NCBI GenBank assembly: GCA_964016885.1 | Contig: OZ024742.1 | Coordinates: 354,020,001 to 354,084,000 of the forward strand | Length of the DNA: 64,000 nucleotides | DNA from: Eledone cirrhosa | Lineage: Eukaryota | Direction of reading: 5' to 3' | Shown here: piece after piece, positions 1 to 64,000 of the stretch | How positions within the stretch are numbered: the stretch's first letter is position 1 | How the letters are laid out: every line of letters begins with the position of its first letter | The notes under the pieces: model-generated | What the model was told of the DNA's origin: nothing | The model's input: the letters and a program-made list of their open reading frames with translations, nothing else | The model's database searches: none | Translations under genes and position numbers: made by a program

Positions 1-42
<42 letters not shown>

Positions 43-43
<1 letters not shown>

Positions 44-1577
44 GTTACTTATTGATAAGATGGTAATGAGGAATTGCAAGAGGAGACACACTGGTCTTGC
101 CATGGGATGGATAGACTACAAAAAGGCATTTGACATGGTGCCTCATTCTTGGATCACCAAAAGCCTGGAGATCTTCAAGGTGGCAGATAACATCAGACAG
201 TTGTTGGGCAAAAGTGTGAAGTCCTGGAAAACAGAGTTAACATCAACTGGAGAATCCTTGGGAAGCGTGAAGATCAAGAGAGGTATCTTCCAGGGAGATA
301 GTCTGTCCCCTCTGCTGTTTGTCCTTGCCCTGATGCCACTGACCAGTGTACTGAGAAACGTGAGAGCAAGATACAGGTTGTGAAAGGGAGGGCTTACCAT
401 CTGGGAAAGGGAGGGCTTACCATCAATCACCTCCTCTTCATGGACGATCTTAAGCTCTTCGGGAAGAGTGAGAAGGAGTTGGATGGGCTTGTTGACACTG
501 TCCGTATTTTCAGCAATGATATATGTATGCAATTTGGTGTTAGTAAGTGTGGAGTCATTGTGATAAAGAGGGGTAAATTGAGAAGAAATAACGGAATCCA
601 GGTACCGACAGGTGAGAGGATAAAGGAAATTGACTCTGAAGAAGGATACAAGTATTTGGGTATTCTGGAGGCTGATGACATCAAGAAAAAAAAAATGAAG
701 GAATTGATAAGAACTGAATACATTCGGAGAGTAAGGAGCGTATTAAAGTCACATTTGAACAGTAGGAATGCCATAAGTGCAGTAAATTCCCGAGCTGTGT
801 CTATTATTAGGTACAGTGTGGGAATTCTGAGATGGAATGTTGCTGAACAAAAAGAAATGGATAGGAAGACTAGGAAGCTATTGACTATCTACAACATGTT
901 CCATAAGAGGAGTGATGTCGATAGACTCTACTTAAGGAGATCTGAAGGTGGAAGAGGTCTTATCAGCATAGAGGACTGTGTTCGGTTTGAAAAAAACAAC
1001 CTACACAAATACGTGACTGATAGTAAGGAGCCAATGCTCAGAACTGTACTGAATGAGGGGACAATAGACCAGGGGATGTGCAAGGAGGAAATAACATCAA
1101 GGAGAAAGAGCAGCCTTCAGGAAAAATCCCTTCATAGTACCTTCTTTGGGAAAACTGAATTTAGAGATCTACAGACATTGAACTGGTTGAAAAGAGGAGA
1201 CGTTAAAAAAGGCTACGGAACGAATGTTAATGGCTGCGCAGGAGCAGGACCTCAAAACGAAGTGGTTGAAACACCATATTTACAAGGAGGAGGCTAGCCC
1301 ACTGTGCAGGATATGTGGAGAGAGAAGGGAGACTGTGGCTCACATTGTATCCGAGTCTAAACACCTAGCCCAGACTCACTATAAGAGACGTGATGTGATG
1401 GGCAGGGTGATCCACTGGCACCTATGCAAAGTAAACAATTTACCACATTCTGAGAAGTGGTATGAGCATAAGCCAGAGTCGGTGATAGAAAACGATCAGG
1501 TGAAGGTGCTGTGGGATTTTAGGATACAGACGGACAAGAAACTGGAACACAATAGGCCTGACCTGGTGGTTGTGGAC
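43..1577 (+). mobile_element. R4/Dong-like non-LTR retrotransposon (family A), truncated at both ends, frameshifted
   Basis: RT motifs WIDYKKAFD, GIFQGDSLSPLLF and HLLFMDDLKL; CRICGE..TVAHIVS knuckle; RLE start [18 protein letters not shown]. Flanked by (TAA)n on both sides. A 23-nt duplication of gaaagggagggcttaccatc near 382-425 breaks the frame. Confidence 0.92.
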
Positions 1578-1883
1578 AATAATAATAATGATAATAAAAA
1601 TAATAATAATAATAATAATAATGTTTTCTTTATTAACCACAAGGGTTTACATAAAGTAGACATTAAGGACAGTGCAGGACAATGCAGGACGGTACAAATG
1701 GGCATTTCTGCGTGTAAAAAACAAAAACAGAGGATGTAACAAAAATAACAATGAAAATAACAATGAAAAATTCCCCAATAGGGGGGAGACTTCGGAGGGA
1801 CATTTGTGGAGAAAGCCCAGTAAAAAGCCACAATGACCCTGACCACCAAGGCAAGTGCCCTCTCCCAGTTTTCCACCTTTAGT

Positions 1884-4800
1884 TTACAGATATATACTCA
1901 GAGTCGGCCCATTCACTCGGGCCATTCTTGCTTCTCTCACCCATCTTTCAACAAAATGCTGGGAAGAGAGCACTTCCCTCTCTACTCTGATTTTCCTTTT
2001 CAAATGAAATTTGAAAAAGTCAATCAGAGCATCACCGAAGGGGTAAGTGCTCGTCTTCAGCCCTTTCAAACGTGTCCACCATACTATCTCTTTCGCCATG
2101 GCCACCAGACAGATAAAAACTGCCTGCCCTTCCCGGCTAAAGGAGGAGGGCAGGGCAATCCTCACGATGGACTCAGATGATAGCCGGATCCGTCCCAAAC
2201 GCGACAGCAGGTGTTCGACATAAACCCACAAGTCAGCAATTTTCGGACACTGGACGAGTGTGTGCAGGACGGTTTCGTCGCCCTGCGCGCATCTCGGACA
2301 TGCCCGGCTGACGGCACCTCCATGCCTGTAGAGTTTATCCCGAACTGGCAAGGCTCCTCGGTAGCACTGCCAGGCCAGAGATTTCTGGAAGTTGTCCATA
2401 GGCCGCGGCCCGAAAGTTCTTCCGAAGAGATTGGCTAGTTGATTTTCGTCGACGCCTAGAGTTTCCCCATGTACGTCGTCGCTCTTACCCTCCACTAATC
2501 CTCTATAGAACGCCGAGGTGGAGTTTCCACCGATCACATTGCCCGATTGGTCGAGGCCTGTGAGCGCCTGAAGACATTCCAGTCTCCAGACGCTCCCTCT
2601 CGGTCTTCGCTTGACCCAGGACTGCAGCTCCGTCAAGGAAACGAGCAGGGGAAATACGCGCCTAGCAAACGGCGACCACACCTGATCACCGTCGAGGAAG
2701 AGGTGGAGATGTCGTAGCCTGAGCGCGTGCCTGCGCATCATCAGCCACGGCATGCCCAGCCCTCCACGTAGCGGGTGTTGACAACAGATGGACCGCCTGA
2801 CCATCGGAGCACGTCCCTTCCACAAAAAGCGAAAGAGCAAACGCTCCAGCGCAGTCAGGCGAGGCTTAGGACAAGGTACGACGGTCAGGCGGTAGCAGAT
2901 GACAGACGCGATGTACGCGTTAGCCACCTCCGCTCGACCTTTCAAGGATAGCTTCCTCTCCACCCATTTCTGGGTGAGAGAAGCCACCCTGCTCGTCACC
3001 TCGTCCCAGTTTTTGTCCGTCTGGAGGTCCGGACCGAACCAGACCCCTAGCAATTTAACCGATCTGTCCGTCCAGCGTCCGACGACGCTGTTGGACGGCA
3101 TGGACCTGCCTCTCCAGGTGCCCACTGACTTTTCCTGGTTGATCATTGCTTCTGTCACCGCTTCGTATTCTCTTAGTGTAGTGCCGATCGCCTCGATGTG
3201 TTTGGCGTTCGACACCACTACGGTGACATCGTCCGCATATGCTGACACGGATCTTCCGCATCCTAGTTCGCGCGGGACTCCCCTCAACGTCTCCAGTTTG
3301 TGCAGTAATGGCTCGAGAGTCAATACGTACAAGAGGGACGAGAGGGGACATCCTTGGCGGACCGAGCGCATGATGTTGAACGGTTCCGACAGGTGACCGT
3401 TCACTCTCACCACAGAGCAGATGTCGCTGTGCATGGCAGCGATCCAGCCTCTGAAGACGGGCCCAAAGCCAGCCGCCCTCAGGACTGCCGCTAGGTAACG
3501 ATGGTCGACCCTATCGAAAGCTTTCGACTGATCTAAATTTATCAAGGACCCACCCGTGCCAGGTTCCCTAGCTACCCTCTCTACGATGTATCGCATGAGG
3601 TGGAGGTTGTCGTGGATGGATCTGTCGGGAATGGCGCATGTCTGCGCCTCTCCCACCAGACCACCAACGACAAGCGCCAACCTCTTTTCTAGCACCTTGG
3701 CCAAAATCTTAAACTCTGTGTTTAGCAGAGCTATGGGCCGGAAATTGTCTATGTTATCCCCCTTGTTCGGATCCTTTCTCAGCAGTGCCACCGCTCCTGG
3801 GCTCACAGAACTGGCAATTCTCCCGTTCTGTTGCCAGTTGCAGTAGACGTCCGCCAAGAGGCCTCCGAACAAGTCTGGCATCTGTACGTAAAGTTCATAG
3901 GGCAGACCATCCAAACCAGGCGATTTACCCCTTGTGCAGCCAGTCATTGCCTCCCTTATTTCAGCGGCTGTTATCGGCTTTTCACAACACCTCGCCTCAG
4001 TGGCCGAGAGCCGCGGCAGTCCGTCGAGGTAGACACTAAAGTCCATCCCTCTACCCGGCCCCCCGCTGCCCCCGAACAGCTGAGCGAAGTGTCGCTGAAA
4101 AGCTTCACACATTTGCCCGGGATCGAGTAGCATGCGCCCGTCGTGGTCCACCAAAGACCGGATCGTGGCTTTGTTGCCACGACGCGCCTCCGCCACTCGG
4201 TCCCATTGAACGGCTTTCGTCCCCTCGTGTCTGAGAGCACGCACCCTAGCTCTGACAACGCAGCCTTCGTGCTTTGCATTGAAGAATTGGTCAAGGGCCA
4301 ATTTCGCCGCAAACACGTCGGTCGCAATGCCTTTGCTAAGCGCCTCGTCTAATTTTCTAACTAATTCTCCCTCTGCTCTATTTTTCTCTATTGCTAAAGA
4401 CTTACTAAACCTAATCGATTCTATTCTAATCGCTCTTTTCAGAGCAAACCACCACTTGTTGTTGACGATGGCCCCCGTCAACTCCCGCTTAACTAGTTCG
4501 CTAATCCGGTCTCTGTAGGCCTTGCGCGCTGGTAAGGACGCGTTTAGCTTCCAGTAGCCGGGTCCTCGTCTATGAAGCCTATCTAAGTCAAGCACACAGA
4601 TCACGAATTTGTGGTCCGTGTAGCTGACTATCTTGAATTGTGGACAGCCTATGCTGGACCTATCTATTTCCCTACAAAATACTCTATCTAGATATGATCT
4701 GGATGACCTTATGCGGTTTGTCCAAGTCCACATTGGCACATTCGGGAAATCCAATCGGTATCTGTCAGACAGTTCAAAACGCCTGAGCAGGTTGGTGAGG

Positions 4801-5291
4801 CTCTTGCACCCTCCACCCCTTTCCGCTAATCCCACACAGTCCCAGCGTGCATCTAAGATCCCGTTCCAGTCGCCCACTTACACTAAAGAGCGGGACGTTC
4901 CAAGAAAGGTCTCCAGACGCCGGAAGAAATCAGGCCGCCCTGCTACTGTCGGGGCATAGACGGCCACTAGCCTGAAAGCTTGCCCGTCTCCGCTGGTCAT
5001 GTCCAGCACCACCAGCTTACCCTCTGGGTCCAGGAAGATGGCCCGTATGGTGAGATCCAAACCTCTCCGAAAAAGCACAGCAACTCCTCCACCCGATCCA
5101 GGACGGCTGGGAGATGCGTACACATCGCAGCCGCCGAAGATCGGTGCGAAGGCCCGTGCTTCGGAGATTCTGGTCTCGCTGATGGCCACTACATCTATGT
5201 TTAGTGACCTTAGGTCGTTGAGCAGGTGACCCTGCTTCCATGACGACCCCAAGCCACGGGCATTTATGCTGCCTATTCTGAGTGAGGTCAT
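1884..5291 (-). pseudogene. Tx1-like ORF2 (APE endonuclease + RT + C-terminal Cys motif) with one in-frame TAA at 4878-4880
   Basis: APE motifs SINARG, ISET, VYAP, GDWN, YLDR, TDHK; RT motifs KSPGLDG, LDQSKAFD, VRQGCPLS, YADD; CPRC..ETVLHTLVQC. The ORFs 4878..5291 and 1884..4877 are in the same frame. Confidence 0.92.
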
Positions 5292-5374
5292 GTTTAAAAT
5301 AGAGTGGAAAAGATTGGAAAGACCACTTACCGTACTTTTGGTAGAGGAGGGATGGTTTTTACATCCCTTTTCAC

Positions 5375-7471
5375 TTAATCGTCTGGTGAAGGGACCGTTG
5401 AATCGTCCCTTCGGCTGGTCGTCGGCTCTTCTAAGAGAATGTCTGAATATACTCTTCGATTGATGGTTCCTCCTAGGTCCCTGAAATCACCAACTGCGTT
5501 GGGGAATTTCGTTTTAATGTTTGTGTATTGTTTCTGTGCTATTTTTAGCAGTCTTATGTTAGTTGGCGTTTTGATTGGTGCTGGTATTATGTAGTCCTGT
5601 TGTGAAATGTCTGTGTGTTCAATTATGTAAGTCATTAGTTTCTTGTTGTGTGTATTTATTGCCGTGCATTTATTTTTCTGGTGGTGGGGTGTGGTTCTGC
5701 TATTTTCTTGTCGTTGTTGCTGGGTGTGTGTGTTTTGTTGTTGTGTTTGCGATGTTGGTGTTTGTGGTGGTGGTGTTGAAGGTGTTGTTGGCGGTGGGGT
5801 TGTCGCCGGTGGTGATGGTGGTGCTAGTGTGGGTGGTGATGGTGTTGGTGGTGTTGCTGCTGTGGGTCTCTTTGCAGTAGACTTTACCCTTTTCTCATTT
5901 CTTTCCTCCCTTTTCAAAGGCGACGATGCGCTGCTTCTGCGTTTGTGCCTTCTTACGACCTTTTGCCATCCCTCTCCCACCTCACACTCCATGTCTGATT
6001 CTGTGAGGTCGGGGAGGGGTACCAGCTCCACTCTTTCACTTGTTGTTGTTGGTGATGTTTGCACTGGAGTCTCTGTTGCAGCTGCATTTGGTATTGCTGT
6101 TGTTGTTGTTGTTAATATTTCCACTGCTGCTGCTGTTTTTGATTTCCGTGGAGTGGGTATGGGTGCCACGGACCTATCGTTCCTGGTTGCCGCTTGTCCT
6201 GTTGCTGGTAGCCGTGGAGCCGGATTCGGAAGGAGGGGGGTTTTCTCCTTTCTCAGGGTCTTCTCGTTGCAGAAGGCCCTGAGGTGAGTCTTCGATCCAC
6301 AGCGAAAGCATTTCGGGCGTTTGCCCTCAACACTTATAGGCAGTTGAGTGCCGTTATCGAAGTCTATCACATCCGGGATAGCTTCGATGCACTCCTGGTT
6401 GGTTTGGATTAGCATCTCAATGGAGGAGCCGACCCAATCTTCTCTTACTTTTTTCTGTACTTGCAGTACAGTTGTTTTGTCCTCGATTCCGTCGAGGACA
6501 GACGCGGCCAGCCAAGAAGGGGTCATTCCGGGGGGGACGTGGGTCAGTTTGACCCTCACAATTTTTTGCCCGCAGCAGGAGGGCACCAACACCATTTCCT
6601 CGCTCCTTAGGGTCACTACTGATTGGGCCTTTGCCTCCTGGGGTGTGGCAAAAAGTACGTCTACGGTGGCATATTTTTTGCCTCGGGTGATGTGCGTTTT
6701 CCGCTGCCACACAGACCCCAAGGCTTTTTGTATTTGGGCCTCTGTGGCTCTTTCCACCCTACAGGATTTTGTACTTACTGTACGGTACGTGACCGTACAG
6801 TGCTCTTGGGTTTCGAAAAATTTTTCCGCTGCCTTGCAGATTGCTCGGTGTCCGTTCTTTGTCACCATCTTCTTCGCTTCCTCTAATTCCTCATTTGTTA
6901 TGAGGATTGTTTCCAAGTTTTTCGCAATACCTGCAAATGAGATTGTTTTTTCTCTGCTGTTGTTGTTGTCGTCAGAGCTGCTGGTACTTGTGTTGTTGCT
7001 GCAGGTACTACGACTACTGCCTCCGCCGCTGTTGCTGTGGTTGTTGTTGGTGTTGCTGCTGCTAATGCTGTTGTTGTTTATGCTGCTGGTGATGCTGTTG
7101 CGGCTGCTACTGTTGTTTTCATTGTCACTGTTGCTGTTGTTATTACGGCTGCTACTGTTGTTTTCATTGTCACTGTTGCTGTTGTTATTACGGCTGCTAC
7201 TGCTATTATTCCTGACGTCAGACGAATGAACTGGGTTTTCGTACTTCCCGCACACCTGTTTCGTCGCTGTCGTCGTCGTCGTGGAGAAACCTTGCACGCT
7301 TTGCACGAGACTTTTCTTTTCTTTCGTCACTTGCGAAAGAGAAGGGAGGGAGAGAGACACATTTAAAGAAGGGAGGGAGAGAGACAATCTTCTCTCTGCT
7401 GTAGTGATGATTGAGGAAGAAGAAGACGGAATGAGTGGGAGTGACGTATGAAATTTCTTTTTCGTAGCCAT
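5375..7471 (-). CDS. Tx1-like ORF1 (gag-like nucleic-acid-binding protein), 698 aa
   Basis: Open 698-aa frame with a CX2CX4HX4C knuckle (CFRCGSKTHLRAFC) and N/S- and P/T-rich low-complexity tails; lies directly upstream of ORF2. Confidence 0.88.
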   Translation of the reverse strand: MATKKKFHTSLPLIPSSSSSIITTAERRLSLSLPSLNVSLSLPSLSQVTKEKKSLVQSVQGFSTTTTTATKQVCGKYENPVHSSDVRNNSSSSRNNNSNSDNENNSSSRNNNSNSDNENNSSSRNSITSSINNNSISSSNTNNNHSNSGGGSSRSTCSNNTSTSSSDDNNNSREKTISFAGIAKNLETILITNEELEEAKKMVTKNGHRAICKAAEKFFETQEHCTVTYRTVSTKSCRVERATEAQIQKALGSVWQRKTHITRGKKYATVDVLFATPQEAKAQSVVTLRSEEMVLVPSCCGQKIVRVKLTHVPPGMTPSWLAASVLDGIEDKTTVLQVQKKVREDWVGSSIEMLIQTNQECIEAIPDVIDFDNGTQLPISVEGKRPKCFRCGSKTHLRAFCNEKTLRKEKTPLLPNPAPRLPATGQAATRNDRSVAPIPTPRKSKTAAAVEILTTTTTAIPNAAATETPVQTSPTTTSERVELVPLPDLTESDMECEVGEGWQKVVRRHKRRSSASSPLKREERNEKRVKSTAKRPTAATPPTPSPPTLAPPSPPATTPPPTTPSTPPPQTPTSQTQQQNTHTQQQRQENSRTTPHHQKNKCTAINTHNKKLMTYIIEHTDISQQDYIIPAPIKTPTNIRLLKIAQKQYTNIKTKFPNAVGDFRDLGGTINRRVYSDILLEEPTTSRRDDSTVPSPDD

Positions 7472-8029
7472 GTTGTTTTTTTGTTTAAAATGAATATTGG
7501 GTACAAAACTCCAATAACTGGTTATTTAAGCCAGAAGGGCCAAATAACGGACAGAAAGACCCCTTTCACGAGGAGGAGGGTGTCTTTATCAACAATTTGG
7601 TTCAAGTTTTAAACAATTTACAATTGTTTTAACGGTTAAAAATTACTATACCTTACAGAGCCGAGCCTCCGTCAACCATGGCATTCAATAATAATAATAA
7701 TAATAAAAGTAAAAGATATAAATAGCAAAGGATATAAATAGATTGACTTAGTGACCTGGCCACGGGCCAAACGTCATCAACTATGGCACTGCTGGCTCCC
7801 CCATTCCTCACTAACAATATAAAAAGCCTCAGCACCACCACCGACATAGCCAACAACAATAACAGGCAACTTCAGCAAAAAGTATATTATATTATTGTAA
7901 TGCACTGGGTGATTGCTGGGCTTGTGCCTGGAGTGGAGACAATTATTAATAATTTCATTCTTAAGCCACGCAATGCTCATATTAAGGAATCACTCATGAT
8001 AATAACAATTTAAAAAAACAACAAAAAAG

Positions 8030-11546
<3,517 letters not shown>

Positions 11547-12320
11547 GCATGTTGCAATACATCTTTAAATTTTAACATTTTGTACCTCATTAATCATGGC
11601 TTTCATGAAACTAAAAACACTAGAAAAAAAAGGATAATCCCGGAATGACTTCATCGCCTTAAAGTATTAATCTTTATTTTAAAAATAGAAAATTTCACAA
11701 CAATATGTTACCTAATAAATATTGTCTATACATTTAAATTAACAAATCTGTTTTTAGTAATTTTCTGCTAAATAATTTTATAATATTAGAACGTATCATA
11801 ATATAATTTGTTATGGAGATTATGACCTGTGAAAAAAGGATGAAGGGAAACAGTCCTCAATCATAAAAGTGACCTGTTATATTATATATGTTCATACATG
11901 GAACAAAATCGCAACCTAACTTCAGAAGACCAGATATTGAAACGTATCTCCAAATTTAACTGCGGGTTCAAACGTGTGAGCCGTTCTTCAGGCGCAGAGA
12001 GGAGTTTTAAGATACCTGTAAAAGTATCGCAAGCTAAAACGATAGTTTAAGAAAAACGTATTATAGTGAAGGGAAGTAACTCAAAAGTATAAATTTGAAA
12101 TTGCAAAGTCGTCTGCACGTGTAGAAAGGGTTACTTATGTCATGTGTATTATCATGTTATGGTATGTATTACAAAGGGTTTATGTGGGCGAGTAGTTTAA
12201 ACATTACAAGGGCCTGATGATTATGTCTTACTTTTGATCCCTCTTACACTCTGGAGATATATTCAATATTCGGCGTTCAAACATTAAGTAACAGTATTCT
12301 TCCACGTAGTAACATTAATG

Positions 12321-12370
<50 letters not shown>

Positions 12371-12373
12371 CAT

Positions 12374-12442
12374 CTGACAGGATGGTATACGATGCTGACG
12401 ATAGCTAATAAGCTTGAAACTAGTACCTTATTCCTCTGTCAG
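12374..12442 (+). ncRNA. Degenerate type I hammerhead-like motif
   Basis: CTGACGA-tagc-taataa-gctt-GAAA-CTAG-TA. Stem I is poor, with outer pairing ctgacag/ctgtcag. Same loop II and stem III as the 15036-15080 motif. Confidence 0.5.
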
Positions 12443-12685
12443 TGTTGAACAAAATGGCGACGATGGTTGCCGAACAATGTACGGCGTAATTCGGTCTGTT
12501 TGTTTACAAACAAACTGAACATTATAATAAATGTTCGGTAAACTCAAACGTACATATATCTATGTGTGCATGTATGTATATATATATACAAACTACTGTA
12601 CGTCTGTACACATATATGTATGTACGTATACATACTTATAGACGTATCAGCCGTACTAAGAGTGAGAAATGAAATCTCGTTTCAT

Positions 12686-12835
<150 letters not shown>

Positions 12836-12982
12836 ATACTTTGGGAGGGTCATGTTGCCAATAAGAAACACACGCACCAGTTGTTTTCACTTCAAACTAT
12901 AACAATATCGGTTTCAACACACGATTTCAGATAAAGAATCTTGCTAAACAAATTCAGAAACGATATATATATATATATAGAT

Positions 12983-13303
12983 ATAATATAAGATCAAAAG
13001 ATGGTTAAAGGAGTTCAATATATTTTATTATGCGCATTTCAAAAACAAACATCATCAAACAATAATATTTGTGTTTTCATCAGATAAAACAGGAGAACAT
13101 GATATGAAGGCTAAAAAAACACTTGTTGATAGTGCAGTTTTAAATCAACTGCACTATCAACAAGTGTTTTTTTAGCCTTCATATCATGTTCTCCTGTTTT
13201 ATCTGATGAAAACACAAATATTATTGTTTGATGATGTTTGTTTTTGAAATGCGCATAATAAAATATATTGAACTCCTTTAACCATCTTTTGATCTTATAT
13301 TAT
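12983..13303. repeat. Perfect 157-bp inverted repeat with 7-nt spacer (inverted PLE pseudo-LTR pair)
   Basis: 12983-13139 is the reverse complement of 13147-13303. The unpaired tail 13304-13390 runs into (TA)n. Confidence 0.95.
13197..13263 (+). ncRNA. Type I hammerhead ribozyme motif (mirror copy on - strand at 13023-13089)
   Basis: ttttat-CTGATGA-stem II (aaacacaaata..tgtttgtttt)-GAAA-TGCGCA-TA-ataaaa; 6-bp stem I and palindromic stem III. Confidence 0.85.
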
Positions 13304-13397
13304 GCATACTCCAGTCCCACAAACTGTAGAGTGCTTCTTATCCGATATCTGCATTGCTTTATTGTACTACAATAAAACTCACCTCCTACATATATAT

Positions 13398-13441
<44 letters not shown>

Positions 13442-13443
<2 letters not shown>

Positions 13444-13840
13444 ATTTTGTTCCCAAACGGAACTGAAATTTTGAATTGTTGTTATTATCAATAAATATAC
13501 TTCATTATTTCTGAAGACGGCGTATATATGTGTTTGGTATGTATATTTAATCTTGATAATTTGTATAATTTTGTATAATTTTGTACATAGATCTGTTGAA
13601 TATGCATACCAATTCTAACACATGTATATCCTAGAAACGATCGTTAAATAATGAACTTTTTTTGTTTAATATAAGGAATTGTTTATTCATTATTTGTTTA
13701 ATATTTTATCTTGACTCTGTATACCGTTTATCTTTCACCGAAAGTGGTTTTTCATTACATCTCTTCTTTCCATGATATCCGGAATACATTGAGTTCTTCA
13801 TACGGATTGGACACTACCGTAAACTCTTGGTAGATTTATC

Positions 13841-13845
<5 letters not shown>
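13442..13845 (+). mobile_element. Penelope-like pseudo-LTR (family X) with tail, in (TA)n
   Basis: Near-identical to 17080-17485, contains an HHR and is bounded by TA repeats. Confidence 0.75.
13501..13655 (+). ncRNA. Type I hammerhead motif with 116-nt stem II domain
   Basis: ttcattattt-CTGAAGA-[116 nt]-GAAA-CGATCG-TT-aaataatgaa; perfect 10-bp stem I. Confidence 0.8.
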
Positions 13846-13869
<24 letters not shown>

Positions 13870-13878
<9 letters not shown>

Positions 13879-14682
13879 TAAAAAAATAATGAATAAAACA
13901 ATGAAACAGTTCCTCATATTAAACAAAAAAAGTTCATTATCTAACGATCGTTTCTAGGATATATATGTGTTAGAATTGGCATGCATATTCAACAGATCTA
14001 TGTACAAAATTATACAAAATTATACAAACTATCAAAATTAAATATACATACCAACACATATATATGCCGTCTTCAGAAATAATGAAATATATTTATTGAT
14101 AATAACAACAATTCAAAATTACAGGTCTGTTTGGGAACAGAGTTCAATTTGACCAATGAAAACACAAAAAGTTTATACAGTTAGGTGTGTGTATATATGT
14201 AAGTAACTTCGTTCACAGATATGCATAAAAATATATGTTCACATGCATACGCATGCCAAAAAGATGTATGTAAATACAAGAATTCAAGGCTAATGTCTCT
14301 GTATGTTTATAATCTACAGATAAAATACGTATACGCATATAAACATATAAATATAAAAATAAATATATACACACATTCATATATTCACACATATACGTAA
14401 ATTCACACACACACGCGCGTATACGCATAAACATACACACAACCACGAACATACATACACACACACACCCCCACACACATATATGTGTATATACTATTAT
14501 CATAAGCATATGGACATTAATGCGCGCACATAAACACTGCCACACATATTTAGATCCAGATACAGAAAGTAGGTGGGGGGGGGGAGGTCAGTATTTACCG
14601 GTGTCAGCAAACTGCCTATTTATAAATGTATCTATAAATTTAGAAATAAAAAGAAAAAGAAAAAAGAAATATATTAAGAAAA

Positions 14683-14749
<67 letters not shown>

Positions 14750-14751
14750 AA
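13870..14751 (-). mobile_element. Inverted arm of non-coding PLE-like family X (HHR at 13933-14086, - strand)
   Basis: Reverse complement of 16491-17350 with few mismatches; lacks the ~130-nt tail. Confidence 0.85.
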
Positions 14752-15490
14752 ATAACGAAACGAAATTAAATTTCGTTTCGCTTCTAACTCACTTTTGTAT
14801 GACTGACGCTTAAACAATTAAGTTAAAGTGTACATCTACATATGTATACGGAAGTATTAGTATGTATATAAATACACACATGTATACATATATATATATG
14901 TTCTGAGTTTTTCACTAGACACTTTACAGTGAGTGTCAGCTAGTCTGTATGTAACCACACAGACGGACCGGGTTTTAGAGTCATACGAGTTTTCAAGGAA
15001 ACACATTTCCTCTATTCTCCAGAGGGCCAGACAGGAATATTGGACTAGTTTCGATGTTATTACATCTCATCAGCAATATTTACCCTTCTTCCGGCTTCTT
15101 TGGAGAATTGTAAAAGCACATATCGTTATATGCTTTTTCTATGAAAATTAGTAGTGGGTAGACTAATTTGCATAGAACGTGAGTCATTGTACGCACCGGT
15201 TCAGCGGAAACGATAAAAACAAATAACGAAACGAAATTAAATTTCGTTTCGCTTCTAACTCACTTTTGTATGACTGACGCTTAAACAATTAAGTTAAAGT
15301 GTACATCTACATATGTATACGGAAGTATTAGTATGTATATAAATACACACATGTATACATATGTATATGTACTGAGTTTTTCACTAGACACTTTACAGTG
15401 AGTGTCAGCTAGTCTGTATATAACCACACAGACGGACCGGGTTTTAGAGTCATACGAGTTTTCAAGGAAACACATTTCCTCTATTCTCCA
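14746..15490 (-). mobile_element. Retrozyme-like element: ~470-nt monomer present as ~1.6 tandem copies
   Basis: 14746-15021 is repeated at 15217-15490. One canonical HHR per monomer, several hairpins, no credible ORF, TA-repeat flanks. Confidence 0.78.
15036..15080 (-). ncRNA. Canonical minimal type I hammerhead ribozyme
   Basis: Minus strand reads aatattg-CTGATGA-gatg-taataa-catc-GAAA-CTAG-TC-caatatt: perfect stems I and II, GTC cleavage triplet, predicted cut between 15043 and 15042. Confidence 0.92.
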
Positions 15491-15499
15491 TATATATTT

Positions 15500-15501
15500 T
15501 C

Positions 15502-15551
<50 letters not shown>

Positions 15552-15866
15552 ATATATATGTATGTGTGATGTATGAGTATGTATGCGTGTGTGTGTGTGT
15601 ACGTGTGTATATATTCATATGTGTGTGTGTACGTGTGTATATATTTATATGTGTATATATATCTCTATTTATATATGTATATATGTGTATGTATATCCCT
15701 TTATTTATGTATGTCTGAGTTGTGTGAGCGTGTGGTGGTGTTTGTATGTATATACGCATACATGGATGTGTATGTATGTGTATATATGCGTATATGTATG
15801 TGTGTATGTGTGTGTGTATATATGTATGTCTATGTATGAGTATGTATGTGTGTGTACGTATGTATA

Positions 15867-15909
<43 letters not shown>

Positions 15910-15968
15910 TATATGTGTGTGTGTATGTATATATATCTTTGTATATGTGTATGTGTATATGTGTGTAT

Positions 15969-16002
<34 letters not shown>

Positions 16003-16065
16003 TTATTATATATTTGTGTGTATGTATATATATCTTTGTATATGTGTATGTGTATATGTGTGTAT

Positions 16066-16125
<60 letters not shown>

Positions 16126-16206
16126 ATGTGTATATATATATATGTGTGGGTATGTATGAGTATGTGTGTATATACATGAGTGTGTTTATATATGTGTGTA
16201 GATATG

Positions 16207-16243
<37 letters not shown>

Positions 16244-16399
16244 GTGTGTATATGTGTATATGTCTATGTATTTATATGTGTATATGTATGTGTCTCTATA
16301 TGTATGCGTGTGTATATGTGTATGTGTATTTATATGGTGTGTGTATGTATATGTATGTGTATGTATGTGTTTATGTATATGTGTATGTATATGTATGTA

Positions 16400-16458
<59 letters not shown>

Positions 16459-16492
16459 GTATGTATATCGATGTATATTTTATATCTTACTT

Positions 16493-16541
<49 letters not shown>

Positions 16542-17479
16542 CTTAATATATTTCTTTTTTCTTTTTCTTTTTATTTCTAAATTTATAGATACATTTATAA
16601 ATAGGCAGTTTGCTGACACCGGTAAATACTGACCTCTCTCCCCCCACCTACTTTCTGTATCTGGATCTAAATATGTGTGGCAGTGTTTATGTGCGCGCAT
16701 TAATGTCCATATGCTTATGATAATAGTATATACACATATATGTGTGTGGGGGTGTGTGTGTGTATGTATGTTCGTGGTTGTGTGTATGTTTATGCGTATA
16801 CGCGCGTGTGTGTGTGAATGTACGTATATGTGTGAGTATATAAATGTGTGTATATATTTATTTTTATATTTATATGTTTATATGCGTATACGTATTTTAT
16901 CTGTAGATTATAAACATACAGAGACATTAGCCTTGAATTTTTGTATTTACATACATCTTTTTGGCATGCGTTTGCATGTGAACATATATTTTTATGCATA
17001 TCTGTGAACGAAGTTACTTACATATATACACACACCTAACTGTATAAACTTTTTGTGTTTTCATTGGTCAATTTGAACTCTGTTCCCAAACAGACCTGTA
17101 ATTTTGAATTGTTGTTATTATCAATAAATATATTTCATTATTTCTGAAGACGGCATATATATGTGTTGGTATGTATATTTAATTTTGATCGTTTGTATAA
17201 TTTTGTATAATTTTGTACATAGATCTGTTGAATATGCATGCCAATTATAACACATATATATCCTAGAAACGATCGTTAAATAATGAACTTTTTTTGTTTA
17301 ATATAAGGAACTGTTTCATTGTTTTATTCATTATTTTTTTAATATTTTATCTTGACTCTGTATTCCGTTTATCTTTCACCGAAAGTGATTTTTCATTGCA
17401 TCTCTTCTTTCCATGATATCCGGATTACATTGAGTTCTTCATACGGATTGGACACTACCGTAAACTCTTGGCAGATTTA

Positions 17480-17485
<6 letters not shown>
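15500..17485 (+). mobile_element. Non-coding PLE-like family X: TG/TA low-complexity body + pseudo-LTR (HHR at 17134-17287) + tail
   Basis: ttcattattt-CTGAAGA..atatatatgtgtt/aacacatatatat..GAAA-CGATCG-TT-aaataatgaa. The 3' end matches 13442-13845 and runs into (TA)n. The 5' limit is uncertain. Confidence 0.72.
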
Positions 17486-17542
<57 letters not shown>

Positions 17543-17559
17543 AGGGGAATGGGATATTA

Positions 17560-19426
17560 TCCATGAACTAAAAAACAATACGGACATTGTAATTAAGGAA
17601 GCGGACAAGGGAAGTACTGTTGTCATTATGGAGGCTGAAAAATATAAAGATTCTATGTTCTCTCTCTTACAAAATACTAATTACTATGAAAGAGTAAAAA
17701 AACTACCAGCAATCAAAAATAATGACCAAATTAAACACACTGATTTATCGATACCAGGAAGACCTAACTAAAAAGGAACGCGATTATTTAACAAATTTTG
17801 AATAAAAAACCAGCAACCTTTACGGACTTCCGAAGATCCACAAATGTAAAATAATCAACGATGCCTGTAAACAATCCACCTCAGCCTGCGTGAACACACA
17901 ATACCTCACATACCTTAAATTAAGACCAATTGTAGCGGGTCCACAAAGTGAAACACACAGATTGAGCAACTTTATAGACATACTACTGAAACCAATACAG
18001 AAACACATACCAAGCCTTGTAAGAGACGATCTGGACCTATTAAGCCACTTCCACAAACATGTCAACAACGACACTATTATTGTGTCTTTCGATGTAGTGA
18101 ATCTCTACACAACGATCCCACACCAATACGGACTAGAAGCAATAGGATTCTGGCTAGAGAAATATCCCAATGAGATACCTGTCAGAATAGAAAAAAGCTT
18201 CATCACCGAGGGATTAAAATTCATCCTACAGAACAACTTTTTTGATTTCGATGGCAATACTTACAAGCAAATATCGGGGACTGCGATGGGTACAAAAGCC
18301 GCTCCAACTTATGCCAACTTAGTCATGGCATACTTTGAAGTCCAGATATATGAACAGTCCAAGTCAAAATACGGATTGAACTTCCACAAATATTTATCAG
18401 AGAATTGGAAACGCTACTTGGATGATTGCCTCATTCTTTGGTCCCACACACTCGACCAACTGAAGGATTTCAAAAACTTAATAAACGGCATCAATAACCA
18501 CATCCAATTCATAATGGAATACAGCCAAGATCAACTCCCATTTCTGGACATCTTAATCACAAAAAAAGACACAAATATCGAAACTGACATACACTACAAA
18601 CCAACAGATTCCAAACAATATCTGCTATTCAACTCCAACCATCCAAAGCACACGAAGACGAACATTCCTTTTAACCTAGCAAGAAGTATTTGCACAATTG
18701 TCTCCAATTATGAAACGCGAAATAAAAGACTTCGAGAATTAAAGGAAATTCTACTCGAGGGAGAGTACCCACTATTACTAATAAATACTGGAATAGAAAG
18801 GGCTAAAGCAATAGGCATTGATGAATTACGGAAACAAACAAATTCAAGGTACGTCCAATATTCTATCATACATCTCAACACACAACCCAAGAAATGCGGA
18901 AGCTTACAACACTATTCACAATAACATCCCACTACTAAAACAAAACCCAAGAATGAAAAAAGCCCTTGAAACACACACAATAATCAAAAGCAAAAGACAA
19001 CCAAAATCAGTGAAAACGTTACTCACCAATGCCAAATTACCTACCACAAACCCACAACCAAGTATCAAAAAATGTGGTCGCTCTAATTGTGGAACCTGCA
19101 CTCACCTCATTGAAGGCAACACGTATACATTTAAATCAGGACAAAATTTTACTGTAAAAAATCACTTCACTTGCTCATCAAAAAATCTAGTTTATGCTAT
19201 TAAATGTAAAGGATGCAATGAAGATTATATAGGACAAACTAAACTCACACTCAGAAACAGAATCACAGTTCATCGCCAACAATTACGAGATCCAACCACG
19301 AGACAGATACCACTAAGTGTATATCTAGACATTTGCGCAAGTAATAAGACACCCAAATTCCAAGTCTTCCCATTTTACCTTTGCGCTAACAATACAACAG
19401 AACAAATGCGAATAAATAAGGATTAA
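17560..19426 (+). pseudogene. PLE RT + GIY-YIG endonuclease, disrupted
   Basis: ORFs 17890..18924 (RT) and 18818..19426 (GIY-YIG) are joined by a frameshift, with further stops upstream. The C-terminus is cut off at 19423 by an inverted segment. Confidence 0.88.
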
Positions 19427-20183
19427 AATTGCTAATCACTTGAAGTTGTGTCACTCAATTTCAGATACGATATATGCTTAACCAAATCATCGGAAAAACT
19501 GTTTAAAAGTATACACAGCGTTTGCAAATTAGATCCAACAAATCCATAATTCAAATTATACCACCTGAGTCTATTATAAAAACCCATTATTATCATTGTT
19601 GTTATTATTGTTATTAACTGTCAATGAATCAACATAATAACCTATTATATTGTCTATCTTTCATGTTCTATCTTTTAATTTCTTTCCCTAAATATATTTC
19701 ATCTCTTACATTAGAACCTATCGTATTATCTTCACTTCTAATATAACTTACAATTTATTAATTTATTAATTTAAATGATACATATATGAATATATGTATT
19801 ACTTCATATCTTTAAATTTTAGCCACCAACACCACAACTATTTTAACTACCAATACCATCATATATTTATATTTTAACCACCAATACCAAAACTATTTTC
19901 AACAATCATATTATGTTCATCTTCTTCGCACACATCAAATTTTATTTATTTATTTGTTATCATTTTCGCTATAACTTATTTATTATTATTCATTTATTAT
20001 CAATACTTTTATTTTAGCTCTTTATTTTTTTACTTTATCTTTTATACTTTCTTCTTTTTTCTTCTTTCCTTCATTCTTTCTTTCTTTCTTTTTTTCTTTT
20101 TTCTCTTTTTTTCTTTTTTCTTATTTTTTATTTTTAATTCTTTATTAATGATGTTGTAATTTGAATTTGCAAACGCTGTGTAT

Positions 20184-20296
20184 AATTTTTCCGACGATTT
20201 GGTTAAGCATAGATCGTATTTATCATTGAGTGACACAACTTCAAGTGATTAGCAATTTTAAGACAACTTAACCAATGAAACAATTGTTAATACTGT
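20184..20296 (+). ncRNA. Variant/degenerate hammerhead motif in the Neptune-like pseudo-LTR
   Basis: CCGACGA-t-ttggttaag..cttaaccaa-t-GAAA-CAATTG-TT-aatactgt; 9-bp stem II base and palindromic stem III. The core position U4 is C, and stem I is imperfect. Confidence 0.62.
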
Positions 20297-20709
20297 AAAT
20301 AAAACCCTTCTTGTACTGTTGACCATGTTATTCTTCACTCTTTCACTATTATTACTCCACGATTAACTCACTTAGGAACTCCCGAGAACCTATATGCTCG
20401 CTACCTAAGAAAACCTCTTATTGAGTCAACAAGGCCGTACGCTAAAACTATCCACAAAACTGAGCATGCACAAACTCTAACTGGATTACCTATAACGATA
20501 AATTTTTTATCCCTTATATATATATATATGTCGCATCACCAGTCTGAGGTGCAGATCCATACGCAATAAATATTTTTCATATGTAAAGGAAACTTCCTCA
20601 TTTTTTCTATTATATACATTCTGCTTGTGCATAGAGTGCTTCATTTGGTACCGACACCAGAACATCACCGTACGGCCTACAATATATATATATATATATA
20701 TATATTTCA

Positions 20710-22496
20710 CGAACAACCCCTCCATTCGGCTTATTAACCCTACGATGTCCGATTTAGTTAGACTTAGTAAAAGGATTTTAGATAGAATTATACCTGAAAT
20801 TAGAAGTTTGGCCCCTATTGCACTGTGGAACTATTCTTTCGCGGTGATTGATTGGTTCAACGGCATATGCAACAAGGAACATTGCCATTTTATCCAATTC
20901 GACATCAATAATTACTACTCTTCCATCACTTCTTCTTAGAGCTATCAATTTCGCTAAAACACTCACAGTGGTTAAGGATTTCGAAGTTGATGTCATCCTC
21001 AATGCCCGTAAATCGGTGATTGATTTCGAAGAGTCTATTTGGATTTAAAAATTTAATAGTATCCCATTCGACGTGAATATGGGCACCAGCGATTCTGCAT
21101 ACGTTAATGATCTTATCGGCCTTTTCCTTCTTTTCTTTATCAAGGAAGAATTCCCCAACGTGGGCAGTGGTTTGTACCGAGATGACTATCTTTTGACCAG
21201 CAAAACGTGCGGCGCACGTACTTGCGACAGGTTCTGGAAAGAACTCACAGCCTTCTTTAAATGCTTCAACCTTTCAATACAGGTTGAGGCCAACCTCTAC
21301 GTTGCCTACAATTTGTCGAATGGCTTGCACTACCCGTATAGAAAGCCGAATGTTACGCTTAATTACATAAGTAAGCATTCTAACCTTCCTGAGAGCATAA
21401 CCAAGAACCTGGTAAGAAACGTTTCTTTGAGGCTTTCCCGTCTATCTACAAACGAGCATATTTTCACCGACCATTCCACATATTACCATGAACCTCTTGC
21501 TCGGAGTGGATTTGTTGATAAGGTAGCTTTTAGAGACTATGAGAATAGACCTAGGAAAAATAGATCCCGATGCATTATATGGTACAACCCACCATATGAT
21601 ATGGAGTTGGCCACACCATTATTTCTCTCCCTTATTATGAAGCCCCCCCCCCATTAACACATAAATATAGTACAATATTTAATAGAAATACCATTAAAAT
21701 GTCTTACTCTACGACTCCTAACCTTGCACATAACATCATAGCTTCAAATTTAGCTAAATTACGTAGCCGTAGGAATACGTGCAGCCCTGTAGCTAGTACT
21801 AACTGTAATTGTAGGAATCGGGTTGACTGCCCCCTATCCGGGAAATGCCTCTCTAGTAACATTGTCTACAAATGTAAGGTAGAAAAACCCACGTCCCGTT
21901 GGGCCTACATAGGGTTACCAACCAATATATTCAAGCAGCGTCTTTACAATCATACCCATTATTTTCCTTACTCTTTAAGAAGGAATATGAGTCACTTTCA
22001 GCTTATATCTGGAGTCTAAAAGTTACACTGGGAGATCCTAGCTGGGGCTAGACGGTATAACGAAAATAAAAGACAATGTGACCTCTGCGCCGCTGAAGCC
22101 TGGAAATACTCAAGGCCAAAGACCACATCTTAAACAAAACATCAGAGGCAATTTCGGATTGTAAACATAAATTGCACAAACCTTTCCTGTATTACAGCCC
22201 CACATTATACCCTAACGTATATTACGATCTATACGCGGATATTTTACGTCTTGATGTGGTAGCTAAGTATATGTTATGTTTATACCATTACTTATTTGTA
22301 AGTATATATTAACTGTATGTTTTGTGAGGGTACGTATACTTTCTCGTACGTGTGTAGGGTGTGTGCATATGTGTACTTTGTGTTTTGGTTGAAGTAGTTT
22401 AGCGAACATGTGTATTTACATGTAGGTATGTGTGGTCGCGCGTTATATACGTATCTATTTGTGTATATTCATATACGTTTATATAATTATATGTAT

Positions 22497-22557
<61 letters not shown>

Positions 22558-23262
22558 TATATATATATATATTTATATATATGTTTATGTGTATTTGGTT
22601 TACAAGTTCGTATGTCTGCGGGTACAGGCGTTGCCTGGGTTCTGTATGTGCGTGCGTGTTCTTTTGTGTACGTGCTTGATTTTGCATATGCATGGCGTGT
22701 GTTTTCGCGTATGCATGTGTATATACGTATGTGTATGCCTGCATGTATATATGTCATTTTTGTTGATTTCAATTACCTCTGTAATTTATTAACATTATTC
22801 TTAATTCTGAAGCCGATAAACATTCGGTTTCTTAAATAGAATTTTAGTCTACGACTTCAGTTATACCATAAACGAGGTTTTGGTTTTGCGTGTACTGTTT
22901 CTCTTCGCTCCACACAATGACGTATTATATTCGTTTTTATTCGTTCATTGCCAGAGAACGTATCTACGAACCACCTAATAGAATATTAGTCTACGACTTC
23001 ATTTATACCATAAACGTAGTTTTGTCTTCGCATGTAATTGTTTTCACCGCTCCAAATAATGACGTATTATCTTCATATTTTTTTCGTTCTTTGCCAGGAA
23101 ACGTTTCCACGAACCAAAGTATCGTCTTCCTGTATTCGTTCGGTTGCAACGTTTTTCGAAATATTTACTTCTGCGTTCACAGATTGATTTTTTTAATTTC
23201 AGAATATCTGTTAAGGGTGAAACCAGCGATCCTTTGCTTAAACTTTAGTCTTTTATTTTAAT
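20710..23262 (+). mobile_element. Degenerate Penelope-like element (Naiad-like), with TG-rich 3' region
   Basis: IRLINPT.SD, FIQFDINNYYSSI, MGTSDSA, GLYRDD, IIWYNPPY, CNCR..CPLSGKC..IVYKCKV..YIGL..FKQRLYNH. The end 23170-23260 recurs at 45760-45850. Clade label is from recalled motifs. Confidence 0.8.
22837..23119. repeat. Diverged ~142-bp tandem duplication in the PLE 3' region
   Basis: ttagtctacgacttca.ttataccataaacg and aatgacgtattat..ttgccag..aacg..cgaacca each occur twice. Confidence 0.8.
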
Positions 23263-23387
23263 AAATATTTGCTCTACGGTTCTTGTATATTTGATATATA
23301 TTTATCCTTATAGAGCCCTCTTTGGATTTTAGACTTCAAATGTATTATTACTATTATTATTATTAATAATATTATTATTATTGTTGT

Positions 23388-24009
23388 TATTCCTTGAATC
23401 GCAGTCATTGATGTTCGTTAACTGGAAAGTCCGTTGGATTGAATATCAAGCCACTACCTGCAGCCTCAGATATTCAGGACGTATCGGAGGGTTCTTGCTG
23501 TTCCAAGCAAGCATGCCTTTTGAAGCGTTCCAAAAAGCGTGAAGGGGCCGATTTTCTTTAACCATCCCTGGAAACTTTTGGAGATAGTCCCCAGTGCGCC
23601 TATGACAATCGGGATCACTTTCACTTCATGGCAGTTCCAAATCCTTTTCACCTCCCACTTTAGGTCCTGGTATCGGTTAATTTTCTCCCTCTCCTTCTCT
23701 TGCACTCTCGTGTCGAACGGGCAGGCCACATCCACAATCAGACACGTTCTTTTTTCTTTGTCCACAACCACCAGGTCAGGTCTATTGTGTTCCAGTTTTT
23801 TGTCCGTCTGTATCCTAAAATCCCACAGCACCTTCACCTGATTGTTCTCCATCACCGCCTCTGGCCTATGCTCATACCATTTCTCAGAATGTGGTAAATT
23901 GTTTACTTTGCACAGGTGCCAGTGGATCACCCTGCCCATCACATCGTGTCTCCAGCCCGTATAGTGGGTCTGGGCTAGGTGTTTACAGTCGGACACAATG
24001 TGAGCCACA

Positions 24010-24011
<2 letters not shown>
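23388..24011 (-). mobile_element. Dong family A 3' fragment (RLE domain + 3' UTR)
   Basis: Nearly identical to 37717-38340; (TAA)n on both sides. Confidence 0.95.
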
Positions 24012-24085
<74 letters not shown>

Positions 24086-24090
24086 CTATT

Positions 24091-24216
<126 letters not shown>

Positions 24217-24833
24217 TGTGTGTGTGTGTATATATGTTTATGTATATATATATATATATATATATACATATATGTGTGTGTGTGTATATATGTTTATGTA
24301 TATATGTATATATATATTAGAAAAGGGAAGTAGGGTTCTATACAAAGCAATGGCTATAGAGAAAAGGTAAAGTTGGAAATAGCACGGAAAATACATTTAA
24401 GTGTCTGTTTTTCTTTTTTTACCCTTTCTTTGATTCGTCAAATATCAAATGTTGAAGATTTAAAACTAAAACCAAGTGTTTGAGTAAGTTTTTTTCCCAC
24501 ACATCTTGCTGAAAATTGGACTGGAGAGTTAGTTCTTGTTAATAGAGAGATGGTAGTGAAGATAGCAGCAGCTATGTTTCTTCACAAAGTGAAGATTTTT
24601 TTGGCAAAGGTAATATCCTGCAAATATGTGCGTGTATATCTGATTGTGACAATCAGATAATGACGATCCAATCAGCGCAGGTAGGATAATAATATATAAT
24701 AAAATTAACGAAGACCGCTAGTCTTAACTTAACTGTCCGCAGCCACCGTCCATCTCACTCTGCCGATGTCTATATCAATCAATCTATCTATCTATCTATC
24801 TATCTATATAATAATAATAATATATATATATAT

Positions 24834-25023
24834 AATTGTTTCTACTTTAGGCACAAGGCCAGCAATAACCCAATACATTACTGGTACTTTATTTTATCGA
24901 CCCCGTAAGGATGAAAGGCAAAGTTAACCTCGGCGGCATTTGAACTCAAACCATTAAGGGGCGTAACTCTTTGCTGCAAAGCATAGCGTCAGACCCTCTA
25001 CCGATATTGCCAATCCACCGCCC
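24834..25023 (-). mobile_element. tRNA-derived SINE (MetaSINE-like)
   Basis: Box A (tggcaatatcgg), box B (gagttcaaatgcc) and central ctttgcctttcatccttacggggtcgataaaataaagtacc. Confidence 0.85.
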
Positions 25024-25063
25024 ATATATATATATATAATAATATATAAATATATATATATAA

Positions 25064-25213
25064 GAGCGTGTGGTAAGATAGAGGATGGACCATAGCGCAC
25101 AAGAATACTCAATGCTTAAAGTAGTAGAGTGGGTGATAGGAAAAGTCTCAGGAACCTGACGGCTGAACCCCGCGAAACGGCTGGATCTCAGCCGTCAGTG
25201 TCCTGACTCTTTT

Positions 25214-25218
<5 letters not shown>
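25064..25218. mobile_element. Short fold-back pseudo-LTR fragment with 3' half of a hammerhead
   Basis: Homologous to 42641-42843 and 45625-45750. GAAA-CGGCTG..CAGCCG-TC; imperfect inverted repeat 25136-25218; TA flanks. Confidence 0.65.
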
Positions 25219-25283
<65 letters not shown>

Positions 25284-27039
25284 TCAACCCACTAATGGAG
25301 AAATGTATTCATTGGTACTTGCAACTTTATCGTAAATTGAAACGTGTTTCATATTCCTTTATTTTCATATGGTGAATACCATGAGATAGATTTCGAGTAG
25401 TGTTCCACAGTTTTATATTTTACATATGTATATGTACTTATATATGGGCTTATTATAAACTGAAATTGATTTTAGCCCTTTTCCATATTCCATAAGCTCT
25501 ATAAACGTTCATTCTTTATATTTAATTTCCACATTTTTATTGTTAGATGTTAGTGTAAATTATCATGCAATCATTATGGGAATTGGTAGAATAATATGAT
25601 CCCTGTATTAAGAGCAACACCTCTATTTAACTGCGATGAGTTCTCGATCCTATGTTTTTCTGGCGAAATAGTAAGTCGTTGAAGGAACTTAGATGATTGA
25701 TATACTAAAATGAATCCACAAAGTACGTACATTTCACTTACATATATCAAAACTCCTTCAATGTGAACTTTCTACAGTTTCCTGATTGTCCTGTCATCTG
25801 TTGCAAATAAATATCTAGCACAGTATTTTTTGGAAAATTAATTTTCGTTTCCCTTTCATTTCTTTATTATCTCCTTTACTTTCGAAAAATGTGAGAAGAA
25901 TATGAAGAAATATAATACTCCAATGTATAAACTGTTAACATATTTCGTTACAACTTCTTTCTTTCAATCCAATATTCAACCGTTCAAACGGCTTGAATAA
26001 TTTAATTTAAATTTGTTCATTTCAAAATGCTACATGAAGTAGTTATTTGTTTTGTATTTAATAGATTTTGCCATGGATGTTCAATAATATAGGTAAACCC
26101 AATCCCAATCTATTTATTGAAGTTTAAGTGAGGGCAATTTCAATATTTCAAAATGTCCATCTTTTGGAAGTGCTCAATCTAATATTTTACAAATATATCT
26201 GATGCGTTTCTGAATTGAAGAAAAATACATTTGTTTTTTTGACGAAGGTATATCGATCTCTAGAGAACAGTATTTTCAAATAGTTTTGTGTAATAACCAT
26301 CAGTCGAAGAAAACCTGTATCGAATTTCGATATTTAACTCTGACAAACTACGTATATTCTACCTTGGTGCAATATGAAACTGAAAATTGAACAGTTTGAA
26401 CACTACAATGCCATTGCATATTAAGGCTTTAATATTTCGATTATGTTCATACTTCAATTGTTTATGTATTGAACCTGTAATTTACTTTAATATTCTACTA
26501 CTTCAAACTAACCGTTAACAATATTACATAATGCGATTTGTATTCATTGATCCGGAGCACCATAACGGTAGAAATGTTACTATAGTATTGTTAGTAAATA
26601 TATTAAATCAGGTTAGCTAAAGAACATTTATGGAATTGTCTGATCAAGTATTTCCTACTAATATTCAAAAGCATCATATTGAATATTTATATTCCATGAA
26701 AATCTTATTAATATTGTATGCTCCTGTGAACTTTTAAGTATATTAGATATACAAGTATGTGTGCGCACATATGAATGAAATTCATATACACTCTTCTTTA
26801 TAAAGTATAGATGTGTCTTACAAGTTTGCATGTATTGACATTAAATGGTTTGTGTCTTCATTGATAAAATCAATACTTGAGTTGTTCCTAAGAACTCCAC
26901 ACTAACTCCTTAATTAATTGTTAACCCAGAGTAAGGTGTGTAATTCAAATATATGTGTTCAAATACTACATCAGGAGAAACAAAATTGGAAACATCCGAT
27001 CGTCAAGATCCCAGACCCCATTCGCTTCACGAATGGAGT

Positions 27040-29030
27040 TTTCTTTCTTGTCGTGTCCACAAGAGTGTCAGTTACAAAGTTTGGCTAAATGTTATTCCAC
27101 CACAGCTAAACACATTGCTGTCCTTTCTCATTAACCTCGGTCATGTCCAATACTGTGCAGGGGTGTTCCAGCAGGGGAGATATCAGGTGGTGCAGCGTAG
27201 TCTGTGGATAGATGCCGCAATCACACACAAGGTCCCCATCGTTTAAATATCCCCATTTTCAGGATTACATTTGCACCAGTTTTAGCGTGTTTAAGCATTT
27301 CCACAATGCATAGGTTATTTCTTCTTCAGGGGCTCAATTTTATCTCTATTATTGTTACGGATGGGAGCTTGTTAAGTTTTTCGTCCCAGTGAGTGTCTCT
27401 TTCACTACTTATGCTTCATATTCCAAGGGGTATGACACACTATTCTTGGATTTAATTTGGAATTTGGCTGGCACATGGCCAAAGTGAGGATAGGTTTGAT
27501 CTGTAGTCTGTTGATGATGCTCTCTCTTTCTTGCTTTCTGCACTTCCTGGTTACTCTGCTGGGGCTATGCCGGCAAGGATATAGAGACGGTCTGTAGGTG
27601 TAATTTCAGGCAGTCCGTGATGAAGCAGCAGCTAGCTTTGAGTGGGGAATCTAGCTTCTGGATATGGAAAACTCACTTGACTAGTCATCATGCACTAGTC
27701 AGCAGCTGAGTAGCAAAGAGCTAGCGCAGTAGACTTCATAGGCTGTGGGTTTTCACCCCAGGTTGTGCCAGTGAACGTGCGAATTATGCTGTTCCTTGCA
27801 TTCATTTTGCACTTGGCCTTCTCCATATGGATGTTAAAAGATAGATTCCTTTCCAGGGTTACACCTAGATAAACTGGATGCTCACAGTGTTCAAGAGTAT
27901 TTTCTGACCAGTTAACCTTTAGTTGTCGGTTGTCTTTACACGGTTTCGTAGGTCGAAGGCACACACCTGCATCTTAGATTGATTTGCACGCAGGTAGTTC
28001 ACTTCATAATAAGTTGTTAGCTCTTCCAGAGCATTAGATAATCTATCTTCTGCAGCTTTGAAATCAGTGTCGTGTGTACAAATGTCATGATCGTCTGCAT
28101 AGATGAAGTGGTGGGTGTCAGCCCCTTTCGCTTGGTCATTGGTGTGGATCTTAAAGAGTAGTTGTGCAAGTACAATTCATTGTGGACGGCATTCCGGAGT
28201 CTTCACCATATTTTATCCCCCCCCCCCTAGCTCAACAAAAAAGTGCTTTTTTTCAAGTATGCTTTGAATCAACTTCTTCAGAGAGGTTTCTCTTGTGGTC
28301 TCCAGGATCCTTCTAAGGAGACGTCTGTGGGTGACTGGGACATAAGGAGCTGATAGTTCGATAAACACCACACTAGTTACCATCCCTACCTCATAGCTGG
28401 CCTCGCTGTACTAGTTCAACCTCACTAGTTGTCGACATGCCAGCGCGAAAGCCTGTTTGTTCAGGGATGATGGGTCCGTCCACACAGGGGACAATTCTTT
28501 TGAGGATCCGGCGTTCGAAGATCTTGTAAATGTGAGTCAAATGTGATATCGATTTGAAGTTCTTCGGAGTATTTCCCAGGTTTCAGCCTTGATATAATAT
28601 GAGTTGTCTTCAAGATGGTGAGTTTATATGATGTTAAACAATCATTGTAGAGCTGTAGAAGCCATACGTATGCTTTGCTACCTAAGAGATTGCAATTGTT
28701 TGGAAACTTGGTTGGCAGTGACGTTTGGGTGTTGAGGGGTTGATTTAGGATCACCGTGTAGGTTGGAAATAATTGTTCATGGTTTGCTGTTGTATTTTGA
28801 CATGTCCATAAACTCATTAAGAGCATTCCAGGTCTTGCTTCGCTCTTGGACAATGCTTTCCCTGACCGTCTCGCCTTGGGAAGTTGTTTCCTATGTGAAG
28901 GGAACTGTTCCAAATATGCTGATATAGTTGGCATAGAATCCTTTAGATTTCTATCTAATTCGAGGTGCGCAAAACGAGTAGGGTGGAGCCCGTTAACTTG
29001 GAAACAGGAAAGCACATTTCCAATGATGTT
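27040..29030 (-). mobile_element. Degenerate I-group (Ingi/Vingi-like) LINE
   Basis: FIYADD near 28100, YLGVTLE, RNSIIR..TWG..ALALCYSAA and C-terminal CDCG..PQT..H...PLL. A second 3' fragment lies at ~63540-63650. Confidence 0.7.
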
Positions 29031-29087
29031 TTCAATAGATAATCCTATCTACTGGTCGCAAATCCAGGCAAAAGTTGCAACGTGAAA

Positions 29088-29172
29088 TAACGCATCGCCG
29101 AGTCCGGGAATGGAACTCACAACCTCGCGATTGTGAATCCAGTTCTCTAACCACTCAACCACGAGCCTTCAC
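29088..29172 (-). mobile_element. tRNA-derived SINE head
   Basis: tggttgagtggttaga (box A) and gagttccattccc (box B); no full cloverleaf. A different SINE head lies at ~48908-49005 (+). Confidence 0.6.
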
Positions 29173-30635
29173 ATGAGCCAAGAAACATTTTAAGAAACAG
29201 AAAATAAATTAAATTTGACACAACCACATCCTATAAAACCAAACCTAGGTCCAGATAGATATTGCAATTAACAAGGGAATAATGACAGATTCGTTATGCT
29301 ATATGCTACAATGAAATATTAAGTAAAATTAACAATGAATTCAGAACTGAACTGAAATAAAAAAAAATACGTATTACAGTCATCATGATAGTTCCTACTG
29401 TAACTGAATATTTCAACATATTCACCTGAGATTAAAACACATATATACATCTTACGGCCGATGTTGATAGTCTTCAATTATCTAAAGCAAGTGGACAGGG
29501 GAGTTGTCCAAATTGGACCTCTGCATATAAAACAACATACACGTTACAAAGAATAAAACCTATATTTAATAGAAACGAAAACAAACCCATCTATATCATA
29601 GGTATTATCTGCTAAGTTAAGACAATCAAGAGTAATTACACTAAGAAAGAATTGGCGCCGAAAACCATTCTAAAGGAAATAACCTATAGAAGCCAGCATG
29701 TATAGGTAAAGAAGATATTGAATGAGTCACACAAGAAACACAAAGCCAAAGATTACTTACCAGAAAATGTCTAGGCTTGTCTTTAAAATATAGTTATTCA
29801 AACACATCGATTGTATGACCAATATAATGAAGCAATAGGCATTATTTGAGACGGTCCAGTATAGGCAACAAATGTAAACACTCTGTCCTGTCAGAGTAAA
29901 CTAATAATAACACTGGACATTATTCAACCACTACATTATAAATATATCATATATTCTCTACATAACAAAATAAACACTAAAACAAAATCGGAAACAATGG
30001 GGAACCCGCAGAAGAAACGGAACCGATGCAGCAAAAAAGTTCTGAAGTTATACCCACCTGACATTACAAAAGCAATAAAACACAGATCATCTAAACCAAT
30101 TTGAAAGTATATGATAAATACTGTACCATAATTTTCTTGTGTCTCATAATTTCTTCCAGTCATCTCGCAAATAGAAAAACAAAACGTTCTAAAACCTAAC
30201 TAAACATATTATGTTTTGTCTGCTTTTATTGCATCTAAAGGGAACTAACTTTATTGTGTTCGCTCAACATCGATTTTAAATGTTTTTATGAATAAGACTA
30301 TTACGATAGATACCTAAACTTATATATATATATATAAATTGTACACATACATTACTAGAGTATTTTACATATATACCTTGTAGCCAACCTATTTTAGCGG
30401 CGTTTATGATATTGCACAGCAAACTATATTTTTACTTACAATATGGTAAATAACACTTTTTTTCTATAAAATAGGTGCTTGAAAACGGGGGCGATTAAAT
30501 TACTATAAAGCCCTTCTTCATCAAGATGAATCATAACACATTTATCACATTTCTCATATATAAACAAGGGCACCAGTCTACAAAAACCTGAATATTAAAT
30601 AATGTACCAGCCATGTACTCTGGTCGAAATAATAA

Positions 30636-30837
30636 TAGTTTCTACATTTGGCACAAAGCCAGCAATTGGAAGGGAAGAGAAAAGTCGATTAAATCGATCC
30701 AATTGCCTTAATACTGTTTTATCTTATCGACCCCGTAAGGATAAAAGGAAAAGCTAAACTCAACTTGATTTGAACTCAGAACGTAAAAGGCCGCAATTCT
30801 ATGTCCGACGCTCTACCGATAATGCTAATCCACCGCC
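30636..30837 (-). mobile_element. MetaSINE-like SINE, diverged
   Basis: Aligns by eye to 24834-25023. Confidence 0.8.
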
Positions 30838-31314
30838 ATTATGAAAACATTATTGTAATATCTATTCAAGTGTGATAGAACTTGCCCGAGAAACGAAGAA
30901 GAAGATGTTTCTATCCATTTCGAACTGTTGCAGTTGACGCCACGAGAATAAGTTTGATTTCTATTCTTATTTTACCGTTTACTATCAGCGATATTATTAC
31001 TACTCCCTTCCATGAATTTGAGAATTATCATAGCATTTGTTTTGAATGTAGTGTGAGCAAAGCATATACGTTCCTTGTTAAGACATTCGCCTGCTCCTAG
31101 GTTATAAGAAACCATGGAGAAATATGCAACCAAAGATATTTTTTTCAGAAATATGTCTTAGAGTAAAACCATGTTTTCCTATGGCTTAGATGGGAACTTT
31201 ACGTTTTCTCTATTTCGTTGAACGATATTTTAAAAAAGAAAAACCTGATTATCCAGAAATGCTTCACAACAATTCACTTATATATTTCACAAAAAGTTCG
31301 CACATGGCATAATA

Positions 31315-31378
<64 letters not shown>

Positions 31379-31389
31379 GCTGCTGCTAT

Positions 31390-31800
31390 TCTATCGGCCT
31401 CTTTTGTCGGTTTTTCGCAGCATCCTGCATCAGCAAAAGAATATCTTAGTAAGCTGTCGAGGCGGGATCTACATTCCGCTCCCGTCTCCGGCCCCGAACA
31501 TCCATACAAAGTGCAGGTGAAAAACATACACATTTACTTCGAGAGAAGCAGCACGCGCCAGTCTTTGTCTATCAATGGCATAGTTATGGATTTATTGCCA
31601 CGCTCTGCCCCTGCCACTCGGGCCCGCCGAATGGGTTTTGGTCTTTCTTTTCTTAGAGCACGTGCCTTAGATACGAAAATGCATCCTTCGTGTTTCACGT
31701 TGATGTCGTATGTCATTCTAGCATCTAGAACATCGGCTGCAAGGCCACTCATAGTCGCCTCTTCTAATTTACTTGCTAAGTCTCAGTTATTTGCCACTCG
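31390..31800 (-). mobile_element. Old Tx1-like ORF2 fragment next to (TAC)n
   Basis: NVKHEGCIFVSKARALRKE..AERGNK matches ORF2 NAKHEGCVVRARVRALRHE..RRGNK; (TAC)n at ~31315-31378. Confidence 0.75.
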
Positions 31801-32019
31801 TTAATTCTGAACTAAATGCTAATGATTCTAGTGTAAACGCTCTTTACAGTCAACCCATCAGCTCTTGTTGATAAACGTTACTGTTAATTAGTGCTTAACT
31901 GTTGAGAGTCTGGTTTTAATCCCCTTTTTATATACATTGTGGGAAGAAATCTATTGAATATATTTATTTCCCACATCTATACTAGTTAGGCGATATTCAT
32001 TTATGCTCTGTCCTAAGAA

Positions 32020-32372
32020 ACTTCCATCATTTGCAGCAGGGAATGACCATCATCCAGTTCCAAGGTGGGAAACCCCTCGTCTGGGATGTCACTTGCAGCG
32101 ACAGATTCTCCAGCCGCAAACTTGTGCAGTCTGCGACTAACCCAGGTATTTCTCAACGTCGGTCGCTCTCCGACAGGTTCGCGGTCGTGCCCTTGGCAGT
32201 GGAGACTTCTGGCGTCCATGGCTACCTCTCTATTCACTTCCATAGGCGCTGAGGTGGCCAGACGCCGATGTGAGCCTCGCGAGTTGAAATGACTCTTCCA
32301 GCGCATCTCTCATACCATCCTCCAGGGAAACGCCGTGACCATCCTGTCCGCCGGGGCTGTGGGGAGGCCAGC
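32020..32372 (+). mobile_element. CRE-clade-like RLE retrotransposon 3' fragment
   Basis: GGKPLVWDVTC, PLAVETSG, FQRIS..ILQGNA. Related pieces at 33265-33409 (-) and 49185-49345 (-). Confidence 0.68.
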
Positions 32373-32565
32373 AGGTGGTACACCATTTGCTCACTATACG
32401 GTTTAATAGGCAAAGTTATAAACTATTGTTTCTAACGGGCGTAAGTTGGTGTTACAGATCTGTCGTTTTCCGTTTTCACCAGATGTATTAGTGATGTGAT
32501 AGAGAGGAGGTAATTCTGGTTATTTTGTTGTTTTCGGTGTTTTTGACGACGTCATATTACCCGAA

Positions 32566-32904
32566 TGCCGAGGATGGCTCTGAACATTAATCAGTATATA
32601 CTGAGGATGAAAAACTCAGAGCTGTATGGGAGCCTCCCAAAAGTCAGCTCAAAAGTGACACAGAGGAGACTGAGGTTAGCTGGACATGGTCACCGACATC
32701 CAGAGTTGACATTGCATTCAGTGCTCCTATGGGAGCCCCTACATGTACACCCTGGAAGGGGAAGACCCAGGTTAACGTATGTTGATTCCCTAAGGACAGA
32801 CACTGGTCTTTTGGAGACCCAGGACATGGCAGCGATAATGAGCGACAGAGACCGCTGGAGAGAACTCGTCCATGGATCTCGGGAATTTTACCCGCCCTAG
32901 ATAG
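32566..32904 (+). mobile_element. RTE-clade LINE 3' fragment with 12-bp TSD
   Basis: RRLRLAGH..LLWEP..GRGRPRLTYVD; (TAGA) tail; TSD atattacccgaa at 32554-32565 and 32905-32916. A second copy lies at ~44950-45105 (-). Confidence 0.88.
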
Positions 32905-33408
32905 ATATTACCCGAACAAGTATGAACGAAAATCAGCTCTATAATGACATGTTCCTGATATTGTCACATGAACGTTATTAACAATCAGATATAGATATTG
33001 TCACCGATATACACGTGTTTGTCACACGTATTTCCACGTAGAGAAAATTGTGGAATCAATATATAGGAAACGGTAACTCAGCAGAAATATTCTGCAAGGA
33101 ACTGTAGAATAATTGGAATGTATCGATAAGCAATTAAGCTAGTTATTTCTGCAGCCAAGAAAACTTTCTTTAAAGTTTGTAAAAACGGGAATCTGGCTAC
33201 AAATACACAGATGTATGATTATATCTACAACACAGAATGAATCATATTTAACTGGTTATGTCTAAAAACATCTGACTGATGACATGACAATCAGTCAATC
33301 ATATTGGTGGCCTCCCCACAGCCCCGGTGGACAGAATGGAGAAGGCGTTTCCCCGGAGAACGGCAAGCCACTCTAGCTCGCGAGGCTCACACCTGCGGCT
33401 GACCTGCA

Positions 33409-33482
<74 letters not shown>

Positions 33483-33647
33483 GGAAGAAGACGCACGAGG
33501 TGACGGAGGTCATGAAATCGCTCCCGTAAGTTTTGAATTTTTAACATATTTAAATCATTTGTGAAATAACAACTCTTAGTACAAATGCTACGTAAAGCAC
33601 CCGGCTTGAGCCCCACAAAAATTCGGACCCAAAATATATTGTTATAA

Positions 33648-34296
33648 GGCTCAAATATTCAAATATTCAACTTTGTATTGTACACTGTATATCCAAAAAA
33701 AAATGGCTATAAATGGAAGAAGAAGAACCCCCCCCCCCCCCCTCCTCTCCTCTGGCTACACTATATAGGACAGCTAAACTCACCAACACCAGAAACTAGA
33801 TACACCACCCACCCCATCATCTGTGTACACTAAACACAACAGCATTTTCACCTTCACCGCCACCGCTCACTACGGCCATCATTACCACCACTATCCCATC
33901 ACCGCCGCCACCACCCCTTGACTCATTCACTGCTGCTGCCACCGCTACAGCACCATCACTACAGTAATACGGCTCAAATATTCAAATATTCAACTTTGTA
34001 TTGTACACTGTATATCCAAAAAAAAATAAAATGGCTATAAATGGAAGAAGAAGAACCCCCCCCCCCCCTCCTCTCCTCTGGCTACACTATATAGGACAGC
34101 GAAACTCACCAACACCAGAAACTAGATACACCACCCACCCCATCATCTGTGTACACTAAACACAACAGCATTTTCACCTTCACCGCCACCGCTCACTACG
34201 GCCATCATTACCACCACTATCCCATCACCGCCGCCACCACCCCCTGACTCCTTCACTGCTGCTGCCACCGCTACAGCACCATCACTACAGTAATAC
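33648..34296. repeat. ~324-bp near-perfect tandem duplication in the Dong-A 5' UTR
   Basis: 33648-33970 is repeated at 33971-34296, with gg at the junctions. Confidence 0.93.
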
Positions 34297-34867
34297 GGTC
34301 GCATCACCGCCACCACTGCCTCGGTATCGACATCACCACCACCACTGTCTCAGTATCGCCAACGCCGCCAGTCTCTGCTGGCTACCACTTCCACATTATA
34401 GAATTCCTACTACTAACAAAGAGGAAGGCATCAAAATATATAGATAGACTCAAAAGAAAAAAGAAAAAACAAACAACAAAAGCAGCACAGCAACAACAGT
34501 AAAAAACGAGAAAAACAGAGAAAAACAAAAACAAAAAAAGAAACCCCAAAAACGTAAAGAAAATAAGAATGAAGAGAGAAGCAGGCGGACGGACAGAGAA
34601 GAGGGGGGAAGAAGTAAAACTTAAAAAACAAAAACTAAGTCAGACATTCGAATACTACATTACAATGAAACTTATGCTTATTCATTTTTGGGGCCCTTTC
34701 TGCCCGTGTGTTTGTTTGTTTATGTGTGTCCGTATACAGCGTGGTGATAATGCCACACAAGGGCCAAGTGGGATGGCGGATCCACAGATGGCTATGTAAA
34801 CATACATTCGCCAATCCTCGATAAGAGTGTTTAAATATCGAACATAAACAGTTCGAATAACGGTGAA

Positions 34868-37800
34868 ATGGAGACTAGAACGTCATGTGACAGACTCTCA
34901 CCCAACAGGTGCCCCCTGGCTCAGCAGCAGGAACCTGACTGTCAACCAAATACTGCTGATGTTGGAGGAAGAAGAAGAAGGAAAGGGGCCAGAACCAACT
35001 GGACGAAAGAATTGAATAGAACTGTTATGCAATGCTACCTGAAAAGTAACCCCAAGGATAGGGGCTACAGGAGACGGATGCATAACATCTGGAACGAGAT
35101 TGGTTTATTTAAATTAGATGAACAAAAATTGGCCGGGCAGGCTCGGGTAATAAGAACTAATGGGTGGATAAGCGAGCTGGAACTGGAGGAACTGAGCAGA
35201 GAGAATGGCTTGGAGATGGCGGGTGTAGTATGCCAGACAAGCGAGCCGGCGGGAAATGAAGGTGAGGAGGTCCTGAGAACGGAGGAACCACCCGAAGCAG
35301 ACAATGATCTGAATACTGAGATAAATAATACCTGGAACAGAGATACGGCCACTGAGGAGATGAATGCTGACGGGCTAGGACAAGATTCGGTTGACATCCT
35401 AAATTTAGTGGTAGATGAGTTGAACAATGATAGTGGGAGACCTATGAACCTAAGATTTGTAGACAGGAAAAAGTTAAAAGAAACAACAGCTAAGGTAAAC
35501 AAAGTAATCCCATACCTTGAGGCGAGGAGTCTTCACCAGTGCAACAATATCCTCAAAGCAACAGCAAATACGGTGAGGAAACTACTTGGTATAAAAGCGA
35601 GAGGAAACAGCAGACAAGAAAGAGCAGAGCCGTGGTGGAAGAAGCGACTGAGTGGGCAAATCGGGGAAATGAGAAATGACATAGGAAAGCTTGAGTCACT
35701 ACTGAATGGGACACTAAAAAACATAGGCACTAAAAATAGACTGGAAATAAAATACAAAACTAGGAGTAAAAAGCTAAATATTATCATAGAGGAATTGAAG
35801 CAACGCATTGTAGTAAAGAGTGCCAAAATCAGGCGATACGAGAACAGAGTCAGTCAGTATAAACAGAACCGCATGTTCGACAACAACCAGAAGATGCTGT
35901 TTGGACAGCTTGAGGGGAAAGAAAGAGGCAACGACTTGATCCCTGGGGCGGAACAAGCTAAAACATTCTGGAGAGGAATATGGGAGCAGGATGTTAGACA
36001 CAATGCCCAGGCAGGGTGGATTGAGACAGTACAGAGGGAGATCGGTGAGCAGGCACAGCAACAGACTGATTTGAGTATCACAGTTGAAACTCTTAAGGGA
36101 CAAGCCAACAAACTAACCAACTGGAAATCACCAGGCCCAGATGGTGTGCAGGGGTATTGGATTAAACATTTAACATCCCTCCACCCGAAGCTGACGGCCA
36201 TGTTCAATGACTGCTTGGTGTCGGGTGAGGTGCCAGAGTGGTTGACAAAAGGTACCACAGTTCTGATAATGAAAGAAAGAATCAAGGGTAATGATGTTAC
36301 CAACTATAGACCTATCACATGTCTGCCCGTAATGTGGAAACTGTTGACGAGCATTGTGTCTGAGGAAATCTACCATCACCTCCACACAAACAACTTGTTG
36401 CCGGACGAACAGAAAGGATGCCGAAAGAAGTCACGTGGTACAAAGGACCAGTTGCTTATTGATAAGATGGTAATGGGGAATTGCAGGAGGAGACACACTG
36501 ATCTTGCCATGGGATGGATAGACTACAGAAAGGCATTTGACATGGTGCCTCATTCCTGGATCACCAAAAGCCTGGAGATCTTCAGGGTGGCAGATAACAT
36601 CAGACAGTTGCTGGGCAGGAGTATGGGGTCCTGGGAGACAGAGTTGACATCAACTGGAGTATCCTTGGGAAGCGTGAAGATCAAGAGAGGTATCTTCCAG
36701 GGAGATAGCCTGTCCCCTCTGTTGTTTGTCCTTGCCCTGATGCCCTTGACCATTATGCTGCGAAAAGTGAGAGCAGGATACAAGTTGGGAAGGGGAGAGC
36801 TTACCATCAATCACCTCCTCTTCATGGACGATCTTAAGCTCTTCGGGAAAAGTGAGAAGGAGTTGGATGTGCTTGTTGACACTGTCCCTATTTTCAGCAG
36901 TGATATATGTATGCAGTTTGGTATTGGTAAATGTGGAGTCATTGTGATGAGGAGGGGTAGGTTGAGCAGAAGTAACGGGATCCAGATACCAACAGGTGAG
37001 ATGATAAAGGAAATTGACTCTGAGGAAGGATACAAGTATTTGGGCGTTCTGGAGGCTGATGGCATAAAGAACAAAAAAATGAAGGAATTGTTAAGAACTG
37101 AATACATTCGGAGAGTAAGGAGCGTATTGAAGTCACATCTGAACAGCAGAAATGCCATAAGCGCAGTAAATTCCCGAGCTGTGTCTATTATTAGGTACAG
37201 TGCGGGAATTCTGAGATGGAATGTTGCTGAACAAAAAGAAATGGATAGGAAGACTAGGAAGCTATTGACTATCTACAACATGTTCCACAAGAGGAGTGAT
37301 GTCGATAGACTCTACCTAAGGAGATCTGAGGGTGGAAGAGGTCTTATCAGCATAGAGGACTGTGTTCAGATGGAGAAAAACAACCTATACAAATACGTGA
37401 CCTATAGTAAGGAGCCAATGCTCAGAGCTGTACTGAAGGAGGGGACAGTAGGCCAGGGGATACCCAAGGAGGAAATAACATCAAGGAGGAAGAGCAGCCT
37501 TAAGGGAAAATCCCTTCATAGTACCTTCTTTGAGAAAACTGAATTTAGAGATCCACAGACATGGAACTGGTTGAGAAGAGGAGACCTCAAAAAGGCTACA
37601 GAAGGAATGCTAATGGCTGCGCAGGAGCAGGCCCTCAAAACGAAGTGGTTGAAGCACCATATCTACAAGGAGGAGGCTAGCCCACTGTGCAGGATCTGTG
37701 GAGAAGGAGAGAGGAGACTGTGGCTCACATTGTGTCCGAGTGTAAACACCTAGCCCAGACCCACTATAAGGGCTGGAGACACGATGTGATGGGCAGGGTG

Positions 37801-38262
37801 ATCCACTGGCACCTGTGCAAAGTAAACAATCTACCACATTCTGAGAAATGGTATGAGCATAGGCCAGAGGCGGTGATGGAGAACAGTCAGGTGAAGGTGC
37901 TGTGGGATTTTAGGATACAGACGGACAAAAAACTGGAACACAATAGACCTGACCTGGTGGTTGTGGACAAAGAAAAAAGATCGTGCCTGATTGTGGATGT
38001 GGCCTGCCCGTTCGACACGAGAGTGCAAGAGAAGGAGAGGGAGAAAATTAACCGATACCAGGACCTAAAGTGGGAGGTGAAAAGGATTTGGAACTGCCAT
38101 GAAGTCAAAGTGATCCCGATTGTCATAGGCGCACTGGGGACTATCTCCAAAGGTTTCCAGGGATGGTTAAAGAAAATCGGCCCCTTCACGCTTTTTGGAA
38201 CGCTTCAAAAGGCATGCTTGCTTGGAACGGCAAGAACCCTCCGATACGTCCTGAATATCTGA
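34868..38262 (+). pseudogene. Dong-A polyprotein (Myb-like N-terminus, RT, CCHC, RLE) with a single frameshift at ~37705
   Basis: 961-aa and 191-aa ORFs overlap at a GA-rich tract. Motifs NWTKELN, WKSPGPDG, YRPITCL, QGDSLSP, FMDD, RHD, RPDL, KINRYQDL. Confidence 0.92.
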
Positions 38263-38348
38263 GGCTGCAGGTAGTGGCTTGATATTCAATCCAACGGACT
38301 TTCCAGTTAACCAACATCAATGACTGAGATTCAAGGAATAACAATAAC

Positions 38349-38395
<47 letters not shown>

Positions 38396-39556
38396 GGAGA
38401 AGAAGAAGAAGAAGAAGAAGAAGAAGAAGAAGAAGAAGAAGAAGAAGAAGAAGAAGAAGAAGAAGAAGAAGAAGAAATAGTAACTTTCAATATCATATCT
38501 TATTGAGGTTAAAATATTCAGTTCTTTGATCTAGTGAGAGAAAATAACGACACATTGTCCTCTTATGTACAATTATTGGACTGTTATAAAACATTCATAA
38601 TGCACCAACTTGCCAAGATATGTGTCGTTATGTCAGTTATATACAATTACGTATACTTAATAGATAAATATATGTTTATGTATTAGGACATTCAAACCCA
38701 TTAGTAAAACACAGCACACAAGACACCCAAATGCTGTGTCTGGTAATCTAGTGAAATCCCAGTTTAAAATTAAACGAATATTCGTAATAACTGCAATGTT
38801 TTAAGTAGAAGTTGATCATTTGCTTTCAAGACATTCACTGTATGTTTGAATCAGTAACAAAACAATATGTTAAAACAGAATTGACTCATATACAAATGGT
38901 ATAAGAGGTCAATCAGCAATGTCTTTTATATGGGCTGATTCACGTCATACGCTGCATATAATAAACAATAGAACAATTGCCACATAGAGTAAATGAATTA
39001 ACTACAGTCATTGATCTGAGACCCGGGTGAGGAAAATGCGCATAAACAACTCTGAAGCGAAGGAAATTAATTAACAACAATATTATCATGATAACAAAAG
39101 AGATAAAAGAGTTACACCAAACACAAAACTACAAATACTTAGTAATCAATGAACTTAGACGGACTATAGTAACCGCACTTGAAAGGAATATTATAGACAC
39201 ATTATATTAATACTTACACCAGAGCTCAATAGAAAAAAGGTATTAGGCGTCAATAATCTGAATGTAACAGTAATAATTTATAGTTATAATATTCTCAAAT
39301 GGACGATAAACGAATTAGCAAGACGAAGGAGAATAAATAAGAAACTAAATATGCTATTTAGAATACACAAAACAGCAGAGAGGCATAACAATAACACTTC
39401 TGATACAAATTTAGGGACACAAGGACTCAATGCAAATCGAAGTCTATTGTAATGTTCGTGTGGAAGATTACAGATACATTTAATAAGGAAACAATGAGAA
39501 AATAACTGAAAATAGAGATAATTGAGAAGATGGAAAGTTATTCCCCTATAGTTTGC

Positions 39557-39644
<88 letters not shown>

Positions 39645-39735
39645 TGAATAATTCAAAAAAACATTTTGCGGCAAATTCATTGTATTCTTATTGAGTATAA
39701 TTCTTGAATCGACAACCGGGGCCAGGACATCAGCA

Positions 39736-39779
<44 letters not shown>

Positions 39780-39781
<2 letters not shown>

Positions 39782-40186
39782 AAAGTTCTATTTAAAGTTG
39801 TTGGGATACAACAAGAAAATATTGTTATAACTGATATAAAGCACTCGACAAATTGTTGGAGTAGATATACGATATTAATAAATGGAAACTATATTTATAA
39901 AACCATATTTATTTCATTATACATATTTCAGGGATACCACATTAAATTATGGTATGCCTTCATCAGACAAAATACAATATATAATAGTTTTACAAATAGG
40001 TTTGACGTACCCTTTAACAGTAATGGTTGTATTTTAAAGGGTACGTCAAACCTATTTGTAAAACTGTTATATATTGTATTTTGTCTGATGAAGGCATACC
40101 ATAATTTAATGTGGTATCCCTAAAATATGTATAATGAAATAAATATTGTTTTATAAATATAGTTTCCATTTATTAATATCGTATAT
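39780..40186. mobile_element. Fold-back pseudo-LTR pair: 153-bp arms (39865-40017 / 40034-40186), 16-nt spacer, tail 39780-39864
   Basis: Reverse-complement match with ~3 mismatches; TA flanks. Confidence 0.92.
39910..39974 (-). ncRNA. Type I hammerhead motif (mirror + copy at 40077-40141 has GAAA>AAAA)
   Basis: tattttgt-CTGATGA-aggcataccat..gtggtatccct-GAAA-TATGTA-TA-atgaaata. Confidence 0.8.
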
Positions 40187-40230
40187 ATATATATATACAT
40201 ATTTGTGTAATAAACAGCATAAGGCAATTA

Positions 40231-40291
40231 TTTCATTTACAAGTGGTTTCTTAAAAGCAAACAAATTTTGCTTTCAATCATGAGAATGAAA
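40231..40291 (-). ncRNA. Mutated hammerhead motif at the outer end of the large inverted repeat (partner at 44688-44732 +)
   Basis: tttcatt-CTCATGA-ttgaaagcaaa..tttgcttttaa-GAAA-ccacttg-TA-aatgaaa. The partner has CTGATGA but lacks stem III and the cleavage site. Confidence 0.7.
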
Positions 40292-40618
40292 AAATACTGG
40301 TGTATTTATTGCCATTGGATTTAAAAATAAAAAAATATTATCTATATGAAAGTGAGGCTGGAAGAGGAAGAAGGAAAGGAAAAATAAACACACATGCAAC
40401 CACACACACGCACACACACAATTATATACATACACATATATATATACATACACACATACATACACACATACATATACATACACACATATATATATGTGTA
40501 TATATATACATACACATACATATACACGTAGATACATACATACATACTTATCAACATATCCATACATACACATACATACAAATACACAAACATGCATTCA
40601 CACACACACACATATACA

Positions 40619-40670
<52 letters not shown>

Positions 40671-40714
40671 AAAACATATATATACATAAATACACACACA
40701 TACATATATATACA

Positions 40715-41260
40715 CTTACTCAAAATGACCTCCCACTACCTAATTTTCTATATATATATATATGTATCTATCTCTATTTCCTCTCTCTCTCTCTATATAT
40801 ATATCTTTCTGTCTCTTTACATGAAGCTCTTCACTTTATCTATTTTTCCATCTCTCTATTTTGTTCCATGCATTTCTTCTTTTTCTTTTTCTTCTTTTTC
40901 TTCCTTTTCTTCGTTTTGTCTTTCTTTCTTTCGTTTTTTCCCTCTTTTCTTTCTCTCTTTCTTTCTCTCTGTATTTTCACTGCTAGACTAAACCTCTTCA
41001 AATGAAGTTGATGTTTATTACGGTATGTCGAATATATTTATCTATAAAACTGTTTATATTGTATTTTGTCTGATGAAGGCATAGCATATCGTTAATATGA
41101 TATCCCCGAAATATATATAATGAAATAAATATGGTTTTATAAATATAGTTTTCCATTTATTTAATATTGTAAATATACTCCAAATATTTGTCGAGTGCTT
41201 TTATATCAGTTATAAATATTTACTAGTTGTAACCCAACAATTTTAAATATAACTTTACAT
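40715..41260 (+). mobile_element. PLE-like 3' UTR + pseudo-LTR with intact HHR (41062-41127)
   Basis: tattttgt-CTGATGA-aggcat..atcccc-GAAA-TATATA-TA-atgaaata; homologous to 39780-40017; absent from the right arm. Confidence 0.75.
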
Positions 41261-41749
41261 GTATATATACACATATATATATATATACACATACATATAC
41301 ATACATATTTACATACACATACATACATACATACACACACTCAACATATATACACACGTATATACATACACATACATACGCACATATATACACGCATAGA
41401 TACGCATTCACAAATATAATGAATATGTACACACACCTACATACTCACACACACAAATAATTATAAGAAAAAATATAATAATAAAAATACCGTCACATAA
41501 GAATAAAAATGAACATAAATATTATTATAGTGTTGACAGCGATACAGGCAGCAAATAAATGAACACACGTGGTAAGCAATACACACAATTGCACGTACAC
41601 ATACACACGTAAAAATAAATACGCACACTCTCACACATAAACATACATATACACACACACATATACACACATACAAATACACATATACACACACAAACAC
41701 ACACATATACATTTATACACTCACATGCATATATATATAAATATACATA

Positions 41750-41813
<64 letters not shown>

Positions 41814-41993
41814 CATACAATCCATACATACATACACATACATATATATACATACCTATCACAAACACATACATACGAATACAAACACACACATATATGT
41901 ATGTGTGTAAAACTCATTCTTAGATGTATTCATATGAATCTTGTTTAACTCTAAAATACATATATATATAGACACATATATACATATACATAT

Positions 41994-42026
<33 letters not shown>

Positions 42027-42596
42027 CCTACACACACATATATATACAAATACATATGCATGCATTCATACACACACACACATATAATTATATATATAGA
42101 AAAAACATAAATATTATATATATAAAAAAAAACTAAATATTGTATATATACAAATAAAAAAGTTGGGAATCCGACAAATAAATAAAAAAATAATTAGAAA
42201 AGGGTATAACTGTTTATAGCTGATTTAGAGCACTCAACAAATTCCTGGAGCAAATGATCATTGAAAATAAGCATTAAATCACTGTATGTAATTATGCATA
42301 TACATACACACACACATATACATATATATATATATATATATATACATATATATATACACATACACACCCACACACAAACACAACCACAGAAATACACACA
42401 CACATACATACACATACATACATATACGTATATATATAAACACACATAGGAAAAAGTCTGACCCCACGGCAGAGCTCAAGCCGTTTCTGAGGCTATTATA
42501 TATATACACACAAAACCATTATATAAAGATACATGTACACCACAAATATACACACGCCCACCCTCACGCATTGCATATATATATACACACATACAT

Positions 42597-42640
<44 letters not shown>

Positions 42641-42838
42641 CGAAGGAAATGTGGTAAGGAACCAGGTGGACCATAACGCACCAACGTACTCAATACTTGA
42701 GGTAGTAGAGTGGGTAATAGGAACCAGTAAGACCCCGACAGCTGAGCTCAAGCCGTTTCGACGGCTAATTCTGGACTAAAAGCGTCCAGAATTAGCCGTC
42801 GAAACGGCTTGAACTCAGCTGTCGGGGTCTTACTGGTT

Positions 42839-42843
<5 letters not shown>
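42641..42843. mobile_element. Fold-back pseudo-LTR fragment: 60-bp arms (42717-42776 / 42784-42843), 7-nt spacer, plus tail
   Basis: One mismatch between arms; GAAA-CGGC-ttgagctca-GCTG-TC half-hammerhead in each arm; located at the centre of the large inverted repeat. Confidence 0.85.
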
Positions 42844-42913
<70 letters not shown>

Positions 42914-42964
42914 TTGTGCGTGTGTGTATATAAATATATATATATATATATGTGTATATATATA

Positions 42965-43045
<81 letters not shown>

Positions 43046-43278
43046 GTGTGTATGTATGTGTGTATATATATATTTAATGTGTTTGTGTGGGCGTGTGTAT
43101 GTATTGTTATATAATGGTTTTGTGTGTATATATATAATAGCCTCAGAAACGGCTTGAGCTCTGCCGTGGGGTCAGACTTCTTCCTATGTGTGTGTAGATA
43201 TATACGTATATGTATGTATGTGTATGTATGTGTGTGTGTATTTCTGTGGTTGTGTTTGTGTGTGTGTGTATGTGTATA

Positions 43279-43329
<51 letters not shown>

Positions 43330-43906
43330 GTATGTGTGTATGTATATGCATAATTACATACAGTGATTTAATGCTTATTTTCATTGATCATTTGCTCCAG
43401 GAACTTGTTGAGTGCTCTTAATCAGCTATAAACATTTATACCCTTTTCTAATTATTTTTTTATTTATTATTTGTCGTATTCCCAACTTTTTTTATTTTTA
43501 TATCTACAATATTTTGTTTTTTTTAATATATATAATGTTAATGTTTTTTTCTTATATATATTTATAATTATATGTGTGTGTCTGTGTATGTATTTATGAA
43601 TACGTATGTGTATATATATGTGTGTGTGTAGATATATATATATATATATGTATATGTATATATGTGTATATATATATGTATTTTAGAATTATACAAGGTT
43701 CATATGAATACATCTAAGAATGAGTTTTACACACATATATGTGTGTTTGTATTTGTATGTATGCGTTTGTGATATCTACGTATATATATGTATGTGTATG
43801 TATGGATGGATATGTATGTATGTATAGGTATATATATATTTATATATATATGTATGTGTATGTATATAGGTATATGTGTGTGTGTGTATATGTATATGTG
43901 TATGCG

Positions 43907-43937
<31 letters not shown>

Positions 43938-44290
43938 GTGTATGTGTGTGTGAGAGTGTGCGTATTTATTTTTACGTGTGTATGTGTAAGTGCAAGTGTG
44001 TGTATTGCTTACCACGTGTGTTTGTTCATTTATTTGCTGCCTGTATCGCTGTCAACACTATAATAATATTTATATTCATTTTTATTCTTATGTGACGGTA
44101 TTTTTATTATTATATTTTTTCTTATAATTATTTGTGTGTGTGAGTATGTAGCTGTATGTACATATTTCTATATTTGTTTATGCGCATGTATGCGTGTATA
44201 TATGTGCGTATGTATGTGTATGTATGTACATGTGTATATATGTATGATTGTGTGTATGTATCTATGTATGTGTAAGTATATATGTATTTG

Positions 44291-44340
<50 letters not shown>

Positions 44341-45154
44341 TGTATATATATATGTATGTGTGTGTATGTATGTATATATATGTTTATGTATAAATATATA
44401 TATATATAGATGCATGTATATGTGTGTGTGTGTGTGTATGCATGTTTGTTTATTTGTATGTATGTGTATGTATGTATGTGTATATGTATATGTATGTTTA
44501 TATATACACATATATATGTGTGTGTGTAAATGTGTGTGTGTATGTGTGTATGTATATAATTGTGTGTGTGTGTGTGTGGTTGCATGTGTGATTATTTTTC
44601 CTTTCCTTCTTCCTTTTCCAGCCTCACTTTCATATAGATTATATTTTTTGTTTATAAAATCCAATGGCAATAAATGCACCAGGATTTTTTCATTCTGATG
44701 ATTGAAAACAAAATTTGTTTGCTTTTAAGAAATAATTGCCTTATGTTGTTTATTACATAACTATTAAGCTATGTTACCTACATAGAGCACTCTTTTTTCT
44801 TGAATTTTCCGACGGAACTACTTCATTTATATGTATATATATAGTAATGATAATAAGTGTGATAACAGTCCTTTTAAGGCCTATTCTCGGATCCGATCAG
44901 AAGTAGTAACCAGGCCGACTAATCACGTCGCTACACACACACACACACAGATATCTATCTAACGCGGGTAAAATTCTCGAGATCCATGGACGAGTTCTCT
45001 CCAGCTGTCTCTGTCCTTCATTATCGCTGCCATGTCCTGCGTCTCCAACAGACCAGTGTCTGTCCTTAGGGCATCAACATACGTTAACCTTGGTCTTCCT
45101 CTTCTAGTGTATATATATATATAATTAGAAAGTGAACAACACAAAATATAACTA

Positions 45155-45222
45155 CTCCATTACCAAAGGTTTCTGGTTCCCAGACAATAATAATAAACGT
45201 CTGCATCGGTCATCAGACAGAG
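45155..45222 (-). ncRNA. Type I hammerhead motif in a TA-flanked pseudo-LTR fragment (~45122-45400)
   Basis: ctctgt-CTGATGA-..cagac..gtctg..-GAAA-CCTTTGG-TA-atggag. Confidence 0.68.
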
Positions 45223-45421
45223 ATATTATGGATAGAAAATATGAAATGAGATATAGAATCTGTTAAAAATTGGAAGTGAGGCTGGAAATATAACGGGAAA
45301 TGTACATAAGAAAAAATATATTAAAAAAAGTGTAAGAAAATAATATAGAAAAATATGTAGCAATATATAAAAAAGCATATGTGTTATATATATATATATA
45401 TATATTGTATACAACAGAGAA

Positions 45422-45602
45422 GGGTGGGGGATTGGCAGTATCGGTAGAGGGTTGGACGCCATGCTTTGCAGCATAGTTACGTCCCTTTATAGTCTGAGTT
45501 CAAATCCAGCCGAGGTTAACGTTGCCTTACGGGGTCGATAAAATAAAGTACCAGTAATACACTGGATTAATTGCTGGCCTTGTGCCAAAAGTAGAAACAA
45601 TT
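45422..45602 (+). mobile_element. MetaSINE-like SINE
   Basis: Box A/B head, ttacggggtcgataaaataaagtacc and 3' ggccttgtgccaaaagtagaaacaatt. Confidence 0.85.
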
Positions 45603-45844
45603 ATATATATATATATATAACAAAGAGTATGTGGTAAGAAACCAGGTGGACCGGACCATAACGCACCCGAGTACTGTGTACTTAGGGTTGTAGAGTGGGT
45701 AATATGAAAATTGTCAGGACCCCGATGGCTGAGCTCCGGCCGTTTCGATCCAGTTTTCTGCGTCCACAGATTGATTTTTTTTTTATTTCAGAAGATCCCG
45801 TGAATGGTGAAAGCAGCGATTCTTTGCTAGAGTTTAATATGTTA

Positions 45845-45894
<50 letters not shown>

Positions 45895-45895
45895 G

Positions 45896-45930
<35 letters not shown>

Positions 45931-46489
45931 AGATTATTAATTTTTTCAACACGCTTACGCGCATGTGTGTGCGTATATGTATGTACATACGCATGTATTT
46001 ATATGTATGTGTATACAACTATAATCCCACAAACAAAGAACAACTTACAAAAATACGCACTCTCGGAAGAACATTCACCCAAATACACATACTTTCACAC
46101 AAACACATACATACATTCACACAAACACCATGCGCATTTACACAAACACACACATACACATACATTCATGTCAGCAACGTTCGATAAATTGGAAATGGGA
46201 GGGTAAAATTAAGTATAACTTGATATTTATTTATTAACAACACAGTTTAGCTCTTTAAATTTAACTTCATTTGTTGTTACATGTTTATTTACAGTTGCAT
46301 AAATATATCAAACTATGCTTACAGAACGAAAATACAAACAAATATAATACATACAAAGTAAAGGGAAAGAAAAAAAAGAAAGAGTAAAAGCACACAAGCA
46401 CGTAATACACAAATCAAGGATCACATACAACAAAAAGGCAAGCTAAAGGGGTGGACAAACGAGCCGGTAGCAGTACAAAAGTTAGTAAT

Positions 46490-46930
46490 ATACCGAGGAG
46501 CATTGAGAAACCTCTAATAATATTTGTGGCAAGCCTGCATACTGGCAGCGTTACCTCTTGTTATGGCGCGGCTGAGATGCTGGAACACTCAAATGCCCTC
46601 ACGAACTATATCAGTTACATCTGTTAGGCGAGCCGCCAGTGAAGATAAGAACCTCGCGGTCAGTAGCCCGACACCCCAAACGTCTCGAACGCCACATGCT
46701 GGATAAAATAATTAGCTGACAGAACACGGTATTTTAGGGTTTTGTTCCATTCACCCTTACCGCTACATCCAGGATCTAGGAAGAAGCAATAGGGTCTTGA
46801 ACTGTGACGTCCCAGGTAAGACAACTGCCTCTTGACCAGGAGCACAGAGTAAGACCGTCAAGTATTTTCCCATCAATTCAGGACAGCTCAGACGATTCCA
46901 AAATTGCCCGAGCCAAATCTCTTAAATGGT
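46490..46930 (-). mobile_element. CRE-clade-like RLE fragment, degenerate
   Basis: LDGLTLCSWSRGSCLTWDVTV, VAFETFG, FQHLSRAITRGNA. Confidence 0.68.
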
Positions 46931-47099
46931 AATAGGAAGGTTTGTGTATGTGCACGCGCGTGAGTTTGTCGGCGTTCTTAAATTGGAGACCTGTGTGTGT
47001 GTTTCACCGTTTTTAATTTAGAGACATATATATATATATATATCCCTTTCCTTTTACACTCACATATATTCACACAAACACACACGCATATTGTGTGAC

Positions 47100-47720
47100 G
47101 AACGGATGGACATAGGTACGTCAAATGTATATACATGTGAATGGAGTTCTACTGAAGCAGGTAGAGAAGTTGAAGTATCTCGGGGCACTATTCAAAAGTG
47201 ATGCAAGGCAGGAGGTTGAATTAAGTGCACGAATTGGAAAAGCTGATGCAGTAATGCGCCAGCTCCAGCATTCAGTAATCAGAAGAAGGGAGGTAGGTGT
47301 AAAAGCTAAACTCTCTGTCTTCCCCGTCTTCCTGCCAATTCTTACCCAGGACCATGTATCTTGGGTAATTACAGAAAGATTACATTTGCATACAAGCGGC
47401 AGAAATGGGGTCCCTCCGAAGAGACCAGAGAGTCACTCCTGGTAGAGATGTTACTTCTCCGGATTGAGAGAGTGTAGCTCCGATACTATAGGCATGTGTT
47501 TAGAATTTCTCAATAAAGAATCGTTTGACAGATTTTACAGGCAAAACCATTCGTGAAGAGTCCCAGATGGAGATCTTGAGCAACATATTTGGATAACAAC
47601 CATGAACTTGGCTGGTCTCGCTTTTGGTATCCAGCTCCATCAGCCAGAGATGGTTGCTTCTGACAGACTCACCGGAAGGAGTGTTTGAGAAGAAATCTAC
47701 CCCCACGACTCTCTCAGATA
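47100..47720 (+). mobile_element. Degenerate RTE-clade LINE 3' fragment
   Basis: LKQVEKLKYLG..ELSARIGKA..KAKLSVF..PILT. Confidence 0.7.
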
Positions 47721-47870
47721 TATGTGGGCAAAAAAGAAGATATTGTCAATTTACTTTTTAATTTACACATATCAATATGCATATATATTTGCATACAATA
47801 CCATTATGCACAATACATATGCTAGCGGGAAACCTCCGTAAGGTCCGTTTTTTTGCTAGTAATAATAATA

Positions 47871-48057
47871 ATTGTTTCTACATTTGGCACAAGGCCATCA
47901 ATTACACAGTAAATTACTGGTACTTTACTTTATCGACCCCGTAAGGATGAAAGGCAAAGTTAACCTAAACGGGATTTGAACTAAGACCGTAAATGGACGT
48001 AACTATGCTAGAAAGCATGGCGTCCAACCCTCTACCGATACTGCCAATTCACCGCCC
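47871..48057 (-). mobile_element. MetaSINE-like SINE with TSD ctagtaataataataat
   Basis: Full head-body-tail; duplicated flank starting at 47856 and 48057. Confidence 0.88.
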
Positions 48058-50328
48058 TAGTAATAATAATAATGAGATTCACATGCGACTAGGATATAGG
48101 TTTTGTTATTTGGAAGCTCGACAGTGCGTGTTTGGTGAAAATGCCATGGTAATATAAGCGTAGGTGGAGGAGGGGAAAGAACACAGGGAAGCTAGATAAA
48201 AGAGTGAGTATGATAGAAAATAACCTCAATTTTTAATACTTTTGAATGTTCCATCCATTACCAAGGGGGAGAGAAATCTGAGAAATGCCGTAAAGGCGAC
48301 AACTGATCGTTAAATATGCATTTGTGGTCTTATGTATGTTCGTTTATGTGTGTTGCAAATATCATAGAGATATGTTGGCTAATATTTTCAAGAAATATAG
48401 CTGGCGAGAAAACATGGAAATTAATAAATCTGAAGGAATCCATTCAAAATAATATAACAGCACACATGTGGTCGTTCTATGAAAAAATGAAACTAATACA
48501 AGCAATAAATCTTGTAAAATAAATAGGTTGGTAATTGGTAATGTTTCAAATGTTGGTTTGGTAGTGCTAAAAGTAAACAAAAAAATCGCCGAACTATTAA
48601 AATAACAATACGAGAAATATAGAAAATAATAATCGTTTAATTTTGAAATGATATTAGTGTAAAAAGAGAAGAAAGACGAAATCTCTACTCATACTATCTT
48701 AGATTAAATTGAAATAGAGCCAACACGAATATCAAGAAAACCATAACATAGCTGGATTAAATGCTAAGATATATGATGCTGTTTATACCAGTATTTATAC
48801 ACCACCTACTCCACCCACAGTACAATATTTCAAGACTCTAATAGCAGCCAGATACAGAGTAGTCAACATAAAACAAGCACATTAAAATACGTAAAGAATA
48901 TAAGTGATGGCATAGCTGTATGGTTAAGGTGGTCACGTTGCAATCCCGTGGTTTTGAGTTCACTTCCACTGCGTAGCACTTTCGACAAGTGTCTTCTACT
49001 CTAACCTACAGAAGCAAGATATATACTTAAGTCAATTTAGTTGGATAAAGACTTGTCAATCGACTTATTTAAATGTAAAATGTTATTAACTGACAGTTAC
49101 TTACTTATATAGGTCTGGAGGATGAGAAATAAAGGATAGGACTAAGGATGGCGGAACAGTAAATAGATATATGGAAAAGCATGTATCATCTGACTGATTA
49201 AATGACAAGTCAGTCAATCATAATGGTGGGTCCCCACAGCCCCAGCGGACAGAATGGAGAAGGCGTTTCCCCGGAGGACGGCAAGGGAGACGCGCTAGAA
49301 AAGCTACTCCAACTCGCGGGGCCCACACAAGCGGCTGGCTAGGGAGGTAAAACAAATATATATGATAATATTTATTCCGTTATTCTAATAATAGAAATGG
49401 TGGCTTTATATTTATGGACGTATCAAGAAGTTTGGTATATGCCAGAGAGGCGGCGTTTCTGTTACGATTTAATAAGTCATAACATCAACAGCAATATTGA
49501 ACAGGTTCTGGTTGTTCTCATTGATATTGCTGTTATTTATTCCTTGTTGCATTACGTGTTTTGTTTTGGGCAAGTGCATACGTTGCTTCTCTTCTGAATA
49601 TATAATTTATATTACTGAAACCTATATTTGTTATGGTTTCACTTTTTCCTTATTGATTCTTCAAGGATTGTTGATAAATTATGTGCATTCATATTAGGAA
49701 ATAGCTGCCTGACGAAATATAGACAGAGGGACAAATCAATAAAACAATAAAAACATAGAGGTATGCTCATTGAGATATTTCAATGGCCTATGCTTGGTAA
49801 ACCGTAGAATCATAGAAACACAAACAATCCGCTACACATCAAATGCAATGACAACTTAAAATAACGGTTCGGCTGTAGCCCTCACGTGCCACAAATAAAA
49901 TCAAAATGATAAAATTATTAAAAAAAAGCTTTCTATTCTATATGCATATTTTACCCAACAGCGTAGCCCTAGAAACACCCACAACAGAAAGCACATGTGA
50001 ATTATCAGAAAAGTTTGTCACATTCTGATTTTAAGCCCAACCACAATAAACTGTCGGCCATAAGAAAATACATTTCAAACAAAACAATATCAGAAATTGA
50101 TATAGGCAACGTACATGACGAAAACAACGGGACCTACAAATGCAGACAACATAGAGTAAATCACATTAGTAGGCAAACCATATATTTAACGAATATTACG
50201 CTCAATACAATAGGAATAACAATACCAAGAGGAAGCAGTTCATAACCGTGGCACACACAGTAGTGTTCGTAATATAATGAAGAAGAACAACAAATATGAC
50301 TAACGTAACAACAACAACTAATAATAAC

Positions 50329-50362
<34 letters not shown>

Positions 50363-50510
50363 GCTTTTTGGAACGCTTCAAAAGGCATGCTTGCTAGGAA
50401 CAGCAAGAACCCTCCGATACGTCCTGAATATCTGAGGCTGCAGGTAGTGGCTTGATATTAATCTCAACAAACTTTCCAGTTAACTAACATCAATGTCTGA
50501 GACTCAAAGA
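50363..50510 (+). mobile_element. Very short Dong-A 3' end in (TAA)n
   Basis: Matches 38190-38337. Confidence 0.9.
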
Positions 50511-50534
50511 GTAATAATAATAATAATATTAATA

Positions 50535-50880
50535 ATGCTTTCTTTATTAACCACAAGGTTTTACACAAAGTAGACATTAAGGACTGTACATGACAATACA
50601 GGACGGTACAAAAGGGCATTTCTGTGTGTAAAAAAAACAAGAAACAGTGGATGTAATAATAGAACATTGAAAACATTTCCCCAATAGGGGGGAAGACCTC
50701 CGAGGGTCATTCGTGGAGAAAGCCCATTAAAAGCCACTGTGACCCTGACCACCAGGGCAAGTGCCCTCTCCCAGTTTTCCACCTTTAATTAACAGACACT
50801 TACTCAGAGTAGGCCCATTCATTCGGGCCATTCTTGCCTCTCTCACCCATCTTTCAACAAAATGCTGGGAAGAGAGCACT
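50535..50880 (-). mobile_element. Tx1-like 3' fragment in (TAA)n
   Basis: Matches 1622-1973 including AATAAA; taataa at both ends. Confidence 0.9.
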
Positions 50881-50886
50881 TAATAA

Positions 50887-53800
50887 GGGACGAAAACGCA
50901 CATGGTGGATATATATCGTCATGGAATCGCTCCCGTAAATTTTCCCCCACTACCTCTTGCTAAGACATGCATCGTAGTGTCCCCATTAAAAGAGGAAGGC
51001 ATCAAAAGATATAAATAGACTGATTTGATGCCCCTGTCAAAAAATCAAAAAACCAAAAATAAAAATAAAAACAGCACAGCAACAACGAAAAACGTAAAGA
51101 AAAGAAAAATGAAAAGAAAAACAAAGACAGACAGAGAAGCGAAAAAAAAAAAAAAAAACTAAGTCAGACTTTCAAACATTACATTACAATGAAACTTATG
51201 CTTATTCTTTTTTTGGCGGTTTTTAACCTATTTGTTTGTTTGTTTATTTATGTTCGTCTACAGCGTGATAGTGCCACACTAAAATCACCGGTGGTTATGT
51301 AACCATACATTCACCAATCCTCGATAAGAGTGTTTAAATGTCGAACCTAAACAGTTCGAATAACGGTGAAGTGGAGACTGGAATGTCATGTGACAGACTC
51401 TCACCCAGCAGGTGCTCCCTGGCTCAGCAGAAGGCACCTGGCTGTCAACCTAATACTGCTGGTGTCGGTGGAAGAATAAGAAGGAAAGAGACCAGAACCA
51501 ACTGGACGAAAGAATTGAATAGAACCGTTATGCAATGTTACCTGAAGAGTAACCCCAAGGAGAAAGGCTATAGGAAACGGATGCATAACATCTGGAACGA
51601 GATTGGTCTGTTTAAATTAGATGAACAAAAATTAGCCGGGCAGGCTCGGGTAATAAGAACTAATGGGTGGATAAGCGAGCTGGAACTGGAGGAACTGAGC
51701 AGGGAGATTAGCTTGGAAATGGAGAGTGGAATATGCCAGGCAAACGAACCAGTGGGAAATGAAGGTGAAGAGGTTGAGAAAACGGAGGAACCATCCGAAG
51801 AAGACAATAATCTGAATGCTGAAATAAATACTACCTGGAACAAAGATACGGCCATTGAGGAGATGAATGCTGACGGGCTAGGACACGATTTGGTTGATAT
51901 CCTAAACTTAGTGGTAAATGAATTGAACAATGATAGTGGGAAACCTATGAACCTAAGATTTGTAGACAGGAAAAGGTTGAAAGAAACAACAGCTAAGGTA
52001 AACAAAGTCATCCCATACCTTGAGGCGAGGAGCCTTCACCAGTGCAACAATATCCTCAAAGCAACAGCAAATGCGGTGAGGAAATTACTTGGCATAAAAG
52101 CGAGAGGAAACAACAAACAAGAGAGATCAGAACCTTGGTAGAAGAGACGACTGAATGGTCAAATCAGGGAAATGAGAACTGACATTGGAAAGCTTGAGTC
52201 CCTACTGAATGGGACACTAAAAAATATAGACACTAAAAATAGACTGGAAATAAAGTACAGAACTAGGAGGAAAAAGCTAAATATTATCATAGAGGAACTG
52301 AAGCTACGCATTGTAGCAAAGAGTGCAAAAATTAGGCGATACGAGAGCAGAGTCAGTCAGTATAGACAGAACCGCATGTTTGACAACAACTAGAAGATGC
52401 TGTTTGGACAGCTTGAAGGGAAAGAAAGAGGCAATGATTTGATCCCTAAGGCGGAACAAACTAAGACATTCTGGAGAGGAATATGGGAGCATGATGTTAA
52501 ACATAATGACCAGGCAGTGTGAATTGAGACATACAATAGGAGATTAGTGAACAGGCACACCAACAAACTTATTTGAGTATCACAGTTGAAACTCTTAAGA
52601 GGCAGGCCAAAAAGCTAACCAACTGGAAATCACCAGGCCCAGATGTGATTAAAAATATAACATCCCTCCACCCGAAACTGACAACCATGTTCAATGACTG
52701 CTTGATGTCAGGTGAGGTACTAGAGTGGTTGACAACAAGTACCACAGTTCTGGTAATGAAGACCTAATCAAGGGTAATGATGTTACCAACTATAGACCTA
52801 TCACATGCCTGTCCATAATGTGGAAACTGTTGACAAGCATTGTCTGTGGAAATCTACCATCACCTCCAAACAAACAACTTGTTACCGTACGAACAGAAAG
52901 GATGCTGAAAGAAGTCCCTTGGTACAAAAGACCAGTTACTTATTGATAAGATGGTAATGAGTAATTGCAAGAGGAGACACACTGGTCTTGACATGGGATG
53001 GATAAACTACAAAAAGGCATTTGACATGGTGCCTAATTCTTGGATCACCAAAAGCCTCGAGATATTCAAGATGGCAGATAACATCAGACAGTTGTTGGTC
53101 AAAAGTATGAAGTCCTGGAAAACAGAGTTAACATCAACTGGAGAATCCTCGGGAAGCGTGAAGATCAAAAGAGGTATCTTCCAGGGAGATAGTCTGTCCC
53201 CTCTGTTGTTTGTCCTTGCCCCGATGCCCCTGACCAGTGTACTGCGAAAAGTGAGAGCAGGATACAGGTTGGGAAAGGGAGGGCTTACCATCAATCACCT
53301 CCTCTTCATGGACGATCTTAAGCTCTTCGGGAAGAGTGAGAAGGAGTTGGATGTGCTTGTTGACACTGTCCGTATTTTCAGCAGTGATATATGTATGCAG
53401 TTTGGTATTAGTAAGTGTGGAGTCATTGTGATGAGGAGGGGTAGGTTGAGCAGAAGTAACGGAATCCAGGTACCGACAGGTGAGATGATAAAGGAAATTA
53501 ACTCTGAAGAAGGATACAAGTATTTGGGTATTCTGGAGGCTGATGACATCAAGAACAAAAAAACGAAGGAATTGATAAGATTTGAATACATTCGGAGAGT
53601 AAGGAGCGTATTAAAATCACATCTGAACAGTAGGAATGCCATAAGTGTAGTAAATTCTCGAGCTGTGTCTATTATTAGGTACAGTGCGGGAATTCTGAGA
53701 TGGAATGTTGCTGAACAAAAAGAAATGCATAGGAAGGCTAGGAAGCTATTGGCTATCTACAACATGTTCCACAAGAGGAGTGATGTCGATATACTCTACT

Positions 53801-55927
53801 TAAGGAGATCTGAAGGTGGAAGAGGTCTTATCAGCATAGATGACTGTGTTCAGATGGAGAAAAACAACCTACACAAATACGTGTCCGATAGTAAGGAGCC
53901 AATCCTCAGAATTGTACTGAAAGAGAGGACAATAGACCAGGGGTTGTCCAAGGAGGAAATAACAACAAGTGAAAGAGCAGCCTTCATGAAAAATCCCTTC
54001 ATAATACCTTCTTTGAGAAAACTGAATTCAGAGATCCACAAACATGGAACTGGTTCAAAAGAGGAGAGCTTAAAAAGGCTTCAGAAGGAATGCTAATGGC
54101 TGCGCAAGATCAGGCCCTCAAAACGAAGTGGTTGAAACACCATATTTACAAGGAGGAGGCTAGTGCACTGTGCGGGATCTGTGGAGAGAGAGGAGAATGT
54201 GGCTCACATTGTATCCGAGTGTAAACACCTAGCCCAGACTCACTATAAAGGCTGAAGACATGATATGAAGGGCAGGGGGATGCACTGACTCCTACGGTAA
54301 GTAAACAATTTACCACATTCTGAGAAGTGGTGTGAGCATAACCCAGAGTCGGATATACTGCGAAAAGTGAGAGCAGGATACAAGTTGGGAAAGGGAGAGC
54401 TTACCATCAATCACCTGCTCTTCATGTACGATCTTAAGCTCTTTCGGAAGAGTGAGAAGGATTTGGACGTGCTAGTTGACACTGTCCGTAGTTTCAGCAA
54501 TGATATACGTATGCAATTTGGTATTAGTAAGTGTGGAGTCCTTGTGATGAAGAGGGTAAATTGAGCAGAAGCAACGGAATCCAGGTACCAACAGGTGAGA
54601 TGATAAAGGAAATGGATACCGAAGAATGATACAAGTATTTGGGTATTCTGGAGGCAGATGACATCAAGAACAAAAAAATGAAGGAACTGATAATATCTGA
54701 ATACATTCGGAGAGTAAGGAGCGTATTAAAGTCACATCTGAAAAGTAGGAATGCCATAAGTGCAGTAAATTCCCGAGCTGTGTCTATTATTAGGTACAGT
54801 GTGGGAATTCTGAGATGGAATGTTGCTAAACAAAAAGAAATGGATAGGAAGACTAGGAAGCTATTGACTATCTACATGTTCCACAAGAGGAGTGATGTCG
54901 ATAGACTCTACTTAACTAGATCTGAAGGTGGAAGAGGTCTTATCAGCATAGTTGACTGTGTTCAGATGGAGAAAAACAACCTACACAAATACGTGACTGA
55001 TAGTAAGGAGCCAATGCTCCGAATTGTACTGAAGGGGAGGACCAGGGGATGTCCAAGGAGGAAATGTCGAAAAGGAGGAAGAGCAACCTTCATGAAAAAT
55101 CCCTTCATAATGCCTTCTTTGAGAAAAATGAATTTAGGGATCCACAGACATGGAACTGGTTGAAAAGAGGAGACGTTAAAAAAGGCTACAGAAGGAATGC
55201 TTATGGCTGCGCAAAAGCAGGCCCTCAAATCGAAGTAGCTGAAGCACCATTTTTTACAAGGAGGAGGCTAACCCACTGAGTAGGATCTGTGGAGAGAGAG
55301 AGAGGAGACTGTGGCTGACATTGTATCCGAGTGTAAACACCTAGCCCAGACTCACTTAAAGGCTGGAGACTGATGTGATGGGCAGGGTGATCCACTGGCA
55401 TCTATGGAAAGTAAACAATTTATCACATTCTGAGAAGTGGTAAGAGCATAAGCCAGAGTAGGTGATAGAAAACGATCAGGTGAACGCGCTATGGGATTTT
55501 AGGATACAGACGGACAAGAAACTGGAACACAATAGACCTGACCTGGTGGTTTTCGACAAGGACAAGAGATCGCGCCTGATTGTGGATGTAGCTTGCCCAT
55601 TCGACATGAGATTGCAAGAGAAGGAGAGGGAGAAAATTAACCGATACCAAGACTTAAAGTGGGAGGTAAAAAAGGATTTGGAACTGCCATGAAGTCAAAG
55701 TTGTTCCGATTGTCATAGGCGCACTAGGTACTACCTCAAAGGTTTTCCAAGGATGGTTAAAGAAAATTTGTCCGCCGCGCTTTTTGGAACACTTCAAAAG
55801 GCATGCTTGCTGGGAACAGCAAGAACCCTCCGATACGTCCTGAATATCTGAGGCTGCAGGTAGTGGCTTGATATTCGTGTCAATATACTTTCCAGTTAAA
55901 TAACATCAATCACTGAGACTCAAAGAA
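50887..55927 (+). mobile_element. Dong family A copy, degenerate, with ~1.1-kb internal duplication
   Basis: Collinear with 33483-38340 and carrying many stops. At ~54356 the sequence restarts at tactgcgaaaagtgagagcagg (first seen at ~53240). Ends in (TAA)n. Confidence 0.92.
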
Positions 55928-56554
55928 CAATAATAATAATAATAAAATATTTGAAATAAATCAAACACCATTGACGAAACAATATGAATCGAGCACCATC
56001 GGCAAAACAATAATAATCGAACACCATCGACAAAACAATAATAAAAACACTAATAAAACGAAGTGGAAACATAATGGACGAATACCAAAGAAATTTACAA
56101 AAGATAAATCATCCTTATAACATAATTGTCTTTATTAAAATTACGGACCACATGTGTCAATAAAAAAACTGAATATCAGCCGATCCACTACTCAGAATTT
56201 ATAAATCAAAACAAAAAGAAAAACGATATATGTAAGTAACAAATTCTATTGATTATATTACACACACATGTATTATAAACACAACGAAAAATGTACACAA
56301 AACAAATATGCAGATATACAGACGTTCGCTCTTTGAACTTAATGAAAATACTATTTGAAGAAAAGATCAGTCGTAGATCTGACGATACGAGTTGCTTATT
56401 TCGAGGAGTAAGTTTTGTTTAATTTGGTATTCCCTAACACGAAAATTCGACAAATTATTTCACTACTTACCTCTACAAATAATATGACACTAGTTGTGAG
56501 AACTGCATAAATACTTTTTTTTATATATTTACCCATTACAATCGCTGTTTACAT

Positions 56555-56735
56555 GTTGCAGTATCGGTAGAGTGTCGGACGCCATTCTTTGACGCATAGA
56601 ATTACGGCTCATGTCCTTCTGAGTTCAAATCCCGCTGAGGTTAACTTTGCCTTTCATCCTTACGGGGTCGATAAAATAAAGTACAAATAATGCACTGGAT
56701 AATTGCTGGCCTTGTGCCAAAAGTAGAAATAATTA
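56555..56735 (+). mobile_element. MetaSINE-like SINE
   Basis: Aligns to the other copies. Confidence 0.82.
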
Positions 56736-57589
56736 TTTGAAGAACAGAAACACATAGATCAGAAAACACACTGTTTATTTCGGGGGATACGTTCTGTTTA
56801 ATCAAAAATCCGACTAATTATTATGCAATCATCTCTGTGGCTGAAGATGTGAAAGGAGCATATATATTTTTTTATATTTCCCCAATACAATTTTTCTTTT
56901 TTTATATGTTGGTCGATTGTGGCTAAATTTCAGATTTTGAAAGGAAAATGGACAGTTGAAATATCACATTTCTCTCCCACCACCACATTCACAACCACTT
57001 CCTCACACATTCACACCAGTAAATACCCAATCTGTTTTTAGACTATTGTCACTGACTGCTACCGACCTAACTTGTCAGTGTCTAATTTGTGGGTATATAT
57101 ATGTGTGTATATACATACTTGTGTATAAGTGTGCACGTGTGAATGTATATTTATGTATGTGTTTGAAGCCTACATAAAGGACAAAATAAAGGGGAGAAAA
57201 AGAATACTAGCACCCCATTTACACCTCAAACTCAATATAGACAGAAAATAACATCGGAAAAGCAATTCCTATAAGCTACAATGTCACCGTACCCACTACC
57301 ACTCCCTGCACCCCCACCCCCATCATTAATCTCGCTGCCACCACCACCAACACTAATCACACCACAATAACAGTTGAACAAAATCTCGTACACCTCTTAC
57401 AGCTGCAACCATAACACACTCACCTCAATCAACAACAGCAATGACCATAAATATACTGTTATATTAGTAAGAATGATCTCAGTGCCAGCCAGCAAATGCT
57501 GTATCCAAAGAGACGGGCAACTTTCCATATACCTCCAATACCATGTGTAACGCAAGCATGTACTGCGAGATGAATCAATACAAATGAAT

Positions 57590-59377
57590 ACACAACACCA
57601 AATCGCTTTTCCTATGGTTAATCAGGAAGCGCGTCCCTCAGAGAGGTGCCAACCTGAGATAAAAAAAACTCCTCCTCTGGCACAAACTCTTCTCCAATTA
57701 TGGGCCTGGATGGTGACTTGATCGGGGATTGCCTCAACTCGAGCCCTGCAGATCCACCACCCAAACCCCCTCAAAAAGAAAAACCCTAAAATTATGAAAT
57801 TGTCCCGACAAGAGTATAAAGAAGTAATATATGCATATTACTATGCATTAGATAAGACATCACATGACAGACACGCTTTAAACTCCTCCAAAATCTGGAA
57901 AACTCGGAATCAAGCTAACAGAAGTGATAGGGATAGAAATAAGTTGGCAAATGTAAGGAGGTTTATCTTCAGAAATAATAGACTCACAGACACAGAACTA
58001 ACTGCAATCAAGCAGGCTGTGGATAATGACATAAATATAAATGATGAAAGAACTGAAGGTTTGTAGATATGAGCAGCCCTATTGAACCCTTTGCAAATAG
58101 CCAGGAGAGGGACTTAGAAACGGTAATTGAAAACCAAACATCTGCTGAAGAACACAGGGAGACTATGAAGGAATTCAAGCACAAAAATACTGAATGAGCT
58201 TGCAGTAGTAAGACATTCTAGTATAAATGATAGAGAACCACTTCAAAAAATTACAAATACCATCCAAAATAGAAACCAAATAGTGATTGGTAACTCTGTG
58301 ACAAAACAAATCATAGAATAACTAGAACCTGTTCTTACTGAGTTAAATGAAATCATTTATGCATCAGATTAACGTAATGAGAGGAGAAATATCTTTATTG
58401 TCTTTAACCGCTGGAAATGATAGAAGATCCAAGAAGGTAAGAAAGCTAAAGAGAAAATATGGACTGTCTTCTAGAGAAGCAATAGTTTCAACAAAAGAAT
58501 CTCTGAAACAAAAAGTAAAAGTAAAAGCCCAACGAATTCGTAGATTCGAGAAGCGAAACAACTCTACAGGCAAAATAAGTTGTTCCCATCCAAGCCAAGT
58601 CATTTTATAGAGAAGTAGGGAAGAAAAAAATAATTATTGAAGACCTTAGAAGAAGTCCATAGAAGAAGTTGAAACCTTCTGGAGTAAGATTTGGAGTGAT
58701 GAGAAGACATATAATGCTAATGTAGATTGGATTAGTCGCCTGGAAAAATCCTACACAAATTTAGAAGAACATACGTGGGGTGACATCTCTATAGCGGACT
58801 TAAGGACAGCACTCAATAAATCTCATAAATGGAAATCTCCTGGTAGAGACGGGGTGCCAAATTTCTGGCTTTCCTCACATCCGTGCACTCACAATATATT
58901 GGTCAAGCTGTTTAATGGAATTAAGAAACATCCAAAAAATACAACTGATTGGATAGCAAGTGGCATTAACTAGCTTCTTCCAAAGAACAACGAAACCAAA
59001 GATCCAAAAAACTATCGGCCCATAACCTTCTTGTACACCACTTATAAACTATTAAACTCTATTCTCATGGAAAGCCATACATGTTTTTGGAGGAGAACAA
59101 TATTTTCCCCATTGAACAAAAAGGGTACCGACAAGGTTAATATGGTTGCAAAGATCAACTTTTGATTAATCGTATTATCCTTGAGAACTGCCACAATGAA
59201 CACAGACATATCAGTTCAGCATGGATCGATTATAAAAAAGCCTTTGACAGCATACCGCACTCATGGATTCTGAAATCACTGGTCATCTTCAAAATCTCAC
59301 CTGTGGTCTCAAACTTCCTGAAACAGAATATGTCAATATGGAACACAAATCTCCAATTGTCTCATTCCACTGGCAAG
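57590..59377 (+). mobile_element. R4/Dong-like LINE (family C), degenerate, 3' half lost
   Basis: SRQEYKEVIYAYY, LKQKVKVKAQRIRRFEKR, WKSPGRDG, WIDYKKAFDSIPHSW. Confidence 0.82.
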
Positions 59378-62300
59378 TGTTGACAGCAGATGGACTGCCT
59401 GACCACCGGAGTTCGTCCGTTCCACAAAAGGCGAAAGAGCAAACACTCCAACGCAGTCAGGCGGGGCTTAGGACAAGGTACGACGGACAGGCGGTAGTAG
59501 ATGGAGGACGCGATATACGCGGTAGCCACCTCCGCTTGACCTTTCAGGGATAGCTTCCTCTCCGCCCATTTCTGGGTAAGAGAACCCACCCTGCTCGTCA
59601 CGTCGTCTCAGTTTTTGTTCGTCTGGAGGTCCGGACGGAACCAAACCCCTAGCAACTTAACCGGTCCGTCCGTCCAGCGCCCGACGACGCTGTTGGACGG
59701 CATGGACCTGCCTCTCGAGGTGCCGAGCTGCAGGACCACTGACTTATCCTGGTTAATCATTGCTCCTGTCACCGCTTCGTATTTTTTAGTGTAGTGCCGA
59801 TCGCCTCGATGTGTTTGGCATTCGTCACCATTACGGTGACATCGTCCGCATATGCTGACACGGATCACCCGCATCCTAGTTCGCGCGGGATCCCCCTCAA
59901 CGTCTCCAGTTTGTGCAGTAATGGCTTGAGAGTCAATATGTACAAGAGGGACGAGAGGGGACATACTTGGCGGACCGAGCGCATGATGTTGAACGGTCCC
60001 GGAAGGTGACCGTTCAGTCTCACCACAGAGCGGATGTCGCTGTGAATGGCAGCGATCCAGCCTCTTAAGACGGGCCCAAAACCAGCCGCCCTCAGGACTG
60101 CCGCTAGGTAACGATGGTCGATCCTATCGAAAGATTTCGACTGATCTAAATTGATCAAGGACCCACCCGTGTCAGGTTCCCTAGCTACACTCTCTACGAT
60201 GTATGGCATGAAGTGGAGGTTGTCGTGGATGGATCTGATGGGAATGGCACATCTGCGCCTCTTCCACCAGACCACCAACGACAAGCGCCTTCATCTTTGC
60301 TAGCACCTTGGCCAAAATCTTGAACTCTGTGTTTAGCAGAGTTATAGGCTTAAAATTATCTGTGTTATCCCCCTTTTCGGATCCTTTCTCAGCAGCGTCA
60401 CAGCTCCTCGGCTCACAGAGCTGGGAATTCTCCCGTTCTGTTGCCAGTTGCAGTAGAATTTCGCCAAGAAGCCTCCGAACAAATCTGGCATCTGTACGTA
60501 AAGTTCATAGGTCAGACCATCCAAACCAGGCGATTTACACCTTGTGCAGCCAGTAATTGCCTCCCGTACTTTAGCGGCTGTTATCGGCTTTTCGCAACAC
60601 TCCGTTCAGTGGCCCAGAGTCGCGGCAATCCGTCGAGGTAGACACTAAAGTTCATCTCTCGATCCGGCCAGCCGCTGGCCCCGAACAGCTGTGCGAAGCG
60701 TCGCTGAAAAGCTTCACACATTTTCCCGGGATCGTGTAGTATGCGCCCTTCGTGGTCCAACAAAGACCGGATCGTGGCCTTGTTGCCACGACGCGTCTCC
60801 CCACTCGGGCCCATTGAACGGCTTTCGTCCCCTCGTGTCTGAGAGCACGCACCCTAGATCTGACAACGCAGCCTTAGTGCTTAGCATTGAAGTATTGCCA
60901 AGGGCCAATTTCACCGCAAGTACGTCGGTCGCGATGCCTTTGCTAAGCGCCTCGTCTAATTTTCTAACTAATTCTCCCTCTGCTCTATTGTTCTCTATTG
61001 CTAAAGCCTTAGTAAACCTAATGGACTTTATTCTAATTGCTATTTTCAGAGCAAACCACTACTTGTTGTTGACGATGGCCCGCGTCAACGCCCGCATAAC
61101 TAGTTCGCTAATCCGACCTCTGTAGCCCTTGCTTGCTGGTAAGGACGCGTTTAGCTTCCAGTAGCCGGGTCCTCGTCTATGAAGCCTATCTAAGACAAGC
61201 ACACAGATCACGAATTTGTGTTCCGTGTAGCTGTTGTGTAGTCTTTTTCTGTGATGCTGGTGTTGTGTTGGATGTAGTGTAATAATTGGTTGTTGTTCAA
61301 ATTTAATGCTGTGTAGTGTGTATCGTTTTGGTTGTTTTGTTTTGTTTGCTTTTGTTGTGGGTTTGTTTCTGTTTCGCTTGTTGGTGACTTTTGTGGTGTT
61401 GGTGATGGTGGTGTTGTGGTTAATGATGGTGATGGTGTTGGTGTTTGTGGTGATGGGGTTGGTGATGCTGGTGTGGATGGTGGCATGTCTGTCCTAACTT
61501 TTTTGTTTGATAGTTTATTTGTTTCCTTCTGTATTTTGTTTTTGGAGGGGGAAGGAAGAGGATTTCTTTCTTTTTTGGTTTCTTTTTCTTTTTTTCTTTT
61601 TTCCTGATACCGTTTCCCACTCCTCGTCGTCACAATATGTTTACAGCAGCGATAGGTGGGGGAGTGGAAAATCCTCCACAGGCGTTGGTTTTCGTTGTGG
61701 CGTGGTGGATGGTGTAGACGCTGGTGCTAGTTATGGTGCGTTGGGTGGTGGTGGTGTTGGTTTTGCTATTGTTGATGGGGTCGTTGCTGACCATGTTCCC
61801 ATCTTCCTTTACCATTTTTTTGGCTTCTTCTAATTCCTCCTGAGTTACCTGGAATGCTTCGCACTTCTTTGCTACTCTGGCAAAAGACGGTGGTTTTCTT
61901 AATTTCATTGTTGCTGTTGTTATTATCGTTATTTTTGTTATTGTTCATTTTAGTTTCAGTTGTGGTGGTGGTGGCGTCAGTGGTGTTCGTTGTGGAAGAG
62001 TTCATTTTGGGTGAGCTCATTTCGATATCACGAGATAATTTATTTTTTTCTTTTGTTTCTGTTGTCGCTGTGGTGGTGGCTTCAACACCTGCACTTGGTA
62101 ATGGCGCGAAATGAATGTCTGCCTGAGACAAATTTAAAATATTGCTACTGCTTATATTTTTAGTTTTGGCAAACGTAGAAATATTTACAATGGTGGTGTC
62201 GGTGTGAGGTGTTAGTTTGTGAGGAAGATGTGACCCTGAGTCGTCCATGGTTTTTTCAAAGAAAATGTTTTGTTTGATAATTATAAAAGTTTAAATTTTG

Positions 62301-62448
62301 GGCTCAAGGCCGCAATCTTTTTGAGTCTCCTTTTCAGATAACAATGTATGTGCACGTATATACAGTTAACAATAACATTTTTCCATAAATGGCAATTTTA
62401 AACAACTTTGCGGAGCTCACGATGATACGATTTACTACGTAGGTCGCC
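59378..62448 (-). mobile_element. Second Tx1-like copy: divergent 5' UTR/ORF1, deleted APE domain, partial ORF2
   Basis: 59378-61233 aligns closely with 2776-4627. ORF1 remnants SFARVAKK..EELEEAKKMV and YTALN..HYIQHNT. (TAA)n at the 5' flank. Confidence 0.9.
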
Positions 62449-62630
62449 AATAATAATAATAATAATAATAATATTAATAATAATAAAAATATAAATAATA
62501 ATAATAATAATTGTTTCTCCTTGTTGGTACAATGCCAGCAATTAACTATGTGCGTTACTGGTACTTTATTTTATAACCCCTGTAATGGTGAGAGGGAAAG
62601 CTACCTCAGAAGAAGAAGAAGAAGAATTTA

Positions 62631-62823
62631 ATAATTATTTCTACTTTTGGCACAAGGCCAGCAATTATCCCAGTGCATTACTGGTACTTTATTTTATCGA
62701 GCCCGTAAGGATGAAAGGCAAAGTTAACCTCGGCGGGATTTGAACTCAGATCATACAGTGCCATAATTATATGCTGCAAAGCATGTCGGGCGACCCTCTA
62801 CCGATACTGCCAATCTACCGCCC
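62631..62823 (-). mobile_element. MetaSINE-like SINE with TSD gaagaagaatttaata, adjacent to an older partial copy (62508-62606)
   Basis: Full head-body-tail with duplicated flank on both sides. Confidence 0.88.
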
Positions 62824-64000
62824 GAAGAAGAATTTAATATTACAGTATGGGAAGAAAGTAGAAAAGTTAAACCATAACTGGATTGTAAACAAGATCAACA
62901 ACGGCAAAGGCGAAGAGGTATAGTGAGAGTTATTGAAAAACGCAAAGTAGCATAGAATGTTTAATATTGAAGAAGAACGTGTTTTAAATTTCAAAAGAAA
63001 TCTAATTTCAACAGGTGAATGCTCGGAGATTACGATATTTGGAATGGAAAATCGATTAAAACAATTCAAAATAAAACAATTTGAAAAGATAACCCCAGTA
63101 TTTCCAAGGGTTTAATGGTCAAACCAATAAAATAACAAAATAAATCTAGCAATGAAAAAAACAGAAATATCCCTGGAGAAATATGGGAAGTAGAAACATA
63201 TAAGAAATAATTTCATCCAGAGAATATAACAACAAACTATATGATCCTAAAAAATGAATAGAAGAAGATGCAACTGAAAATTACTGTTTAGATTAAATTC
63301 CAAAATGTTTGGTTAAAACACATACAAGACCTTTGCGAAAGAGTACAGCTACACAACTACATCCGAGCTACTTGAAATACACGCAAGGTTTTAGTTGTAC
63401 AAGAACAGAGTGCATGAGTGACGGTGTCGGTGAAATCCTGGTCTCACAAATATTTAACATATACAGGTCTCACTCCTTTGCTCCGATCTCAGTGTTTTCC
63501 ACTTTGATCATGATGAACTCAAACTTGTTTTTGAAAGTCCTCTTTCTCATCGCGTCCACAAGAGTGTCAGCTACAAACTGTGGCTAGTTTTGGGCCTGCA
63601 GCGGTGTTCCAGCAGGGGACATATCAGGAGGTGCTGCGTAGTCTGTGGTATTAATATCTAGAGGAAAAGAATCGCAAAAAATAATGGAAATGCATTCGTT
63701 ATGTTTATATCGAAAACAAATTATATTCGTTTCGATTTGTTTCAAGCAAAGAGCTTCGTTAGGCTTTGTTCTAGCGGTGACAGGGACAAACAAGTGGCAA
63801 CAATATTGTTTCGGAGTTGTTGCCATTTGTTAAGATTGTATATCTCTCTGTGAATCCTAGTACAAAAGGATGATGATGGTTATTTAAAAGACTTAGCGTT
63901 TGAAGATGGTTGCTTGCAAACGAATCAAATATCCTTACTCGATATAAATCTTACGAATGCGTTTATGTATCCGCTATGTTAGAGCGGATACATAGATAAT

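Follow-up and report, generated by a model that had tools for sequence, protein, structure and literature searches.

A 5' head passed between distant Dong-type LINEs of Eledone cirrhosa and its weak family-level similarity to Tx1-like 5' UTRs

The window considered here, a stretch of 64,000 nucleotides from the 3.0-Gb genome of Eledone cirrhosa, carries four elements of Dong type, designated Dong-A, Dong-B, Dong-X and Dong-Y, and two Tx1-like elements on the minus strand (Table 1). Dong-A has the organization of the R4/Dong group, with a single ORF, a reverse transcriptase (RT), a zinc knuckle and a PD-(D/E)xK motif at the C-terminus, and no APE. A Pfam-type domain search of its ORF returned RVT_1 (E 1.9e-22) and matched no APE family, and among solved structures the RT is nearest to R2 proteins (E 3e-25, against 1e-14 for L1 ORF2p). 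Dong-B of the window is an older relative of Dong-A. The Tx1 organization is seen in Tx1a, in which an ORF1 of 698 aa with a CCHC knuckle is joined to an ORF2 with APE and an L1-type RT; PF03372, RVT_1 and zf-RVT were all matched, and the best PDB match is L1 ORF2p (E 4e-42). The names Dong and Tx1 are given by structure and target site, not by tree; the name Dong also leans on an N-terminal motif, which we take to be that of the group, and Tx1-like families b to f are linked through ORF1 similarity only. Also present in the window are a Penelope-like element (17806-19426) with RT plus GIY-YIG pieces, and an abundant SINE-like repeat of ~185 nt (56558-56737, with further copies at 24832, 45421, 47868 and 62631), which inserts in TTA orientation, is found within Dong-C and Dong-X leaders as well, and contains no tRNA recognized by ARAGORN.

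Table 1. Coordinates of LINE features in the window.
Feature	Position	Strand	Remarks
Tx1a 5' UTR	7471..7686	-	698-aa ORF1 and APE-RT ORF2 come next
Dong-X, 5'-truncated copy of a distant lineage	7715..11356 (about)	+	full-length copies have a Dong-A-type head
SINE-like tail fragment within Dong-X leader	about 7898-7947		
(AAT)n target microsatellite, 5' of Dong-A	33410..33482	+	
Dong-A	33483-38336	+	near-intact RLE element
Shared ~220-nt head, ending in A-run and ATG (33703)	33483..33705	+	homologous to Dong-B, -C and -X heads; similar to Tx1-like 5' UTRs
Motif GCTCCCGTAAGT	33520..33531	+	also in Tx1d/e heads
Two tandem copies of a ~323-nt unit	33641..34289	+	comprise the close of the head, an upstream ATG and low-complexity P/T-rich DNA
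Rest of low-complexity leader and A-rich stretch	34290..34640	+	without significant ORF1 protein similarity
Pre-ORF segment	34641..34867	+	Dong-A/B/C only; stable fold at 34740-34875 (z about -3)
Dong-A ORF	34868..37753	+	RT; open for 961 aa; frameshift near the C-terminal zinc knuckle in the window copy
Dong-A C-terminal part, PD-(D/E)xK-type restriction-like endonuclease motif	37681..38262	+	by eye; without Pfam match
(AAT)n 3' of Dong-A	38337..38395	+	
Dong-B copy, leader	50887..51369	+	start and junction as in Dong-A; ~440-nt internal deletion
Dong-Y, third lineage	55950..59374	+	different leader; 5' limit approximate; negative control
Tx1b 5' UTR (copy with deletions)	62248..62448	-	

The outline of the Dong-A leader given by the first-pass annotation holds: the element begins directly after the (AAT)n tract, an A-run with ATGGCT closes the head, P/T-rich and then A-rich sequence lies downstream, and the Dong ORF starts where it was placed. 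The motif GCTCCCGTAAGT in the head contains GTAAGT, presumably a 5' splice-site-like element. The ~323-nt unit, with window copies at 33641-33963 and 33964-34289, is variable in number and occurs one, two, three and four times in 3, 22, 4 and 1 of 30 Dong-A copies, respectively; the upstream ORF of the window leader extends for 21 aa only. The leader had been proposed to be a family trait, and it is one. All 30 loci fetched by the leader continue into the same Dong pre-ORF segment, and 30 loci fetched by the ORF start yielded 17 with the full head, four in which the leader exceeds the end of the locus, nine truncated within the leader and none with a different 5' end, so that full-length copies lacking the leader are not the rule. 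The start is sharply fixed, falling within 4 nt of one position in 16 of the 17 full-length copies. The copy at 50887 does have the first ~56 nt (p=0.001) and the junction in common with Dong-A, as had been stated; what lies between is shortened, the leader measuring 485 nt while most start-reaching family-B copies have one of about 870-970 nt, hence the internal deletion in Table 1. The same head is carried by a third subfamily, C. Locus L130 was considered as a non-autonomous family and rejected, because 20 of 30 related loci continue into the Dong pre-ORF segment, which places it in subfamily C. Across the family, Dong leaders are 0.9-1.9 kb long, and copies are 99% identical, so the families are young. 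Near-identical pieces of Dong-A occur in contigs of two other organisms, one of which also has Dong-X pieces; none among the matches listed there bridges head and ORF.

It is clear that this ~220-nt head is common not only to Dong-A and the close subfamilies B and C but also to the distant Dong-X, the RT of which is 41% identical to that of Dong-A over 494 aa (28% in the N-terminal part). The head is present at 24 of 30 Dong-X loci, four of these belonging to one tandem array, and the six loci without it are consistent with 5' truncation. (The array, L204-L207 at G000:C28:114.44-114.46 Mb, has a period of about 4955 bases.) Dong-A and Dong-X heads are 0.83-0.85 identical across three X heads (0.79 for L173), compared with 0.69-0.71 between A and B and 0.71-0.73 between A and C, whereas over the first 330 nt of the ORF A is 0.90-0.94 identical to B/C. 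Dong-Y is 44-47% identical to X and 31-39% to A, and X is thus nearer to Y than A is. In a tree of 34 heads, unrooted and star-like at depth, the Dong heads form one shallow branch (99/100) in which those of Dong-A nest among those of Dong-X (100/100). This arrangement conflicts with the relatedness of the ORFs, as judged by pairwise identity, and the conflict rules out vertical descent. Movement of the head between Dong lineages is therefore well supported at the level of sequence; the swap with the best support is that between Dong-A and Dong-X, which the first-pass annotation had missed. The simplest reading calls for at least two transfers, the order of which depends on the root.

The relationship of this head to Tx1 is a more delicate matter. 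The alignment of the Dong-A start with that of the first Tx1 copy, on which the first-pass annotation had built, is present but weak (local score 36 for 250 x 250 nt), and it is not among the matches listed when the window was compared with itself by sensitive blastn at E<1e-4. Shuffled controls gave partial support, with 4 of 1000 dinucleotide shuffles scoring as high against Tx1 copy 1 (p=0.005) and p=0.16 for copy 2. The individual words cited at the time did not survive multiple alignment: the Tx1b counterpart of 'cttgagccc' lies ~35 nt further downstream and is no positional homologue, X heads lack this word at Dong-A's position, and the GACGGAGG match near the start is a peculiarity of subfamily A. 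The decayed ORF1 thought to follow the head was likewise not recovered, since a protein profile of the Tx1 ORF1 core start performed no better on 10 Dong leaders than on shuffles; tblastn with the Tx1 ORF1 core found no Dong leader among the matches listed, and the P/T-rich low-complexity DNA occurs in Dong-Y too and is not diagnostic. Dong-B and one Tx1b copy also show a peptide likeness, AKTC-x7-EE, which was discarded, being missing in A, C and X and not above shuffles.

What persists of the proposed relationship, when six Tx1-like families are compared with four Dong subfamilies, is a weak similarity at the level of families, not of quoted words. The Tx1 set comprised 20 heads from families a-f, which have homologous ORF1 cores, and 14 of 17 chosen Dong heads were aligned, three missed by the start pattern having been left out. 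Because a 10-nt Dong motif had served to find families d and e, tests were run both with and without them; families a, b, c and f, found without the motif, provide an independent profile. In multiple alignment Dong and Tx1 heads are collinear and in register up to the ATG, which lies at 201-230 nt in those Tx1 heads that yielded the motif and at 214-229 nt in Dong heads. With bias correction off, the independent profile beat dinucleotide shuffles in 300 of 300 trials for each of A, B and C and in 298 of 300 for X; for local shuffles the corresponding figures were 298, 300, 300 and 281 of 300. The profiles are also specific within 814 kb of fetched (redundant) DNA. Besides Dong, only Tx1 heads exceeded 8 bits with the Dong-head profile (best 24.8 bits, best other sequence 7.8), and Tx1 profiles matched, besides Tx1, only Dong heads, the six-family profile giving 43.9 bits for C (E 4e-8) and 7.1 for the best other sequence. 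Global-alignment z values were 5.4-6.2 for A with e, 4.8-4.9 for A with a and 4.0-4.8 for C with a-d, compared with -0.3 to 7.3 among Tx1 heads and -1.2 to 2.0 for the control Dong-Y, so that end to end Dong aligns with Tx1 about as well as Tx1 families align with one another.

The signal is nonetheless fragile. Once composition is corrected for, Dong-A falls short of significance, at -4.9 bits on the independent profile and E 1.3 on that of all six families, and the best C head reaches E 0.11 on the independent profile; under bias correction genome-wide significance is retained by C only, B being marginal. Masking the 10-nt motif leaves C at E 0.013-100, B at E 170 or worse and A and X at about 3 bits or less, and without Tx1 family d no Dong score exceeds 8.2 bits. 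Genuine Tx1 heads may likewise fail the shuffle test with the independent profile, in which the held-out Tx1b copy of the window obtained no score and Tx1f 7.4 bits. On balance the head probably derives from a Tx1-like 5' UTR, by a similarity that is weak and leans in part on one 10-nt motif. Two smaller observations concern these same regions. Dong-A and its X-like relatives disagree around 33510 and at 33605-33614, where the Dong-A words match Tx1a (TGACGGAGG, in register) or Tx1b (CTTGAGCCC, out of register), which may reflect chance, convergence or later small conversions. A hairpin at the Tx1 3' end (L140:5541-5627) registers weakly on the Tx1 5' UTR profile (7.1 bits), a possible likeness between the 5' and 3' stem-loops.

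Among the alternatives, the one that survives best is convergence upon a layout imposed by the host, comprising a downstream core element, an early GTAAGT, an AT-rich spacer and an A-run before the ATG; the exchange among Dong lineages would stand, and nothing would have come from Tx1. Unrelated insect LINEs have a downstream promoter element in common (PMC4748587). Dong-Y, which resembles the others in gross design and is unrelated in sequence, has a GAAGAAGA start, GTAAGT near +50 and ATGG after an A-run without any profile match, and the shrinking of the signal under correction and masking, together with the failure to detect an ORF1 relic, also fits such an origin. Against it, the likeness runs in register over most of the head (profile positions 25-223 in the C head C_L142, and 54-223 with the motif masked) and outlasts local shuffles that preserve regional composition. 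Dong-Y, a control of the same design, stays at background, and the known convergent element is 4 nt long, not ~200. Convergence is thus judged unlikely, if still deserving of serious consideration.

If the likeness is one of descent, as we favor, its direction has to be considered. Divergence among the Tx1 heads is deep, their ORF1 cores being 30-60% identical, and in all six Tx1-like families the head precedes a homologous ORF1. The ATG of the head begins the 698-aa ORF1 of Tx1a, whereas the frames it opens in 14 Dong leaders span just 3-46 aa, and Dong-Y is without the head altogether. From the depth of the heads, the ATG with its ORF1 and the condition of Dong-Y we infer passage from Tx1 to Dong. 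These observations also weigh against a common third source, whether a host gene or an extinct element, and against Tx1 having taken the head from Dong: the head stands before homologous ORF1s in every Tx1-like family, is missing from a lineage nearer to X than A is, and has an ATG that serves as an ORF start in Tx1 only. The head tree, which does not resolve at depth and has no root, and the want of a donor leave such origins some room, and we regard them as improbable. As to the donor, none of 100 distinct head contexts, from loci mostly found with Dong queries, leads to a Tx1 ORF1 core (74 lead to A/B/C, 20 to X and six are unresolved). A (TTA)n-anchored donor pattern returned Tx1d, Tx1e and a few Dong heads among the 100 listed of 324 overlapping matches, and a further (TTA)n-anchored pattern found Dong-type heads only in its 19 matches. 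The Tx1 copies of the window are not the donor of the Dong head, and the right junction of the captured segment was not located.

A fixed start, together with conservation exceeding that of the middle of the leader, suggests that the head likely acts as an internal promoter. That the leader is instead a passenger, Tx1-derived DNA from a nested insertion copied along while transcription comes by upstream read-through or from another site, is very improbable, for although leaders do gain inserts (the SINE-like tail in X, an internal (TAA)n in C), the 5' end is sharply fixed at dispersed loci, the head is the better conserved part, and a ribozyme fold defining that end was not found. Rfam scans returned no ribozyme family, and no family of note for the pre-ORF segment; a descriptor of our own for the HDV-like fold, used without a positive control on five segments, gave no match. 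The pre-ORF fold, a stable three-way structure just upstream of the start codon in A and B, differs between them by G-C/G-U or paired changes, B having GTG where A has ATG, and is possibly a translation element or a ribozyme relic, to judge from structure prediction. A spliced-leader arrangement, in which the donor of the head would be joined to the acceptor-like site at 34739, was tried and rejected, a pattern search finding no genomic copy of the joint; nor was any GT..AG joint seen among the contig matches listed. Towards its right end, the leader shared by Dong-B, -C and -X (7723-7775 in the window) has a conserved box that contains TATAAATA, followed about 30 nt downstream by CA, a spacing that resembles that of TATA to initiator; the box is degraded in Dong-A. 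The leader of Dong-Y (55950-57600; L215, L216, L219 and L223) is long, with a duplicated head module, and has, besides its GTAAGT, a polypyrimidine tract plus AG upstream of the ATG; it likely contains a 5' UTR intron and possibly represents a separate capture.

Dong inserts in (TAA)n: 83 of 100 distinct heads have TAA repeats in the preceding 30 nt, in the window such repeats stand on both flanks, and Tx1a has TTA repeats upstream of all 28 scored starts from 30 loci. The first-pass annotation had held that the two groups share one target. The repeat is indeed the same, but it is used on opposite strands, so sharing alone does not explain the capture. Next to 94 Tx1 heads (a redundant set) a neighboring Dong lies on the opposite strand, 5' of Tx1, in 44 cases versus one on the same strand, and sense-strand nesting of Dong in the 5' part of Tx1 was found at none, for which reason capture by such nesting was rejected. 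Because insertion on opposite strands makes neighbors mostly opposite, read-through would take the wrong strand, and capture more probably came about by template switching in the course of reverse transcription. That 5' parts are joined and exchanged in this genome follows from several observations: short 5' duplications at loci L028 and L030; a chimera at a single Tx1 locus (L172, about 2000-2850) in which the 5' UTR and ORF1 start of family d sit on the ORF1 core of family e, with the joint in an Asn-rich stretch of ORF1; a Dong-X copy (L185) with a leader start 95% identical to the Dong-A head; and the SINE-like tail, which 24 of 30 X leaders carry as a fixed feature. As a separate matter, (AAG)n tracts follow (AAT)n beside Dong (11466-11545 and 38394-38476, and upstream of L192, L186 and L173) and often lead straight into the GGAAGAAGA head start; slippage at the 5' end of Dong may produce them, in which case Dong would generate compound microsatellites.

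The account we lean towards, with somewhat better than even confidence in it as a whole, is that the head was captured once from a lost or unfound Tx1-like element, likely as a promoter, and was afterwards moved between Dong lineages. The Dong reverse transcriptase, having arrived at the 5' end of its RNA, would switch template to the 5' part of Tx1, either RNA or DNA, and so add the Tx1 UTR and the start of ORF1, the latter then decaying into low-complexity leader. The captured head would replace the ribozyme-and-read-through route known from silkworm Dong and from R4 of Ascaris. Subsequent template switching, or recombination within the low-complexity leader, would have transferred the head between X and the B/C lineage, and to A from X. 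A larger interpretation, somewhat less likely than not, is that an RLE lineage gave up ribozyme release for the promoter of an APE LINE with the same microsatellite as target, and that this module now travels among Dong lineages that are ~41% identical, each swap feeding a burst of copies. Promoter replacement is known within mammalian L1, with donors that are often unknown; a case crossing the divide between RLE and APE elements would, if true, name the donor group, indicate that LINEs with a common target also trade regulatory parts, and explain how Dong could be transcribed from dispersed microsatellites though its studied relatives rely on a 5' ribozyme. As the families are young, the idea is open to experiment.

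Parallels with known elements are instructive. Dong of Bombyx mori likewise targets TAA microsatellites, and both it and Ascaris R4 combine an RT with a C-terminal restriction-like endonuclease (PMC3774820; PMC3812793). Both have a self-cleaving, HDV-like ribozyme at the 5' end (PMC3774820), unlike the elements described here, which have a leader of 0.9-1.9 kb with a Tx1-like head and in which our own descriptor found no HDV-like fold. In Octopus vulgaris, Dong-R4 belongs to the LINE groups with the highest recent activity (PMC13282606). Kibi and Koshi, of the Tx1 group, are two-ORF APE elements residing within microsatellites, as are the Tx1-like elements here; their targets are (TC)n and (TTC)n, and here the target is (TTA)n, on the strand opposite to that of Dong (PMC4494074). 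SINEU elements have also gained new 5' heads by template switching that became fixed in the family, although these are non-autonomous and carry snRNA heads, whereas here an autonomous LINE would have taken the UTR of another LINE (PMC4494074). The LINEs jockey, Doc, G, I, F, SART1 and TRAS1 have a DPE in common across groups, likewise a 5' promoter motif, but that is a convergent motif of 4 nt and not ~200 nt of collinear similarity (PMC4748587). No report of a Tx1 head on a Dong/R4 element was found in the literature covered, which lies outside subscription journals and Repbase. The closest parallel is mammalian L1, in which the 5' UTR tree conflicts with the ORF tree, co-existing families exchange 5' regions repeatedly, tandem units in the 5' region vary, and template switching has been proposed (PMC3600994; PMC2881922). 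The Dong 5' region conflicts with ORF relatedness in the same manner and has variable tandem units of its own. In mammalian L1 the donors are older L1 families or unknown, whereas here an RLE element with a single ORF is the recipient, the donor is likely to be an APE-type element from a different group, and the lineages sharing the head are ~41% identical in their RT.
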